From positions 160,685 to 224,684 of the forward strand of contig NZ_WJIE01000009.1 in assembly GCF_009649845.1 (NCBI RefSeq): a stretch of DNA of 64,000 bases, written 5' to 3'. Position 1 is the stretch's first letter. Every line of letters begins with the position of its first letter. The translations under genes and the position numbers were made by a program. The DNA is from Polyangium spumosum (GTDB taxonomy: Bacteria > Myxococcota_A > Polyangia > Polyangiales > Polyangiaceae). Shown here in pieces: positions 1 through 64,000 of this stretch. Below the pieces are notes generated by a model. The model worked only from the letters and a program-made list of their open reading frames with translations. It was not told the origin of the DNA and made no database searches.

Positions 1-523
1 GGTGACGCCCGTGTCGATCGTGAGGTTCGTGTCCGTGAGGCCCTTCGGCGGCTCGGGCGGCGGGGGCGCCTTCGCGAGGTCGCCCGGGGGCGCGCCGCCC
101 TCGGCCCAGGCGGAGATCGTGGCGATCTCCTTGGTGGTGAGCCACCGGGCGTCCTGGAACTTGTTGCAATGGCCGCAGTTGTTCGGGTTGAAGGGCGGCA
201 TCTCGCGCGCCGTGGTGCGGTCCGCGATGAGGCCCGCGAGCGGGCTCGCCTGCTCGAACGTGAGCAGCGGGAAGGGCGCGATGCCGCCCTCCACGTGGCA
301 ATTCGCGCAGTTCTTCATCAGGATCGGCGCGACGTCCTCGGCGTAGGTCGGCGTCTGCGAGACAATCACCTCCACGCCGCACGTGGGATCGAGGACGGGG
401 ATGGTGGCGTCCGGAGGGATCTCCCCCGACGTGCCGGCGCCGCCGCCACCTCCACACGCGGCGGCGAGCACGGCGAAGAGGCCCATCGAGAGGGGAATCG
501 CGAGGAGGGAGCAGGTGCGCATG
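1..523 (-). CDS. c-type cytochrome domain lipoprotein, truncated by the window start; start ATG at 521-523 on the minus strand
   Basis: The minus-strand translation begins MRTCSLLAIPLSMGLFAVLAAACGGG, a signal/lipobox-like N-terminus. It is followed by CANCH (CxxCH haem-binding motif) and CGHC. The ORF runs off the window edge and is not in the supplied ORF track. Confidence 0.5.
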
Positions 524-566
524 CCACAGCAGACACCGGCGCGGCGCGTTTCGTAAAAGGAAAACG

Positions 567-1322
567 TCAGCGGCCGTTCAAGAAAGCGAGCGCCTTCTCG
601 ACCTGCTCGTCCGTCATCACGTGTCCGGCGCGGGGGCGACCGATCTCCAGGTGGGGCCAGCGCATTCGCTTCAGCATCTTCGCGAGCGCCTTCTGCTTGT
701 CGTGCGAGGGATCCCCCGCGCCCCACGCGACCACGATCGGCGCGCGCCGCTTCGTCCCCTTGGCCTCCATCTCGTGGTACGAGGCGCCCGAGCCACCCGC
801 GAAGAGCGCATACCCCGCCGCGTCGAGGCGATTTCGCATCGCCAGCGAGGTCGCGTAATAAGCGCCGTTCGAGAAGCCGAAGACATACACGCGCTCGAAG
901 GGTTTTCCCGCGGCCTTCTCGAGCTCCGCGCGCGCGGCCGTCCATTCGGCGACGAGGGCGTCTTCATGCGCTCTCCGCGCGTCCATGCTCGTCGGCCAGG
1001 CCCACCACGACTCCATCGTCTTCGGCCCGATCCCGCGCTTGCCCCGCGGCATCATCACGGTATGGCCGTACGTCGCGCCCACCCGCGCGGCGTTGCGCTG
1101 CGAGTTCCATTGATCATTCGTATCGGGCTGGACGACGCCGTGCAGGTGGATGATCAACGTGCGCGGGCCGGGCGCGGGTTTTTCCGGGACGAAATAACAG
1201 ACCTCGTTCGGCAGCGACGGGAGCTCGGCCGCGCACCAGCGGCGCGTGTTCTCCTCGGCGGACGCCGGACGCGGGCTACCCGCGAGGAGGGCGAAGACGA
1301 ACGCGAGGGCCAAGCGGCGCAT
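567..1322 (-). CDS. secreted alpha/beta-hydrolase, esterase/PHB-depolymerase-like
   Basis: Signal peptide MRRLALAFVFALLAGSPRPASA. GFSNG matches the GxSxG nucleophile elbow. Length 251 aa. Confidence 0.65.
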   Translation of the reverse strand: MRRLALAFVFALLAGSPRPASAEENTRRWCAAELPSLPNEVCYFVPEKPAPGPRTLIIHLHGVVQPDTNDQWNSQRNAARVGATYGHTVMMPRGKRGIGPKTMESWWAWPTSMDARRAHEDALVAEWTAARAELEKAAGKPFERVYVFGFSNGAYYATSLAMRNRLDAAGYALFAGGSGASYHEMEAKGTKRRAPIVVAWGAGDPSHDKQKALAKMLKRMRWPHLEIGRPRAGHVMTDEQVEKALAFLNGR

Positions 1323-1370
1323 GGCCCGACCCTACCACGCCTCGCCCCCGGCAGGCACGTTCGTGTGGAT

Positions 1371-2720
1371 TTAGGAGGGCTTGCGCAACGTCAAACGCGC
1401 CGTGCCTTCGAGGCCCTGCGCGCGCGCCGCCTCGACGACCGCCTCGCACACGGCCTCGTGCACGTGCGGCAGGAGCGGCGACGGGACGACCTCGCCTTGT
1501 TCGGCGCAGGACGCGATCGCGCGCGCCGCGGCGATACGCATCTCGGGCGTGATCGCGCGGCTCTCCACGGCGAGCGCGCCGCGGAAGAGGCCCGGGAACG
1601 CGAGCGCGTTGTTGATGCTGCGCCCGTCGCTGCAGAACGCCGCGCCCGCCGCCATCGCGTCCGTCGGCTCGATCTCGGGGTCCGGGTTCGACAGGGGGAA
1701 GATGACCTGGCCCGGCCGGATCCATTTCGGATCGATCAAGCCCGGTTTGCCCGTCGCCGCGATCACGATATCGGCCTCGCGCATCAGCGTCGGCAGGTCG
1801 ACCGGGTGCGCGCCCAGGCCCTTCAGCCAGTTCATGGCCTCCTCCGACCGGTCCGTCACGAGCACGTCCCGCGCCCCGTGCGCCATCATCAGCCGGGCGA
1901 TCGCGCTGCCGGCCGCGCCGAGCCCGATCTGCCCGACGCGCGCCTTCTCGAGCGAGACCCCCGTCATCTTGCAGGCGTTGAGCACCGCCGCCAGCGCCAC
2001 CGTGGCCGTGCCGTGCTGGTCGTCGTGCATGACGGGCTTCTCGAGCCGCTCGATGAGCTCCTCCTCGATGCGATAACAATCCGGGATGCGGATGTCCTCG
2101 AGGTGAATGCCGCCGAAGGTGAGGGAGAGGCGCAGGACCGTCTCCACGAACTCCTTCGGATCCAGCGTGTCCACGAGGATCGGCGAGGCGCTGATCCCCA
2201 CGAATTTATCGTAAAGGACGGCCTTTCCTTCCATGACCGGCAGCGACGCGAGCGGCCCGACGTTGCCGAGGCCGAGCACGCGCGTGCCGTTCGTGAAGAT
2301 ACCGACCGAGTTCCCGATCCCCGTGAGGTGCCGCGCGCGCTCGGGCTCACGCTCGATCGCCCGCGCGACGCGGGCCACGCCGGGCGTGTAGATGTAGCGC
2401 AAATCGCGCTGATGCCGGAGCTCGATCCGGCTTGTCATGTGGAGCTTGCCGCCCTTGTGCAGGTCGAAGACGCGGTCGATCGTGTCGAGGATCTCGACGC
2501 CGTCGACCTTGCGGACGGCCTCGATCACGCGGTCGCGCTGGCCCTCGTCCATGGTCTCGACGGTGACCTCGCGCAGCGTGTCGCTGTCCAGGCTGCGTAA
2601 GGTGGTGATGTCACCGAGCAGCCCGCCCTCCTCGGCGATGGCGGTGGCGAGGCTGGCGAGCTGGCCCACGCGGTGTTTGCATTTGACGCGAAGTACGGTG
2701 TCGAGGCTGGTCTTCCTCAT
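1371..2720 (-). CDS. NAD(P)-dependent malic enzyme, short form with N-terminal ACT-like domain
   Basis: Carries malic-enzyme motifs (VYTPGVA, GIGNSVG...LGLGNVGP, HDDQHGTA, the Rossmann GLGAAGSAIA, ALAFPG). The start ATG at 2718-2720 is a later in-frame Met than the ORF-track start. Confidence 0.85.
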   Translation of the reverse strand: MRKTSLDTVLRVKCKHRVGQLASLATAIAEEGGLLGDITTLRSLDSDTLREVTVETMDEGQRDRVIEAVRKVDGVEILDTIDRVFDLHKGGKLHMTSRIELRHQRDLRYIYTPGVARVARAIEREPERARHLTGIGNSVGIFTNGTRVLGLGNVGPLASLPVMEGKAVLYDKFVGISASPILVDTLDPKEFVETVLRLSLTFGGIHLEDIRIPDCYRIEEELIERLEKPVMHDDQHGTATVALAAVLNACKMTGVSLEKARVGQIGLGAAGSAIARLMMAHGARDVLVTDRSEEAMNWLKGLGAHPVDLPTLMREADIVIAATGKPGLIDPKWIRPGQVIFPLSNPDPEIEPTDAMAAGAAFCSDGRSINNALAFPGLFRGALAVESRAITPEMRIAAARAIASCAEQGEVVPSPLLPHVHEAVCEAVVEAARAQGLEGTARLTLRKPS

Positions 2721-2931
2721 GGGGGGCGCCGACCATACCACGAAGCGGAGCGAGTGGGAGAAGGGGGAACGCGGGCGGGCGGCAGGGCGGACGGAGTCGG
2801 GAGGGTCGGCAGAAAAATGACGCAGCTCACAGTTGCGTCCGAGCGTCCCCTGGTTGTAATCTGCGATCGAGCAAGGTCACGTGGGGTACACTCACGGGCC
2901 GACCTCCGCGTTTTTGACTCAGGAGTGTGAT

Positions 2932-3180
2932 ATGCAGACGAGCTTGCTGAACGACTTTCTCTCGGAGATGGTGCTCGACCCCGCGAAGCTCGCGGCGTAC
3001 ATCGTCGACCCGCAGGGGACGATGAAGGCCGCCGGGCTCGGCGCCGACGACCAGAAGGCCCTCGAGAGCACGGACCAGACCGCGATTCACGCCCGCATTG
3101 CGGACGGCGACGCGGCGGCGCGCGCGCACAAGGTCGGCACGGTGACCGATATTTACGCTTACGCGATGCAATTCGCGTAG
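2932..3180 (+). CDS. putative split-borosin precursor peptide (SonA-like), 82 aa
   Basis: ATG at 2932 is preceded by AGGAGT. The N-terminal helical region LLNDFLSEMVLDPAKLAAYIVDPQGTMKAAGLGADDQKALESTD resembles the SonA borosin-binding domain (LSDFF...NPEAVMRAHGLTDEQ), recalled from memory. The C-terminus VGTVTDIYAYAMQFA is hydrophobic. It lies 150 nt upstream of a borosin-type methyltransferase. Confidence 0.55.
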   Translation: MQTSLLNDFLSEMVLDPAKLAAYIVDPQGTMKAAGLGADDQKALESTDQTAIHARIADGDAAARAHKVGTVTDIYAYAMQFA

Positions 3181-3330
3181 CGTGCGCGCGCGGTCGTCAA
3201 GACCGGGGTACGCGGCGAACCCTGCGATGCAGTGCAGCGCAGGGGAATTGATGAATTCCGACCCGCTCGTGCCCGGCCCGCTCCACCCAGGGGCGAAGCC
3301 GGGCGTTTTCATTTTCGAGGAGGACGCTCG

Positions 3331-4164
3331 ATGAACAAAGGCTCGCTCGTCGTCGTGGGGACGGGCATACAGACCGTGGGACACATCACCCCGGAGGCCA
3401 TCGCCTGGATCAAATGGGCGGACACGGTCCTCTATCTCGTCGCGGATCTGGTCGCAGAGAACGCGATCCTGAAGATCAAGCCGGATGCCCAGACCCTCGA
3501 GCATCTGTACGAGAAAAACAAGCCGCGGTACTTGACCTACCGACAGATGATGAATCGCATGATCGATTCCGTGCGAAATGGAAACCGCACGTGCGTCGCG
3601 CTTTATGGCCACCCGGGCGTCTTCGCGTATCCGGCGCACGCCGCCATCCGGAAGCTGCGCGAGGAGGGGTACGAGGCCCGCATGTTGCCCGGCGTCTCGG
3701 CCGAGGACTGCCTGTTCGCCGACCTCAACGTGGATCCCGCGACGTACGGCTGTCAGAGCTACGAGGCGACGCATTTCGTGCTCACGCGGCGACGCCCCGA
3801 CACCAGCGCCTCGCTCATCCTGTGGCAGCCCGACTCGTTCGGGCACGTCCTGTCGAGCCTCGACGTCCGGCAGAGCGCCATCGCCGTGCTGGCCGAGTAT
3901 CTGGCGAAGTTCTACTCCCTCGAGCACCGCCTCTGCATCTACGAGGCGCCCATGTACATAGGCTGCGCACCCCGGATGGACTGGGTGAAGCTCGGCGAGT
4001 TCACCCAGGCCAAACTCACGCCCGCGAGCACGCTTTATTTCCCGCCGGCCGAGGTTGCCCCCATGGACCATGCGCTGGCGCAATCCCTCGGCCTGCCGTC
4101 GATGGCCCAGGTGCAGGAGGACCTCGCGCGCCTCGATGCGTCGCCTGCCGCGAAGGCGGAGTGA
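3331..4164 (+). CDS. class III SAM (tetrapyrrole-methylase fold) alpha-N-methyltransferase, borosin OphMA/SonM-like
   Basis: ATG at 3331 with a GAGGAGGA RBS. Motifs [64 protein letters not shown] and LYFPP...LGLP parallel the OphMA motifs [56 protein letters not shown] and FYVPP...LGLP. Confidence 0.75.
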   Translation: [277 protein letters not shown]

Positions 4165-4174
4165 CGCGCTCCCC

Positions 4175-5389
4175 TCAAAAAGCCTCGGGGCACCACGGCG
4201 CGCGGGTCGAGCGGAAGAGCCGATCGGCCCGCCCCGCCGCGCCCTCTTCGAGCACCTCGACGCGCCCCCCGTCGGCGAGCTGCGTGAACGAGATCCCACC
4301 GAGATAGGCCGACCCGAGCGCCTCGGCGGGCAGCCGCAGGTCCGGCGATTCGTTCGTCGGTACCGCGCGGCCCTCCGCGCCGTCGAGGCGGAATCGCCCC
4401 GTGTTCCAGGGGCAAAACGTATCCTCGATCTCGAGCACGATCGAATCCCGCGCCCCGTACGTGCGCGCTGCGAGCGCCGCGGGCACGTCCACGATACGCA
4501 CCCACAGCGCGTCGTACGTGCTGAAATGCAGGCAGCGTGGCTCGGCGAGCAGGACGAAGAGAGGGTGATCGACGGGCAGGTTCGTCGCCGTTACCTGGCG
4601 CATGAGGTCGATGTCGAGGAGGTAACGCCAGACGGCGCGCGTGCCGGCGGGGCTCTGGCCGACGGCCTCGATGACGTTCAGGGTCCCGGCGGTGACGTGC
4701 CCGTCCCATTTGTGTTCGACGCGGTAGAGCGCATACGCCTCGGGGCGACCGTCGAGCTCGACGAACACGCGCTGCAGCGGGCCCTTGCCTGCGCGCGCCG
4801 CCTCGGGGTCGGCGAGGCGCCGCCTCTGCCACCACGCGGCGGAGCGGGAGGGCATTCCAGGGTGGAGCTTTCGGGCGCTGTCCCAGAGGGGCGGGAAGAG
4901 CTCGGCCGCCTGGGCCTCGGTGACGAGGCGGGCGCGGCAGGAGAGGGGACGCCGGTCGGCGAAGGAGGCCGCTGATCGCTCGAGGGAGATGTCGCCCGCG
5001 AGGGAGGCGAGCCCATAACCATACCGCCCATAGATGGGGCCTTCGGTGGTCCACAACGTGGCGATGGCCTGCTTGCGGGCGCGGGCCTCGTCGAGGTGCA
5101 CGCGCATCATGGCCGAGAGGACGCCGCGGCGGCGGTGCGTCGGCATGACCCCGACCATGGTCAGGCCCGCGCAGGCGACCTCGCCGCCGCCGGGGACGCT
5201 GAGGGTGATCGACAACGCGCCGCCGCCGCCGACGACCGCGCCGTCTTCGTACGCCACGAAGCGCGTCTCGAATTCGGCCATGGGGCCGCGCGCGGGGGGC
5301 TCGGGTGGGGGGGTGATCCCGAAGGCCGTGCGGATGGGCAGGAGGAGGTCCTCGATGTGCTCGGGACCCACCAGGCGGACGTCGATCAT
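4175..5389 (-). CDS. Eis-like GNAT N-acetyltransferase (GNAT plus a C-terminal SCP2-like region)
   Basis: Length 404 aa. The GNAT core contains HRRRGVLSAMM. The overall Eis/COG4552-like architecture is recognised from memory. It is convergent with the methyltransferase. Confidence 0.65.
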   Translation of the reverse strand: MIDVRLVGPEHIEDLLLPIRTAFGITPPPEPPARGPMAEFETRFVAYEDGAVVGGGGALSITLSVPGGGEVACAGLTMVGVMPTHRRRGVLSAMMRVHLDEARARKQAIATLWTTEGPIYGRYGYGLASLAGDISLERSAASFADRRPLSCRARLVTEAQAAELFPPLWDSARKLHPGMPSRSAAWWQRRRLADPEAARAGKGPLQRVFVELDGRPEAYALYRVEHKWDGHVTAGTLNVIEAVGQSPAGTRAVWRYLLDIDLMRQVTATNLPVDHPLFVLLAEPRCLHFSTYDALWVRIVDVPAALAARTYGARDSIVLEIEDTFCPWNTGRFRLDGAEGRAVPTNESPDLRLPAEALGSAYLGGISFTQLADGGRVEVLEEGAAGRADRLFRSTRAPWCPEAF

Positions 5390-5429
5390 GTGCCGACGTT
5401 ATCACGCCCCGGGCGCGCGCTCGAAGGCC

Positions 5430-6719
5430 TCAGTGGCAGCAAGTCCCGCTCGCCCAGGCCACGCCGCCGCCGGACCGGTAGATCACCACGTTGCCGTCGT
5501 TCTGCACGGCGAGGTTCGCGAAGTAATTCGACGACCCGTTCGTGTTCGTGTCCCATACGGCATTGCCATTGGACTTGTAGATCACGAGGTTGCCGTCCTC
5601 CTGCATGATCACGCGGTCGCCGCCGTCGCCGTTCGTGTTCGAGTCCCAGAGCGCCTGGCTGCCCTTGTAGAGCACGAAGTTGCCGTCGCTCTGGAACTTG
5701 AGCTGGAAGCGGCCGTCGCACGACCAGACGGATTGCTCCGCCCCCAATCCCTGGCCGGCGTTCAGCCAGCCGCAGCCCGAGGGCGACGTGTACGCGCCGT
5801 AACGCGACCAGATGCCGGCGTGATCGTCGTAATTGAGCGAGGTGTCGTTGCCGCTGTAATAGGCGTACATGGTCGCGCTCGAGACCGTCGAGTGGCCGAG
5901 GCCGAGGGCGTGCCCGATCTCGTGCAGCGCGACCGTCTCCAGGTACGCCGACGACCAGCCCTCGGCGTCGTCGAAATGCACGTCGCCGCCGAGGCCGCCG
6001 CCGGGGGACCAGGCGTGGGCGAGCACGCCGCCCGAGCCGTCGAACGTATTGCTGGTGCCGCAACCATGGTCGCCCGTGTAGAACCCGAACGAGATGTTCT
6101 CGCCGGAGGTGACCTCGTTGAAGTTCAGGTTCGAGATGGAGGTCCACGAGCGAATGGCGTTCCAGAGCGCCGTGCGGACGGTCGACGCGCTGATGTCGGA
6201 GGTGTAATTCGCGAACTTGTACGTCAGGGTCGTGGACGACCAGGTCCCTCCGAGGTGCGAATAGGGGTCGATGTCGAGATCCCATCGCGGGACGACGCTC
6301 GGCGGGTCGTAATAATCGGGGTGACCGCAGCGGGGCATCTCCATGACCTTCTGCGTCTCGGCGTCGACGACGCCGGTCACGGCCAGGCCATTCTGGGCCT
6401 GGAAGAGGCGCACGCCCTCCTCGATCGCCTCGTCGAAGCGCGCTGGGTCGGCCGGCTCGCGCGAGACGGCGGGGGTCCAGCCGGGGAAATGCTCGGCGAG
6501 CTCCTCGTTCTGGTAATACCCGTACCGGCGAAGGTACTCGTAGACCGCCTTCACGTCCTGCCCCTGCGCGCCGAGGCCGAGGCCCGCGGATTCCATGGTG
6601 GTCTCGTCGCCGAGCGTCGTGATGTCGTCGGCCGCGCAGCCCACGAGGGCGAGCGAAGCAGCAGCGAGGGGCGCGAGGAAAAGAGCGAGGCGAGAGTCGA
6701 AGCGGTTCGTCGAGGCCAT
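5430..6719 (-). CDS. secreted matrixin-like (M10) zinc metalloprotease with a C-terminal bulb-type (B-) lectin domain
   Basis: Signal peptide followed by a PG-binding-like region, PRCGHPD (cysteine-switch-like), HEIGHALGLGH (HExxHxxGxxH) and a Met-turn region. The C-terminal stretch QSDGNFVLY...WDSNT...QEDGNLVIY...WDTNT is bulb-lectin-like. Start 6719 is chosen because a GGAGA RBS precedes it. Confidence 0.75.
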   Translation of the reverse strand: MASTNRFDSRLALFLAPLAAASLALVGCAADDITTLGDETTMESAGLGLGAQGQDVKAVYEYLRRYGYYQNEELAEHFPGWTPAVSREPADPARFDEAIEEGVRLFQAQNGLAVTGVVDAETQKVMEMPRCGHPDYYDPPSVVPRWDLDIDPYSHLGGTWSSTTLTYKFANYTSDISASTVRTALWNAIRSWTSISNLNFNEVTSGENISFGFYTGDHGCGTSNTFDGSGGVLAHAWSPGGGLGGDVHFDDAEGWSSAYLETVALHEIGHALGLGHSTVSSATMYAYYSGNDTSLNYDDHAGIWSRYGAYTSPSGCGWLNAGQGLGAEQSVWSCDGRFQLKFQSDGNFVLYKGSQALWDSNTNGDGGDRVIMQEDGNLVIYKSNGNAVWDTNTNGSSNYFANLAVQNDGNVVIYRSGGGVAWASGTCCH

Positions 6720-6949
6720 CTGAACATTCTCCATTGAGGGGGACGCGAGCTTCCTTCGCCTCTCACCTATCGCAACGGCCATGCCAGCTCGGCGGGACGC
6801 GGCTAACTGTCCGGAAGGATTGGGGGTCTTGGGGATCGAGGTGGAGGGCGAGCTCTCCGGGCGGGTGAGGGTTGAGGGCGCGGACCTCCAAGGGTGGAGG
6901 CTGGGACCACCAACCGGGTGGGCGGGGCGCGGGGCGCGGGGCGCGGGGG

Positions 6950-7310
6950 CACCACGACGTCGTCGTCGTCGTCTGCAATCACGCCGGCATCGTGTGCCGT
7001 CACACCCTCATCGTCTGCAACCACGACGTCGTCGTCTGCAATCACGCCGGCATCGTGTGCCGTCACACCCTCATCGTCTGCAACCACGACGTCGTCGTCT
7101 GCAATCACGCCGGCATCGTGTGCCTTCACACCGGCGTCGTCTGCAACCACGACGGCATCGTCTGCAATCACGCCGGCATCGTCTGCAATCACGACGGCAT
7201 CGTGTGCCGTCAGACCGGCGTCGTTTGCAATCACGACGGCGTCGTCTGCAACCACGACGGCGTCGTCTGCAACCACGACGGCGTCGTCTGCAATCACGAC
7301 GGCGGGACCC
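6950..7310. repeat. tandem minisatellite with a 21-nt unit (consensus GGCGTCGTCTGCAACCACGAC), about 17 copies, with a 63-nt higher-order unit repeated three times
   Basis: Read directly from the sequence. The copies carry point variants (aac/aat, gac/gcc, ggc/atc). It has no spacers, so it is not a CRISPR. Confidence 0.85.
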
Positions 7311-7331
7311 GCTCGGGCCCACGCCGACCGA

Positions 7332-7790
7332 TCAGAACCGCCCCACCACCACGATCCCCTGCGTCTGCGCACTCACGACCGGCGCCACGGTCACCTTCAC
7401 CGGCGCCGCGGCCGGGTGCAGCTCCGGGTTGATCCACGCGAGCGCCAATCCAAGAAACACCCCCGCCGCGCCGACGCCGAGCGACGTCGTCGCCGTACGC
7501 CCGTCCGCCGTCGCTTGCTCGCGCAGGCGGTAGCCCTCGGCGTCGCACTTGTCCGGATCCGACGTGAGGCAATGCTGCTTCAATGCAGCGGTCGCCTCGT
7601 CCGAGCGCGCCGCGTAAATGGCCCCCGCGACGATGGCGCCGACCCCGGCGCCGATCACGAGCGAGCCCGCGACACGAGGGCCCGTCCAGAAAGGAGGCGA
7701 CGGCGGAGGCGAAGGCGCCGCGGGCGGAGGCTCGGCCGAGGCGATCGCGGGGAGGAGGAGTGCGGCGAGGAAAATGGGCAGGGGGCGCAT
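7332..7790 (-). CDS. hypothetical secreted/membrane protein
   Basis: N-terminal signal peptide MRPLPIFLAALLLPAIASA and hydrophobic Gly/Ala segments. Its start lies 2 nt from the stop of the upstream ATPase gene. Confidence 0.45.
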   Translation of the reverse strand: MRPLPIFLAALLLPAIASAEPPPAAPSPPPSPPFWTGPRVAGSLVIGAGVGAIVAGAIYAARSDEATAALKQHCLTSDPDKCDAEGYRLREQATADGRTATTSLGVGAAGVFLGLALAWINPELHPAAAPVKVTVAPVVSAQTQGIVVVGRF

Positions 7791-7791
7791 G

Positions 7792-10700
7792 TCAGAGGTC
7801 GAAGAGCTCGTCGTCCTGGCCCGCGTCTTCCTCGGCGATCCGCGCCTCGGCGTGCTTGGCGACCGATTCGAAGAATTTTTGCTCGGGCGATCTCGGCGCC
7901 AATCGAGAGGCCGCCTCGCGGGCCTGCGAGCGCAGGAGCGCCTCGCTGCGGTCCGAGCGGATGCCCGATCGAGGCCGCGCCTGGCCCGTCACCACCGAGA
8001 AGAGCGCGCTGCGGACACGCTCGAAAGAGGCCTCGCCCGCCGCGTGCGCCCGCCGGAGCAGCGTCGCCACGAGCTCGAGGTGCGCGAAGAGGAAGGTCGG
8101 CGGCGCCTCTTCGAGCAGCGCGGAGACCGCGTCGAGCTCGGCCTCGCCGCCCTCCTGCACCCACTCGCTGAGGACCTCGATCGTCGGCAACGCAAAGGAG
8201 CGCGAGGCGTCGTGGAAGAGGCGCGCGGCATGGAAGCGGACCCAGCCGACGCGGGCCCGCGCGAGGTGGCGGACGCGGCGCAGGAGCGGGAGCCATTCGG
8301 GGGAGCGCGAGAGGCCCGAGAGGATCGTCGAGAGGCCCTCGGGCGGGAGAGGCTCGTACTCCTCGGCGACGGCGACGATGCCCGACGCGGCGCGCGCGAT
8401 GCGCTCGATGAAGAGGCCCGTGACGTCCTCGGGCAGGCGCTTGCCCGCGTGGTGGAGGAAGCGCATCGTGGAGTGGCCGTCGAGGCTCCGCGCCGCGCCG
8501 AGGCGCGTGAGGAAGAGGATGATCTCCTCCTCGGAGAGGGCCCCCTCGGTGAAGAGGCCACCCGCGTCGAGGGCGCCGAAGAGGGCCTCGGCGACCTCGG
8601 GGCCCTCGGAGAGATCCACGCCGACGGCGAGGTCGACCGCGTCACGCGGGGAGGACCGCGCGAGGGTGCGAAGCGCGCCGAGCGCGGCGCGGCGGACGAA
8701 GCCGTCCCGATGGCCGAGCAGGTGCCGGAGCGCCTCGCGATCGCCGGGCAGGGGCTTTTCGACCCAGCGATGGAAGACCTGCGCGAGCGAGGCGCAGAGC
8801 GTGGGGTCCTCGCCCGCGACGATCCGCGCGACGAGGGCCTCGGCGCGATCGGGCGAGGCCTCGCGGAGCGCATGCAGCAAGGAGGCGACGTGCGGGCCGA
8901 GCGGGCTGTCGGGCGCGGCCATGACGGCCTCGCAGATCGCCGCCGCGGAGGCGGGGTGCATGCGGGAGAGGACGTGCAGGAGCAGGCGCGGCGAGCCGCT
9001 CTTGCCCGCGAGCGCGAGGGCCTCGAGCGCCGCGCCGAGCCACGCGGCCGTCTCCGCAGGCGGGCGGCCACAGGCGAGCATCTCGTCGACGACGGCGCGA
9101 CACGTGTCGGCCGAGCGGCGCTCGGCGCCGCCACGCTCGACCTCACCCGAGCCAGGGATCTCGCTCGGCGGCAGGTCGATGAGGCCACGCTGCGCGGGCG
9201 AGCGTTGCGTGAGGGCCTCGTAGAGCCTGCGCTCGGTCGAGGTGGGCACGGCGCCCGCGGCGGCCTCGGCGGCGGCGCGGACCTCGGCGGAGCTCGCGCG
9301 CCGGGCCGCGCGGCGGAGCGCGTCGGCGACGGCGAAGTGCACGAGCGCGTCGGTCGAGCCCTCGGCCGCGGCGCTCAGCATCGTGAGGATCCCGAGGCGC
9401 TCCTCGTCGCGCCACCCAGGCTCCATCTGGTCGCCGAGCGAGAGGCCGGAGCCGTCGGCGAGCACGCGCTCGAGGCCGCTGACGCCGGAGAGAGCGGCGC
9501 GCCGGACCGAGGATTTGGCACAACGCGCGAGCGTGGCGAGGGCCTGCTTGCGCAAGGCGCGGCGGCGCTCGTCCGTGGGGCCGGCGTCGACGGCGCCGTC
9601 GGCGAGGAAGGTGTCGAGCACGTCGAGCGGCGAGTGCTTGTGCTCGTGGGCGTCGTCCGCGGCGAGCCAGCGATCCACGGCGTCGAGCAGGGCCTCGTGC
9701 ACGCCGAGGGGGCGGGCCGAGGCGCGCGAGGCGAGCTCGCGCAGGACACGCATCGGGTGGTCGGGGTGCGGGCTCTGGAGGCGGAGGTCGTCGCGGCCGA
9801 GCTCCCAGAGCAGGTCGGCGGCGCGAGGCAGGTGCGCGAGGTGCAGGCCCACGCGGCGCAGGATCGCGGGCAGCTCGTAGAGCACGGAGGCCGCCGAGAA
9901 GAGGGCGCCCGCGCCGCGGGTGGACTCGCTCTGCGCAGGGGAGCGGAGGACCGCCGCGGCGAGGTCGAGCATCGCGGCCGGGTGATCCGAGGAGAGCTCA
10001 CGCAGGCCGCCGAGGAGGCGGCATCGGTCGGCCGACGAGGCGGCCTCGACGGCGCCGCGGACGTGGCGGAAGAGGGCGGCGACGATCTCGGCGGCGGCGC
10101 CGTCGGGCAAGGAGGGTCCGTCGAGCTCGCCGACGTTGCGGAGGAGCGGGACGACGGCGTGCGCGCCGAAGCGTGACTCGAGGGCCCGCGCGCGTTCTTC
10201 GAGCGAGCCCGTGAGCGGGCCCGAGGGGCCAACGAGGGCGCGGTGGAGCGCGTGATCCGAGAGGGAGCCGGGCACGATCCGCGCGCCGTGCGGGCCACGC
10301 TCGACGACGCCCGCGGCCTCGAGTGCGCGGAGGGCCGAGACGAGGTCGCGGCGGCGACAGCCGAGCAGATCCCCCGCGCCCTGGAGGAAGCGCTCGTCCG
10401 AGGTGCGCACCGGCGCGAGGATCGCGACGAGCGCGAGCACGCCCGCGAGCAGCTTCGGGTCGCCCGCGGCGGCGGAGCGGAGCAGGAGCAGCTCGTGGCC
10501 CCGATCGAGCGCGCACGCGGCGAGCTCGCCCTTGCCGAGCGCCACCGGATGGATGGCCCCTTCCCGCACGAGCTGGCCCGCGAGCGTGATCACGAACGGA
10601 TGCCCCTCGGCGAGCTCGGCGAGCCTCGTGGCGTGTTCACGCGCGTCGTCGCCGAGCACGTGCCGCGCGGTGGCCTCGGCCTCGGTCGGCGAGAGCGCGC

Positions 10701-11238
10701 CGAGCGCGGGCAGGACACGCACGGCGTCCGTCGAGAGCCCGACCTGCGCGAAGAGCGCCGAGAGGCGCGGCTGGCCCGCGGGGCGCGTGGTGAAGACGAA
10801 GCGCACGTCGCGGCGCTCGAGGGCCATGGAGAGCAGCGTCGCGGGCGCGGCCTTGCGGCCCGCGTCGTCGATCACGAGCAGGCAAGGGCCGGGCGGCAGG
10901 CGCGTGGTCGGCGGCGCGGTCCCGACGGTGACGTCGGTCGCGAAGCGGAGCATCGTGCCGATACGCTGCGCGGCGAGCGCGTCGGCGAGCGCGCAGAGCA
11001 GGCTCGTCTTGCCCGTGCCCGCGCGGCCTTCCAGCACGGCGACACGCGCGGGGCTGCGCGCGCTGGCGAAGTCGACGAGCGCCGCGAGGATCTCGGCGCG
11101 CCCGCCGAAGGGGAGCGTTTCCTGGAAGGGGCGGCCCGCGGCGAGCGCGGAAGCTTCGAACTCGCTCGGGCCGAGGAGCGCCACGCCGTGCTCGACGTGC
11201 GCGTCCGGAGGAGGGGGAAAGCCGAGGGTCGTCTCCAT
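7792..11238 (-). CDS. large P-loop NTPase (AAA/STAND-like) with a long alpha-helical repeat C-terminal region
   Basis: Walker A GRAGTGKTS and Walker B-like CLLVIDDAG. About 900 aa of Leu/Ala-rich helical repeats follow. Length 1148 aa. Confidence 0.6.
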   Translation of the reverse strand: METTLGFPPPPDAHVEHGVALLGPSEFEASALAAGRPFQETLPFGGRAEILAALVDFASARSPARVAVLEGRAGTGKTSLLCALADALAAQRIGTMLRFATDVTVGTAPPTTRLPPGPCLLVIDDAGRKAAPATLLSMALERRDVRFVFTTRPAGQPRLSALFAQVGLSTDAVRVLPALGALSPTEAEATARHVLGDDAREHATRLAELAEGHPFVITLAGQLVREGAIHPVALGKGELAACALDRGHELLLLRSAAAGDPKLLAGVLALVAILAPVRTSDERFLQGAGDLLGCRRRDLVSALRALEAAGVVERGPHGARIVPGSLSDHALHRALVGPSGPLTGSLEERARALESRFGAHAVVPLLRNVGELDGPSLPDGAAAEIVAALFRHVRGAVEAASSADRCRLLGGLRELSSDHPAAMLDLAAAVLRSPAQSESTRGAGALFSAASVLYELPAILRRVGLHLAHLPRAADLLWELGRDDLRLQSPHPDHPMRVLRELASRASARPLGVHEALLDAVDRWLAADDAHEHKHSPLDVLDTFLADGAVDAGPTDERRRALRKQALATLARCAKSSVRRAALSGVSGLERVLADGSGLSLGDQMEPGWRDEERLGILTMLSAAAEGSTDALVHFAVADALRRAARRASSAEVRAAAEAAAGAVPTSTERRLYEALTQRSPAQRGLIDLPPSEIPGSGEVERGGAERRSADTCRAVVDEMLACGRPPAETAAWLGAALEALALAGKSGSPRLLLHVLSRMHPASAAAICEAVMAAPDSPLGPHVASLLHALREASPDRAEALVARIVAGEDPTLCASLAQVFHRWVEKPLPGDREALRHLLGHRDGFVRRAALGALRTLARSSPRDAVDLAVGVDLSEGPEVAEALFGALDAGGLFTEGALSEEEIILFLTRLGAARSLDGHSTMRFLHHAGKRLPEDVTGLFIERIARAASGIVAVAEEYEPLPPEGLSTILSGLSRSPEWLPLLRRVRHLARARVGWVRFHAARLFHDASRSFALPTIEVLSEWVQEGGEAELDAVSALLEEAPPTFLFAHLELVATLLRRAHAAGEASFERVRSALFSVVTGQARPRSGIRSDRSEALLRSQAREAASRLAPRSPEQKFFESVAKHAEARIAEEDAGQDDELFDL

Positions 11239-11397
11239 GGAAGTCGAGCGCTCCGCGACGCGGGCGCGCCGAGCCTACCACGGGCCACGCCCGGCCCGGT
11301 GAGGGAGAGCGCGCGATTGCGCGCGCAGAAAACCGGTGGGAGCGGAATGCGCGGACGCACCGGCCCTGCCGTGGCCGTGCGGGTGTAGGCTGGAAAC

Positions 11398-13944
11398 ATG
11401 CTTCGCCTCGCCCCACGCACCTGTGTTTTGGCCCTTGGGATTGGCTCGATCCTCGCCGGTTGCACCGAGCCGGACGCGACGAAGGCGCCCGCCGGACCAC
11501 CGGCGCCGCTCGCCGACGTCGAGCTCGTCGTGGACGAGCTCGGCATCACCCACGTCTACGCGAGGTCCGACGCGGACGCGTTTTTCGGGGCGGGATACGC
11601 GATGGCGCGGGATCGGCTCTTTCACATGGAGCTCATGCGCCGGAGGGCAGCGGGGACACGCGCGGAGCTCGTGGGCGTGAAGGTGCTCGACGACGACGTG
11701 ATGGCCCGGACGATGAACTTCACGAAGCTCGGCGAGGCCGACGAGGCGCGGGTGCGGGCCGAGCGTCCCGAGGAGGCGGCGCTCTTCGACGCGTGGACCG
11801 CGGGCGTGAACCTTCGAATCGAGGAGGTGCGGAGCGGCGCGGCGCCGCGGCCGTTCGGCATGCGCGAATCGGAGCTCGATTTTTTGCCGGAGCCCTGGGC
11901 GTCGCACGAGGCGTTCGCGGTGGGCAAGCTGCTCTCGTTCGGCATGTCGAACAGCCTCGATCGCGACATCCTGGCCACGGCCGTCGCGCGGATGGCGCCC
12001 GAGACGGCAGAGCGATTGCCGGTGCTCATGCCCGCGTTCGACGTGTTCCCGGGCGCGCCGGCGGGAGCCGGGGGCAACGCGGCGCCTGCGCCGGGCCCGT
12101 TCGGCCCGCCCGGCCCGCCGAAGGCCGACGCCGCGGCGTTCCCGCGCGACTACGAGCCGATCATGCGCGAGACGGCCTCGAACAACTGGGCGCTCGCGGG
12201 CAAACACACCGAGAGCGGCAGGCCCTACGTGTGCGGGGATCCGCATCAATCACTGACGAGCCCCTCGCGCTTCTGGGCCGTGCACATGAACAGCGCCGAG
12301 GCCGGCGGCACGCTCGACGTCGTGGGCTTCTCGTTCGTCGGCACGCCGACGGTGCAGCTCGGGCACAACGCGCACATCGGATGGACGGCGACGACGAACT
12401 TCGCGGACGTGATGGATCTGTGGGACGTCGCGCCCGACGCCGCGTACGAGAGCGTCTCGGTCGGCGGCGAGACGGTGCCGCTCGTCAAGCGCGACGAGGT
12501 GTTCCGGGTGATCGCGCCGGGCGCGAAGGCGGGGACGTTCGTGGACGAGGTGACGGTCGAGATCGCGGAGGTGCCGGGGTACGGCGTGATCCTGCCGGAC
12601 GAGATGTTACCCATCCCGCGCCCGCTGCTCGCCGACGGGCGGCTGCTCTTCAACTGGACGGGCTTTGCGCCCTCGATGGAGGCGGTCGCGTACCTCGAGA
12701 TCGACCGGGCGAAGGACATCGACGCGTTCGAGGAGGCGGCCTCGATCCTGGAGGTCGGCGCGGCGAACTTCGTGGCGGCCGACGCGAAGGAGATCGACAT
12801 GTTCGTCCACGCGCGGGTCCCCGATCGCGGCGACCCGAGCGCGCGCCCGATGCCGTGGCGATCGATCACGGACCCCGAGGATCCCGCGAGTTACTGGACG
12901 CGCGGGGATCTGCCGGCGGACAGGATGCCGAAGCGGCGGGATCCTCCCGAGGGCTTTCTCTTCACGGCGAACACGGATCCGTTCGGCTTCACGCAGGACG
13001 GCGTGGTGGAGAACGACCCCTATTATTACGGCGCGTTCTACGCGAACGGCTTCCGGGGATACCGGATCGAGCAGGCGATCGAGGAGCTCGTCGCGTCGGG
13101 CGCGAAGGTCGATCGCGCGGCGATGGAGGAGCTGCAACGCGACGTGCGGAGCCCACTCGCCGATACGATCGTGCCGCTCCTGGAAGAGGCGCTCGCGAAC
13201 GTGGAGGCGGATCCGGCGCTCGCCGCGTACAAGGGTCGGGCGGATCTCGTGGCGTACGCGGCGAAGCTCTCGGCGTGGGATCGAGAGATGCGGGCGGATC
13301 GCGGCGAGCCCGTGATGTTCAACGCGCTCGTCTGGTTCGCGGCGCGGCGCGTGTTCGAGAAGCCGATGACGTCGGCGCTCTTCGGCGCGATCCACGAGGC
13401 CTCACCGCCGTTTTTCCTGGGCATGCTGCACAACGTGCTCACGAACCGGTTCGCCGACGCCTCGTACTTCGCGCCGGACGGGGCGCGCGTGCTGCTGCTC
13501 GCGGCGCTCGACGAGGCGTCCGCGTGGATCACGACGCGCTTCGGCTCGATCGACGCGGACTTCGAGCTCGGCGACGTGCAAGGCGCGCTCTTCCAGTCGG
13601 ACCTGCCGGGGAGCGCGTGGGACACGGAGCCGATGGCCGTGGGCGGCGCGTCGGACACGATCAACGTCGCGCCGACGCGGTTCTTCGACGGTAACGAGCC
13701 GGCCGCGTACTTCGAGTCGACGGAGATGTCGCTCTACCGCATGGTCGTGGGCTTCGCGGCGGACGGGACGCCCGAGGCCACGGTGAACTTCGGGCGGGGC
13801 AACAGCGCCGAGCCGGACAGCCCGCATTACGACGACCAGGACGCGGCGTGGACGAGCGTGACGTACGCGCCGCTGCCGTTCCGGCGCGCCGACGTGGAGG
13901 CCCGAGAGGAGTCGCGGGTGATACTCGCCGGCGGAGGCAAGTAG
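11398..13944 (+). CDS. penicillin-amidase (S45, Ntn-hydrolase) family lipoprotein, AHL/penicillin acylase-like
   Basis: Lipobox ILAGC. The N-terminus of the alpha-subunit is homologous to penicillin acylases. ETASNNWALAG contains the Ntn Ser of the beta-subunit. Length 848 aa. Confidence 0.8.
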   Translation: MLRLAPRTCVLALGIGSILAGCTEPDATKAPAGPPAPLADVELVVDELGITHVYARSDADAFFGAGYAMARDRLFHMELMRRRAAGTRAELVGVKVLDDDVMARTMNFTKLGEADEARVRAERPEEAALFDAWTAGVNLRIEEVRSGAAPRPFGMRESELDFLPEPWASHEAFAVGKLLSFGMSNSLDRDILATAVARMAPETAERLPVLMPAFDVFPGAPAGAGGNAAPAPGPFGPPGPPKADAAAFPRDYEPIMRETASNNWALAGKHTESGRPYVCGDPHQSLTSPSRFWAVHMNSAEAGGTLDVVGFSFVGTPTVQLGHNAHIGWTATTNFADVMDLWDVAPDAAYESVSVGGETVPLVKRDEVFRVIAPGAKAGTFVDEVTVEIAEVPGYGVILPDEMLPIPRPLLADGRLLFNWTGFAPSMEAVAYLEIDRAKDIDAFEEAASILEVGAANFVAADAKEIDMFVHARVPDRGDPSARPMPWRSITDPEDPASYWTRGDLPADRMPKRRDPPEGFLFTANTDPFGFTQDGVVENDPYYYGAFYANGFRGYRIEQAIEELVASGAKVDRAAMEELQRDVRSPLADTIVPLLEEALANVEADPALAAYKGRADLVAYAAKLSAWDREMRADRGEPVMFNALVWFAARRVFEKPMTSALFGAIHEASPPFFLGMLHNVLTNRFADASYFAPDGARVLLLAALDEASAWITTRFGSIDADFELGDVQGALFQSDLPGSAWDTEPMAVGGASDTINVAPTRFFDGNEPAAYFESTEMSLYRMVVGFAADGTPEATVNFGRGNSAEPDSPHYDDQDAAWTSVTYAPLPFRRADVEAREESRVILAGGGK

Positions 13945-13979
13945 CGCCCGCGGCGGGCAAAAGGTAAAAAGAGGCTGCC

Positions 13980-15836
13980 ATGAGCAAGCGCCCGCCTTCC
14001 CCCGAGGATCGCCCCTTCCGCGACGCGTTCCAGAGCTTCGCCGGTCGCGTGCGGCGGCGCCTCGCTTTCGAACGGATGCTCTCGGGCGCCGCGATCGGGC
14101 TCGTGCTCGGCGCGGGCGCGGCGGCGGCGGCGTGGCAGACGCGGCACGGCGCGCTGCGGCCGTGGATGGCCGCGGGCGGCGCGCTCGGCGCGGCAGCAGG
14201 CGCGATCGTGGCGCGGCGCAAGCGCTGGCGGGACGAGGAGGTCGCGCTCTTCCTGGACGGGCGCCTCGGCGGCAAGGAGTCGATCGCCACGGCGATCGAG
14301 CTCGACCGCGAGGACGAGCGGGACGATCCGGCGCGGGCCGTGGTGCTGTCGCAGGCGCAGACGGTGCTCGAAAAGGCGAGCCCGAAGGACGCGCGCCCGC
14401 GGTTCGTCCGGATCCATCACCTCGCGATCCCGCTCGGGCTCGCGGCGATCGGGTACATGAGCCTGCTGCCTTTGCCCGCGCTCCCGCCCCCGCCGCCGGC
14501 GCCGCCCGGGGTCGAGCAGGTCAAGCTCGCGGACATCAAGGGGCTCGACAAGATCATCGACCTCGCGAACACGAACGCGCGCGACGACGCGCAACGCAAG
14601 CGGCTCGACAAGATCGCCGAGGACGCGAAGAAGCTGCGCCAGAAGCTCCGCGAGGGCATGGAGAAGCGCGAGGCGCAGGCCCAGATCGGCAAGCTCAAGG
14701 ACGCGATCACGGCCGAGCGCCTGTCGCTCGGCGACGGCGAGCAGCGGCAGGGCCTGGAGAGCGCGCTCGGCAAGCTCGCGGAGAACCCGGACCTCTCGGA
14801 CGCGGCCAAGGCGCTCGGCGACAGGGACCTCGTGTCGTTCGACGACGCGATGGAGGACCTCGCGAACAAGCTCGAGAAGCAGGACCGCGAGCGCGCGAAG
14901 AAGACGCTCGAAGAGGCGGCCGAGGCCGCGCGCAAGCAGAACGCGCCGGACGTGGCCAAGGCGCTCGAGGAGCAGAAGAAGCGCCTCGAGGAGATGGCCA
15001 AGAAGAACGAGAAGCTGAAGGAGCTCGGCGAGGCGATCGGCGAAGGTCTGTCCGAGGACGCGAAGGAAGCGCTGAAGGATCCGGGCAGCGGCAAGGGCGG
15101 CTCGAAGGAGCAGCAGAAGCTCGCGGAGAAGCTCGAGGAGGCGCTGGGGAAGCTCACGCCCGAGGAGCGCAAGCGGCTCGCCGAGAACATGAAGAAGCGC
15201 GCCGCGCAGATGAGCGGCGAGGAGGCGCCGGGCGAGGGGCCGAGCAAGGAGCAGCTCGAGGAGCTCGCCGAAGAGCTCGGCTCCGAGGAGGGCCAGAAGC
15301 GGCTCGCGGAGGAGCTCAAGAAGATGGCCGAGCCCGAGCCCGAGGGCAGCGAGGAAGGCGAGCGGCAGAAGCGGCTCGAGGACGCGCAGAAGGGCCTCGG
15401 CGAGGCCGAAGGGCAGCTCGGCGGCGCGCCGATGCCGGTGCCGATGCCCGGACAGGGCGGGCCGGGGAACAAGCCCGGGTCAGGGAACAAGCCGGGCGGC
15501 AAGAACGGTAACGGCGGGCCGGGATCGGGCGGCAAGGACCAGGGGCAGCCGTTCGCCGGCCACAGCGAGGGCGGCGGGCCAGGCGATCACAAGGGGCAGA
15601 CGGGCGTGGTGGATGGACCGGGCGTGAAGGCGCGCGCGACGGGGCCGATCAACAAGGGAAAGCCGATGCCGGGGCTCGTCATGGGACGGACGACGGGGCG
15701 CGCGGGTGAATCGGCGAACATCCAGGGGACGGGCGCGCTCGGGCAGGCGGCGGCGGGCGAGCTCGGGGCGATCGAGCGCAGCGACGTGCCGGAAGAGTAC
15801 CGCGAGCAGGTCGGGCGCTATTTCCAGCCCAAGTAA
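13980..15836 (+). CDS. membrane-anchored K/E-rich coiled-coil protein with Gly-rich tail
   Basis: Two N-terminal TM helices, a long charged coiled-coil region and a GGPG-rich C-terminus. It sits directly upstream of MoxR. Confidence 0.5.
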   Translation: MSKRPPSPEDRPFRDAFQSFAGRVRRRLAFERMLSGAAIGLVLGAGAAAAAWQTRHGALRPWMAAGGALGAAAGAIVARRKRWRDEEVALFLDGRLGGKESIATAIELDREDERDDPARAVVLSQAQTVLEKASPKDARPRFVRIHHLAIPLGLAAIGYMSLLPLPALPPPPPAPPGVEQVKLADIKGLDKIIDLANTNARDDAQRKRLDKIAEDAKKLRQKLREGMEKREAQAQIGKLKDAITAERLSLGDGEQRQGLESALGKLAENPDLSDAAKALGDRDLVSFDDAMEDLANKLEKQDRERAKKTLEEAAEAARKQNAPDVAKALEEQKKRLEEMAKKNEKLKELGEAIGEGLSEDAKEALKDPGSGKGGSKEQQKLAEKLEEALGKLTPEERKRLAENMKKRAAQMSGEEAPGEGPSKEQLEELAEELGSEEGQKRLAEELKKMAEPEPEGSEEGERQKRLEDAQKGLGEAEGQLGGAPMPVPMPGQGGPGNKPGSGNKPGGKNGNGGPGSGGKDQGQPFAGHSEGGGPGDHKGQTGVVDGPGVKARATGPINKGKPMPGLVMGRTTGRAGESANIQGTGALGQAAAGELGAIERSDVPEEYREQVGRYFQPK

Positions 15837-15866
15837 CGCCCATCCGCGGCTACGCTGCGCCTCGGC

Positions 15867-16892
15867 ATGACGACGACGGGCGACTTTCAGAAGAGGCTCG
15901 AGCGAGCCCGCGAGGCGAGCGCGCGCCTCAAGGACGCGATCGGGCAGGTGATCGTGGGCCAGGGCGAGGTCGTGGAGCAGGCGCTCTGGGGGCTCGTGGC
16001 CGGCGGGCACGTGCTGCTCGAGGGCGCGCCGGGGCTCGGCAAGACGCTGCTCGTGCGCACGATCGCGAGCTGCCTCGACCTGAAATTCTCGCGCATCCAG
16101 TTCACGCCCGACCTCATGCCGAGCGACGTGACGGGCACGAACATCCTCGTGACCTCGGCCGACGGTTCGAGGCACTTCGCCCTGCACAAAGGGCCGATCT
16201 TCGGCCAGGTCGTGCTCGCGGACGAGATCAACCGCGCGACGCCGAAGACGCAGAGTTCGTTGCTCGAGGCGATGCAGGAGCACGCGTGCACGATCGGCGG
16301 CGTGCGGCACGCGATGGAAGAGCCGTTTTTCGTGCTCGCCACGGAGAACCCGATCGAGATGGAAGGGACGTACCCGCTGCCCGAGGCGCAGCTCGATCGG
16401 TTCCTGCTCAAGGTGATGGTGCCGAGCCCGACCGAGGACGAGATGACCGAGATCCTCGCGCGGACGACGGGGCAACCGAAGGACGCGCCGCCGAAGGTGC
16501 TCGATCGCGACGAGGTGCTCGCCATCCGCTCGGCGTGCCGCGACGTCGCCGTGGCCGAGCCGATCATGCGCTTCGCCTCGCGCCTCGTGCGCGCGAGTGA
16601 TCCGACGACACAAGGCGCGCCCGACCTCGTGCGGCGCGCGATCCGCTACGGCGCGGGCGTGCGCGGCGCGCAGTCGCTCGTGCTCGCGGCGAAGGCCGTG
16701 AGCGTGCTCGAGGGCCGCGCGCACGTCTCGTTCGGCGACGTGCAGCGCGTCGCCAAGCCCGTGTTGCGCCACCGCCTGATCCGATCGTTCGAGGGCGAGG
16801 CCGACGGGGTCTCGACCGATCAGGTGGTCGACGCGCTCGTGGAGAGCGTGCCCGCTCGCCCGGAGAACGTGGAGCAGGCGATCCGTCGATGA
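15867..16892 (+). CDS. MoxR-family AAA+ ATPase
   Basis: HVLLEGAPGLGKTLL Walker A. MoxR-like region with LADEINRATPKTQSSLLEAMQE. Length 341 aa. Confidence 0.85.
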   Translation: MTTTGDFQKRLERAREASARLKDAIGQVIVGQGEVVEQALWGLVAGGHVLLEGAPGLGKTLLVRTIASCLDLKFSRIQFTPDLMPSDVTGTNILVTSADGSRHFALHKGPIFGQVVLADEINRATPKTQSSLLEAMQEHACTIGGVRHAMEEPFFVLATENPIEMEGTYPLPEAQLDRFLLKVMVPSPTEDEMTEILARTTGQPKDAPPKVLDRDEVLAIRSACRDVAVAEPIMRFASRLVRASDPTTQGAPDLVRRAIRYGAGVRGAQSLVLAAKAVSVLEGRAHVSFGDVQRVAKPVLRHRLIRSFEGEADGVSTDQVVDALVESVPARPENVEQAIRR

Positions 16893-19009
16893 GGCTCCGC
16901 GCGCTCTCGCTGGTCCCGATCCTCGCGCTCGTTTCGCTGCGAGCGCTCGCCGAGCCCGCGCCGAACACGGCCGCGACCTCCATCGAGCCGCTGCCCGCTC
17001 CGTCCGGCCCCACCGCCGCGCCGGGGCGCAGCGTGGCCCTCGAGGTCTCGCCGCTGCTCGGGTCGACCTCGCCGACGCCCGCGGGCTGGAGCGGCTTCCT
17101 CGTGCGGGTGCAGAACAACGAGGCGAAGCCCTTGCGGGGCGAGGTCGAGGTGCTCTCGCGGCTGCACTCGAACCAGCAGCGCTTCCGCGCGACGGCGCCC
17201 TTCGTCGTCGGCGCGGGGACGAGCGTGATCGTGCGGCTGCCGACGCACGGCAACGTCTACGGCGAGACGAAGGTCGTCGCGCGGGACGACGCGGGCAACG
17301 AGCTCGGCACGCACACGACGGCCGTGACGAACGTGCAGGAGGTCTTCCTGCTCGACGTGAGCGAGACGTCGCGGCTGAAGGGCGCGATCGGCGACGCGTC
17401 GATCTCGCCGCTCTTCTCGCCGTGGGGCGGCTACGGCACGTACGGCTCGGGGCCGCAGATCAAGGTGGGATCGCCGCGCTTCGATCCGGCGACGGGAGAT
17501 CCGATCCTGCCCGATCGCGCCGCGCTCTACGCGCCTGCGTCGGCGGTGCTGCTGCGCTCGGACGTGCTCGTGAAGATCGGCGCGGCCGAGCTCGAGGCGC
17601 TCAGCGGGTACGTGCTCGCGGGCGGCACGCTCGCCGTCGCGCTCGCGCGGCCCGAGGATCTCAGGAGCCCCGTGCTCGCCGCCTTCGCGGGCGGCGAGAT
17701 CACGCAGACCTCGCCGCACTCCGAGACGCTGAAGGAGCTCGTCCTCCCCGCGGCGCCCTCGAACGCGACGAAGGAGATCCCGTTCGCCGAGGCGCCGAGC
17801 GAGGAGATCGGCAAGGCGCTCGCCGGCTTCTCGGGCGGCAACCTGCGCGGCAGCCGTTACGGGGCCTCCGCGACGTATGGCCTCGGCGAGGTCCACCTGC
17901 TCGCCTTCGATCCCACGCGCAAGCCCACCGTGGACGACCCGTGGGTGCAGGGGCGCGTGCTCGATCTGACGCGCAGGGCCTTCGATCGGAAGAGCAGCGT
18001 CGTCTACCGCCAGGGCGGCTCGCCCGGCACGGTGGACCTCGATCGTGTGCGCCAGGAGCTCGATCCGAACGAGGGCTCGCGCTGGGCCATCGCGGTCGCG
18101 GCGCTCTTGCTGATCGTCTACGCGGTCCTCGCCGGGCCGATGAACTTCACGATGAACGCGAACAAGGGCAAACCCCTGCGCGCGCTCGTCTGGCTGCCGA
18201 TCCTCTCGGCGGCCGCGTTCCTCGCCGTGGTGCTCATCGGCCTCGTCGCGAAGGGCCTCTCGGGCAGGTCGCGTCACCTCACGCTCGTCGAGGCGGGCGC
18301 GGGGATGACGAAGGGCACGGCGCGGCGGTGGCGCGGCTTCTTCACGCCTCGATCGAAGGACCTCACGGTCCGCACGAGTGACGGGACGAGCGTGGTCACG
18401 ACCGCGGTCGTGGCCTCGCCGGCGACGATCGACGATCACATGCTCGTCGATCGCGACGGCGCGCGGCTCGTCGATCTCGCGCTCTTGCCCTGGCAAACCG
18501 TGGTCGTGCGCGAGGACGGGTTCGCCGACGTGGGCGAGGGGATCTCCATCGTGCACGAGGGCGAGCAGGACACGGCCGTGACGAACCGCAGCGGCCGCGA
18601 TCTGCGGGCCGCGTTGCTCGTCTTGCCGGGCGTCACGCCGCGGTACTTCCCGATGATCAAGGACGGCGAGAAGGTGCTCGCGAGCGCGGGCAAGGACTGG
18701 AAGACCTCGACGCAGGGGGCCGGGTGGCTCCGGCAGGTCAGCGGCACGCGTCGCGCCGGATCGCTGGATCTGCACCCGCTCGGCTCGACCCACCTGCGCA
18801 CGCTGCTCGAGCCCGACGCGCCCGGGCTCGGCGAGGCGTGGTGGGCCGTGGAGGACAGTGCGGGCGGGCTCGTGGACTGGTTCCCCGAGGACGTGCCGGT
18901 GCTGCTCGGTCAGCTCGACGGCGGCGAAGGCAAGACCTCGGACGCGGGCCTGAAGCTCGAGCGTGATCGGCTGCTCGTGCGGATCGTCGGATACGGAGGT
19001 CGGCCGTGA
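16889..19009 (+). CDS. hypothetical exported/membrane protein, possibly an ABC-transporter auxiliary component
   Basis: Signal peptide and a central TM pair (WAIAVAALLLIVYAVLAG...LVWLPILSAAAFLAVVLIGLV). ATGA overlap with moxR and overlap with the downstream ABC ATPase. Confidence 0.45.
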   Translation: MRLRALSLVPILALVSLRALAEPAPNTAATSIEPLPAPSGPTAAPGRSVALEVSPLLGSTSPTPAGWSGFLVRVQNNEAKPLRGEVEVLSRLHSNQQRFRATAPFVVGAGTSVIVRLPTHGNVYGETKVVARDDAGNELGTHTTAVTNVQEVFLLDVSETSRLKGAIGDASISPLFSPWGGYGTYGSGPQIKVGSPRFDPATGDPILPDRAALYAPASAVLLRSDVLVKIGAAELEALSGYVLAGGTLAVALARPEDLRSPVLAAFAGGEITQTSPHSETLKELVLPAAPSNATKEIPFAEAPSEEIGKALAGFSGGNLRGSRYGASATYGLGEVHLLAFDPTRKPTVDDPWVQGRVLDLTRRAFDRKSSVVYRQGGSPGTVDLDRVRQELDPNEGSRWAIAVAALLLIVYAVLAGPMNFTMNANKGKPLRALVWLPILSAAAFLAVVLIGLVAKGLSGRSRHLTLVEAGAGMTKGTARRWRGFFTPRSKDLTVRTSDGTSVVTTAVVASPATIDDHMLVDRDGARLVDLALLPWQTVVVREDGFADVGEGISIVHEGEQDTAVTNRSGRDLRAALLVLPGVTPRYFPMIKDGEKVLASAGKDWKTSTQGAGWLRQVSGTRRAGSLDLHPLGSTHLRTLLEPDAPGLGEAWWAVEDSAGGLVDWFPEDVPVLLGQLDGGEGKTSDAGLKLERDRLLVRIVGYGGRP

Positions 19010-20223
19010 GCGAGCAGAGCGCGACGCCCGAGACCTGGGAAGAGCGATCCCCCGCGACCGCGGTCGAGCCGCCTGCCGTCGTCGCCGCGGCACCGCCCAC
19101 GATCCGCGTGCGCCACCTCTGGCATCGCTACGCGAACCGCGACGTCCTGCGTGACGTGACCTTCGACGTCGGCGCGGGCGAGATCTTCGGCTTCATCGGC
19201 CCGAACGGCGCCGGCAAGACCACGACGATCCGCGTGATGGCCACGCTGCTCGAGCCGATGGCCGGGCGCGTGGAGGTCGACGGGATCGACGTCACGCTCG
19301 ACCCCGAGGCCGTACGCAAGGTGATCGGCTACATGCCGGATCACGCGGGCGTCTACGATCGCATCACGGTGCGCGAGTACCTCGAGTTCTTCGCGGACTC
19401 GTTCCGCGTGCCCTCGATCAGCGTCGTCGACGCGGTCCTCGAGCTGACGGACCTCGGCAAGCTGCAGGACCGCCTCGTCGCCGAGATGTCGAAGGGCATG
19501 AAGCAGAGGCTGCAGCTCGCGCGCATCCTCCTGCACGATCCGAAGGTCCTCATCCTCGACGAGCCGGCGAGTGATCTCGATCCCCGCGCTCGCATCGAGA
19601 TCCGCGATCTCCTGCTGGAGCTGCGCGGCCTCGGCAAGACGATCTTCCTCTCGTCGCACATCCTCACGGAGCTCGCCGACGTCTGCACCTCGATCGGCAT
19701 CCTCGAGCGCGGCCGTCTCGTCGTCGCCGGGCCGATCCACGAGATCTCGGCGCGGCTCGAGGCGGTCCGCGCGGCCGAGGCGCACGGACATGCGCCGCCG
19801 CCGCGTTACGTGCCGCCGGGCGTACGCGCGCTCGTGCCCGCGCAGGCCGCGCAAGCCGCCGCGCCCGATCCCAGCGCGCCCGTGCCCATGCCGCCGGCGG
19901 GCGTGCCTCTCGTCGCGCCTCCGGGGCCGCTCCCGACGGCCGCGCCCGCGCCGCTCCCGCAGGCGCCGAGCGTGCGTCGGGTGAAGCTACGCGTGCTCGG
20001 CAACCCCGAGGCGGCCGCGTATTTCCTGCGCGGCGGGCCCGGGATCGTCGAGGTCACGGTCATGGGCGGCGTCGTGCACGTGGGCTACACGGGCACGGAG
20101 ACGAAGATCGCGGAGATGGTGACCCACCTCGTGCACCGCAACATCGGCATCGTCGGCGTGGAGCCGGAGAGAAACGAGCTCGAGCGGATCTTCCTCGAGG
20201 TCACGCGCGGAGACGTCCAATGA
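19006..20223 (+). CDS. ABC transporter ATP-binding protein (ABC-2 type) with a Pro/Ala-rich C-terminal extension
   Basis: Walker A GPNGAGKTT, signature LSKGMKQRLQLA and Walker B ILDEPASDLD. Confidence 0.8.
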   Translation: MSEQSATPETWEERSPATAVEPPAVVAAAPPTIRVRHLWHRYANRDVLRDVTFDVGAGEIFGFIGPNGAGKTTTIRVMATLLEPMAGRVEVDGIDVTLDPEAVRKVIGYMPDHAGVYDRITVREYLEFFADSFRVPSISVVDAVLELTDLGKLQDRLVAEMSKGMKQRLQLARILLHDPKVLILDEPASDLDPRARIEIRDLLLELRGLGKTIFLSSHILTELADVCTSIGILERGRLVVAGPIHEISARLEAVRAAEAHGHAPPPRYVPPGVRALVPAQAAQAAAPDPSAPVPMPPAGVPLVAPPGPLPTAAPAPLPQAPSVRRVKLRVLGNPEAAAYFLRGGPGIVEVTVMGGVVHVGYTGTETKIAEMVTHLVHRNIGIVGVEPERNELERIFLEVTRGDVQ

Positions 20224-21947
20224 GCGCGCAGACCGGCACCCAAGCGCCCGCGGGCTCCGCCTCGCGCCTGCGCCGCCTGCTCGACGATCCGAACCCGATC
20301 TGGATCCGCGAGCTGCGCCAGTCCGCGCGCCTCGTCCGCACGCCGATCATCCTCTGCGTGCTCTCGATCCTGGCCACGCTGGCGATCGCCGCGATCGGCG
20401 GCCTGGTCTCGATCAACGAGAGCCCCGCGACCACGGGTTACGTCCTCTTCCAGGTCTTCTTCTCGCTCGCGTACTTCGTGGTCACGTTCGTCGGGCCCGC
20501 GGTCGCGGCGAACGCGATCGCCTCGGAGCGCGAGGGCCGCACGTGGGAGGCCGTGATCCTCACGGGCCTGCGGCCTGCCGTCATCGCGCGTGGAAAGTTC
20601 CTCGCTGCGTACACGGCGATCAGCATGTACGTCGTGATGCTGGCGCCCGTCGGCGCGCTGCCGTTCCTCTTCGGCGGCGTCACGGCGACGGAGACGATCG
20701 TCGCGTTCCTCTTCCTGTTCCTCATCGCCGGCCTCGCGGTCGCCTTCGGGCTCGCGGTCAGCTCGAAGATGAACAGCCTGCGCGCCGCGCTCGTGGTCAC
20801 CTTGATCTGCGCGGTGATCGCCTCGCTCAACGTCTACGGCTGGTTCGGCGCGGGGCTCTCGGTCGCCGCGCATCACGCCTGGCCCGGCGTGCCGGAGGGT
20901 CCTCCCGTCTGGTTGCCCACGGCGTACGCGCGCGCGCCCTTCGATCTCACGTACGTCCTCTGCCTGATCGTCCTGCCGATCGTGGCGACGGCGATCCCTG
21001 CGTGGTTCCTCTACGAGGTCACGATCGCCAACCTCACGAGCGTCACCGACGATCGCTCGACGGGCCTGAAGCGCTGGTTCCTCGTGGCCGCGCCGGTCTC
21101 CGCGATCTGCGCCGGCGCGCCCATGGCGGCGGTGGATCCGCGCGACGTCGACGAGATCGCGGTCGCCGGCATCTGCGCGTTGCTCGTGTTCTTGATGTTC
21201 TCGGTCTACCTCTTCCTCGGCGACTCGCTCGGGCCCTCGCGGCGCGTGCGCTTGCACTGGGACAGGCAGGGCGTGCGCCGCTTCAAGCGCTTGCTCGGGC
21301 CGGGCATCCTCGGCACGTCGATGATGCAGCTCGGCGTGGGCGGGGCGGCGCTCGGCCTGGTGATCGGGGCGGGGATCATCGTCCAGTCGGTGGTCCGGGC
21401 GAGTCACGGGGGCGACCTCGGGGACATCCTCCTCGTCGGGCTCTACGCGGCCGCGTTTTACCTGTTCTCCGTGGGGTTCGGCGCGTTCTTGCGGGCGCGG
21501 TCGAGCACGCCGCTGCTCTCGCGGGTGCTCTTGCTCGCGGTGCATTTCCTGGTCGCCGTGGGGCCGTGGGTCGTGGCGGCGATCGCGGGCATCTTCGCGT
21601 CGCCGTCCGGGCGCGGCGCGCTCATCGTGGCGGCGCCGTCGCCGCTTTACGTCTTCGTCGCGATCGACGCGATCGGCAAGACGGGCGAGGAGCTGCTCAT
21701 CGTGGCCTCGGTGATCGCCTCGGCCGCGTGGGGCCTCTTCGGGATCCTGTTCCTCACCCTCGCGCGGAGCCGGGTGAACCGCGTCATCGCGGCGCACGAG
21801 GCCGCGCTCGGCGAGAGTGATCGGATCCTCGCCGAGGAGGACGCCGCGGCGGTGCGCGCGATGGAGGAAGCGGCGGCGCGAGCGGCCGCGCCTGCGCCTG
21901 CGCCCGCCCCGGAGCCCGAGCCCGAGCCCGAGCCCCAGGCGGGCTGA
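20220..21947 (+). CDS. polytopic membrane protein, ABC-2-family permease-like
   Basis: At least 10 predicted TM helices. Translationally coupled to the upstream ABC ATPase. Confidence 0.55.
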   Translation: MSAQTGTQAPAGSASRLRRLLDDPNPIWIRELRQSARLVRTPIILCVLSILATLAIAAIGGLVSINESPATTGYVLFQVFFSLAYFVVTFVGPAVAANAIASEREGRTWEAVILTGLRPAVIARGKFLAAYTAISMYVVMLAPVGALPFLFGGVTATETIVAFLFLFLIAGLAVAFGLAVSSKMNSLRAALVVTLICAVIASLNVYGWFGAGLSVAAHHAWPGVPEGPPVWLPTAYARAPFDLTYVLCLIVLPIVATAIPAWFLYEVTIANLTSVTDDRSTGLKRWFLVAAPVSAICAGAPMAAVDPRDVDEIAVAGICALLVFLMFSVYLFLGDSLGPSRRVRLHWDRQGVRRFKRLLGPGILGTSMMQLGVGGAALGLVIGAGIIVQSVVRASHGGDLGDILLVGLYAAAFYLFSVGFGAFLRARSSTPLLSRVLLLAVHFLVAVGPWVVAAIAGIFASPSGRGALIVAAPSPLYVFVAIDAIGKTGEELLIVASVIASAAWGLFGILFLTLARSRVNRVIAAHEAALGESDRILAEEDAAAVRAMEEAAARAAAPAPAPAPEPEPEPEPQAG

Positions 21948-21950
21948 TCC

Positions 21951-23930
21951 TCAGAGCTCACTGCAGAGCGGATCCCCCGGGGCGCACCCCCTTCGTGGCG
22001 CGGAGCTCGCCGGGCGGGGCGATGTCCCGGGGCTGAGCTCCAGGAGCTCGAGCAGGTCCACGAAGCGGGCCCGCTGCCCGCCGGGGTCCGCGCCGAGGTT
22101 TTTCCTGGCCATCGCCCTCACGTCCGCGAGCGTCACGTCCCCCTTGAACGGCGAATCTCGCAGGATCAACCCGAACGCCGCCACCGACGCCGCGAACCCG
22201 AAATCCGCGCTCGTCTCCCGATACCCCTCGTCGAGCAGCGGCACCTCGACCTCGCGGCTCGTTTGTCCCGACGCATCCTTGTACCGGACCCGCAGCGTCA
22301 ACAGATACGGCGTGCGTGGCGCCTCCGAGCCGCCCGAGGTGTCGGGCCTGGGTTCGAGCTCGTAGAGCGCCGTCACCGCCTGCCCGGCGTAGAGGTCGAC
22401 CGGGCCTTTCCACGCATCCAGAAACTCGCGCTCCGGGCCAGTCCGATCCTCGTTGCCGATCAGCCGGAACGATCGCACCCATACCGGATCGAAATCGACC
22501 TCGACCCGCACGTCCCTCGCGAGCGGCGCGCGTGTCCCCAGCGCCTCCTCGACCAGCTTGCGCGCGTCGTCCGGCCCCGTGATCGCTGCGAAGCCTCCCT
22601 TTCCCTCCTCGGCCAGGCGCTTCAGGGTTTGTCCGGCCGGTCCATCCATCGGGCCGAAGCCGAGCGTCGTCAGGGTGATGCCTGCCTTCGCCTTCTCCCG
22701 GACCGTGGCCGCGAGCCCGCTCTCCGCCGGATCGGCCGTGAAATGGTCGTCCGTCGCCAGGAAGACCCGGTTCACGCCGTCGACGAAATGCGCCTGTGCC
22801 TGCGCGAGGGCTCGCTGGATGAAATCGCCGGAGGGGGCGGCGTCGCTCGGCTTGAACTTGTCGATGGCGTCGAGGATCCGGCTTTTGTCGTCGCCCGGCG
22901 TCGGCGGCAGCCAAGGCTCCTGCGAGGCGCCTCTGTGCGCGAGGATCGTCAGCCGATCCTGCGCGTCGAGCCGCGAGGCCAGCCTGCGCAGGGCGGCCTG
23001 GAGCAATGAAAGTTTGTCCGGGTGATTCACGAAGGCCGGCGAATCGTCGATCACGAAGACCAGGTTCGCCCGGGGGCGGCTCGCCGGATCGATCGGCGCT
23101 GTCTTCAACGCGAGGCGCACGAGCCTGTGCGAAGGCGCCCACGGCGCCCGGTCGACCTCGGCGCGCGCGGCGAGCGGCTCGTCTCCGCTCGGGAGCGGGT
23201 CGTCGTAGGCGAATGCATTGACGAGCTCGTCGACACGCACGAGGTCCTTCGGCGGGCGGCGCGCGGCCTCCTCGATGAACCGCTCGACGAGCGAATACGA
23301 GACCGTGTCCACGTCGAGCGGGAACGTCGTGCGAGCGATGCTCGTCGTGTAGACGAACGGGTTCTCGTCGGCCCTCGGCCTCGATCGCGCGGTCAACCTG
23401 CGGAGCGCGGGGACCTTGAAGCCACCCGCGGCGGCCTTCCGCGCCCGCTCCTCCTGGAGATGCCGCAATCGCTCGCGACGCTCGACCGGGTCGACGTTCA
23501 CGTTTTTCGCGTCCTTCGCGTCTTGCTTTCGGCGCTCCTTCTCCTTCGCGTGCTCCCGCGCCTCGAAGGCCGCCATGTCCTGCATGGCCTGGAGCCTCGC
23601 CTCCTCCCTTTCCCGATGAAAGTGCATGACCCCGAGCGGGATCGCCGCGGCCGCGACGGCCGCCGCCGCGAGCAGCGTCCATCGAAGGATACGTCTTTCC
23701 TTCCGGCGCGTGGCTCGCTCCACCACGCGCCGATGCCCGTCCGAGAGCTCCGCGGGCGCCCGCTCCGCGAGCCCGTCGCGGAGCAGATCGGTCGTCGCCT
23801 GCAAGGCCTCGACCTCCGCGCGGATCTCCGGATCGGCCCCGATCTCCGCCGAAAGCGCGCGTCTTTTGTCCTCGTCGAGCTCGCCGAGCACGTAGGAGGC
23901 GAGGCGCGGATCCTCTTTCGAGAGCGTCAT
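21951..23930 (-). CDS. anti-sigma factor N-terminal domain fused to a vWA domain (YfbK/DUF3520-like)
   Basis: MTLSKEDPRLASYVLGELDEDKRRALSAEIGADPEIRAEVEALQ is anti-sigma-like. A TM segment follows. The vWA domain reads LVFVIDDSPAFVNHPDKLSLLQAALRRLASRLDAQDRLTILAH. ATGA start/stop overlap with the ECF sigma gene. Confidence 0.65.
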   Translation of the reverse strand: MTLSKEDPRLASYVLGELDEDKRRALSAEIGADPEIRAEVEALQATTDLLRDGLAERAPAELSDGHRRVVERATRRKERRILRWTLLAAAAVAAAAIPLGVMHFHREREEARLQAMQDMAAFEAREHAKEKERRKQDAKDAKNVNVDPVERRERLRHLQEERARKAAAGGFKVPALRRLTARSRPRADENPFVYTTSIARTTFPLDVDTVSYSLVERFIEEAARRPPKDLVRVDELVNAFAYDDPLPSGDEPLAARAEVDRAPWAPSHRLVRLALKTAPIDPASRPRANLVFVIDDSPAFVNHPDKLSLLQAALRRLASRLDAQDRLTILAHRGASQEPWLPPTPGDDKSRILDAIDKFKPSDAAPSGDFIQRALAQAQAHFVDGVNRVFLATDDHFTADPAESGLAATVREKAKAGITLTTLGFGPMDGPAGQTLKRLAEEGKGGFAAITGPDDARKLVEEALGTRAPLARDVRVEVDFDPVWVRSFRLIGNEDRTGPEREFLDAWKGPVDLYAGQAVTALYELEPRPDTSGGSEAPRTPYLLTLRVRYKDASGQTSREVEVPLLDEGYRETSADFGFAASVAAFGLILRDSPFKGDVTLADVRAMARKNLGADPGGQRARFVDLLELLELSPGTSPRPASSAPRRGCAPGDPLCSEL

Positions 23931-24454
23931 CGACTCCTCCTCCCGGCCGCGTGGTCTTTCTTCTCCATTTGCTCGCGCAACGCGCGCAGGGCCGTATGCA
24001 ACAGAAAACCCACGTTCGAGGCGCTCGTCCCGAGCACCTCCGCGATCTCCTGGTAGCTCAGGTCGCCGCTGAATTTGAGTAATACCGCCTCGCGTTGTCG
24101 CTCCGGCAGGGTATCGAGCGCGCCGAGGACACGGCGCATCGCGTCCCTGCGCTCGAGCGCCTCCGAGGGCCCGGGTTGATCGTCTCGCATGACCTCGTCC
24201 ACCTCCGCCACGCTCTCGACGTGTCGTTTGTCGCGCCGCACGTCGAGGGCCCGGTTGCGGCAGACGGTGAAGAGCCAGGCCCGAAGGTGCGGCTCCACCG
24301 CCGCCCGGTCCTGGTCGCACAAGCGCAGGAACGTGTCCTGCACCACGTCGGCCGCCTGTGCGGATCCCACGATCGCCGCCGCGTAACGGAGCAAAGGCGC
24401 TTCGTAACGCGAGAGCGCGAGGAGGACCCAGTGGCTCGTTGGTTCGCTCGGCAT
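23927..24454 (-). CDS. ECF (sigma-70 family) RNA polymerase sigma factor
   Basis: Region 2 (VQDTFLRL...WLFTVCRNRALDVRR) and region 4 (LPERQREAVLLKF...SYQEIAEVLGTSASNV). Confidence 0.8.
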   Translation of the reverse strand: MPSEPTSHWVLLALSRYEAPLLRYAAAIVGSAQAADVVQDTFLRLCDQDRAAVEPHLRAWLFTVCRNRALDVRRDKRHVESVAEVDEVMRDDQPGPSEALERRDAMRRVLGALDTLPERQREAVLLKFSGDLSYQEIAEVLGTSASNVGFLLHTALRALREQMEKKDHAAGRRSR

Positions 24455-24663
24455 GGGCGCGAAGAGCGTGTCGTTCGCTCGAAGAACGGCGGGGCGGGTG
24501 GTTTCTTAGAAAAAAAGTGCGCGGGGCGTGTCGGGGCGCTCCGGGTGGCTCTTTTCAAGCCCTAGCCCAGACGTTGCCTCCGCGCACCGGCGATCCCCGC
24601 GCCGACCCACCGGAGGGGCGAGGACACTTCCTCCCCGGCGTTGCGATGGGTTAGGATCCCGTC

Positions 24664-25221
24664 ATGGACGTCGCCACCCTGATCGCCCGGCGAGACCGCG
24701 GCGAGCCGCTCGATTTCTTGTTCTTCTGGGGCCATACGCCGGGCAAGGACGGCGAGCTCGGCGCGTTTTGTTTGAGCCAATGGTATCCCGCGCCGTTCGT
24801 CGTCCGCGGCGATCGATATGCCGCCGCCGAACATTTCATGATGGCCGAGAAGGCGCGGCTCTTCGGGGACGAGGAGACACGCGCGAAGATCCTCGCGACG
24901 GACGATCCGGGCAAGGCGAAGGCGCTCGGGCGCAAGGTGCGCAATTTCGACGAGGCGCGGTGGCGCGAGTTTCGGTACACGATCGTGGTGGAGGCGAGCC
25001 TCGCCAAGTTCGGGCAGAACGCGGCGCTCGGGGATTGGCTCCGGAAGACCGGGACGAAGATCCTCGTGGAGGCGAGCCCCAGGGACGCGATCTGGGGGAT
25101 CGGGCTCGGGGCGTCGGATCCACGCGCGACGGACCCGCGGGCCTGGCCGGGGCTGAATTTGCTGGGGTTTGCGCTCATGGAGGCGCGACAAGGGCTTGCC
25201 GACGCGGCGCGTCCTCGATAG
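24664..25221 (+). CDS. NADAR/YbiA (DUF1768) family protein
   Basis: FWGHT...FSQWY...GDRYAAAEHFMMAEKARLF...LGRKV..FD...W...LVEASPRDAIWGIG. Confidence 0.75.
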   Translation: MDVATLIARRDRGEPLDFLFFWGHTPGKDGELGAFCLSQWYPAPFVVRGDRYAAAEHFMMAEKARLFGDEETRAKILATDDPGKAKALGRKVRNFDEARWREFRYTIVVEASLAKFGQNAALGDWLRKTGTKILVEASPRDAIWGIGLGASDPRATDPRAWPGLNLLGFALMEARQGLADAARPR

Positions 25222-25268
25222 GCTCTCCCGTCCCGAATCCCGAGGGCGATAGGCGACGCGCGCAGCCG

Positions 25269-26737
25269 ATGAGTCGTGAGAGCGAAATCGATGTTCCGGT
25301 GAAGGCGGGCGACGTGATCGCCGGGAAATACCGCGTCGACCGGGTGCTCGGCGTGGGCGGCATGGGGGCCGTCGTCGCCGCCGAGCACACCGACCTCGAG
25401 CAGCGGGTCGCGATCAAGTTCATGCTGGAGGCCGCCGCCAAGAACGAGGTGGGCAAGAAGCGCTTTTTGCGCGAGGCCCAGGCGGCGACGAAGCTCAAGA
25501 GCGAGCACGTCACGCGGATGCTCGACTTCGGCACGCTCGAGGACGGGGTGCCGTACCTCGTGATGGAGCTGCTCGAGGGCGAGGACCTCGACGCGATGAT
25601 TCGCGCCGCCGGGAAGCTGCCGATCGAGGAGGCGTGCGAGATCGTCCTGCAGACCTGCGAGGCGCTCGCCGAGGCGCACGGGCGCGGCATCGTGCACCGG
25701 GACATCAAGCCGGCGAACCTCTTCGTGACCCGCCGCGCGGACGGGAGCCCCGCGGTGAAGGTGCTCGATTTCGGAATCGCCAAGCACCAGGATCCAGGGG
25801 CGATCGACGGCACCGCGCTCACGCGCAGCAACGCGCTGCTCGGCTCGCCGATGTACATGTCGCTCGAGCAGTTCCGCGCGGCGCGTGAGGTCGACGCGCG
25901 CAGCGACGTCTGGTCGCTCGGCGTGGTCTTGTACAAGGCGCTCACCGGGGCGATGCCCTTCGTCGCCGATTCGCTCGGATCGCTCATCATGGTGCTGATG
26001 ACCGAGGATCCGGAGCCGCCCGCGCGCCTCCGCGAGGACCTGCCCGGAGCGCTCGGCGATGTGGTGCTGCGTTGCCTGCAGAAGGCCCCGGCGGATCGAT
26101 TCCAGAGCGTCGCCGAGCTCGCGGACGCCCTCGCCCCGTTCGCGCCCGAGCGGTCGAGGCCGCTGCTCGATCGAATCCACGCGCACCTCGCCGCCCCGCA
26201 GGGCGCGGGCCACGCGCCGTCCGAGAAGACCGGAGATACGTCGCCCGGACAAACCACGGGTTCGACGCGCCTCGGGAAGAGCTCGTCCTCGGGCGAGCGC
26301 GCCTCGGCGCCCCCGATGGGGAAGACGGCCGCGACGTGGACGCAGACCGAGCCGGGGGCGCGGCCCTCGCGATCGGGGAAATGGTTCGTCCTGACAGGCG
26401 TGGCCGCGCTTCTGCTGGGCATTGCGGGGGCGCGCCTGCTCGGCGGGCGCGGCGAGGGGAAGGGCGTGACGGCGGAGCCGCCGCCGCCGCCGGCGGTCGA
26501 GGCGCCTCCGCCCGCCGTGACCGTCGCGCCTTCGCCGAGCGTGACCGTCGCGCCGGCCCCGAGCCCCGAGCCCAGCGACGCCGCGCCGCCCGCGTCGGCG
26601 ACGGCGTCCGCGCATGCGGCGACGCCCAGGGTCGCGGCGCCATTGAAGACCGGCGCCGCCGGGGCGAAGCCTGCTACGACCGAGGCGCCGAGCGCGGCGC
26701 CCGCGCCGAGCCTCGTCCCCGATTTCGGAGGTCGAAA

Positions 26738-26741
<4 letters not shown>
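25269..26741 (+). CDS. Ser/Thr protein kinase with C-terminal TM and Pro/Ala-rich tail
   Basis: VAIK, HRDIKPANL, DFG and SPMYMSLEQ kinase subdomains. The ATG at 25269 is chosen rather than the upstream ORF-track extension. Confidence 0.8.
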
Positions 26742-27750
<1,009 letters not shown>

Positions 27751-27751
<1 letters not shown>

Positions 27752-29052
27752 TGCGCATTCGTCCTGCCAATCTCGTTGTCGTCCTCGGGGCGCTCGGAGG
27801 GCTGGGCCAGGCGGGGTGCCACTCGGTCTTCGGCATCGAGGAGGGCGTGCTCCGCCCGAGCTTCGAGGTCTCCGGCGCGATCGAGCGCGACACCACGTGG
27901 TATGCGGATCAGACGCCGATCCTCGCGGGATATGTGACGGTCGAGCCGGGCGTGACGCTCACGATCGAGCCGGGCACGCAGATCCTCGCCCACGCGGAGG
28001 GCGGGATCCTGGTGAAGCCGGGGGCCCGTATCCTCGCGCGGGGCACGAAGGAAGCGCCGATCGTGTTCACGAGCGCCGAGGCCACTCGCGCCGAGGGCGA
28101 TTGGCGTGGGCTCATCGTTTGTGGTCGCGCTCCGCTCAATGGATCACCCGGCGGCGTACGCCAGCTCGACGTCCTTCCCCCCGGCGTCAGCGCCGCCTGC
28201 GGCGGGACCGACGACGACGACGATAGCGGCGAGATTCGTTACGTGCGAATCGAGTTCGCGGGTCGGAACGATGGGCTCGAAGGCTCGCCGGGCGGGTTCC
28301 GGCTCGAGGGCGTCGGCAATCGCACGGTCGTCGATCACGTGCAGCTCCACCGCACCGAGGGCGACGGCATGGATCTGCGGGGCGGGACGGTCTCGGTGAA
28401 GTACATCCTCGTCACGTTGTACGAGGACGACGGCTTCGACTGGGCGCTCGGCTGGCGCGGCAAGGGGCAATTCATCGGCGTCGTCATGGGCGACATGCGG
28501 GGCGACACGGGCATCCAGGCTGGACAGGGCACGAGTGACTCCGTTATCGACGGCGCGGGCACGGCGCCCTCGGATCCCTTGCTCTACAACGTGACGCTCG
28601 TGGGGATGGAGGACCAGTACGGGCCGAACGTGAAGCTGCGGGGCGCGACGCGGGGGCGGATGTTCGACATGCTGGTGGCGAGCGCGGGCGTGTCGAGCCT
28701 GGGCATCGACGAGGAGCCGACGCACCAGAATGCGAACCAGGGGCTGCTCGACATCCGCCATTCGATCTTCGCGAGCGACGACAATTTCGAGGACGACGAG
28801 CCGGGCTTCGCGGAGTCGATCTGGGCGATGGCTCCCGGGCGGAAGAATCGGGCTCTCTCGGCGGAGGAGAGCGGGTTGCCGCTCTTCACCGGGGAGACGG
28901 TCCACCTGTCGCTCGTGAGCGGCGCGGCGGGGCTCTCGGGGGCGATCGCGCCGCCGGACGACGGGTTCTTCGATCCGACGGCGCTCTTCGTGGGCGCTTG
29001 TGGCGAGCTCTGCCCGGAGTTCGAGGGGTGGACGGCGTTTCCCGCGCGCTGA
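27751..29052 (+). CDS. hypothetical lipoprotein
   Basis: TGATG coupling to the upstream gene. Lipobox LGQAGC. Length 433 aa. Confidence 0.5.
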
Positions 29053-29071
29053 AATGTGGTAAGGTAGGCGC

Positions 29072-29662
29072 ATGTCGGATCCGGCTCGTACGTTGAAGCG
29101 TCCGAAGACCTGGGAAGACCTGGAAGATTTGCCCGAGGGGGTCGTCGGGGAGATCGTGGGCGGGGAGGTCGTCCTTCTGCCTCGGCCAAACCCGCCGCAC
29201 GGGCGAGCGCAGGCGAGGTTGACGATGAAGATTGGCGCCCCCTTCGATCTGGGCGACGGGGGGCCGGGGGGCTGGGCGATCCGCGTCGAGCCCCGCGTCC
29301 AGTTCGGCGAGGACATCCGCGTGCCCGATCTGGCCGGCTGGCGAATCGAGCGCTTCGAGGAGCCGAAGGAAGGCCCGTTCGTCGTCGTCCCGGACTGGGT
29401 TTGTGAGGTCCTCTCGCCGGGCACGGCTCGCTCGGACAAACGGGAGAAGCTCTGGCTCTACGGTCATCACGGCGTCCGCCATTACTGGATCATCGATACG
29501 GAGCTCCAGCTCCTCGAGGTCTACCGGCTCGAGGGCAAGGTCTGGGTCGTCGCCGCGAGGTTTGGCGGGGATGAACGCGTCCGCGCCGAACCGTTCGACG
29601 CGATCGAGCTCGATCTCTCCCTGCTCTGGATGCCCCCTCCCGCCGCGCCTCCCGCCCCCTGA
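29072..29662 (+). CDS. Uma2-family (DUF820) restriction-endonuclease-like protein
   Basis: Characteristic PDW.CEVLSP...D...K...Y...GV.HYW..D motif. Confidence 0.7.
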   Translation: MSDPARTLKRPKTWEDLEDLPEGVVGEIVGGEVVLLPRPNPPHGRAQARLTMKIGAPFDLGDGGPGGWAIRVEPRVQFGEDIRVPDLAGWRIERFEEPKEGPFVVVPDWVCEVLSPGTARSDKREKLWLYGHHGVRHYWIIDTELQLLEVYRLEGKVWVVAARFGGDERVRAEPFDAIELDLSLLWMPPPAAPPAP

Positions 29663-29665
29663 CCT

Positions 29666-30256
29666 TCACCCCCGCCGATACATCACGTCCGTTCGGAGCA
29701 CGTATTTCGTCCCCTCGATCACCGGCGCTCCCCGGTGGTACAGCGGGTGCGAAAACACGAGCGCCATTCCTCGCTGCGGCGTCACGCGGAGCTCGTCGTC
29801 CGTCACGAACATGAAATCCGTCGTCCCGCCGACGCAGTCGTCGTTCAGGTAAAAGATCAACGTCAAGAGGCTCTGCTCCTCCTGCGAGCGGAGGAACGCG
29901 CCGTCCCTGTGCCAGTCGAACTGCTGCCCCGGCGTGTAGCGGTAATACCGGAATCGCTCGTTCAACCCCACGGGGCGATACACGCCGAGCTGCGAGGGCA
30001 CGTAGGCCGATATTCGCGGCCAGAGCTTCGCCGCGAGCGCCGGGTCGTCCTGCATCACGCGCCGGTTGTTCCGGATGTCCGGCGCCATCATGAACTTGTT
30101 CGCGCCCACCGTGATCGGCGCGTCCGAGAAGCCGTGGGCCTCGGCGCGCTGGATGAGCTCCGCGCACTCGGCGGGGCGGAGGACGTTCGAGAGCGTGAAG
30201 AGCTCCCGATCGGAGGAGAGCAGGCGTTTCTCGATCGTGTTCATGCCCGTCAGCAT
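29666..30256 (-). CDS. 2OG-Fe(II) oxygenase, prolyl-4-hydroxylase-like
   Basis: HxD...H facial triad (FDWHRDG, FSHPLYHRGAP) and RxS-like 2OG-binding residues. Confidence 0.65.
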   Translation of the reverse strand: MLTGMNTIEKRLLSSDRELFTLSNVLRPAECAELIQRAEAHGFSDAPITVGANKFMMAPDIRNNRRVMQDDPALAAKLWPRISAYVPSQLGVYRPVGLNERFRYYRYTPGQQFDWHRDGAFLRSQEEQSLLTLIFYLNDDCVGGTTDFMFVTDDELRVTPQRGMALVFSHPLYHRGAPVIEGTKYVLRTDVMYRRG

Positions 30257-30350
30257 GCGGCCGCGCCGGGCACGAGGACAGGGCAGAACCGGGCAGCCAC
30301 CGGGCAGAGGTGGACAGGAGCGCCGCCCGGATGGATGATGCAACGGGCGA

Positions 30351-32948
30351 ATGGCGCAGCGGTTCAACCACGAGGCCTTGCTGCGGGCGCGCCTCGAGCT
30401 CGACCTCACCCAGGAGGCGCTCGCGGCCTCGGTCGGCGTCGACGTGCGCACCTATCGAAGGTACGAGTCCGGCGAGGTCAACGAGGGCGGCTTCTCGGTC
30501 CGGCAGCCGGCGCGGCGAAAGCTGCTCGAACGGCTCGGCGCCGAGCTCGGGCTCGACCCGGCCGACCTCGTGATCGAAGCCGCCCCCGAGCCTCCCCCGC
30601 CGCTCGCCCCGCCCGAACCGAAGCTCTTTCGGCCCGAGTTCGTGCACACGCTGCAACACGCGCCGTTTTTCGTGGGGCGCGAGGACATCCTCGCCGAGCT
30701 CTGGGCCTGGGTCGAGGCGCCCGAAAAGCGGGAGGGGCCGGGCGTGGTCGCGCTCGTGGGCGTGGGCGGCGCGGGGAAGACGGCCATCGCCGAGCGATTG
30801 ATCGCGCGCTTCGGGGACGGGCCGCGGCCGGGCGGCGTGTTCGTGTGGAGCTTTTACGACGACGAACGCACGGAGGTGTTCCTGGCCCACGCCGTGCGGT
30901 ATTTCGCGGGCGCGGAGGCGCCGGCCGGCGAGCGGCTCGAGAGGCTCTGCGCGGCGCTCGGGAGCGGCCCGCCCCACCTCGTCGTGCTCGACGGGCTGGA
31001 GACCGTGCAGGCCGCGGGTGGCGCTTCACGCGCCCATGGCGAGCTGGAAGATCCGCTCCTCCGCCGCCTGCTCATCAGCCTCGCGCGGGGCCTCGGGGCG
31101 GCGCGCGCCCTCGTCACGTCGCGGTTCTTGCTCGGCGACCTCGCGCCCTGGGCCGACGGCGGCGCGCGCACCGTGAAGCTCGGGCCGCTCTCCGCGACGG
31201 ACGCCGAGCGGTTGCTCCGGTCGTGGGGCGCGAACGCGGACGGCGACGCCCTCGCGCGGGTCGTCCGGGCCTCCGGCGGGCATGCGCTCTCGCTCGCCGT
31301 GGCCGGCTCGTACGCGGGCGCCTTCCTCGGCGGGGACCTCTGCCCGCTCGATCCGCTCGATCTCGCCGAGGCCGCGCGGGACGATCCGCTCGCGCGCCGC
31401 CTCGCTCGGGTCCTCTCGGCATACGCGGCCGCCTTGCCCGCCGCCGAGCGTGACCTGCTCGCGCGCCTCTCCGCGCTCTCGGCCGGCGCCGACGAGGACG
31501 CGCTCCTCGCGCTCGCCTCCGCCTCCCCGCGTGTCGCGGGCGCCCTCGCCGGGGCCTCGGCCGAGGTCCTGCGCCGCGCGCTCGCCCGCCTCGAGCGGCT
31601 CGGGCTCGTCTTTCGCGCGGGGGGCGATCCGCCGCGTTTTTCGTCGCACCCCTTCGTGCGGGACCATTTCCGCTCGTTGCTCACCGTCGCTCCTTCGGCC
31701 GTGCAGGCCGCCATGACGCCGCCGTCCGAGGGCACCCTGATCTTCGCGCCCCGGCAAAAACCCCGGGATGCGAGCCGCCTCGACGCGCTGGAGGAGGTCG
31801 TCCGCGCGCTCGTCGCCGCCGGCAAGGCGACGGAGGCGTATCGGGTGTATTCGCAGACGATGGGAGCGTTTTCGCACCTCGGGCTCGTTCTCGGCGAGAT
31901 GAGCCGCGGCGCGCGGATCCTGCGGCTGTTTGGCGAGACAACCGACCCGGCCTCCCCCGCCACCTCGCTCCCGTTCGGGTGGCGCCTCTCGCTCCTCTAC
32001 GAGCGCGGGCTTTATGCAGGGGCGCTCGGCGACCTCGTGTTCGCCCTTCGCTCCTACGCGGAGCACAACCGCCTCGTCGAAGGGACGTCCGAAACATCCC
32101 ACTTCATCACGGGTTTGCGTACATTGGCATATACGGAGCGCCTCGCGGGGGCGCTCTCGGCGGCGCGGGCGCACGCGTCGCGGTCGCTCTTGCTGGCGGA
32201 GTCGGCCGGGCTCTCGACACACGTCACGCGGGCCCTCGCGCTTCACGCGGCCATCACCCACGACCTCGGGGACGTCTCCGCCGCGCAGGCGGGCTTCGCG
32301 CGGCTCGTGGCGATGGGGGACGCGCGGGTCGCGCGGCGGGGGCTCTGGGAGGCAGAACACCTCCTCGCGCTCGGAGAGCTCTCGGAGGTGGTCGAGATGA
32401 CCGAGGCCAACGTGGCCGCCTGCGAGCGCCTCGGCTGGGCCGGGCACGCGGCGCAGGGGCACGTGCTGCTCGGGCTCGCCGTGGCCGACGTGGACCCGGC
32501 CGGGGCCGAGCGGAGGCTCTCCGCGGCGCGGACGTGGGTCGCGGTCTCGGGCGAGGTGGAGATGGCGGCGCGCGTACACGAGCTCGCGGCGCGGATCGCG
32601 CTCGCGCGGGGGGCTTTGTTCGAGGCGGCGCGGGAGGCGCTCACCGGCGAGCGGCTCGCGGAGGCATGTGGGCTGGCTCTCTTTCGGGCGCGGCTCTTCG
32701 CGCTTGGGCTCGAGGTCGCGCTCGCGCGGGGCGACGAGGAGGCGGCGGAGCGGGCCAAGGACGCGCCGCGCCGGGTCCTCGCCGAGGACGCCTGGGGCCG
32801 CGCGGACGTCCTGCACTGGGCCGGGCTCTGCCTCGCGAGCGCGGGGGACGCGGCGCTCGCCCAGCGGTACCTCGAAGAGGCGCTTGCCACGCGGGAGCGT
32901 CTCGGTCATCCGGGGCAGGACGCGACCCGACGCGCGCTTCGGACATGA
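30351..32948 (+). CDS. HTH (XRE) + NB-ARC/STAND P-loop NTPase + TPR-like helical C-terminal region
   Basis: N-terminal LTQEALAASVGVDVRTYRRYESGE. Walker A GVGGAGKT and hhhhDG Walker B HLVVLDGLE. Ala/Leu-rich helical repeats follow. Length 865 aa. Confidence 0.7.
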   Translation: MAQRFNHEALLRARLELDLTQEALAASVGVDVRTYRRYESGEVNEGGFSVRQPARRKLLERLGAELGLDPADLVIEAAPEPPPPLAPPEPKLFRPEFVHTLQHAPFFVGREDILAELWAWVEAPEKREGPGVVALVGVGGAGKTAIAERLIARFGDGPRPGGVFVWSFYDDERTEVFLAHAVRYFAGAEAPAGERLERLCAALGSGPPHLVVLDGLETVQAAGGASRAHGELEDPLLRRLLISLARGLGAARALVTSRFLLGDLAPWADGGARTVKLGPLSATDAERLLRSWGANADGDALARVVRASGGHALSLAVAGSYAGAFLGGDLCPLDPLDLAEAARDDPLARRLARVLSAYAAALPAAERDLLARLSALSAGADEDALLALASASPRVAGALAGASAEVLRRALARLERLGLVFRAGGDPPRFSSHPFVRDHFRSLLTVAPSAVQAAMTPPSEGTLIFAPRQKPRDASRLDALEEVVRALVAAGKATEAYRVYSQTMGAFSHLGLVLGEMSRGARILRLFGETTDPASPATSLPFGWRLSLLYERGLYAGALGDLVFALRSYAEHNRLVEGTSETSHFITGLRTLAYTERLAGALSAARAHASRSLLLAESAGLSTHVTRALALHAAITHDLGDVSAAQAGFARLVAMGDARVARRGLWEAEHLLALGELSEVVEMTEANVAACERLGWAGHAAQGHVLLGLAVADVDPAGAERRLSAARTWVAVSGEVEMAARVHELAARIALARGALFEAAREALTGERLAEACGLALFRARLFALGLEVALARGDEEAAERAKDAPRRVLAEDAWGRADVLHWAGLCLASAGDAALAQRYLEEALATRERLGHPGQDATRRALRT

Positions 32949-33188
32949 AATGTCCTGGTCTCGCGATGTACCAGGGTTCACAGGCATCCAACCTGGCGGC
33001 TATGCTCGTAAGTTCCCGGATTGTCGACGAGTGCACGTAACGACCGACGTCCCCACGCCGGACGTCTCGGGGACATGGCGACGGAGCACGGACCCGGCGT
33101 CGTCCCTGCGCACGACACGTATCGAGCGCCGCCACGATCCGCATCACCCTGGGATCTTCACGGTCCTTTCTCCCTCGATGGAGGAATC

Positions 33189-34613
33189 ATGAAACAACTC
33201 GCTTTCGCGGCGCTCTTCAGCTCGATCCTCGTGACGCCGGCTCTCTCCTTCGCCACGGCATCGAGCTCGACGCGCCCCTATGTCTTGCAGTACGGCTCGT
33301 CGCCCGGGCAGGTGAACATGGACGCCTGCACCCTCGACGCGGCCTCCGACCACGTACGCGACGTGGTGAACGCCGGCGTCATCGACGGGGCGGTGCTCCT
33401 CGTCGCGCGCCACGGCAAGGTCGTCCTTCACCGCGCCTATGGCCGCCGTGACGGCAACTTCGCGGGCCCCGCCGCCGAGAACCCGTCGATGTCGCGCGAC
33501 GCCATCTTCGACCTGCAGTCGATCACCAAGACCTTCACCGCGTACATCGCGGTGGACCTCCACGACCAGGGGCTGCTCGACCTCTCGGCGCCGGTGGCGA
33601 ACTACCTGCCGGAGTTCAACACGCCGGAAAAATCGGGCGTGCTCGTGCGTGACCTCGTCCGGTTCACCTCGGGCCACTCGATCGACGCCGCCGCCTCGCT
33701 CGTCGGCGACCCCGATCCCTGGGGCACGATGCTCGCCGAGGGCCTCGTCGCCACGCCGGGGACGATGGTCTTCTACAGCGACATCGGCTACCGCCTGCTC
33801 GGCCGCGTCCTCGAGGCCGCGGGCGGGCTGCCGCTCGACGAGCTCGTGCAGGAGCGGCTCACCGGGCCGCTCGGCATGAAGGACACGGCCTGGCAGCCGC
33901 TCGTCAACATGCCGAGCAAGGCGCTCCGGTTCGCCGGCACGGGATACTCGTCCGTGCGCGAGACGAACGGCGCGCCGAGGTACTTGCGGGGCGAGACGGC
34001 GGACGAGCAGGACGCCTGGATCGAGTCGCACACGCACGCGGCGACGGGCTGCGACGGGGCCTTCTCGACGGCCTGGGATCTGGCGCTCTTCGGGCAGATG
34101 TTCCTGAACCGCGGGGCGCGCGTCGTGGGCTATCCGGGCTGGGGTTACTGCACGCCCTGGATGTGGACGTGTGACATCGAGCTGCTCGCGTCCCCGGCGC
34201 TCGTCGAGGCGACGATCGACCTGCAGACGAAGGACGCCTCGGGCGCGCCGCTCGGCATCCACGGCGCGACGTCGAGCTGGCTCGACGACCTGCTCTTCGC
34301 GAACAAGAGCTACGGCTGGGAGCTCGCCGACGCCGACCCCGGGGCGCACGTGGTCACCGGGCTCTACGCGTCGCCGTCGGCGGTGTCGAAGATCGGCGGC
34401 GCCGGCACGTTCCTCACGGTCGACCCGGATCCTTCGCGTGACCTCGTCGTGGTTCTCTTGACGAACCACGGCCTGCCCTCGTTCGTCGGGCCGGACGGCA
34501 TCCAGGTCGACGGGAGCGGCAACCTGATCTGGCCTGGGTACGAGAACATGCTGAACGGCATCGCGCCGAACATCGTGAACGACCTCGTGCAGCTCGCGAT
34601 CACGGGGCCGTGA
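33189..34613 (+). CDS. secreted serine hydrolase of the beta-lactamase/PBP4* (class C-like) family
   Basis: Signal peptide. SITK (SxxK active site) and a YSD-like YxN region. ATG at 33189 is preceded by a GGAGGA RBS. Confidence 0.75.
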   Translation: MKQLAFAALFSSILVTPALSFATASSSTRPYVLQYGSSPGQVNMDACTLDAASDHVRDVVNAGVIDGAVLLVARHGKVVLHRAYGRRDGNFAGPAAENPSMSRDAIFDLQSITKTFTAYIAVDLHDQGLLDLSAPVANYLPEFNTPEKSGVLVRDLVRFTSGHSIDAAASLVGDPDPWGTMLAEGLVATPGTMVFYSDIGYRLLGRVLEAAGGLPLDELVQERLTGPLGMKDTAWQPLVNMPSKALRFAGTGYSSVRETNGAPRYLRGETADEQDAWIESHTHAATGCDGAFSTAWDLALFGQMFLNRGARVVGYPGWGYCTPWMWTCDIELLASPALVEATIDLQTKDASGAPLGIHGATSSWLDDLLFANKSYGWELADADPGAHVVTGLYASPSAVSKIGGAGTFLTVDPDPSRDLVVVLLTNHGLPSFVGPDGIQVDGSGNLIWPGYENMLNGIAPNIVNDLVQLAITGP

Positions 34614-34626
34614 CGAGGCGCGAGGG

Positions 34627-34658
34627 GGCGAGGGCCACGCGTTTGGCGCTCGCCCCTT
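34627..34658. terminator. GC-rich hairpin (GGGGCGAG-N16-CTCGCCCC) between convergent genes
   Basis: Inverted repeat read directly from the sequence. Intergenic between the beta-lactamase-like gene (+) and the Cys-rich repeat gene (-). Confidence 0.4.
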
Positions 34659-34668
34659 CGGGATCGTT

Positions 34669-37391
34669 TCAGGGGATCAGGGTGGGGTTCGGGTAGCAGC
34701 AGCCGGTGATGCAGCTCTCGCCGGCGGGGCAAGGATCCTGGCCGGGCTGGCCGCACTTCTGCACGCCGACCGGGCAGGACTGCTCCACGCATTCGGGCGG
34801 CAGGTCCGGCTTGCCGATGCAGACCTCGCAGTCCTCGCAGGTGTTGAGGCAGGCGGTGACCTGCGTGCACGGCTTGCACATCGACGGATCGTTGATCGTG
34901 TTGATGTTGCAGCTCCCCGTGCCGGAGGGGTTCTCCGAGCCGAGCCAGACCGTGTAAGGCAGGCCGGGCAGGGCGCAGCAGCCGAAGCAGTCACAGCCGT
35001 TCGGCGTCAGCGGGCCGCAATAATCGAGGCAGGCCTGCGATTGCGACTGGAATGCCTGGGCGCACGTGCCGCCGTAGCCCGGGATGCTCGTGCTCGGGTT
35101 GTACGCGCACTGGCTGCCCTCCGGCGGGTAGTCGGGGGCGACGGAGAGCGGGTCGCACTTGTGGCTCCAGAAGCAATCGTCGTTGCCCGCGCCGGTGTCC
35201 TGATCGAAGTAACAATCGGACTTGCAGGGCGAGTTGTTCTGGCCGGAGATGCCGCCGTAGAAGCTGTCCTCGGTGTTGTCGCAGGGGCCGAGGCATTGCT
35301 CGTCGGCCGCGTCGGTCTTGCAGTCGCCGTCGTTGTCGATGCAGTCGCCGCAGGCGTAGGTCTTCCCCTGGCAGGTCGCGGGCTGGCAGAAGTTGCCGCA
35401 GCCGCCCTGCGCGGGGTCGCACGTCTCGCCGCAGCCGCAGAGGCCGTTGTTCGGGATGCCCTTGCAGGCGTCGAGGATCGGGTCGCAGACGTCGCTCGTG
35501 CAGGCGATGCCGTCGTTGCAGACGGGCGGCGAGCCCGCGTTGCAGCCGGTCGCCGAGCAGGTCTCGGTGCCGTTGCAGAAGAGGCCGTCGTCGCAGATGA
35601 AGTCCTGCGGGAAGTGCGCGCAGGTGCCCGTGGGGTCGCTGCACTGGTCGTAGGTGCACGCGACGCCGTCGTCACAGTCGACGGGCGTGCCGCCCATGCA
35701 GCCGACGAGCGGGTTGCAGGTCTCGACGCCGTTGCAGGTGAAGCCGTCGTTGCAGACGTCGTCGTTCGGCGTGTTCGTGCACGCGCCCGTCTGCGGGTCG
35801 CAGGCGTCGGCGGTGCAGGGCACGCCGTCGTTGCAGTTGACGGGCGCGCTCGCCTTGCAGACGACGTCGCAGTACTCGACGCCGTTGCACGCGTCGCCGT
35901 CGCTGCACTCGGCGTCCGTCGTGCAGGGCTGGGCCGTCGTGCAGCCGCCGATCTGGGGCACGCAGAGCTCTCCCGCGGGGCACTTGCTGCTGTCCGCGGT
36001 CGAGGTGCAGGCGCCGTTTGGCTCCTGGCAGGCCTCGTTCGTGCAGGCGATGCCGTCGGACGCGCAGATCACGGCCGTGCCGGCCTTGCAGCCCGTGCCG
36101 GCGGCGCCGCCGATCGGGTCACACGACTCGACGCCGTTGCAGATCTGGCCGTCCTGGCAGGCCGCGTGGTTCGGCAAGAAGACGCACTTCTGTTGCCCGT
36201 TGTCGCAGCTATCGGCCGTGCAGGAGAGGTTGTCGTTGCAGACGACCGGCGTCCCGGGCTGGCAGCCGACGCCCGCCGCGCAGGTCTCGACGCCGTTGCA
36301 GAAGGCGCCGTCGTCGCAGGCCACGTTGCTCGGCGCGTTCGTGCAGCCATCGGTGGCCTCGTCGCAGCCGTCGGTCGTGCAGGTGATGCCGTCGTTGCAG
36401 TCGACGGGCGCGCCGGGCTTGCAGCCGGCGAGTTTGTCGCAGGTCTCGGCGCCGTTGCAGAACAGGCCGTCCGTGCACTTGCCGTCGTTCTCGACGTGCT
36501 TGCAGCCGCCGGAGGCCTGGTCGCAGAAGTCGTCGGTGCAGGCGACGCCGTCGTCGCAGTCGAGCGGCGTCCCTGCCTTGCACCCGAGCACGCCGCACGT
36601 CTCGACGCCGTTGCAGGCGACGTTGTCGTCGCAGAGGCTGTCGCTCGGCATGTTCATGCAGCCGTCGAACTGCTCGTTGCAGGTGTCGACGGTGCACGAG
36701 ATGCCGTCGTCGCAGGGCGATCCGGAGCTCGGCGTGCAGCCGGTGACGGGATCGCCGTTCGAGGGGTCGCAGGTCTCGACGCCGTCGCAGAACTGGCCGT
36801 TGTCGCAGGCCGCGCGGCTCGGCGTGTTGACGCATGCGCCGGAGACGCACGTGTCGACGGTACACCCGATGGCGTCGTCGCAATCGGCGTTGCTCACGCA
36901 TTCGGGCGTCTGACCGCCCATGCCGCCGGTGCCGGCCATGCCGCCGGTGCCGGCCATGCCGCCCATGCCGCCGGTGCCGGCCATCACGCCGCCGCCCATG
37001 CCGCCGACGCCGCCGAAGCCACCGCTGCCGGCCATGACGCCGCCGATGCCGCCTGCGCCGCCGGAGCCGCCGATGCCGCCTGCGCCGCCTGCGCCGCCCG
37101 CACCTCCGAGCCCGCCTGCGCCGCCGATGCCGCCCGCGCCGCCTGCGCCGCCCGCGCCGCCGATGCCGCCCGCACCTCCGAGCCCGCCCGCGCCGCCGAA
37201 GCCGCCCGCACCGCCTGCGCCGCCTGCGCCGCCGTTGCCGCCGGAGCCGGCCATGATGCCGCCGTTGCCGCCGCTCCCGGCCTGGGTCGACGCGCCGGCC
37301 CCGCTCGAGATGTCACCGCCGCCACCACACCCGATCGCGGCCAATGCCACCCACGCGAACCAATGAGGTCTCGATCTCCGCCGCTCGAGCA
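34669..37391 (-). CDS. giant secreted protein with a Gly-rich N-region and about 15 tandem 'Myxococcales cysteine-rich repeats' (CDDGxxCTxDxCD...CNGxETC)
   Basis: Start ATG at 37391 (MLERRRSRPHWFAWVALAAIGCGGG, signal/lipobox). Contains GGAGG runs and reiterated Cys motifs. The ORF-track N-terminal extension is antisense to the DUF58 gene and I rejected it. Confidence 0.7.
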
Positions 37392-37611
37392 TGGCCAACT
37401 CCCTTTCGCAAGAAGCCGTTCGACCGCTCAGTGTAAGCGAAAAACTACGCTGACGCGGTATGGTAAATGTTGTTACCACCTCTTCTTCCTTTGATTGTTG
37501 CGCAAACCACATGTTTGTGAACCGGGCCACGGAGGTGGCGTGGTCCTGGGCCCGAGGGCGTGGTGCGCGACGCTCTCGACGCCGCGGCGGCGCTGGGCCA
37601 GAAGGGCTCGG

Positions 37612-38508
37612 ATGCAGGAGACTCGTCCGGGGATCCCCTCCCGGCTCCTCGATCCGGCTTTTGTTCGCGAGCTCGAGGTGCTCAGGCGGCGGCTCGAGAT
37701 CCGCGCGCGCTCGGGCGCCTCGGGCGAACACGCGGCGCGGCGGCGCGGCGGCTCGGCCGAGTTCCAGGAGCACAGGCCCTACAGCCCCGGCGACGACCTG
37801 CGCCGCATCGACTGGGCCGCCTACGCGCGCACCGACGAGCCGGTGCTGAAGCTCTTTCGCGCCGAGGAAGACGTCATCGTGCGGCTGCTCGTGGACACGT
37901 CGGCGAGCTTGGATTTCGGCGAGCCGCCGAAGTTCGAGGCCGCGTGCCGCATCGCCGCGGCGTTCGGGTACATGGCCCTCGCGGCCTCGGAGCGGGCGCA
38001 GGTGATCTCGGCAGGGGAGGGGATCCAGCGCGAAGAGACGCCGGTGCGAGGCCGGAGCGGGCTGCCGTCGCTGCTGCGCGCGCTCGGGGCGATCACGCCG
38101 GGCGGCGGGACGGATCTCGCCCGCGCCATCGATCGGCTGATACAAAAGAACAAGCGTGCAGGCATGCTCCTCGTCGTCTCCGATTTCCTCGACGGCGGTC
38201 CGCTCGGCCCGGCGCTCGCGCGCGCGGCGGCCGCGGGCCACGATCTCGTGCTCGTGCAGGTCGTCGCGCCCGAGGAGATCGAGCCCCCATACGAGGGCGA
38301 CTGGGCGCTCGAGGACGCCGAGACCGGCGCGGTCGTCGAGGTGACCATGGATGCCGCGGCGATCGAGGCGTACGTGCTCCGGTTCGCGGGCCTCTGCGAG
38401 GAGCTCAGGCAAATGGCGAAGCGGCTGCGCGCGACGTACGTGCGGGTTCGTACGGACGAACCCCTGGAGAGCGCGGTCCGAAGGATCGTGTCGAGGAGCA
38501 TCGATTAG
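37612..38508 (+). CDS. DUF58 family protein (MoxR-associated vWA-like)
   Basis: N-terminal LDPAFVRELEVLRRRLEIRAR...EFQEHRPYSPGDDLRRIDW is typical of DUF58. A vWA-like core follows. Confidence 0.7.
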   Translation: MQETRPGIPSRLLDPAFVRELEVLRRRLEIRARSGASGEHAARRRGGSAEFQEHRPYSPGDDLRRIDWAAYARTDEPVLKLFRAEEDVIVRLLVDTSASLDFGEPPKFEAACRIAAAFGYMALAASERAQVISAGEGIQREETPVRGRSGLPSLLRALGAITPGGGTDLARAIDRLIQKNKRAGMLLVVSDFLDGGPLGPALARAAAAGHDLVLVQVVAPEEIEPPYEGDWALEDAETGAVVEVTMDAAAIEAYVLRFAGLCEELRQMAKRLRATYVRVRTDEPLESAVRRIVSRSID

Positions 38509-38509
38509 G

Positions 38510-40501
38510 ATGTCCTCGCCGCTCGATCTGCTCGCGCCGAAGGGGCTCGCGCTCCTCGGGCTGCTCGGCCCGCTGGTCGTGCTCTACATCCTGAAGGTGC
38601 GGCGCAAGAAGAAGCGCGTCGCCTCGACGTGGCTCTGGGCCTCGGCCAAGCGCGACCTCATCGCGCGCTCGCCCTTCCAGAAGCTCATCGCGCAGGTGCC
38701 GCTGATCCTGCAGGCGCTCGCGCTGCTGCTCCTCGCGTTCGCCCTCGCGCGCCCGGCGACGCGGGGCCGGGCGATCACGGGGGATCACCTCGCGATCATC
38801 GTGGACGCGAGCGCGTCGATGTCGGCCGAGAGCGCGGCCGGGGCGGAGACGAAGTCGCGGATGGAGCTCGCGCGCAAGGTGGCGGAGGACATCCTGTCGT
38901 CGCTCGGCCCGGGCAGCGACGCGCTCCTGCTCGAAGCGGGGCGCGACGCGCGCGTGGTGGCGCCTCTCGATCGCGACGTGGTGCGGCTCAAGGCCGCGCT
39001 GAAGGCGCTGCGCGTGCACGACGTGGAGGGCGACCTCGGCGCGGCCGTGGCGCTCGCGGTGGATCGGCTCAGGCAGCTCGGGGGATCGCGGAGGATCGTG
39101 GTGATCACGGACGGCAACCTCGCGGCCCCGACGGCGCTCTCGGGCGCGTCCTTGCCGATCGAGGTGATCACCGTGGGCACGCCGGTGGAGAACGCGGCCA
39201 TCGTGCGCGTCGACGTGCGGTCGGGGATCGAGCCGACGCTGAAGCGCGAGCAGGTGCAGGCCTTCCTCGTGGTGGCGAACTTCGGCAAGGCGCCGCGCGA
39301 GCTCTACGTGACGATGCGCGAGGACAACGCGTCGGACATCCTCGCCTCGCGGAAGATCCTGGTCGCGCCGGGTGAACGTCAGGCCGTGGTGCTCGATTTC
39401 CTCCCGGCGCCGGGTGACTACCGGCGCGGGCTCCTCTTCGACATCGCGCCGCACGACGCGATGGAGGTCGACGACATGGCCTTCGCGCGCGTGCCGGCCG
39501 GGGACAAACTGCCCGTCGCGTACGTGGCGCCCGATCCGCAGAACATCTCGCCGTGGATCGAGCGGGCGATCGTGAGTGATCCGGCGACGACGCTGAAGAC
39601 GATGTCGGTGGCGGAGCTCGGCAAGCCGGGCGCGGTCGAGATGGATTCGTTCGTCGTGGTGGAGGGGGCGTGCCCGGACTTCGTGCCGGGCGGGGACCTC
39701 CTGATCGTCGCGCCGCCGCCGGGTCGTTGCTTCGGCACGGTGGTCGGCAGGACGCTCGAGAGCCCGGCGATCACGTCGTGGGAGAGCGGCGACGCGCGCA
39801 TGCGGTTCCTCTCGCTCGACGGCGTGTCGATCTCACGCGCGGCCGCGCTCAAGCCCGAGGGTCCGACGCAGGAGCTCATCCGCACGCAGGACGGCACGAT
39901 CGCGACCGACATCTCCACGCCGACGCGCACGGGCACGCTGCTCGGCTTCGACGTCGGCGACAGCGACTGGCCGCTCAAGGCGAGCTTCGTGCTCTTCATG
40001 CGCAACCTGCTCGAGCAGGCGCGTATCCACCGCGCGCACGGCATCACGGGTCCCGCGCGCGCGGGCGAGCCCTTGCGCGTGCGTTTGCCCGCGTCGGCGA
40101 AGGACGTGGAGGTGAAAGGCCCGACCGGCGACAGGCTCGACGTGTCGCTGCGCGGCGGGCTCGCGGTCGTGCCGGAGATCTCGAAGGTCGGCCTCTACCA
40201 GCTCGCGTGGCAGGGCCCCGAGGCCGGCTCGTTCGTGGCCCCGGCGAACCTGACGAGCGCGGCCGAGAGTGACCTCGGCAGCGTGATGGCCCCGGCCGGA
40301 TCGGGCGCGGACGCGGTCAAGGTGACGGCCGCGGGCGCGGAGCCCGACGCGCACAACGAGTGGGGCTGGGTGCTCGCGCTCGTGGCTCTCGGCTTCGTGG
40401 TCTTCGACGTCTGGTACCTGACGCGCAAGCCCCGCCTCGCGCCCACCGCGCCCGCCGAGCCGAAGCGACCGCCGGCGCCGGAGAGGAGGGCCGCGGCGTG
40501 A
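38510..40501 (+). CDS. BatA-like protein with N-terminal double TM and vWA domain
   Basis: N-terminal LALLGLLGPLVVLYILKVRR...LILQALALLLLAFAL. vWA motif LAIIVDASASM. C-terminal TM. Confidence 0.7.
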   Translation: MSSPLDLLAPKGLALLGLLGPLVVLYILKVRRKKKRVASTWLWASAKRDLIARSPFQKLIAQVPLILQALALLLLAFALARPATRGRAITGDHLAIIVDASASMSAESAAGAETKSRMELARKVAEDILSSLGPGSDALLLEAGRDARVVAPLDRDVVRLKAALKALRVHDVEGDLGAAVALAVDRLRQLGGSRRIVVITDGNLAAPTALSGASLPIEVITVGTPVENAAIVRVDVRSGIEPTLKREQVQAFLVVANFGKAPRELYVTMREDNASDILASRKILVAPGERQAVVLDFLPAPGDYRRGLLFDIAPHDAMEVDDMAFARVPAGDKLPVAYVAPDPQNISPWIERAIVSDPATTLKTMSVAELGKPGAVEMDSFVVVEGACPDFVPGGDLLIVAPPPGRCFGTVVGRTLESPAITSWESGDARMRFLSLDGVSISRAAALKPEGPTQELIRTQDGTIATDISTPTRTGTLLGFDVGDSDWPLKASFVLFMRNLLEQARIHRAHGITGPARAGEPLRVRLPASAKDVEVKGPTGDRLDVSLRGGLAVVPEISKVGLYQLAWQGPEAGSFVAPANLTSAAESDLGSVMAPAGSGADAVKVTAAGAEPDAHNEWGWVLALVALGFVVFDVWYLTRKPRLAPTAPAEPKRPPAPERRAAA

Positions 40502-43500
40502 TTCCGAGCCATCTGCGCCCGTACCTGCCCTTCGTCGTCGTGGCCTTGGGCCTCTTCGTGTTCGTCCTCGTCGCGCGCTGGGTGATCCGCGCGGCGGCGC
40601 TCACGAAGCGCAAGGTCCTGCTCGCGGGGATGATCCTGGGCGCGCTGCCGGCGCTCTACGTGGGCCTCGTCTGGACGGGCCTCGTCCCCGGCGGTTATCT
40701 GCGCCTCGCGCGGCCGCAGATCACGCTGCTCGTGCTCGCGTCGACCACGTTCGTCGCCTACCGCATGGCGACCGGCTGGACAAACCAGGGCCCCTTCCGC
40801 ACGCGGCTCGGGGATCTGCTCGCCCAGCTCGCCACGTTCATCGCGGCCATGGCCGCCGCGGGCCCCGAGCTCGGCCGGCCGCTCGACAGGCTCACGGTGC
40901 TCGTGGCGATCGATCGCAGCCGCTCGATCGACCTCGTCCCGAGCGCGGAGCAACGCATCAAGCAGGAGCTCGCGGTCGCCGAGCTCGGGATGCGCGAGGA
41001 GGATCGGATCGGGACGATCATCTTCGGCGCGGACGCGGCCACGGAGGACCCGCCGCGGCCGAAGTCGGACCTGCCCGCGCCGCAACGCGTCTCGGTGGGG
41101 CGCGACGGGACCGACCTCGGCGCGGCGATCCGGCGCGCGCTGGCCGAGGTCCCCGCCGACAGCGCCGCGCGGATCGTGATGCTCTCGGACGGCGTGGTCA
41201 CGCGCGGCGACACCATGGCCGCGGCCGCGGCGGCCGTCGCGGCGGAGATCCCGGTCGACGTGGTGCCGCTCGAGCAGCGCTCGATCCCCGACATCCGCGT
41301 GGTCGCGCTCCGGGCGCCGACACGCGCCGACGAGGGCGAGCCCATCGATCTGCGCCTCGTGACCTCGTCGCCGAGCCCCGCCGCGATCCAGATCCGGCTC
41401 CGGCGCGACGGCGAGCTCATCGCCGAGGCGGGCGCGAAGATCGCCGCGGGTGAGGACGTCCTGCGCATCCGCGAGAAGGCGCCCGGCCCGGGCTTCCACC
41501 GCTACGACGTGGAGATCACGGCGGCCGATCCGGCGCTCGATCAATCCCCGGAGGACAACGCCGGCAGCGCGTTCATGCGCGTGCGGGGTCAGGCCTCGGC
41601 GCTCGTGCTCGACGGCGACGCGGGCAAGACCGGCTTCCTCGCGCGGGCGCTCGAGGCCGCGGCCTTCAGGGTGGACGAGGGCTCGACGAGCAGCGTGCCC
41701 GCGGATCTCGCGGGCCTCGTCGGCTACGACCTCGTCGTGATGGGCGACGTGCGCGCCTCGGATCTATCGCCCGGCCAGATCGACGCGCTCGCGAGTTACG
41801 TGCGTGACCTCGGCGGCGGCCTGCTCCTCATGGGCGGGGATCGCAGCCTCGGGCCGGGCGGGTATGCGCGTACGCCGATCGAAGAGGTCTCGCCCGTATC
41901 GTTCGACCTCAAACAAGAGCGGCGCCGCGCCAGCCTCGCCGAGGTGATCGGGATCGACATCTCCGGCTCGATGGCGGCCTCGGCCGGCGCGCACACGAAG
42001 CTCGAGCTCGCCAACGAGGCGGCCGCGCGCAGCGCCGCGTTGCTCGGCGCCGGCGATCGGCTCGGCGTCCTGCACGTCGACACCGCGGTCAACTGGAGCG
42101 TCCCGCTCGGCCCGGTGAGCGACAAGGCCGGGATCGACCGAGCGATCCGCGGCGTGGGCCCCGGCGGAGGCGGCATCCTCGTCGACATCACGCTCGAGGC
42201 CGCGTACGCCGCGCTCGCGAAGGAGAAGGTCAACCTCAAGCACGTGCTCCTCTTCGCCGACGGCTCCGACGCCGAGCAGATGGGCCCGTGCCGCACGATG
42301 GTCTCGAACGCGCTTCGCGCCGGCATCACCACGAGCGTCGTCGCCCTCGGCAACGGCGGCGACGTGCCCGAGCTCGAGACGCTCTCGCGCCTCGGCAGCG
42401 GCCGCTTCTACCTCATCGAGGACGCCAACCGCCTGCCCGCCGTCTTCACGCAGGAGACGATCCTCGCCGCGCGCTCGTCGATCGTGGAGAAGGAGTTCCG
42501 CGCCTCGCGCAGCGCGCCGTCCCCGATCCTCTCGGGCGTGCCGCTCGACGAGGCGCCCTCGCTCGACGGGTACGTCGTGACGATCCCCAAGGGCCGCGCG
42601 AGCGTGCTTTTGACCGGCCCCGAGGGCGATCCGATCCTCGCGGTGTGGTCGGCGGGCGTCGGTCGCGCGGGCGCCTTCACGAGTGACCTCAAGGATCGCT
42701 GGGGCAGCCGTTGGACGACGTGGCCGGGCGCGGCGCGCCTCGTCGGGCAGCTCGCGCGTGACCTCACCCGCAAGGGCGAAGACGGCCGCGTGCGTGTCGA
42801 GGCCGACGCCTCGGGCGGCGAGCTGCACGTGCGGGCCACGGTCGTCGGCGACGACGGCCGCGCGCAGTCGTTCCGCCGCTTGATGGTGCGTGTCGCCGGG
42901 CCCGACGGCTTCGTCCGCGAGACGGCGCTCGAGGCCACCGGCGCCGGCGCGTACGCCGCGTCGATCCCGCTCTCGCGCCCTGGCACGTACATCGCGATCG
43001 CCAAGGACGAGCAGTCGGGCGACGTCGTCGGCACGGCGGGCGCGGCGCTCACGGCGGGCGAGGAGCTCCGGCCCACGGGCTCGGACGCCGCGCTCCTCGG
43101 CCGCATCGCGGACCTCACCGGCGGCAAGCGCCGCGACACGCTCGCCGGCATCTTCGGCGACCGCGCCGCGCGGCGCTTCTCCTACCAGGACATCACGCCC
43201 ATCCTGATCGCGATGGCCGGCTTCGCGCTCCTCCTCGCAGTGGCGGCGCGTCGCTTCGCCTTGCCGGAGCCCGTCCTCGCCTGGGCCGCCCGCACGCGTG
43301 AGGCCCTGCGCGCGAAGCCCTCCGCCGAGGCCCCTGCGCGCCCCGATCCGCGCTCGCCCGACGCCGTCGTGGGCGCGCTCCTCCAGGCGAAAGAGCGCGC
43401 CGCCCGCGACCGCGCCGCCCGCGAGGCCCCGCTGCCCGCGGCCTCGGCCGCCGCGCTCGCGCAGCCTCCGCCGGCCGCGACGCGGCCCCAGGCGCACGCC

Positions 43501-43617
43501 CCGACCGCGGCCCCGCACCCGCCCCAGGGCGCGCCTCCTGCCGGTCCGCCGCAGCCCCGCGCGCTCACGGCGGCCGAGATCCTCCTCGCGCGCCGCAAGG
43601 GCCAGCCGCGCTCCTGA
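40498..43617 (+). CDS. large membrane protein with vWA domain(s) and a Pro/Ala-rich C-terminus
   Basis: GTG start overlapping the upstream stop. N-terminal TM helices and two vWA-like regions (LVAIDRSRSID; VIGIDISGSMAA). 1039 aa from this start. Confidence 0.6.
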   Translation: MIPSHLRPYLPFVVVALGLFVFVLVARWVIRAAALTKRKVLLAGMILGALPALYVGLVWTGLVPGGYLRLARPQITLLVLASTTFVAYRMATGWTNQGPFRTRLGDLLAQLATFIAAMAAAGPELGRPLDRLTVLVAIDRSRSIDLVPSAEQRIKQELAVAELGMREEDRIGTIIFGADAATEDPPRPKSDLPAPQRVSVGRDGTDLGAAIRRALAEVPADSAARIVMLSDGVVTRGDTMAAAAAAVAAEIPVDVVPLEQRSIPDIRVVALRAPTRADEGEPIDLRLVTSSPSPAAIQIRLRRDGELIAEAGAKIAAGEDVLRIREKAPGPGFHRYDVEITAADPALDQSPEDNAGSAFMRVRGQASALVLDGDAGKTGFLARALEAAAFRVDEGSTSSVPADLAGLVGYDLVVMGDVRASDLSPGQIDALASYVRDLGGGLLLMGGDRSLGPGGYARTPIEEVSPVSFDLKQERRRASLAEVIGIDISGSMAASAGAHTKLELANEAAARSAALLGAGDRLGVLHVDTAVNWSVPLGPVSDKAGIDRAIRGVGPGGGGILVDITLEAAYAALAKEKVNLKHVLLFADGSDAEQMGPCRTMVSNALRAGITTSVVALGNGGDVPELETLSRLGSGRFYLIEDANRLPAVFTQETILAARSSIVEKEFRASRSAPSPILSGVPLDEAPSLDGYVVTIPKGRASVLLTGPEGDPILAVWSAGVGRAGAFTSDLKDRWGSRWTTWPGAARLVGQLARDLTRKGEDGRVRVEADASGGELHVRATVVGDDGRAQSFRRLMVRVAGPDGFVRETALEATGAGAYAASIPLSRPGTYIAIAKDEQSGDVVGTAGAALTAGEELRPTGSDAALLGRIADLTGGKRRDTLAGIFGDRAARRFSYQDITPILIAMAGFALLLAVAARRFALPEPVLAWAARTREALRAKPSAEAPARPDPRSPDAVVGALLQAKERAARDRAAREAPLPAASAAALAQPPPAATRPQAHAPTAAPHPPQGAPPAGPPQPRALTAAEILLARRKGQPRS

Positions 43618-43655
43618 TCGTCACGACGAACGGTGCGTTCGTCCCAAAAAACGTT

Positions 43656-44759
43656 TTACCGAACGACTCGATACGCCTGCGTCCAGGCCATCTTCCCGTC
43701 CGGCATCGCCACGCGCGCGCGCACCCAGCGCTCGTCTCCGCGGAGCTCGTACGTCGCGTCGCCCTCGGGCCCTCGCTCGATCTTCGCGAGCTCCTTGCCG
43801 CCGCCGCCGATGAACGTGACGACCGCGCCTTCTTCTTCCGGCCACACGCTGAGCTTGTTCCCCGTCACGCGGATGCGCGTGAGCGTCACGCCCGACGACG
43901 CGTAGAGCCGTCCTTTCGCGAGCCCCTCGCAGATGAGCGCTCGATCCAGCCGCTCCGCGAAGACCTGGACCCAGCCTTTCCCGGGCCGCGCCGGCTTCAC
44001 GCCTGGCTTCGTCGTCGCGCCGTAGTGATGGGCGTCGTCGACCGCAACGCCCGCGATCGACCATCCCTCGTCGAGCAGCGTGTTCCACACGGCCTCGTGG
44101 GACGGCCGCTCCGCGTTGCCCTCCGTGTTCACGAAGGGGTGACCGCTCCAGATCTCGAGCAGCTCCGCGCCGCGCGTGACGCGCACGTCGTCCAGCGTGA
44201 GCGCCCAGTCGAAGTTCGGGTGGTTCACGAGGGCGACGCCGCCCTGCGCGTGCACGCGGCTCACGCCGTGCAGCAGCGCCTTCTGCTTCGTCTTGAACTT
44301 GCCGCCGCCGATCGTCTTTTTCGTGCAGAGGCCGTTGACGTGGACGGGTTTGCCCTCCGCCAGCATCGTGACCTCTTCGCCCGCGAGGATGAGGAAGTCC
44401 TTCCGTTCGAGCGCGGCGAACGTCTTCGGGCTGACGCGGTTCTCGTGATCGGTGAGGGCGAGGAACGTGTAGCCGTGGCCGCGATACCAGCGATACACGT
44501 CCTCCGGGGGACGATCGCCGTCGCTCCACTTGCTGTGCGTGTGCAGGTTGCCGCGCTGGAACGTGGAGACGTCGAGCGTCTCGGCGAAGCGCGGAGGACC
44601 GAGCTTCGGCGGCTCGAGGTTGATGTTCAGGGTGAGCGGCGCCGCGACGGCCGTGCGCTCGGGCGGGACACGCGTGAACGCGACGATGCCCGCCGCGCCT
44701 GCCACGGCGACCCCGACGCCGAGGGCGACATACCGAACCATGCCCGTCTTCGACCGCAT
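43656..44759 (-). CDS. PHP-domain (polymerase/histidinol-phosphatase-like) metal-dependent hydrolase with N-terminal membrane anchor
   Basis: HTHSKWSDG PHP motif. Additional His-containing motifs (LTDHE, NHPN, DDAHH). Confidence 0.65.
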   Translation of the reverse strand: MRSKTGMVRYVALGVGVAVAGAAGIVAFTRVPPERTAVAAPLTLNINLEPPKLGPPRFAETLDVSTFQRGNLHTHSKWSDGDRPPEDVYRWYRGHGYTFLALTDHENRVSPKTFAALERKDFLILAGEEVTMLAEGKPVHVNGLCTKKTIGGGKFKTKQKALLHGVSRVHAQGGVALVNHPNFDWALTLDDVRVTRGAELLEIWSGHPFVNTEGNAERPSHEAVWNTLLDEGWSIAGVAVDDAHHYGATTKPGVKPARPGKGWVQVFAERLDRALICEGLAKGRLYASSGVTLTRIRVTGNKLSVWPEEEGAVVTFIGGGGKELAKIERGPEGDATYELRGDERWVRARVAMPDGKMAWTQAYRVVR

Positions 44760-44817
44760 CCGCCTTTCCCTGCCCGGCAGGATACCTCTATCGTCCGGAA
44801 CGCCGAAAGCCGCCGGC

Positions 44818-45342
44818 TCAGTCGAGGACGAGCCGCACTTTCACGTCGACCTCGATGCCGCCCGGGGGCCACGCCAGAAAGTCCGGGTTCGTACGACCCG
44901 TCCACTCGACGCGGACCTTCTTGCCGTCCTCGAAGAAGGGACGCACGTCGCCTTCGTGGAGCACGTCGAGGATGAGGTCGGGCTCCTTCGCGGGGATGTC
45001 CGTCTTCGAGACGAGCGGCGTGCGCCCGGTCGATGTCACGGCCTCGCCGAGGATCTGGTCGAGGAACGTCAGGTCCTCGGCGGGCGGCGCGACGGAGACA
45101 CGCACGAACCCGAGCCGCGCGGCGCCGTACGAGTTGACGTCACCGTCGAGCGTGACCTCGTTCCACCAGAAGAACGTCCCGTCGACGTGCGGGGTGACGG
45201 TGAAGTTCGCGTCCACGTCGTGCTCGCTCACGACGGAAGAACACCCGAACGTGCCCATGGCCATCACCGCCCCGACGAGGAGAGCCCACCGCGCCCCGCG
45301 CCGATCGTCGCCGCCCACCCTGTGCCCTGCGCTCGATCTCAT
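44818..45342 (-). CDS. hypothetical lipoprotein
   Basis: MRSSAG...WALLVGAVMAMGTFGCSS lipobox. The start is uncertain. Confidence 0.4.
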   Translation of the reverse strand: MRSSAGHRVGGDDRRGARWALLVGAVMAMGTFGCSSVVSEHDVDANFTVTPHVDGTFFWWNEVTLDGDVNSYGAARLGFVRVSVAPPAEDLTFLDQILGEAVTSTGRTPLVSKTDIPAKEPDLILDVLHEGDVRPFFEDGKKVRVEWTGRTNPDFLAWPPGGIEVDVKVRLVLD

Positions 45343-45463
45343 GAAGCCATTCATCCGGAAAACGTAGCACATCCGCGCCCTCGATCCCGCCGCGCAGGCG
45401 CGCACCCGACGCAAGCCCGGATCGAGGCCGAGCGAGCGCTCGGCGTCCGCGTCGCGCCTGCTC

Positions 45464-46543
45464 CTAGATCGAATAGTCCTGCACGAAGAGCTTGGCTTCG
45501 CGCAGGTTCACGAACACGTCCTCGCCCTCCACGAGCCCGAGCTCGGCCACGCGATCCTTCGCGAGCTCCACCGTCAGCGGTTGCCCGTCTTCCAGCCGGA
45601 GCTCGATCCGCACCATGAAGCCCACCCGCACGAGGCGCTCCACCCGCGCGGTCGCCACCTCCACGCTGCTGCGCCGCTCCACGCGGCTCGTCACGCCCAC
45701 GAGCTCGACGTCGTGCGGCCGGACGAACGCGCGTACGCTCGTCCCGTCCCCCGCGCCCGGCGGCGCCGCCGCCGCGAGGCTCCCGAGCGCCGCGCGTCCG
45801 CCGCGCACCTCGCCTTCGAGCTCGTTGATCGAGCCCACGAAGCCCGCGACGAACGCCGTCGCCGGCCGATCGTAGATGTCCTCGGGCGTGCCGATCTGCT
45901 CCACCTTGCCGCGGTTCATCACGATCACCCGATCCGCCACGCTGAGCGCCTCTTCCTGGTCGTGCGTGACGAACACCGTGGTGATCGATCGCTCCTCGTG
46001 CAGGCGCCGCAGCCACTCGCGCAGCTCGAGCCGCACCTTCGCGTCGAGCGCGCCGAACGGCTCGTCGAGCAGGAGCACGCTCGGGCCCGGCGCGAGCGCG
46101 CGGGCGAGCGCGACGCGCTGCCGTTGCCCGCCCGAGAGCTCGTGCGGGTACCTCTCGCCGAGCTCCGAGAGCCGCACCAGCGCGAGCAGCTCGTTCACCA
46201 CGTGATCGATCTCCGCCCGCGGCCGCCGCCGGATCGTCAGGCCAAACGCCACGTTGTCCCGCACCGTCATGTGCCGGAACAAGGCGTAGCCCTGGAACAC
46301 GAAGCCGATGTTGCGCTCCTGCACCCGCTGGTACGTCACGTCCACGCCGCGCAGGAGCACGCGACCTCCGTCCGGCGCCTCGAGCCCCGCCAGGATCCGC
46401 AGCACCGTCGTCTTGCCGCCGCCGCTCGGGCCGAGCAGCGCGACGAGCTCGCCCGTCCCGATCTCGAACGACACGTCGTCGACCGCGCGCGCGCCGCCGC
46501 CGCCGGAGAACCGCTTCACGAGCGCACGCGCCACGATACCCAC
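45464..46543 (-). CDS. cysA: sulfate/thiosulfate ABC transporter ATP-binding protein
   Basis: [24 protein letters not shown] and [11 protein letters not shown], plus a TOBE-like C-terminal domain. Confidence 0.85.
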
Positions 46544-46549
46544 GAGCGC

Positions 46550-47395
46550 CTAACCTCCCTTTCCTTCGACTTCCACGCGCGAGCCGCGCTTCCGCCGCGC
46601 CACGTCGAGCAGCAAGAGCAGCCCGATCGACGCGAGCGCGAGCACCGTCGCCACCACGTACGCGCCGCGCTCGTCCCGATCTTCGAGCGCCCGGTACACG
46701 AAGACCGTCGCCGTCTCCGTCTGCCCGGCGACCCCGCCCGACACGAGCAGCACCGCGCCGAACTCGCCGATCGCGCGCGCCATCGTCAGCGTCGCGCCGT
46801 ACGCGAGCCCCCAGCGGATGCCGGGCAGGGTCACGCGAAAGAAGGTCGTCAGCGGCGACGCGCCGAGCGTGTACGCGGCGAGCTCCTGATCCGTGCCCAT
46901 CTCCTCGAGCACCGGCCCGACCTCACGCGCCACGAACGGCAACGTCACGAACGACGTCGCCATCGCCATCGCCGGCCAGGCGAACACGACCTCCACGCCG
47001 AGCGCGTCCGCGATCGGCCGGAGCAGCCCGCCCTTGCCGAAGAGCGCGAGCAAGACGACGCCCACCGCGACCGGCGAGAGCGCAAACGGCACGTCGACGA
47101 GCGCGGAGAGCACGCGTTTTCCCACGAACCGATCCCGCACGAGGACGAAGGCGAGCGCCGTCCCGAGCGCGCCGTTCACCACGACCGCGAGCGCCGTGAG
47201 CCTGGCCGTCATGCCGAGCGCGGAGAGCACGTCGGGCCGCGCGAGCACCTCGAAGACGGGCCCGAGCCCGCCCCCGAGCGCGCCGCGCAGGAGCGATCCG
47301 ACCGGCAAGAGCACGAGCGCGCCCACGTAGAGCACGGCCGCCGCGATCAACGAGGCGCGTACGCCCGCCCTCGGTCTGCCTGCTCGTTCAGCCAT
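46550..47395 (-). CDS. cysW: sulfate ABC transporter permease
   Basis: Polytopic membrane protein with the EAA-like loop AAYTLGASPLTTFFRVTLP. Confidence 0.8.
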   Translation of the reverse strand: MAERAGRPRAGVRASLIAAAVLYVGALVLLPVGSLLRGALGGGLGPVFEVLARPDVLSALGMTARLTALAVVVNGALGTALAFVLVRDRFVGKRVLSALVDVPFALSPVAVGVVLLALFGKGGLLRPIADALGVEVVFAWPAMAMATSFVTLPFVAREVGPVLEEMGTDQELAAYTLGASPLTTFFRVTLPGIRWGLAYGATLTMARAIGEFGAVLLVSGGVAGQTETATVFVYRALEDRDERGAYVVATVLALASIGLLLLLDVARRKRGSRVEVEGKGG

Positions 47396-48230
47396 GCGCC
47401 CCCCGCTGCCGCGCCGAGACGACGAGCACCACGCAGAACGAGATCGTCACGAGCACGAGCGACATCGCGCTCGCCGCGTGCACGTCGCCCGACTCCACCT
47501 CCCCGAACACGTGCACCGCCGCGGTCAGCGTCCGCCGTGGGATGTTGCCGGCCACCACGACCACCGAGCCGAACTCGCCGAGGGCCCGCGCGAAGCTCTG
47601 CAGCGCGCCCGAGACGACGGCGGGCGCGATCGCGGGCAGCGTCACCCGCCGGAACGTCGTCCACTCGCTCGCGCCGAGCGTGTAGGCGGCCTCCTCGTCG
47701 GCCCCGTCGAGCTCGTGCAGCACTGGCTGCACCGTGCGCACCACGAGCGGCAGCGTCACGAAGAGCAGGGCGAGGAGGATCGCCGGCGGGGCGTAGACCA
47801 CGCGAAAACCCGCCGCCTCGAAGAGCTGCCCGAGCGCGGCGTGGGGCCCGAGGAGCGTGACGATCATCATGCCCGTCACGAGCGTCGGGATGGCGAAGGG
47901 CAGGTCGATGAGGACGTCGAGCAGCTTGCGTCCGGGGAACCGGTAGCGGACGAGCACGTACGCGATGAGCGTGCCCATCACCGCGTTGACGGCGGCCATC
48001 ACGAGCGCCGTCTGCAGGGTCAGGAGGATGGCCGCGCGCGCGACCGGGTGGACGAGGGCCCGACCGAGCTCGCCGAGCCCGCGGGAGAGTCCTTCCCGCG
48101 CGAGCGTCGCGACCGGCAGCGCCACCATGAGCAGGAGGTAGGACCCTGCCGCGACGCGCAACCCGAGCTTGCCGAGCTGCTGTCCTCGCGCCCTCGAGCG
48201 GCTCGTCGGCCGGGCTTCGGCCAGCTCCAC
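47388..48230 (-). CDS. cysT: sulfate ABC transporter permease, GTG start
   Basis: EAA loop AAYTLGASEWTTFRRVTLP. The GTG start at 48230 is chosen because the ORF-track N-terminal extension is not protein-like. No sbp/cysP gene lies upstream. Confidence 0.7.
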   Translation of the reverse strand: MELAEARPTSRSRARGQQLGKLGLRVAAGSYLLLMVALPVATLAREGLSRGLGELGRALVHPVARAAILLTLQTALVMAAVNAVMGTLIAYVLVRYRFPGRKLLDVLIDLPFAIPTLVTGMMIVTLLGPHAALGQLFEAAGFRVVYAPPAILLALLFVTLPLVVRTVQPVLHELDGADEEAAYTLGASEWTTFRRVTLPAIAPAVVSGALQSFARALGEFGSVVVVAGNIPRRTLTAAVHVFGEVESGDVHAASAMSLVLVTISFCVVLVVSARQRGAHG

Positions 48231-48622
48231 GGTCGTGCTCAATCGAGCGTGAGAATGGCGCGCCGCGTAGCTCGTCCGCAACCCCGATTTGAAAGTTGCA
48301 TCGGAAAGATGCGACAATGTGCTCGGAGGGGCGCGAAGGGGGGGTTCGTCCCTCGCTCGGGTCGCGTCGCCACGTGCGGACCGCCTTGCAATTTCCCCCG
48401 TGATCTGCAGTCGATACGTGGTGTAGGTCTCCAGGGTTGCGGCGTCCCCGCGATTCTGGTAACCACCTCGAACGTGATCAGTGCGATGCGTGGGAACCCA
48501 CACGCCCTTTCATCGCGTCTCCTGATCGCGCTTGCCCAGGCCGAGGGACACGTGGACCCCGGCGTCGGGCGTCGTAACGCGACGTTCCACGGCTTGACGG
48601 AACGAGCGTAATCACCCCGAAC

Positions 48623-48859
48623 ATGAGCCCGCCGGAAACACTCTTCGACAAGGTGATTGCCGCCAGTGGTCTTTCGGAGGTGTTTGCCCGAGGTACCATC
48701 AAGCGCGCGTGTTCGCGCGTGGGGGTGACGGCGGAGACGATGAGCCCCTCGGAGCTCGCGCGCGCGCTCGGCTCGATCGAGCAGGCGCTGTCGGTCTTCC
48801 TGCCGCCGGATCAGAAAGACTCGCGCATGCAGGCCATCCGCGCCCTCTCGCGCGGCTGA
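48623..48859 (+). CDS. small hypothetical protein (78 aa)
   Basis: High GC3 and a non-degenerate composition, but no recognisable domain. Confidence 0.3.
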   Translation: MSPPETLFDKVIAASGLSEVFARGTIKRACSRVGVTAETMSPSELARALGSIEQALSVFLPPDQKDSRMQAIRALSRG

Positions 48860-48867
48860 GACACGGG

Positions 48868-49311
48868 TCACGTGTCGGTCGCGCGGACCGTCATCACGGG
48901 GACCTCGGCGTGGCGGAGCACGCCCACGGCCACGCTGCCGAGGAGCACGCGGCCGATCGCGCCGCGGCCGTGCGTGCCCATCACGATGAGATCGGCCGAG
49001 ATCTCCTTCGCGGTCCGGCAAATTTCGTCGGCCGAGCGCCCCTCGCGCAGCACGGCGTCGAGCGTGACGCCGCGGGCTCGCTGCGCCTCGACGAAGGCGT
49101 CGAGCTGCTTTTGCGCGCCCTGCTGCACGCTCTCGGCGAGCTCGCTCGTGGGGATGTAGGACCCGTCGGGGAAGTTGTAGACGGGCAGGCTGTAGACGTG
49201 AACGACGGTCACCTTGGCGCCGAGCTTCGTGGCGAGCTCGAGCGCGCTCTCCAGCGCGCGCTGCGAGGTCTCTTCGAAGTCGATCGGCACGAGGATCTTC
49301 TGGAACGCCAT
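48868..49311 (-). CDS. universal stress protein (UspA family)
   Basis: ILVPIDFEETS...VVHVY...ADLIVMGTHGRGAIGRVLLGSVA. Confidence 0.8.
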   Translation of the reverse strand: MAFQKILVPIDFEETSQRALESALELATKLGAKVTVVHVYSLPVYNFPDGSYIPTSELAESVQQGAQKQLDAFVEAQRARGVTLDAVLREGRSADEICRTAKEISADLIVMGTHGRGAIGRVLLGSVAVGVLRHAEVPVMTVRATDT

Positions 49312-49724
49312 GGTCTCTCCCTGATGCGTTGGTCCGGGATCGGAAGGTCGCGGGGCGCCGCTTCGTTATCACGTCCGCCCGCTCGTGGCGTGATCGTGCG
49401 CGTTTCGCCCGCGCGAAACCAGCCTGCGCGACGCGCCGGAGCGGACGCGTCCTACCCTGGACGGACGGCTCTCGCGCGGCGATCAGCTACGGAAACCGGC
49501 GTTTCCCGCGTCGCGATAGTTGCTTGCGTGTTGGGGACCGCGGCGTTAGCCTCATGATTGCCCTAGGCCCGTTCGTCGTCGAACTCTGACAGCCCGCTTT
49601 GCTCGCGCGCTCGATCTGTATCGGCTGACGGTCGCTCGTCTGTGTGGTCTCGAAGCGATCCGATGCATGGCCCGGGTCGCCTCCGGGGAAGGTCAGGAGA
49701 GGTCGTGCATCGGGTGGTCTGAGG

Positions 49725-50186
49725 ATGAGCAAGCGACTGTACGTGGGCAATTTGGCCTTCCATTCCACCGAGGAGAGCGTCCGCAGCGCTTTCCAGGCCG
49801 CCGGGGTGGAGGTGGTGGGTGTCCAGGTCATGACCGATCGGGTGACGGGGCAATCGCGCGGGTTCGGTTTCGTGGACGTGGCGGGCGACAAGGAAGCGCA
49901 GGCGGCGATCGATGCGCTTCACGGCAAGAGCCTGGACGGTCGCACCCTGACCGTGAACGAGGCGCGTGAGCGCACGCCGGGCGGCGGCGGCGGTGGTGGT
50001 GGCTTCCGCGGCGGCGGCGGCGGCATGGGCGGCGGCGGCGGCGGTGGTTACGGCGGCGGCGGCGGTGGTGGCGGCGGCGGTCGTGGCGGCGGCGGCGGTG
50101 GTCGTGGCGGCGGCGATCGGCGCGGCGGTCGTGGCGGCGGCGGCGGCCGGGATCGTGGCGGTCGGGATCGCGGCGATCGCTGGTAG
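49725..50186 (+). CDS. glycine-rich RRM-type RNA-binding protein
   Basis: RNP2 LYVGNL and RNP1 RGFGFVDV, followed by a long GGGGRGG tail. A roughly 400-nt 5' leader precedes it. Confidence 0.8.
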   Translation: MSKRLYVGNLAFHSTEESVRSAFQAAGVEVVGVQVMTDRVTGQSRGFGFVDVAGDKEAQAAIDALHGKSLDGRTLTVNEARERTPGGGGGGGGFRGGGGGMGGGGGGGYGGGGGGGGGGRGGGGGGRGGGDRRGGRGGGGGRDRGGRDRGDRW

Positions 50187-50223
50187 GACGTGAGGGTCCG
50201 GCGAGAGCCGGCCCGATACGGAG

Positions 50224-50260
50224 GCGCCCCGGAGCATGGCTTCGGGGCGCTTCGTTTTTG
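50224..50260 (+). terminator. intrinsic terminator downstream of the RRM-protein gene
   Basis: Hairpin GCGCCCCGGA-gcatggc-TTCGGGGCGC followed by TTCGTTTTTGTG. Confidence 0.5.
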
Positions 50261-50268
50261 TGCGCGCT

Positions 50269-52294
<2,026 letters not shown>

Positions 52295-52295
<1 letters not shown>

Positions 52296-53383
52296 TGGCG
52301 AACGAGACCGGCCCGTTCACGCAGGAGATCGACGCGCTGCTCGCGGCGATCGCGCAGAAGCACCCGACCAAGAAGGCGCCGTACCAGGTGCCGATCTACC
52401 TCGTCGTTGGTGATCCGGGCACGGGGCGATCGACGGCGATCCGCTCGCAGTTCCTCACGTGGTCCTCGGGCGACGGGCCCCTGCCGCCCGCGTCGACCAC
52501 GCCGTTCTGCACGTACTGGATGGCCGACGAGTGCGTGTTCATCGAGCCCGAAGGTCACGTGATGGGCCCGCGCCGCGATCCGGCCCTGCTCGAGGCGCTC
52601 TGCAAGGAGCTCCTGCGCAAGCGCCCGCGCGAGCCGCTCGACGCGCTCATCCTCGTCCTGAACGTCGCGGCCTTCGCCGACATGGACGAGGAGGGCGTGA
52701 AGGCGTACGCGAAGAACTACCGCGACATGCTCGTGGAGATCGGCGTGCACCTCGCCGGCGACGTGCCCACGTACGTCATCCTCACGCGCTTCGACACGGT
52801 CTGGGGCTTCGCCGACGTCTTCCAGTGGACGCCCGAGCGCAAGCGCGAAGATCCCTGGGGCTTCACGCTCCACCAGGAGGTCGCGCCGCAGGACGCGCTG
52901 CCGAAGATCCGCGAGGAGCTCGACGGGCTCGGCGCGCGTATCGAGATGTTCTGCTTCGCCAAGCTCTCGGGCGAGGAGCCCGTCGAGACGCGCATCCGCG
53001 CCTACCAGCACCTCGTGGAGGTGCGCGAGCTGCTCGATCGGCTGCGTGTCCTCTTCGGCGTGCTCGCGATGCCAAACGCCTACGAGCGCGTGCCGTGGTT
53101 CCGCGCGCTCGCGATCGGCAGCGCGGTCCCCGGCGTCGGCGACCGGCAACGCGCGGGCGTCGCGCGTTTCCAGAGCATGGGCCTCTACCCGGCGCAGATG
53201 CCCCAGGGCATGCGGCCGGGCGGGCTGCCGATCCACGCGCTCGTCAAGACCGTCACCTTGCCCGAGAAGGAGCTCGTCCCGCTGCGGGTGCGCTGGCGGG
53301 ACGACCTCGCGACCTTGATCCTCGCCGGCTCGGCGGTGCTCGTGTGGATCGCCGCGATCATCGTCGCGGGCGTGAACCGCTAG
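52295..53383 (+). CDS. IcmF/TssM N-terminal NTPase-like protein (P-loop plus a C-terminal TM) lacking the periplasmic domain
   Basis: TGATG coupling to the DotU-like gene. QVPIYLVVGDPGTGRSTAIRSQFLTW parallels the TssM Walker A region LPWYLVIGxPGxGKTTLLxNSGL. C-terminal TM LILAGSAVLVWIAAIIVAGV. Confidence 0.5.
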
Positions 53384-54261
53384 CGCTTGGCGCCGCGGGC
53401 GAGCTCGATCTCCATCGAGACCCAGGCGTCGAGGTCGGGCTCGGGCTTGAAGAGGCCGAGATCGAACTCGCGGCCGTTGATCAGGAGGAACGGCGTGCCC
53501 ATGAGGCCGGCGTCGTCCGCGGCGGCCTTGTCGCGATCGATCGCCTTCGTCGCCGCCTCCGACTGCATGTCCGCGCGGAGCTTGCCCATGTCGAGCCCGA
53601 GCTCCTCGGCGATCTCGCCGATCGTCGCCTCGCCGAGTTTGTCCTGGTTCTCGAAGAGCTCGCGCTCCATCTCCCAGTAGCGCCCCTGCCGATGGGCGGC
53701 CCAGGCGGCGCGGGCCGCGAGCTCCGCGTGGGTGTGCCTCGGCAACGGGTAGAACTTGTGCACGAGGCGCACGTCGTCCTCGTGCGCGGCGGCGACGCGC
53801 TCGATCATCGGCACGATCCTCCGGCACGCGGGGCACTCGAAGTCCGACCAGACCGTGATCGTGACGGGCGCGTTCTCCGGGCCCTTCGTCGGCGAGCCGG
53901 CCACGTCGACCGCGTGGACCTTGCCCCCGAAGCGGATCTCGTAGGCCTTCTCGGCGTCGGCGCGGGCGAGGCCGGCCTTCACGCGTTCGGCGAGGAAACG
54001 CGCCGCGGGGGCGCACGCCGAGCAAGGTCGCTTCTCGTCGAGGCATTCGGCGAGCGTCACGGCCTGGTCGGCGCACGGCGTGTACACCGTGTCGAGCAGA
54101 CGTTCGTACGTCTCGCGCTCGCGTGGCACGAGATCCGACACGTCCACGGGCCTCGACGCGCCGGTGTCGACGACGGCGCTCCCTGCCTGTTGCCCCCCGC
54201 CACACGCGCTCGCGAAGAGCGTCGCCGGAAGCAGGAGCGGAAAGATCGTTCGGAGATTCAC
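53380..54261 (-). CDS. DsbA-family thiol:disulfide oxidoreductase lipoprotein
   Basis: Lipobox LFASACGGG. FECPAC CxxC active site within a thioredoxin fold. Confidence 0.75.
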   Translation of the reverse strand: MNLRTIFPLLLPATLFASACGGGQQAGSAVVDTGASRPVDVSDLVPRERETYERLLDTVYTPCADQAVTLAECLDEKRPCSACAPAARFLAERVKAGLARADAEKAYEIRFGGKVHAVDVAGSPTKGPENAPVTITVWSDFECPACRRIVPMIERVAAAHEDDVRLVHKFYPLPRHTHAELAARAAWAAHRQGRYWEMERELFENQDKLGEATIGEIAEELGLDMGKLRADMQSEAATKAIDRDKAAADDAGLMGTPFLLINGREFDLGLFKPEPDLDAWVSMEIELARGAKR

Positions 54262-54343
54262 GCGCCGATACTACACCGCCGCGGGCGGATCGGCGTTGCC
54301 CCACTCGACGCCGGGGCGCGCTCGGGGTATTCACCGGCCGAAC

Positions 54344-55819
54344 GTGCACGACGCCGTACCGCCTCCTCCTGCTCCCGCGACGACCAGCGCGCCGGTCTCC
54401 GTCCGCGACGCTGGCAAGAAGCGGCTGCGGTGCCCGACGTGCCTCGAGCTCGTGACGCCCGGGGTCGAGCTCTGCCCCGAGTGCGACGAGCCCCTCGCCG
54501 GCCCGAGGAGCCTTCGGTCGGGCACGACGACGGCCAAAGCGCCGAGCTGGCTCTCCTTGCACTGGCGCCCGCTCGTCACGGGCCTCGCGATGATGGGCGT
54601 GCTCGCGACCGGCATCGCCCTCCGGAGCCTCGCCCCCGGCCGCTTCTTGCCGCCCCGCGCCGCCTCGCGTTCGCCGGCGACCGTCACGCCGACCTGCACC
54701 GCGCCCTGCTGGCACGGCGAGGCTTGCCAGGTCGGCCAGTGTGTCTGGCAAAAGCCAAACGACGTCGGGCACCTCGGCGAACAGCCGCTCGTGACGGGGC
54801 CCTTCGCCCTGCCGAAGGACGTCTCCGACGCCTTGCCGCTCGACCAGGACCGCTTCGCGCTCGCGCTCCTGGCGGGCATCGAGGTGCACGACGCGCGCAC
54901 GGGCGCGCTCGTCACGCTCGTCAGCGACGCCCCGCAGATCAAGGGCCTCTACCGCGTCGGCGACCACCTCTACGCGACCTCGCCGCAGCGGCTCTACGTG
55001 GTCGACGCGGCCTCGATGGGCCTTTCGAAGACCATCGATCTCGGCGCCATGGTCGGGCAGGTGTCGGTCGGGGCGAACGGCCGGCGCGCGCTCGTGTCGT
55101 TGCCCTCGGCGCACGCGGTGGCGATCCTGGCGACCGAGTATCACGCGGAGATCGACCGCATCCACTTCGGCGACGATCCCGTCGGGCCGATGGGCGTCGA
55201 CGACACGGGCACGCGCGCGCTCGGCACGACGGGCCAGGTCCCGCTCTCGGGCCTCCGGGATCCCGCGGGCGGCGCCGTCTATGCCTTCGATCCGAGCCGG
55301 CTCGCGTCGCAGCAGGACCGCGTGCGCACCTCGATGCTGGGCAACCCCGTCAGCGTGCTCATGACGCCGGACGGCAGCACGAGTTACGTCGCGCTACGCG
55401 CCGAGGACGCGCTCGTCCCGCTCGAGTGGCTGCCGTCGGGCGCGGTGCGCCGCCGCGAGCGTATCCAGACCTGCGACGAGCCCGAGCAGATCGAGCTCGT
55501 GCGGCGTGGCCGTCGCGCGCTCGTGCGTTGCAACGAGGGGCGCGCGCTCGAGGTCTTCGACCTCGCGAAGGGCGAGCTCGCGCGGCACATCCCGTTCAAC
55601 GGGCGGGCGACCGACCTCGTGGTCACGCCCGACGGCGAGCAGGCCCTCGTGACGCTCACGGGGGACGGCGCGGGCTCGCTCGCGATCGTCGACCTCGAGA
55701 CCTACGCGGTGAAGCTCCTTCCGCTCTCGGGTGAGCCCAAGCGCGTCAGGCTCACGCCGGACGGCCGCACGGCGCTCGTCTTCTCGGACTGGGCCAAGGT
55801 CGCGTGGGTGGTGCGATGA
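54344..55819 (+). CDS. zinc-ribbon / single-TM / periplasmic beta-propeller (YVTN/YncE-like) protein
   Basis: CPTCLELVTPGVELCPECDEPL zinc ribbon and a TM (PLVTGLAMMGVLATGIAL). Repeated TPDG...VAL... beta-propeller-like blades follow. No ATG is available after the divergent dsbA start, so a GTG start is assumed. Confidence 0.5.
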   Translation: MHDAVPPPPAPATTSAPVSVRDAGKKRLRCPTCLELVTPGVELCPECDEPLAGPRSLRSGTTTAKAPSWLSLHWRPLVTGLAMMGVLATGIALRSLAPGRFLPPRAASRSPATVTPTCTAPCWHGEACQVGQCVWQKPNDVGHLGEQPLVTGPFALPKDVSDALPLDQDRFALALLAGIEVHDARTGALVTLVSDAPQIKGLYRVGDHLYATSPQRLYVVDAASMGLSKTIDLGAMVGQVSVGANGRRALVSLPSAHAVAILATEYHAEIDRIHFGDDPVGPMGVDDTGTRALGTTGQVPLSGLRDPAGGAVYAFDPSRLASQQDRVRTSMLGNPVSVLMTPDGSTSYVALRAEDALVPLEWLPSGAVRRRERIQTCDEPEQIELVRRGRRALVRCNEGRALEVFDLAKGELARHIPFNGRATDLVVTPDGEQALVTLTGDGAGSLAIVDLETYAVKLLPLSGEPKRVRLTPDGRTALVFSDWAKVAWVVR

Positions 55820-57198
55820 GCCAGCAGCGCGTCCCGTGCCCTGCGTGCAAGGCGCCGATCGTCCACGGGGCGCGCAAGTGCCGCGCCTGCAAGACGTGGC
55901 TCGTGCAGGAGGCGCAGCCGCGGGCGCCGCGCGTGATCCTCGGCGGCCTCGCGCTCGTCGGGACGATCTTCGCCGTCGTCGTGGGCGGGCGCGAGTCGCC
56001 CGTGGGTGAGGCGCCGCCGCTGACGAACCTCGACCCCTCGGCCTCGTCCGCGGCGGCGGGGGCGCCGCGCCCCGGCTCGATTGGCCCCGAAATCGAGGCC
56101 GAGCCCGAGCCTTTGCCGGCCGACCCGCAGAAGCGCTGGAAGGTCCGCGAGATTCGCCTCGGCGACAACGTCCATCCGCTCGACGTCGTCTTCCACCCGA
56201 AGGGCACGAGCGTCTACGTCAGCGCGGACGACGCCTCGCTGCGCGAGTACAGGCTGAAGACGGGCGAGCTCGTGCACAAGGCGTCGATGCCGGCGCAGGG
56301 CGACGAGCTCCGGATGCTCTTCGACCGGTACGTGGCCGTCCTCCGGCACGAGGACGCGGCGCGCATCCCGGTGATGGACACGTCGGCGTGGGATCGGGAT
56401 CCCGTGCTGCTCAACGTCGGCAAGAGCCCTGGCGAGATTGTGCCGATGCCGGACGGCCGCAGCGTCGTGGCCTCGACCATCGACGGCAAGCGCGTCGCGC
56501 GTTTCGATTTGCCGACGGGCGTGCGCCTCGCGGACATCACCTTCCCGCACGCGACGGGCCAGCTCTTCCTCGTCCGCGCGGAGAACCGCCCGTACATCGC
56601 GGCGATGGGCGCGCTCTCGCATGGCGGCCGCGCGGCGGGCGCGTGGATCGACCTCTTCGACCCGAGCGAGGAGCCCTTCGGCGCCACGCGCCGCAGCATC
56701 TTCGTCGGCCGCGAGCCGCGCACCGGCGCGATCAGCCGTGACGGCGGCTCGCTCTTCTTCCCGGACCGTGTCTCGAACAAGGCCGTGCTCCTCGACATCG
56801 CCGCGACCACCGAGGTCAAGTCGACGCCCGTCGGCCTCGGCCCGTCGCAGGGGTTTCTCCTCCACGACGATCGCCTCGGCGTCACGCTCGACAGCAAGGC
56901 GCGCACGGTGACGGTCGTCGACCTCGCCACCATGAAGGTCACGAGCACGCTCATGCTGGACGGCGTGCCTTGCGCGGGCGCGGCCTCGCCGGACGGGCGC
57001 ACGCTCTTCGTCGCGCTCGGCGGCACCGAGCGGCCCCCGAAGGGCAGCGGCGTCGCCGTGATCGCCGGTGATCCGCTGCGCGTCGTCGCCACGCTCCCGA
57101 CGGGCCCGGGCGTCTGCGCCGTCGACGTCACGCGTGACGGCTCTCGCGCCGTCGTCGCGTCCTATTACGACAAATCGGTCCTCGTCATCGAGCAATGA
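55816..57198 (+). CDS. paralogous zinc-ribbon / TM / beta-propeller protein
   Basis: CPACKAPIVHGARKCRACKTWL zinc ribbon and a TM (VILGGLALVGTIFAVVVGG). Beta-propeller-like repeats (SPDGRTLFVAL, TRDGSRAVVASY). ATGA overlap with the upstream paralog. Confidence 0.6.
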   Translation: MSQQRVPCPACKAPIVHGARKCRACKTWLVQEAQPRAPRVILGGLALVGTIFAVVVGGRESPVGEAPPLTNLDPSASSAAAGAPRPGSIGPEIEAEPEPLPADPQKRWKVREIRLGDNVHPLDVVFHPKGTSVYVSADDASLREYRLKTGELVHKASMPAQGDELRMLFDRYVAVLRHEDAARIPVMDTSAWDRDPVLLNVGKSPGEIVPMPDGRSVVASTIDGKRVARFDLPTGVRLADITFPHATGQLFLVRAENRPYIAAMGALSHGGRAAGAWIDLFDPSEEPFGATRRSIFVGREPRTGAISRDGGSLFFPDRVSNKAVLLDIAATTEVKSTPVGLGPSQGFLLHDDRLGVTLDSKARTVTVVDLATMKVTSTLMLDGVPCAGAASPDGRTLFVALGGTERPPKGSGVAVIAGDPLRVVATLPTGPGVCAVDVTRDGSRAVVASYYDKSVLVIEQ

Positions 57199-57220
57199 GC
57201 CGGCGCGGCGCTCGTCGCGC

Positions 57221-57619
57221 TCACGCCATCTCCTCGACGTAGGCGTCCACCTCGATTTCCACGAGCATGTCCGGCGCGATGAGCCGCCGCACCTCGACCA
57301 TCGTCGCGGCGGGCGCGTGTGCGCCGACCTTCTCCTGGTGTGCGCGCCCGATCTCGGGCCAGCGCTCGATGTCGGTCACGTACATCCGTGTCCGCACCAC
57401 GTCTGCGAGCGACCCGCCGAGCTCTCGCAGCGCTGCCTCGATGATCTCGAAACATCGAACGGCCTGCGCATACGCGTCTCCTTTTGCGTGTGTCCCTCCG
57501 CCCACCGCGACGGGCGCCGTCCCGCCCACGTACACGTGCGGCCCGATCGCCACGGCCCGGCAATAGCCCACGCGCGCCTCCCACGCGGCGCCCGAGAAGA
57601 CGCGTCGTTTTCTCATCAC
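57221..57619 (-). CDS. RidA/YjgF/TdcF-family reactive-intermediate deaminase
   Basis: Conserved RidA core (VRTRMYVTD...MVEVRRLIAPDMLVEIEVDAYV). Confidence 0.8.
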   Translation of the reverse strand: MMRKRRVFSGAAWEARVGYCRAVAIGPHVYVGGTAPVAVGGGTHAKGDAYAQAVRCFEIIEAALRELGGSLADVVRTRMYVTDIERWPEIGRAHQEKVGAHAPAATMVEVRRLIAPDMLVEIEVDAYVEEMA

Positions 57620-57675
57620 CCGGGTCTACCACGGGACGGCGCGTCCCATGGGCGCCCCCGACCGTGGAGGGGTCG

Positions 57676-57972
57676 TCATTGCGCCTGCGGCTTCGGCGCG
57701 AGGAGGGCGCGCCAGAGCTCGAGGTTGGAGAGGTCGACGATGGCGTCCGCCACGTGATCCGGCCCCTCCGAGCGCAGGTGCTCGGCGAGCCGCTCCTGCT
57801 CGTCCGGGCGGAGCGGCCGCCGGAGCCGTCGCTCGATCTGGTGCGTGAACACCACGAGCTGGCCCTGGGCAAACCCCTCGATGCGCCCCTCCTCGATCCC
57901 CATCACGCGCCCCTCCTCGCGCCCCTCCTCGATCCCCATTGCCTTTCCTTCCCTGAAGATCCGGTTTTGCAT
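57676..57972 (-). CDS. stand-alone DUF4351-like domain protein (C-terminal domain of Rpn/PD-(D/E)XK transposase-like proteins)
   Basis: MGIEEGREEGRVMGIEEGRIEGFAQGQLVV...RRLRRPL...EQERL matches the DUF4351 pattern and includes an internally duplicated EEGR motif. The nuclease domain is absent. Confidence 0.45.
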   Translation of the reverse strand: MQNRIFREGKAMGIEEGREEGRVMGIEEGRIEGFAQGQLVVFTHQIERRLRRPLRPDEQERLAEHLRSEGPDHVADAIVDLSNLELWRALLAPKPQAQ

Positions 57973-58148
57973 GACGATCTCCCGCGACAAACAGGAGTGT
58001 ACCACATCCGCGAGCCCTCGCTCTCTCTTGTCCGCCTCTGCCAGCGCCACCATCGCCGCGCGGCCGCCGCGCTCCCCGAACCATCGTGATTTCGAGCGCC
58101 CCTCGTGCCACCATGCCCGCGCCGGAACCTCGCTCGAAGGCTCGAAGG

Positions 58149-60854
58149 ATGAAATCCCCCCGCACCCTCCTCGCCCTCCTCGCCACCACCGTCGCTTGCT
58201 CGGCCGCCCCTCCGCCGCCCTCGCCTCCGCCGCCCTCCCCGACCGCCGCCGCCAAACCTTCGGCCCGAGCGCCTTCGGACCTCCCCGCGCCTCCCGCGGG
58301 CCTGCGCCTCCCGCGCGCCGTGCACCCGCTTCGTTATGCCGCGACGCTCACCCTCGTCCCTGGGGACGACGTCCTCCGCGGCGAGATCACCATCGACCTC
58401 AGCCTCGCCGAGCCCACGCGTGTCCTCTGGCTCCACGCCGAGAAGCTCACCGTCGACGAGGCCCGCATCGAAGCGGGGGCCAGACACCTCCCCCTCCGCG
58501 TCGTGCCGACCGACGACGGCCTCCTCGGCTTCGCGCTCGATACCGCGGCGCCGCCCGGCCCGGCGCGCCTCGTCGTGAAATACCGCGGCGTGATCTCCGC
58601 CGTCGACGACCACGGCGCCTTTCGTGAGGAGGAGGGCGGCGCCTCGTACATCTTCTCCCATTTCGAGGCCACCGCCGCGCGCCGCGTCTTTCCTTGTATC
58701 GACGACCCCGGCGTGAAGGTCCCCTGGCAGCTCTCCCTCCGCGTGCGCGAGGCCGACGTCGCCCTCTCGAATACGCGTGTGCTCGGCGAGGACGAGGAGC
58801 CGGGTGGCATGAAGCTCGTCCGCTTCGCGCCCACGCCGCCATTGCCGAGTTATCTCCTCGCCTTCGCGGTTGGCCCCTTCGACATCGTCGACGCCGGCGT
58901 GGCCGGGAAAAACAAGGTCCCCGTCCGTATCGTCGTCCCCCGCGGCCTCGCCGAGAAGGCCTCGTTCGCGGCGAAGACCACGCCGCCCCTGCTCGGCATG
59001 GCCGAGGCGTACCTCGGCTCGGCTTATCCGTACGACAAACTCGACGTCGTCACCATTCCGCGCCTCTCCTCCTTCGGCGCCATGGAAAACCCTGGGCTCG
59101 TCACCTACGGCGCCCGCGGCTCGCTCTCCGCGCCGTCCGACGAGACCCCGATGTTCCGCCGCGGCTTCACCGCGACCATGGCCCACGAGCTCGCCCATCA
59201 ATGGTTCGGCAACCTCGTGACCATGGACTTCTGGGACGATCTCTGGCTCAACGAGGCCTTCGCCACCTGGATGGGCAGCAAGATCGTCGAGCAGTTCGCC
59301 CCCGCGTGGCGCGAGGACGCCCGCCGCGTCGCCATGACCTCGTATGCCATGAGCGAGGACGGCCTGCTCAGCGCGCGCAAGATCCGGCAGGAGATCCTCA
59401 CCCAGGACGACATCTCCAATGCCTTCGACGGCATCACCTACCAGAAAGGCGCGGCCGTCCTCCGCATGTTCGAGGCCTACGTCGGCCCCGACAAGTTCCA
59501 GCGCGGCGTCCGCCGCTACCTCGACGAGCACGCCCACGGCAATGCGAAGGCGGCCGACTTTCTGGCCGCGCTCTCGGCCGAGACGAGCCCCGAGATCGGC
59601 GCCGCCATCGCGACGTTCCTCGACCAGCCCGGCGTCCCGCTCGTCAAGGCCGAGCTCTCGTGCGAGAAGGGCAAGAGCCCCGCGGTAAAACTCTCGCAAT
59701 CGCGGTGGCTCCCCGCCGGATCGGCGGGCGCGGCCGAATCGACGTGGCACGTCCCCGTTTGTCTCCGGTATGGCGCCGGCCCCGAGGCGCGCGCTTGCAC
59801 GCTCCTCACGACGAAGACGGCCGAGCTCCCGCTCGAAAGTGCGAAATCGTGCCCGGCCCTGGTCGCCCTCAAGGACGACGGCGTCGGTTATCATCACGCC
59901 GATCCCGGCAAGGAGGCGCTCGCGCGGCTCCTCGGCAAACCGGGCACCTTCCTCGGATTGCCCCAGCGCCTCGCGCTCCTCGACGACGCCTCGGCGCTCG
60001 TCGAGAGTGGCGCCCTCGGCTCTGGCGACGTGCTCTCCCTCGTCCCCGGCCTCGTCGCTGGGCGCGAGCCACTGCTCGAGCGCGGCGCGGCCTCCCTCGT
60101 CGCTCGCGTGCGCGACGTGCACGTCCCCGCCGACCTCCGCCCGCGATTCGCGCGTTTCGTCTCTCGCACCTTCGGCCCTCGCGCCCGCGCGCTTGGCCTG
60201 CTCCCGAAGCCCGGCGAGGACGAATCCATCACCTTCCTCCGCCCGCTGCTCGTCTCGCTCGTCGCGGATCGTGGCGAGGATCCGGCCTTGCTCGCCGAGC
60301 TTCGTGCCCTCGCCTCGCGATTCCTCGACGATCCGGCCGCGGCCCCCCTCGACGTCGCGGGCCCTGCGCTCGCCCTCGCGGCGCGGCACGGCGGCGATCG
60401 GGCGCTCTTCGACCGATTGCGCGAGGCCGCCAGAAACGAGCGCGACGAGCGCCGCCGCAGCGCCCTGCTCGAGGCGCTCACGAGCTTCCGCGCCCCTGCC
60501 CTCGTCGACGAATCCCTCGCGCTCGTGCTCGAGGGCGGCTTCGATCCGCGCAGCGCCGTCCGGCTGTTCCGTCAGGACGAGCGAATGCTCGATCGCTCCC
60601 TCGGCTATATCGAAAAAAACTGGAGCGCCCTCGTCACGCGGATGCCGGGCGAGGCCCTCGGTTACCTCCCGCTCGTGTTCCAGGGCGCTTGTGACGAAGC
60701 CGGGCGCGCGGCCGTCGCGCGCGTCTTCGAGGGCCGCGTCTCCGAGATCGTCGGCGCTCCGCGCTCCCTCGCGCAGTCCCTCGAGGCGATCTCCCTCTGC
60801 GTGGCCCAGCAAAAGAAGCTCGAGCCGAGCCTCCGGGCATTTCTTCAGAAATAG
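58149..60854 (+). CDS. M1-family aminopeptidase N-like lipoprotein
   Basis: Lipobox LATTVACS. GAMEN exopeptidase motif. HELAHQWFGNLVTMDFWDDLWLNEAF is HExxH-x18-E. Length 901 aa. Confidence 0.85.
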   Translation: MKSPRTLLALLATTVACSAAPPPPSPPPPSPTAAAKPSARAPSDLPAPPAGLRLPRAVHPLRYAATLTLVPGDDVLRGEITIDLSLAEPTRVLWLHAEKLTVDEARIEAGARHLPLRVVPTDDGLLGFALDTAAPPGPARLVVKYRGVISAVDDHGAFREEEGGASYIFSHFEATAARRVFPCIDDPGVKVPWQLSLRVREADVALSNTRVLGEDEEPGGMKLVRFAPTPPLPSYLLAFAVGPFDIVDAGVAGKNKVPVRIVVPRGLAEKASFAAKTTPPLLGMAEAYLGSAYPYDKLDVVTIPRLSSFGAMENPGLVTYGARGSLSAPSDETPMFRRGFTATMAHELAHQWFGNLVTMDFWDDLWLNEAFATWMGSKIVEQFAPAWREDARRVAMTSYAMSEDGLLSARKIRQEILTQDDISNAFDGITYQKGAAVLRMFEAYVGPDKFQRGVRRYLDEHAHGNAKAADFLAALSAETSPEIGAAIATFLDQPGVPLVKAELSCEKGKSPAVKLSQSRWLPAGSAGAAESTWHVPVCLRYGAGPEARACTLLTTKTAELPLESAKSCPALVALKDDGVGYHHADPGKEALARLLGKPGTFLGLPQRLALLDDASALVESGALGSGDVLSLVPGLVAGREPLLERGAASLVARVRDVHVPADLRPRFARFVSRTFGPRARALGLLPKPGEDESITFLRPLLVSLVADRGEDPALLAELRALASRFLDDPAAAPLDVAGPALALAARHGGDRALFDRLREAARNERDERRRSALLEALTSFRAPALVDESLALVLEGGFDPRSAVRLFRQDERMLDRSLGYIEKNWSALVTRMPGEALGYLPLVFQGACDEAGRAAVARVFEGRVSEIVGAPRSLAQSLEAISLCVAQQKKLEPSLRAFLQK

Positions 60855-60939
60855 TAGCCGGCGCGGTCCCCCGAGCAACACGCGCGAAAATCGGATCGTC
60901 CCCCGAGGACCGCGGAACACCGTTCGTTTTTGGAGGACG

Positions 60940-61340
60940 GGGGCTGTTCGGCGGCGGAACGACCCGCGCGTCCGCCTGCCGGGGGCGGTTCGGGCGGGGA
61001 ACCGGGGCGGGGCGCGGGGCAGGGCTGTTCCGCGGCGGAACAGCGGGGGGACGGCTCTGCGGCCCGGGGCTGTTTCGCGAAACCGGGGTGGGCTCGCCGC
61101 GCGTGCCGAGCTTGTTCCGGGCGCGGACCGTCGCCGGGCGGATCACGCACGGCCTGCTCCTTCGCGCCGCAGGCGAGCGGCGCGCGCAGCGAGCGCTGTG
61201 TTGGCCTGGGACTGCGGAGGGGCGATCGCGTCGAACGTCGGTGGGGCGAGACCGGGGGTCGCTTCTGCCGGAGACGCGATCGGTTCGGGGGCGAAACAGG
61301 GATGGGATTTTCGGCGCGGCGGTTGTTCCGGCGATCCGTG
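60940..61340. repeat. array of at least 6 palindromic TGTTCC-N5-GGAACA-like motifs in a convergent intergenic region
   Basis: tgttcggcggcggaacg at 60945, tgttccgcggcggaaca at 61026, gtttcgcgaaac at 61071, ttgttccgggcgcggacc at 61112, gttcgggggcgaaac at 61283, ttgttccggcgatcc at 61323. Confidence 0.5.
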
Positions 61341-61374
61341 GGAGCTTCGTGGATCCTCCCGTCCCTGCCGGGTG

Positions 61375-62250
61375 TTACTTTTTGGTCTTTGCCTTGAGCG
61401 CGGCGGCCTTTTCGAGCAGCGCTTTTGCTTGCGCTTCGAGCTCCTCGGCGGCCTCGGCCTGGGCGAGGCGCTCCTCCTCGGCGCGCGCCTCGGCTTCGGC
61501 TTCTTCTTCGAGCTTCGCGAGCAGGGCCTTTCGCTCCTCGAGCTGGGCCGTGAGCTCCTCGATCGACGTCTTCACCTCGTCGATCGTCTCCTCCTCGTCC
61601 CGCGGCGGCTCGCTGTAGAAGAAACGCTCGGCGAAATCGCGCGGCAGGCTGTGATTCTCGAAGGGCAGCTTGGCGAGGCCTCCATGCGCCTCCTTGCGGG
61701 CGGCGTTCACCTTGTCGATGAACTGCTTGCGATTGCCCACGTCGCGGAAGTCGCGATTCGTCGATTGCGCGCTCTTGCGTTGTTTGTCGGCGTCCTCCGC
61801 GGCGGCGACGAGCGTCTCGGCCTCGGGGGCGAGGGCGACGAGCACGGGCACGCCGCATTTCGCGAGCGTCTCGGCCCAATCGCTCATGAGCGCGAGTTGC
61901 CCGCCGAGGACGGGCCGCCGGAACTTCGCGAGTGGCTTGTTCTTGAAGAGCGCCTTGCGGAGCTGCTTGCGTGTATTGCCGCTCGTGGACTCGTCGACGA
62001 TGCGGGAGACACGGCCGGCGAAGCCATCGAGCCCCCCGTCGGCCTTGTCGACGCCTGCCTGCGCTTGCGCGAGCAGGTCGAGGATATCGATCTCCTCGAG
62101 GAGGATGAGCTTCCAATGGTCGCGTAGCGCCTGGAAGACCGGCACGTAACCCGCGGCCAGCGGCTCCTGCTTGGCCTGGGAGAGGGTGTATTGCAATTCC
62201 CGCAGGAGGGTGAAAAGGCCGAGGCGATAGGCGAGGGTGCGAACTCCCAT
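61375..62250 (-). CDS. hypothetical protein with C-terminal E/A/K-rich coiled coil
   Basis: The start at 62250 (MGVRTLAYRLGLF...) is chosen because the ORF-track N-terminal extension is Arg/Ala/Pro-rich junk. The C-terminus is EEEAEAEARAEEERLAQAEAAEELEAQAKALLEKAAALKAKTKK. Confidence 0.5.
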   Translation of the reverse strand: MGVRTLAYRLGLFTLLRELQYTLSQAKQEPLAAGYVPVFQALRDHWKLILLEEIDILDLLAQAQAGVDKADGGLDGFAGRVSRIVDESTSGNTRKQLRKALFKNKPLAKFRRPVLGGQLALMSDWAETLAKCGVPVLVALAPEAETLVAAAEDADKQRKSAQSTNRDFRDVGNRKQFIDKVNAARKEAHGGLAKLPFENHSLPRDFAERFFYSEPPRDEEETIDEVKTSIEELTAQLEERKALLAKLEEEAEAEARAEEERLAQAEAAEELEAQAKALLEKAAALKAKTKK

Positions 62251-62336
62251 GGCGGGGACGGTAACCGAGGGAACGGGGAGGATGTCAAGGAGATTCGTAA
62301 GGGAGGGACCTGGGGGGCTCGTGGTGCATGCAGGGG

Positions 62337-63479
62337 CTACCCTCCTTTGTGCCCGTCCTCTGCTTCTTTGGCGCCCGCGCGTTTGGCCATGAGCTTGTCC
62401 CGGAGCGCGTGCAGCTCCTCGAGCTGGCGCTTGAGCTCCACGCGGGTGGGCCCCGGGGGTTGCAAGGGTTTCTTGGGCGCCTGGAGCTTGCGCTCGATCT
62501 CGGCGATCCACGGCTCGACCACGGCGAGGCCTGCCTCGGGCTCGTTGTTCACGAGGCAGGTCTGCACGTACATCCCCCTATGCACCCAGCCCTCCCCGTC
62601 GCTGATGAAGCCCGACCGGACGAGCGCGTCCCAGCCCTCACGCCATGCAGCGAACGGCGCGCCGAGCGTGTCCGCCGCCATGAAGATCGATTCGGCGGTC
62701 GCTGCCCTCATCGCAAACAAACACACCTCGAACACTTTGCCTTCGCCCGCGCGCGCCGTGAATTCCGCCTCGACCCGTCGGTAGTCGGCCGCGACGTCGG
62801 CAAAGCTCCGATCCTTTGATTTCGCAAACGTGTTGTACACGGCGCGGCGCGCGCGCACGAACTCATCCCAGAGCGCGCCTTCCTGTTCTTCCTCTGGCGT
62901 TGGAGGCGTGCCCTGCTGCGCCTCGTCCCCGCGGCGGGTCTCTTGCCACGGGACGACCTCGCCCCGTTTTTGCGCCTCGAGCACGGCCCGAAGGTTCCCC
63001 AGTTGCTCGAGCTCGTTCTCGTAAAAGTGCGGGGGGAACTCCGTCCCCGTACCCCTCGTGTCTTCGAGCAAGCGCTCGAGCTTGTCGAGCAGCGGATCGA
63101 GCACCACGAGCCCTTCGTCGGGCCTCTCGTCATACGCGCAGCCATCCGCGTAAAACCAGGACATCGAGCACTCGCGGTCGATGCCCGAGAAGCCGAGGCG
63201 AACCAGATCGTTCCAGGCCTCGCGAAAGACCTCGAAAGGGGGACGCTTGTGATGGGCTAGCATCAAGATGTGTTCAGCGATGCGACGCCTCATCTCGAGC
63301 AACAAAAATTCGTCTTCGCCAGCGCGCTCGACGAACTCGGCTTCGAGCTTGCGGAAGTCACGGGTGGCCTCCGCGAAGGTCCGGCTCGACTTCACCGACT
63401 CCACCAGGAGCTTGCCGTTCGCCTTCGCGAATGCGAGCTCATCCCTTTCCATTTCTCCGCCGTGCTTCAGTCGTCCCAT
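62337..63479 (-). CDS. hypothetical protein with an internal tandem duplication (two homologous halves of about 150 aa)
   Basis: Half 1 reads FAEATRDFRKLEAEFVERAGEDEFLL...PFEVFREAWNDLVRLGFSG. Half 2 reads FADVAADYRRVEAEFTARAGEGKVFE...PFAAWREGWDALVRSGFIS. Confidence 0.5.
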   Translation of the reverse strand: MGRLKHGGEMERDELAFAKANGKLLVESVKSSRTFAEATRDFRKLEAEFVERAGEDEFLLLEMRRRIAEHILMLAHHKRPPFEVFREAWNDLVRLGFSGIDRECSMSWFYADGCAYDERPDEGLVVLDPLLDKLERLLEDTRGTGTEFPPHFYENELEQLGNLRAVLEAQKRGEVVPWQETRRGDEAQQGTPPTPEEEQEGALWDEFVRARRAVYNTFAKSKDRSFADVAADYRRVEAEFTARAGEGKVFEVCLFAMRAATAESIFMAADTLGAPFAAWREGWDALVRSGFISDGEGWVHRGMYVQTCLVNNEPEAGLAVVEPWIAEIERKLQAPKKPLQPPGPTRVELKRQLEELHALRDKLMAKRAGAKEAEDGHKGG

Positions 63480-63979
63480 TCGCTATGCCCCCGATACAAA
63501 CACGATTGTCCCGTGCCGATTTGCTTTGGCCAGTGGCCATTCTTGCACATTGTATGACATGTACCGCAAAGGGTTTCGCCCCGATGATTGCCATCCTCGT
63601 CCCCTGTTTTGTCATCCATGCACATGTCATAATGCGTCGTACAGCTCCGCCGCTTCCTCCTCTTCGCAAACGCCTCCGCCGCCCCCGCCGCGACCGTCGC
63701 CGTGACCGTCACGCCGACGGCGATGGCGAAGGCTTCGATGATCACCTCGGTGAAGACGACCGTGACGACCACGACGACGGTCACCACCTCCCCGATCGCC
63801 CCCCGATCCGGCAATGCTCGCCCGTCCGCCGACGCGGACGTTCGCAGCATGCGCCGCTCGAGGACATCCGCGGGCAGCGTCATCCCTCGCAGGGCGATCC
63901 GCATGCAAATGCCCACGTCCGGATTGGGCTGGCCCGTCGTCTCCACCTCCACCACGCGCCCTTCCTGGTCGACCTTCAC
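63467..63979 (-). CDS. hypothetical protein with a Val/Thr-rich hydrophobic segment and a Cys-rich C-terminus; it may extend beyond the window end
   Basis: TVVVVVTVVFTEVIIEAFAIAVGV hydrophobic segment. C-terminal CTTHYDMCMDDKTGDEDGNHRGETLCGTCHTMCKNGHWPKQIGTGQSCLY has 7 Cys. The N-terminus is within 21 nt of the edge. Confidence 0.35.
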   Translation of the reverse strand: MKVDQEGRVVEVETTGQPNPDVGICMRIALRGMTLPADVLERRMLRTSASADGRALPDRGAIGEVVTVVVVVTVVFTEVIIEAFAIAVGVTVTATVAAGAAEAFAKRRKRRSCTTHYDMCMDDKTGDEDGNHRGETLCGTCHTMCKNGHWPKQIGTGQSCLYRGHSEWDD

Positions 63980-64000
63980 CGAAGCGTCCAGCGTGTAGTG

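Follow-up and report, generated by a model that had tools for sequence, protein, structure and literature searches.

A small open reading frame and a methyltransferase gene lie in tandem

The window analyzed here, a 64,000-nucleotide stretch of contig NZ_WJIE01000009.1 of Polyangium spumosum, carries a putative borosin precursor gene and a methyltransferase gene on one strand, with 150 bp between them. Both open reading frames (ORFs) were found where the first-pass annotation had placed them. For this borosin pair, the computations covered homology and fold, the conservation of individual residues, coding status, and synteny. The features of the locus are as follows.

2920-2925, plus strand: Shine-Dalgarno (SD)-like AGGAGT, 6 nt before the ATG of the precursor gene, by direct reading of the sequence
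2932-3180, plus strand: predicted precursor gene, 82 amino acids (aa), WP_153822658.1, SonA-type precursor with a fused borosin-binding domain (BBD)
2944-3102 (residues 5-57), plus strand: predicted BBD, a five-helix bundle and probable leader or docking domain, from the AF2 model, Foldseek, and library alignments
3121-3138 (residues 64-69), plus strand: RAHKVG junction, the boundary between conserved leader and variable tail, invariant in alignment A1
3139-3177 (residues 70-82), plus strand: hypervariable C-terminal tail TVTDIYAYAMQFA, putative core and methylation substrate, unconserved and disordered in the model
3270-3305, plus strand: GC-rich 14-bp hairpin (folding energy, -33 kcal/mol; z, -2.8), followed by TTTTCATTTTC (3306-3316)
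3317-3323, plus strand: SD sequence GAGGAGG of the methyltransferase gene, by direct reading; a 4-locus alignment shows no variation in its first six bases, GAGGAG
3331-4164, plus strand: predicted SonM-type borosin alpha-N-methyltransferase, 277 aa, WP_153822659.1 (Pfam PF00590, 7.5e-18; PDB SonM, 4.8e-56)
4175-5389, minus strand: convergent Eis-family GNAT N-acetyltransferase, 404 aa, WP_153822660.1 (Pfam Acetyltransf_9, Acetyltransf_17, and SCP2_2; Eis2, 1.8e-59)
5430-6782: secreted M10 matrixin near the pair, absent from the related loci L001, L004, and L009

The precursor ORF runs from an ATG at 2932 to a stop codon at 3178 to 3180, its translation is an exact match to P. spumosum protein WP_153822658.1, and the ribosome-binding site of its own that had been attributed to it, AGGAGT, is present. 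A longer reading from a GTG at 2881 is unsupported, since all homologues uniformly begin with M[QK]T[ST]LLNDF. The GC content at codon positions 1, 2, and 3 (0.65, 0.42, and 0.92, respectively) resembles that of the neighboring genes, and the codon log-odds score is +0.54 bits per codon in frame versus about -1.0 out of frame. A small ORF encoding a BBD also lies directly upstream of the methyltransferase gene in L001, the JGI contigs, L005, L006, L007, L009, and L011; none was seen in the portion inspected of L002 and L003. The codon statistics and this conservation in related loci show that the 82-aa ORF is coding and is not a chance frame. The lack of conservation or synteny that the first-pass annotation had named as grounds for refuting its borosin proposal was not what the related loci revealed, and each of the sequence-level tests that the annotation had put forward gave a favorable result.

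The methyltransferase ORF starts with an ATG at 3331 and ends with a stop codon at 4162 to 4164. Scanning for promoters and terminators returned no promoter and no plus-strand terminator, and the hairpin in the spacer between the two genes was found only by folding. Equivalent spacer hairpins were present in L001 (z, -3.85) and L009 (z, -2.2), with almost no covariation among the three sequences, which are all that this comparison comprises. The hairpin could possibly act as a leaky terminator or attenuator.

The methyltransferase groups with borosin enzymes

TP_methylase (PF00590) is the sole Pfam domain of the 277-aa protein. Among solved structures, its best matches were SonM (4.8e-56), MroMA (4e-51), dbOphM (4e-47), and OphMA (2e-44), with this best group extending to 4e-43, whereas the corrin methylases CbiF (1e-4) and SUMT (8.5e-4) fell in the range of 1e-4 to 6e-3. 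The gap between the borosin enzymes and the lower-scoring corrin methylases is thus about 50 orders of magnitude. These data bear out the proposal that the enzyme is borosin-like rather than CobA/SUMT-like, and its best solved relatives are not uroporphyrinogen or rRNA methylases.

The protein aligned end to end with the 263-aa SonM, to which it is 42% identical. SonM residues Y58, R67, Y71, Y93, F99, E146, W166, and Q167, whose catalytic and lock roles are taken from PMC8429565, correspond to Y60, R66, Y70, Y92, F98, E145, W165, and Q166, and all eight are conserved. A deletion removes the counterpart of the SonM top-clamp residue E173, and at the position of SonM F179 the alignment, read by eye, appears to show Leu. 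Because of these two changes, the regiospecificity of SonA methylation is not transferable to P. spumosum. In SonM, F179 reads the aromatic residue preceding the first methylation site.

The motifs that had been quoted for the methyltransferase were found at residues 4 to 20, 92 to 106, and 118 to 141, with LYFPP at 235 to 239 and LGLP at 253 to 256. The C-terminal region containing the last two, which had been described as clasp-like, proved to consist of the last part of a SonM-type catalytic domain and a further tail, about 20 aa long, and not of an OphMA-type extension carrying a BBD; no BBD was detected on the methyltransferase by a BBD profile (tblastn) or by Pfam. The sequence YGHP lies at residues 92 to 95 (LYGHPGVF, 91 to 98) and DCLFAD at 126 to 131 (EDCLFADL, 125 to 132), as read from the sequence. 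YGHP and DCLFAD are signature regions of the BorosinMT antiSMASH rule (10.1101/2021.12.24.474128). Taken together, the comparisons support placement of the enzyme in the borosin alpha-N-methyltransferase family, with predicted activity on the peptide backbone.

A non-borosin explanation would make the enzyme a tetrapyrrole, YabN, or RsmI-type methylase and its small neighbor a LigA-like dioxygenase subunit or no gene at all. Pfam does detect only the generic TP_methylase domain, and the top NCBIfam matches are YabN and CysG-type models. However, all of these NCBIfam matches (about 5e-5 for the CysG and SUMT models) score far below their cutoffs, and the borosin enzymes lead by the margin given above. 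CbiF, CobA/SUMT, and the N-terminal domain of YabN have in common with the methyltransferase the TP_methylase fold and an N-terminal GxGxG S-adenosylmethionine (SAM)-binding region, and the similarity is limited to the N-terminal 125 residues or so for the solved corrin methylases and reaches about residue 165 for the YabN model.

The small protein carries a SonA-like borosin-binding domain

As a single sequence, the precursor matched SonA weakly (E, about 1), and significance comes from the family profile only, which matched SonA at 3.4e-13 and, next in rank, dbOphMA, OphMA, and MroMA through their BBDs (4e-4 to 5e-3). This profile supplies the comparison to SonA-type precursors for which the first-pass annotation had called. 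An AF2 model built from a 50-sequence alignment, which replaced a model from a 4-sequence alignment with a pLDDT of 59.8, predicted helices at residues 5 to 15, 17 to 25, 27 to 34, 38 to 46, and 49 to 57 and a disordered C-terminal tail; the block-mean pLDDT was 87 to 94 over residues 11 to 50. When the model was compared to the PDB with Foldseek, every one of the top 33 matches was the BBD of SonA or of OphMA/dbOphMA, with about 50 residues superposed at about 1.0 A. The SonA chains gave a root mean square deviation of 0.9 to 1.1 A and a target TM-score of up to 0.90. Residues 5 to 57 were covered by the alignment in 171 of 171 library matches. Profile and fold (about 1 A) thus agree with the original suggestion of a SonA-like N terminus; the SonA sequence quoted with that suggestion agrees with the SonA chain in the PDB, and the quoted segments of the precursor lie at residues 5 to 48 (LLNDF...ESTD) and 68 to 82 (VGTVTDIYAYAMQFA).

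The LigA part of the non-borosin explanation draws on a Pfam match of the small ORF to LigA (0.048) and on its LigA-like UniRef name. Against it, the precursor profile matched SonA at 3e-13 versus 0.0086 for gallate dioxygenase, LigAB ranked 34th by fold, and the coding statistics and synteny are strong. Identity as a LigA subunit was rejected: PF07746 scored 14.2 bits against a cutoff of 25.3, and no LigB-family match occurred among the annotated neighboring ORFs. The non-borosin explanation is effectively refuted. SonA itself bears the same misleading LigA-type name in the PDB.

An invariant junction separates a conserved leader from a hypervariable tail

In alignment A1, 52 columns are invariant up to G69, and the tail beyond holds only two (Y77 and A82). 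The tail TVTDIYAYAMQFA is unconserved even among homologues that are 72 to 78% identical overall in the leader. AHKV is invariant in the alignment and, in the relatives P0002, P0003, and L001, stands before each of two core-like units; the junction of P0125 reads ARAHKI. A conserved leader, a hypervariable tail, and duplicated core-like units in relatives are the classical signature of a processed precursor of a ribosomally synthesized and posttranslationally modified peptide (RiPP), as judged from the sequences. The first-pass annotation had proposed the last 15 residues, VGTVTDIYAYAMQFA, as the methylation core, and this putative assignment is plausible.

These features bear on two other views of what the modification is for. 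Methylation could be a processing mark, as in SamA1/SamP, placed at or near RAHKVG and followed by a methylation-dependent protease that frees one or more unmethylated Tyr-rich tail peptides. In Shewanella amazonensis, the methylated residue of SamA1, Phe52, remains on the leader, and the peptide that is set free carries no methyl (10.1101/2024.01.09.574750); the invariant AHKV ahead of both core-like units in the relatives is a pattern consistent with a motif for recognition or cleavage; and SonA Y62 to I65 falls opposite precursor residues R64 to K67 when the linear register is counted from the BBD. This register argument, however, presumes equal linker lengths, neither an A1 aspartic peptidase nor a conserved peptidase of any kind lies near the pair, and SonA-type products retain their methyls, shewanellamide A being a 16-mer with two N-methyls (PMC10549244). 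We regard a processing mark as unlikely.

The second view takes the methylated 82-aa protein as the final product, with a regulatory or structural role of its own and no peptide natural product set free. Neither a protease nor an exporter was found conserved with the pair, and most type IV clusters lack a known metabolite and often lie beside signaling (GGDEF) genes (10.1101/2021.12.24.474128). The processed-precursor signature described above argues against such a role, as does the cleavage of both characterized bacterial systems, and an end-product protein is very unlikely.

The pair resembles type IV split borosins

The sequence and model evidence favors a RiPP precursor and its enzyme, and we conclude that P. 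spumosum very probably has here a split borosin module of type IV, the SonM/SonA-like architecture. The methyltransferase is discrete and lacks a fused BBD, as in the class of about 250 to 310 aa; the precursor is separate with an N-terminal BBD; adjacency is conserved; and the core is variable. Assignment to types V to VIII, which have the BBD on the methyltransferase and a repetitive precursor (DVDV, TEVX, and the like), was rejected: the methyltransferase carries no BBD, which is found on the precursor instead.

The closest known system is SonM/SonA of Shewanella oneidensis MR-1 (PDB 7LTC and 7LTE), which makes shewanellamide A. Like SonM, the P. spumosum enzyme is a discrete TP_methylase-only protein of about 260 to 280 aa, 42% identical, with the tested catalytic and lock residues kept. 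Like SonA, the precursor is a separate protein of about 70 to 80 aa in which a five-helix BBD at the N terminus is followed by a short tail, and its gene adjoins that of the enzyme. The two systems differ in the tail, which is aromatic and Ala rich in P. spumosum and reads YLVISHGNGD in SonA; in the invariant RAHKVG junction and the extra methyltransferase C-terminal tail of about 20 aa, both found in P. spumosum; and in the conserved neighbor, which is an Eis-type GNAT here rather than GGDEF, tmRNA, or aspartic-peptidase genes. P. spumosum is also a myxobacterium, in contrast to the Pseudomonadota that have been described as dominating the BBD-precursor group (10.1101/2024.01.09.574750).

SamM1/SamA1/SamP (shewasin A) of Shewanella amazonensis likewise has a type IV pair. 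Its precursor carries a fused BBD, an acetyltransferase gene sits in the cluster, and its methylation adjacent to aromatic residues is also predicted for P. spumosum. The sam cluster, however, has a pepsin-like A1 peptidase that requires the methyl mark, and no such gene was seen in P. spumosum; its acetyltransferase belongs to PF13302, whereas the P. spumosum GNAT is Eis-type; and the peptide released from SamA1 is highly anionic, whereas the P. spumosum tail is hydrophobic and aromatic. The fungal type I proteins OphMA, dbOphMA, and MroMA have a homologous methyltransferase domain (1e-44 to 1e-51), a homologous BBD, and the same proposed chemistry. They combine enzyme, BBD, and core in one autocatalytic polypeptide whose product is macrocyclized, whereas P. 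spumosum has separate enzyme and substrate genes and no macrocyclase.

An Eis-type acetyltransferase gene is the conserved neighbor

The GNAT gene at 4175 to 5389, a conserved convergent gene that had been missed previously, keeps its position and orientation in L001 (86% identity), L004 (70% identity), and L009, while the outer flanks differ. It is a possible tailoring or immunity gene, if it belongs to the pathway. Among annotated neighbors and syntenic loci, no conserved protease, transporter, or GGDEF gene was found near the pair. The statement that no protease is evident nearby fails literally on account of the matrixin at 5430 to 6782, although this gene is absent from the syntenic locus L001. 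The matrixin was rejected as the maturation protease of a conserved cluster since it is missing from L001, L004, and L009.

A 21-nt tandem repeat at 6967 to 7303 was considered as a second, type VI-VIII-like borosin substrate and is disfavored by codon usage: the only frame that encodes ADDAVVV has poor codon statistics. Pfam found nothing significant in the repeat, and a homology query with a chimeric sequence returned no matches, low-complexity words having probably saturated the candidates.

Methyltransferase-based scans recovered three loci in the genome collection and one in the metagenome collection, so that the close clade is rare in the collections scanned. P. spumosum carries the paralogues P0019 and P0042.

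Proposed pathway

In the pathway that we propose, the BBD (residues about 5 to 57) would dock on the methyltransferase, presumably a homodimer like SonM, and feed the disordered tail (residues about 60 to 82) into an active site enclosed by the clamp. One or a few backbone amide nitrogens would then be methylated with SAM in the N-to-C direction. Y60, R66, and Y70 would stabilize the imidate and oxyanion and position the substrate, and Y92, F98, and W165 would bind the cofactor and form the "bottom lock." Some protease may subsequently free a short linear peptide. The GC-rich intergenic hairpin may set the ratio of precursor to enzyme, and the convergent GNAT may acetylate or detoxify the product.

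A more ambitious proposal, which we consider doubtful, is that the precursor, methyltransferase, and Eis-type GNAT form a three-gene module, an undescribed borosin subclass in Polyangiaceae. Tyr-rich cores delimited by AHKV would be N-methylated and then acetylated at the new N terminus or an invariant Lys, or the GNAT would inactivate the product for self-protection. If this were true, the product would be a new myxobacterial peptide, linear and aromatic, bearing both N-methyl and N-acetyl groups. P. spumosum has one putative AHKV-delimited core unit, and Polyangium sp. 15x6 has two.

Relation to the known borosin family

Split borosins had been presented as a recently described class with few characterized members. 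The scarcity of characterized members stands, but genomes hold many such systems: over 1,600 clusters have been reported, with type IV making up 78.8% of the methyltransferase network (10.1101/2021.12.24.474128). WP_153822659.1 is already included in the supplementary trees that Lee et al. 2024 give for borosin N-methyltransferases and BBDs, from a RODEO-mined set of 2,699 enzymes and 3,064 predicted precursors. The pair is of modest novelty, an uncharacterized member of a large, already mined family. Its discovery value is small: mining of the family has been exhaustive, no borosin type is commoner than type IV, and the published data set includes the enzyme.

Backbone N-methylation confers protease resistance and membrane permeability on peptides. 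Very few borosin products are known, and a single bacterial product has a solved structure. An aromatic core in a pair from a myxobacterium would broaden the known substrate range of discrete N-methyltransferases and might yield a new metabolite. The Eis-type GNAT partner and the duplicated invariant AHKV junction, apparently not discussed in the borosin literature cited here, are new leads.

The borosin methyltransferase

The precursor and methyltransferase genes form a type IV borosin pair, that is, one of the SonM/SonA split architecture; all testable defining features were found, and the methylation chemistry is predicted. Both ORFs are present as the first-pass annotation described them, with all of its quoted motifs at the expected residues:

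2932-3180, + strand: precursor gene (ATG at 2932, stop at 3178-3180), 82 aa, WP_153822658.1
3331-4164, + strand: methyltransferase gene, 277 aa, WP_153822659.1

The AGGAGT ribosome-binding site claimed for the small ORF was read 6 nt 5' of its ATG, and GAGGAGG precedes the methyltransferase start. The properties of the small ORF are those of a gene: its GC by codon position was 0.65/0.42/0.92, like that of neighboring genes, its codon log-odds were +0.54 bits per codon in frame versus about -1.0 in both other frames, and its product is identical to a recorded Polyangium spumosum protein (WP_153822658.1). The alternative start GTG-2881 was unsupported, since every homologue begins M[QK]T[ST]LLNDF. 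No further copies of the borosin-binding domain (BBD) or of the methyltransferase were found in the 64-kb window.

Pfam assigned the enzyme only a generic TP_methylase domain (7.5e-18), and the matches to the NCBIfam YabN, CysG, and Cob models were all sub-threshold. Against solved structures, the predicted borosin assignment was unambiguous: SonM (E 4.8e-56), MroMA (4e-51), dbOphM (4e-47), and OphMA (2e-44) matched far more strongly than CbiF (1e-4) or SUMT (8.5e-4), in agreement with the earlier proposal that the enzyme is nearer to borosin alpha-N-methyltransferases (NMTs) than to CobA/SUMT. It aligned to SonM at 42% identity and retained all eight of the residues listed as important by mutagenesis and crystallography (PMC8429565), with SonM Y58, R67, Y71, Y93, F99, E146, W166, and Q167 corresponding to Y60, R66, Y70, Y92, F98, E145, W165, and Q166. 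The sole loss among key residues was the SonM top-clamp residue E173, which is deleted. The YGHP and DCLFAD regions used by the BorosinMT detection rule (10.1101/2021.12.24.474128) lie at residues 92-95 and 126-131. The C-terminal region previously called clasp-like is instead the end of the catalytic domain, because the enzyme extends only about 20 residues past the end point of SonM. This region is distinct from the OphMA extension on which fused borosins bear their binding domain.

The precursor and its candidate methylation sites

As a single sequence, the small ORF matched SonA weakly (E about 1) and Pfam LigA at 0.048. A profile of four close homologues, searched against 1.84 billion representative proteins, gave 171 matches at E <=1e-3; nearly all of the 150 matches listed align through precursor residues of about 6-58, and many are 60-120-aa proteins with hydrophobic C-termini. 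When an alignment of 50 of these sequences was compared with the PDB, SonA was matched at 3.4e-13 over residues 1-60, followed by the C-terminal BBDs of dbOphMA, OphMA, and MroMA at 4e-4 to 5e-3, with gallate dioxygenase (a LigA relative) at only 0.0086. From this 50-sequence alignment, AlphaFold2 modeled helices at residues 5-15, 17-25, 27-34, 38-46, and 49-57 (block-mean pLDDT of 87-94 over residues 11-50) and a disordered tail. The best 33 Foldseek matches to this model in the PDB were all SonA or OphMA/dbOphMA binding domains, and SonA chains superposed at about 1.0 A rmsd over about 50 residues, with a target TM-score of up to 0.90. The N-terminal five-helix bundle thus corresponds to the published definition of a BBD, a five-helix bundle in the leader, and the resemblance to the SonA BBD first noticed by eye holds by both profile and structure.

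Among close homologues, the leader is nearly invariant through R64-A-H-K-V-G69 and diverges beyond it. The combination of conserved leader and hypervariable tail is the classical signature of a RiPP precursor. A second AHKV stands ahead of a second core-like unit in L001 (Polyangium sp. 15x6)/P0002 and in P0003.

Precursor tails past the junction
Window precursor: TVTDIYAYAMQFA
L001/P0002: TIYYYSSYPAEC-AHKV-IQVYAGYPLQASV
P0003: TVYYYASYPADR-AHKV-ITITAGYPMQAAL
P0004: WTYYYSYPTEDAAV
P0125 (past ARAHK): IIEVKYALSID

Homology with SonM/SonA predicts that the BBD docks on a presumably dimeric enzyme and that the disordered tail passes into the active site enclosed by the clamp. SAM would then supply methyl groups to one or a few backbone amides, working from the N- toward the C-terminal side, and a short linear peptide would be freed by a protease whose gene lies elsewhere. 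In SonA, the bulky aromatic Y62 directly preceding the first methylation site is the main determinant, which would place candidate sites in the Y75-A76, Y77-A78, F81-A82 region of the tail. A live rival is that the methyl group marks the leader, at or near the invariant junction, rather than the released product. We retain it because simple register from the BBD sets SonA Y62-I65 opposite R64-K67 of that junction and because the methylated residue of SamA1 stays with the leader as a protease recognition mark (10.1101/2024.01.09.574750).

Synteny and a convergent acetyltransferase

Two further features adjoin the pair:

3270-3305: 14-bp GC-rich hairpin, found by folding, in the 150-bp precursor-methyltransferase spacer
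4175-5389, - strand: Eis-family GNAT, 404 aa, lying 10 bp past the methyltransferase stop

The small ORF proved to be conserved and syntenic with the methyltransferase. L001 has the same order of malic enzyme, precursor, methyltransferase (82% identical), and convergent GNAT. In L009, the ORF is 80 aa long, the methyltransferase is 68% identical, and the GNAT is again convergent; an 84-aa ORF precedes a 277-aa methyltransferase in metagenome contigs, and a 98-aa ORF precedes the enzyme in L011. In L005, L006, and L007 (methyltransferases 53-54% identical), binding-domain ORFs of 89-91 aa lie 83 bp upstream. The spacer hairpin (-33 kcal/mol, z -2.8) is followed by TTTTCATTTTC and then the methyltransferase ribosome-binding site; it has counterparts in L001 and L009, with negligible covariation across the three sequences. 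The hairpin is possibly a leaky terminator, a common element in the spacers that separate RiPP precursor genes from those of their enzymes.

The GNAT carries Acetyltransf_9, Acetyltransf_17, and SCP2_2 domains, and its closest solved relatives are Eis2 (1.8e-59) and Mycobacterium tuberculosis Eis (2.6e-33). It holds the same position in L001 (6845-8059; 86% identical), L004 (901-2157; 70%), and L009 (3167-4301), so that in four loci with differing outer flanks it is convergent to the methyltransferase and <=10 bp away or overlapping. Beyond it lie a matrixin in the window and a VgrG-like ORF in L001 (by eye, from translation); in L004, the outer gene is an HTH regulator. The loci of the 53-54% identical methyltransferases lack the GNAT. 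A functional link between the GNAT and the borosin pair is plausible, since the sam borosin cluster includes an acetyltransferase and BBD-GNAT fusions occur elsewhere (Lee et al., 10.1101/2024.01.09.574750).

Upstream of the module, the Polyangium genomes and L009 have different genes. At 66.3% and 64.9%, the precursor and methyltransferase genes rank among the window's lowest in G+C content (mean 71.0%, sd 2.7%, 1-kb windows); the GNAT gene is at 72.1%. The low G+C of the pair is a mild hint of foreign origin. The module lies in differing contexts from genome to genome.

Relation to known borosins

No borosin architecture is commoner than type IV, whose 746 representative enzymes make up 78.8% of the network (10.1101/2021.12.24.474128), and RODEO mining has yielded 2,699 methyltransferases and 3,064 precursors (10.1101/2024.01.09.574750). 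WP_153822659.1 stands in three supplementary trees of the latter study (diversity-maximized NMT, BBD, and SspM-homologue), so the pair has already been catalogued computationally. Within the library searched, no paper was found in which a myxobacterial borosin is characterized or discussed. The first-pass finding is correct, and the pair is an uncharacterized member of a well-mined class; only the GNAT partnership and the AHKV junction appear to be new.

Polyangium genomes hold several paralogues of WP_153822659.1, borosin-type methyltransferases that share 50-57% identity with it. P. spumosum has at least three, with paralogues P0019 and P0042 on an 851,980-bp contig; others are P0016 and P0060 (Polyangium sp. 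6x1) and P0018 (P. sorediatum). In the 102-aa library protein P0144, a BBD runs straight into a borosin methyltransferase N-terminus; this may be a type 0-like protein with its BBD fused N-terminally to the NMT, or the contig may be truncated.

Other features of the window

5430-6782, - strand: secreted M10 matrixin with PG-binding and B-lectin domains
6967-7303: 21-nt tandem repeat, 16 copies, 63-nt super-unit, between the matrixin and 152-aa hypothetical genes
6872-7432, + strand, and 6803-7372, - strand: ORFs over the repeat
7792-11238, - strand: STAND/NACHT-like NTPase, 1148 aa
11398-13944, + strand: penicillin-amidase family protein

The matrixin is not conserved with the borosin pair in related loci, and it, the NTPase, and the penicillin-amidase family protein appear unlinked to the pair. 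Across the tandem repeat, the + frame reads as V-C-N/R-H-D/A/T-G/V/L-I/V heptads, and its codon usage is coding-like (+0.34 bits per codon, GC3 of 0.81). The - frame reads as A-D-D-A-V-V-V heptads (-0.16 bits per codon, GC3 of 0.66), a pattern with a superficial likeness to the acidic/aliphatic repeat cores of type VI-VIII borosins. GenBank numbering skips MRG95846 between MRG95845 (matrixin) and MRG95847 (the 152-aa gene), so this gap probably holds an annotated gene. Directly upstream of the 21-nt array lies a G-rich 7-nt repeat, GCGGGGC (3.9 copies, 6922-6948).

Follow-up and report, generated by a model that had tools for sequence, protein, structure and literature searches.

The repeat array described here lies in a 64-kb window (the whole stretch of DNA that was analysed, 64,000 nucleotides) from Polyangium spumosum, a species with a single genome on record. 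On the minus strand the window carries, in order of position, a GNAT acetyltransferase (4175-5389), a matrixin metalloprotease (PG_binding_1, Peptidase_M10, B_lectin; 5430-6719), a 152-aa hypothetical protein with a signal peptide and the C-terminus ...VVVGRF (7332-7790), and a STAND NTPase (7792-11238). All four proteins are exact matches to Polyangium spumosum entries. A penicillin amidase and a malic enzyme are also found in the neighbourhood. The array occupies the gap between its upstream neighbour, the 152-aa gene, and its downstream neighbour, the matrixin gene. As originally predicted, it is bounded on one side by the TGA stop of the 152-aa gene (7332-7334) and on the other by the matrixin gene, and neither gene reads through it.

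By comparing eight matrixin upstream regions (alignment A1), we exposed a conserved sigma-54 promoter and an enhancer-like palindrome for this predatory-type secreted metalloprotease. The sigma-54-type promoter, TGGCATGGCCGTTGCG (TGGCAT-N5-TTGCG; GG-N10-GC), is at 6771-6786 on the minus strand. Its core is invariant in the 8 loci, and the 64-kb window contains no other match, with 0.05 expected. The matrixin start is placed at ATG 6719 in RefSeq and at 6782 in GenBank. The GenBank position sits inside the promoter; ATG 6719 follows a conserved GGAGA and so, judged from the sequence, the RefSeq start is the right one. The palindrome, CCTCCA-N4-TGGAGG (6885-6900, no strand assigned), is present in all 8 upstream regions; it is perfect in six and carries one to three single-base changes in two, with 0 occurrences expected. 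It lies ~108 bp upstream of the -24 element, the usual location of an enhancer-binding-protein site at sigma-54 promoters, and probably is such a site. The array starts 65 bp past this palindrome, outside the promoter-enhancer module, and a change in copy number would therefore leave the geometry of the module unaltered.

The 21-nt array and its palindromic joints

The minisatellite (6965-7300, no strand assigned) comprises 16 in-register units of 10 sequence types, with the consensus GGCGTCGTCTGCAACCACGAC; an example search sequence for the 21-nt unit is TCGTSTGCMRYCACRMCGKCRTCGT. A 21-nt grid laid over 6965-7300 gave 16 whole units with zero indels. Tandem Repeats Finder returned two periods for 6969-7303: 21 nt (16.0 copies, 79% matches) and 63 nt (5.3 copies, 88% matches). 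The grid and the two periods bear out the original prediction of a 21-nt head-to-tail repeat with a 63-nt higher-order period. The first and second 63-mers (6965-7027 and 7028-7090) have the same sequence, from which the third departs at 4 positions. This identity argues that the expansion was recent, not ancient. The array opens with a degenerate partial unit and a (CGT)n run, CACCACGACGTCGTC (6950-6964), and is adjoined by a heptamer repeat, (GCGGGGC) x3.9, with its G-runs on the plus strand (6922-6948). The GC content of the array (~0.63-0.66) is a little under the window mean of 71%.

Each consensus unit-to-unit joint forms a 13-nt palindrome, ACGACG-G-CGTCGT. Perfect copies occur at 5 of the 16 junctions between units, including three at 21-nt spacing in 7233-7287, and 2 further junctions retain 5 of 6 pairs; at the others the palindrome is degraded, 4 of them having just 2-3 of 6 pairs. 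A sixth perfect copy is located in the partial unit (6954-6966). The rest of the 64-kb window shows no enrichment of the palindrome. Whichever strand is taken, the RNA of the array folds more stably than its shuffled controls, with z-scores of -3.4 (minus strand) and -4.8 (plus strand). A search of Rfam gave two matches, with E close to 1 and scores far under the gathering scores, and scans around the array found neither a sigma-70 promoter nor an intrinsic (T-tract) terminator.

The array is the sole one of its kind in the window. With up to 3 mismatches allowed, the consensus unit has 12 matches within the array and 1 outside it (36529-36549, minus strand), with 0 expected. An 18-nt stretch of similarity to a Cys-rich repeat gene (35.5-36.8 kb; DGVVC motif) is, in our judgement, a chance match. 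A degenerate 25-nt pattern that covers the unit junction, and has 10 matches in the window, was found in 185,579 species genomes at five single sites in two unrelated genes, one betaproteobacterial and reading MTFVCNHDGVVYEK, the other from Bacteroidales; these sites were rejected as chance matches, and the same genomes contained no tandem matches. Thus, across the window and the genomes of other species, a unit array was seen at one locus. A 30-nt Cys-to-His pattern had no match in JGI metagenomes or viral contigs, the 152-aa protein had no metagenomic relatives, and a literature search found nothing on this repeat element.

Reading frames across the array

Two ORFs cover the array and neither was judged to be a gene. 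The plus-strand ORF (6872-7432) carries heptads of the form G[IV]VC[NR]H[DAT], which confirms the Cys/His frame that had been predicted there; the minus-strand ORF (6803-7372) reads (VVIADDA)n. The original prediction held VVCNHDG to be the only clean reading frame. It is not: no stop codon interrupts the array in any of the three plus-strand frames or in one minus-strand frame (VVIADDA), which leaves 4 of the 6 frames open throughout, and a second minus-strand frame is open for 83 codons over it. Several open frames are a consequence of a unit length that is a multiple of three and of the rarity of stop codons in GC-rich DNA. The related statement that all third positions are C applies to the consensus unit and fails across the array, where GC3 is 0.89. 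Eleven units use the rare codon AAT and 5 use AAC, against an AAC:AAT ratio of 175:10 in the genes of the window (22 confident genes).

To score the frames, we used a codon log-odds model trained on 22 genes of the window. The VVCNHDG frame scored 0.36. This falls within the range of real genes (mean 0.63, 5th percentile 0.28) and exceeds the 0.22 that marks the 99th percentile of off-frames. The VVIADDA frame scored 0.02; its GC3 is 0.64, compared with ~0.9 in real genes, and each unit contains the rare codons GCA, ATT and GTT. We then obtained a chance baseline by repeating random 21-mers in tandem and scoring the best stop-free frame. A score of at least 0.36 was reached by 77% of 21-mers drawn from the window and by 34% of composition-matched random 21-mers, and a stop-free frame with GC3 throughout was found for 62% and 25%, respectively. 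The array amounts to seven codons repeated, not 112 independent codons. Since a coding-like best frame is this common by chance (34-77%), the main coding argument of the original prediction is nearly weightless. The GC-rich third positions of the plus-strand frame are probably a by-product of composition, not of coding.

The differences among units likewise fit neutral drift, in tests of low power. The ten variable unit columns are spread 4/3/3 over codon positions 1/2/3 of the VVCNHDG frame, and linking the 10 unit types in a minimum spanning tree takes 15 substitutions, 3 synonymous and 12 non-synonymous in that frame. The variants are therefore not mostly synonymous or conservative, as had been claimed. 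With 15 inferred substitutions, and hence little power, pN/pS was 1.04 in the VVCNHDG frame and 0.74, indistinguishable from neutral, in the VVIADDA frame. All 16 units have the Cys codon, and 15 have the His codon.

Searches with the translated ORFs returned no homologues. Among 5.8 billion clustered proteins, neither the plus-strand nor the minus-strand ORF translation had a match at E <= 1e-3; there was also no self-hit, so that these ORFs are annotated by no source. Twenty-six candidate ORF products that lie over or abut the array, in various frames and from various starts, were absent from a 15-billion-protein collection, and none of the ORF products looked up corresponded to a called gene covering the array. 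An exhaustive phmmer (HMMER) search of 1.84 billion representatives with the heptad peptide gave 575 matches. Their repeat units (a mix of SETGVSC, GLVCHAA, NSFTVCN, DGILCMH, SGCVCNH, ANTAGxV and CxDDGxC) are unrelated to each other or to the array, with identity typically ~30%, and the matches were rejected as homologues. We read them as shared periodicity, because a periodic query re-scores one weak match many times and so inflates the E-values. Pfam over all frames gave sub-threshold noise alone, including a match of the VVIADDA frame to Alanine_zipper (22.2 bits, under the 23.1 cut-off). AlphaFold produced no confident fold for the heptad peptide, the mean pLDDT of 42 being uninformative.

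The possible translation starts were also inspected. TTG 6872, between the sigma-54-type promoter and the palindrome at 6885-6900, is the only start of the plus-strand ORF upstream of the array; GAGGG stands directly before it with zero spacing, and a properly spaced ribosome-binding site is missing. In-frame GTG starts within the array have no ribosome-binding site either, and none of the plus-strand frames upstream of the array contains an ATG, signal peptide or lipobox. The first ~14 codons of the ORF (6872-6914) align with P. jinanense and extend over the conserved palindrome; they are thus encoded by conserved regulatory DNA rather than by gene-specific sequence. At the other end, the C-terminal tail of the ORF overlaps the 152-aa gene in antisense for ~100 nt.

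A point on the side of a gene is the GenBank accession MRG95846, which falls between the accessions of the two flanking genes and was not traced to any of the 26 candidate products.

The same slot in related Polyangium

Using matrixin orthologues, we found syntenic loci in P. jinanense (L006 and L007), sp. y55x31 (L009) and sp. 6x1 (L010). The gene order is the same in all three: STAND NTPase, a 151-163-aa protein, a lipoprotein of 384-393 aa that contains (GGSGGAG)n and is rich in Cys in its C-terminal part, a variable set of small opposite-strand genes, and matrixin. In blastn comparisons, homology between the window and these relatives ends at 7328, 4 nt beyond the stop codon of the 152-aa gene, and resumes at 6914 in P. 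jinanense or ~6802 in sp. y55x31 and sp. 6x1. The breakpoints define a P. spumosum-specific segment of 413 bp (6915-7327), made up of the heptamer repeat, the 21-nt array and a 27-nt spacer. This segment stands in place of 2,576 bp in P. jinanense (L006 3231-5806) and of a comparable interval in sp. y55x31 and sp. 6x1.

The array is missing at the loci of P. jinanense, sp. y55x31, sp. 6x1 and sp. 15x6, and the heptamer repeat is likewise missing in relatives. In the 2.6-kb segment of the relatives we found neither a progenitor of the unit nor a counterpart of any part of the 413 bp; conversely, the relatives' 393-aa and 144-aa genes were not found elsewhere in the 64-kb window.

The slot holds repeats of a different kind in other species. 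In P. jinanense it contains, on the equivalent of the window plus strand, a 144-aa Q-rich lipoprotein that begins MRKLMMGAAAALLLAAC... and continues as (GAGQQQQ)n, encoded by 15- and 21-nt coding repeats. The same gene is present in sp. 15x6, where a 30-nt x16 array encodes (GAGQQGAVQQ)n; here the gene caller annotated the wrong strand of the array (L013). The slot between the 152-aa and matrixin genes is a repeat-prone and rearrangement-prone hot spot.

Origin of the array

We put the probability at about three in four that the array is a young, non-coding minisatellite (VNTR) specific to the P. spumosum lineage. Its tandem structure, non-coding position and lineage specificity are those of minisatellites and VNTRs. 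The original prediction had offered two readings, and the one in which a non-coding satellite mimics coding composition is supported by the chance baseline and by the neutral substitution pattern. On this account, P. spumosum lacks the 2.6 kb of the relatives' slot, and 413 bp of simple repeats bridge the distance from the 152-aa stop codon to the matrixin control region. A 21-nt seed with the self-complementary ACGACG-G-CGTCGT may have expanded by slipped-strand mispairing, and unequal recombination may later have duplicated 63-nt triplets, the newest copies of which would still be identical. The most plausible incidental effect would be that of a hairpin-forming spacer, which might hinder read-through from the STAND NTPase/152-aa operon into the matrixin gene.

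It is unlikely that the array is instead the relic of a lineage-specific plus-strand repeat gene for a small secreted protein or lipoprotein, which would have lost its 5' end (start, signal peptide and lipobox) by deletion; the array would have inherited its coding-like frame and would now drift neutrally. Such an origin is suggested by the repeat lipoprotein gene of the relatives, which is divergently oriented, has the same position and strand and contains 15-, 21- and 30-nt coding repeats. The plus-strand frame has the best codon score, and the present variation is neutral. Since 77% of 21-mers from the mostly coding genomic DNA give a coding-like frame, a coding origin is the most likely one for the seed. 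However, the unit resembles neither the repeats nor any other part of the relatives' slot, no protein with a GVVCNHD-type heptad was present among the 5.8 billion sequences, and every upstream plus-strand frame is devoid of a signal peptide trace. The perfect identity of some repeats also points to recent rather than ancient expansion.

A functional cis element is improbable as well. The array could in principle provide terminator or insulator hairpins, or phased palindromic sites for a regulator of the sigma-54 matrixin promoter. Consistent with this, the 13-nt palindromes recur every 21 bp (two helical turns), the folding energy is beyond that of shuffled controls on both strands, and the array is placed 30 nt after a stop codon, with no canonical intrinsic terminator nearby, and 65 bp upstream of the enhancer-like palindrome. 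Against it, the orthologous loci keep the promoter and CCTCCA-N4-TGGAGG without the array. As the promoter and palindrome are in 8 loci and the array in P. spumosum alone, we rejected the array as an enhancer or upstream activating sequence of the matrixin promoter. The minority of perfect palindromes (5 of 16 junctions), the poor pairing at four others, the lack of enrichment elsewhere in the window, and the absence of an Rfam match or T-tract terminator argue in the same direction.

We regard as very improbable that a cryptic plus-strand gene (ORF 6872-7432, or one from an internal GTG) encodes a Cys/His metal-binding peptide or a multi-core precursor, the other reading in the original prediction. 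The frame is open, its GC3 and codon score are gene-like, its Cys and His codons are kept in all and nearly all units, and the plus-strand repeat lipoprotein in the slot of P. jinanense and sp. 15x6 is a precedent. However, the frame has neither a homologue nor a self-hit, shows a pN/pS of 1.04 with the rare AAT dominant, and has a codon score that 34-77% of random 21-mers reach in their best frame. Neither TTG 6872 nor the internal GTG codons offer a spaced ribosome-binding site, the frame runs through the conserved palindrome and into an antisense overlap with the 152-aa gene, the predicted structure has a pLDDT of 42, and the array is missing in relatives. A RiPP multi-core precursor was rejected on a further ground, since no genes for modifying enzymes (radical-SAM, YcaO or lanthipeptide-type), RiPP-type proteases or export were found near the array. 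The claim thus lacks support in homologues, start context, enzymes and the relatives' loci alike. A newly born, species-specific plus-strand gene of ~16 Cys-x-His heptads (e.g. metal-binding), divergent from the sigma-54 matrixin promoter and placed in the slot that in sister species holds a different repeat-rich lipoprotein gene of the same strand, is highly doubtful too.

The chance that the minus-strand (VVIADDA)n frame (ORF 6803-7372) codes, be it as a separate gene or by extending the 152-aa protein through a frameshift, is negligible: it is open across the array, shares its strand with both neighbours and has the sub-threshold Alanine_zipper match, but it has the low GC3, the codon score of 0.02 and the rare codons given above, no homologues and a pN/pS indistinguishable from neutral, and the 152-aa protein and its homology end at the ...GRF stop, as in orthologues.

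As a probable non-coding minisatellite, the array can be compared with known bacterial repeats. In Mycobacterium tuberculosis, the MIRU-VNTR repeats form a dispersed family that numbers ~40 loci and has units of 46-101 bp. Like them, the array is a head-to-tail repeat of tens of bases in a GC-rich genome, is between co-oriented genes, is lineage-specific and open in several frames, and would grow or shrink by slippage or recombination; unlike them, it has a 21-nt unit with a 63-nt higher order and was seen at one locus, in a species with one genome on record. The closest local parallel is the Q-rich lipoprotein minisatellite (P. jinanense, L006 5210-5644; sp. 15x6, L013 1323-1808), which shares the slot and the plus-ORF strand, has periods that are multiples of three (15, 21 and 30 nt) in up to 16 copies, and is open in several frames. 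However, the Q-rich repeats belong to an ORF that has an ATG and encodes a signal peptide and lipobox (MRK...LLAAC / LLLVGC), in a gene common to at least two species, whereas the P. spumosum unit is unrelated in sequence and an N-terminus of this kind is missing there.

Two further comparisons concern the palindromes. As in REP/BIME elements, imperfect palindromes lie just downstream of a stop codon and are able to form transcript hairpins. REPs are dispersed, with hundreds of copies per genome, whereas the P. spumosum repeat is a single tandem array, without further copies in the window and the other genomes searched. As in iterons or sigma-54 upstream activating sequences, palindromic 13-mers stand 21 bp apart upstream of a sigma-54-type promoter; unlike phased binding-site arrays, the P. 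spumosum array is not conserved in orthologous promoters and most of its units have degraded palindromes.

Most likely, then, the array is an ordinary lineage-specific bacterial minisatellite that marks a rearrangement hot spot, and as things stand it carries little biological weight. It does illustrate a caution for annotation: in genomes of 70% GC, repeats with multiple-of-three units stay open in several frames, and often show 'preferred' codons by chance. The gene caller's wrong-strand call on the sp. 15x6 array is exactly such an error. For P. spumosum itself, the array would offer a convenient strain-typing marker.

A hypervariable interval upstream of the matrixin gene

The interval separating the 152-aa hypothetical gene from the matrixin metalloprotease gene is hypervariable across Polyangium. 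In the relatives (P. jinanense, L006 3231-5806; Polyangium sp. y55x31, L009 2963-5929; sp. 6x1, L010 2575-5930; and sp. 15x6, L013 1-2320), it carries a conserved Cys-rich (GGSGGAG)n lipoprotein of 384-393 aa together with small opposite-strand genes that differ by species. The P. spumosum interval has neither the lipoprotein nor these small genes. Adjoining its 21-nt array is a heptamer repeat, (GCGGGGC) x3.9 at 6922-6948, which is absent from the relatives and presents five plus-strand G-runs that could form a G-quadruplex.

Polyangium sp. 15x6 has a 30-nt x16 array (L013 1323-1808), annotated as a 304-aa gene with the translation (LLPGPLLHSA)n. This annotation probably has the strand wrong, because the other strand carries the gene for a Q-rich lipoprotein, which reads MRKVVVMGAAATLLLVGC... 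and continues as (GAGQQGAVQQ)n, and which has a homologue in P. jinanense, the 144-aa gene at L006 5210-5644.

The flanks of the matrixin gene are rearrangement-prone on both sides. Downstream, in sp. 6x1 and sp. y55x31 (L010 and L009), the malic-enzyme gene follows matrixin either directly or after one intervening gene; in P. spumosum (1371-5389), a GNAT acetyltransferase and a tetrapyrrole-methylase-like ORF lie between matrixin and the malic-enzyme gene; and P. jinanense has DUF2169, DcrB and VgrG genes instead.

Promoter and start codon of the matrixin gene

The sigma-54-type promoter of the matrixin gene (TGGCATGGCCGTTGCG, 6771-6786, minus strand) is conserved, with no change in its core across eight Polyangium and metagenomic loci. 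Approximately 108 bp upstream lies a conserved palindrome, CCTCCA-N4-TGGAGG (6885-6900), perfect in 6 of the 8 Polyangium and metagenomic loci, which is probably an enhancer-binding-protein site. No protein with a GAFTGA motif is encoded within the 64-kb window. The GenBank matrixin start (ATG 6782, minus strand, 450 aa) falls within the promoter, and the RefSeq start (ATG 6719, minus strand, 429 aa) has a conserved GGAGA ahead of it; of the two, ATG 6719 is the plausible start for the gene.

Annotation of the array and matches to its unit

At 6782-7332, the GenBank accessions pass from MRG95845 (matrixin) to MRG95847 (the 152-aa protein). The skipped accession, MRG95846, may stand for a CDS annotated within the repeats. 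The protein collection contained none of the 26 candidate ORF products that span or abut the array.

The sole near-matches to the 21-nt unit in other genomes (L002 1531-1555, L003 4945-4969 and L005 6081-6105) lie inside a conserved betaproteobacterial gene reading ...YPARWGVSGVMTFVCNHDGVVYEKNLGR.... The resemblance is coincidental, since VCNHDGVV occurs there as one single motif within a normal protein. Weak 18-nt similarities to the unit come from the gene for a large secreted protein (34669-38412, minus strand), which has Gly-rich (GGAGG)n repeats with 9-, 18- and 27-nt periods (36914-37273) and Cys-rich repeats of approximately 159 nt, of the CxDGxxC type (36202-36715). Elsewhere in the window, a long (GGC)n tract, 56 copies in all, occupies 49980-50179, with higher periods of 15 and 48 nt.
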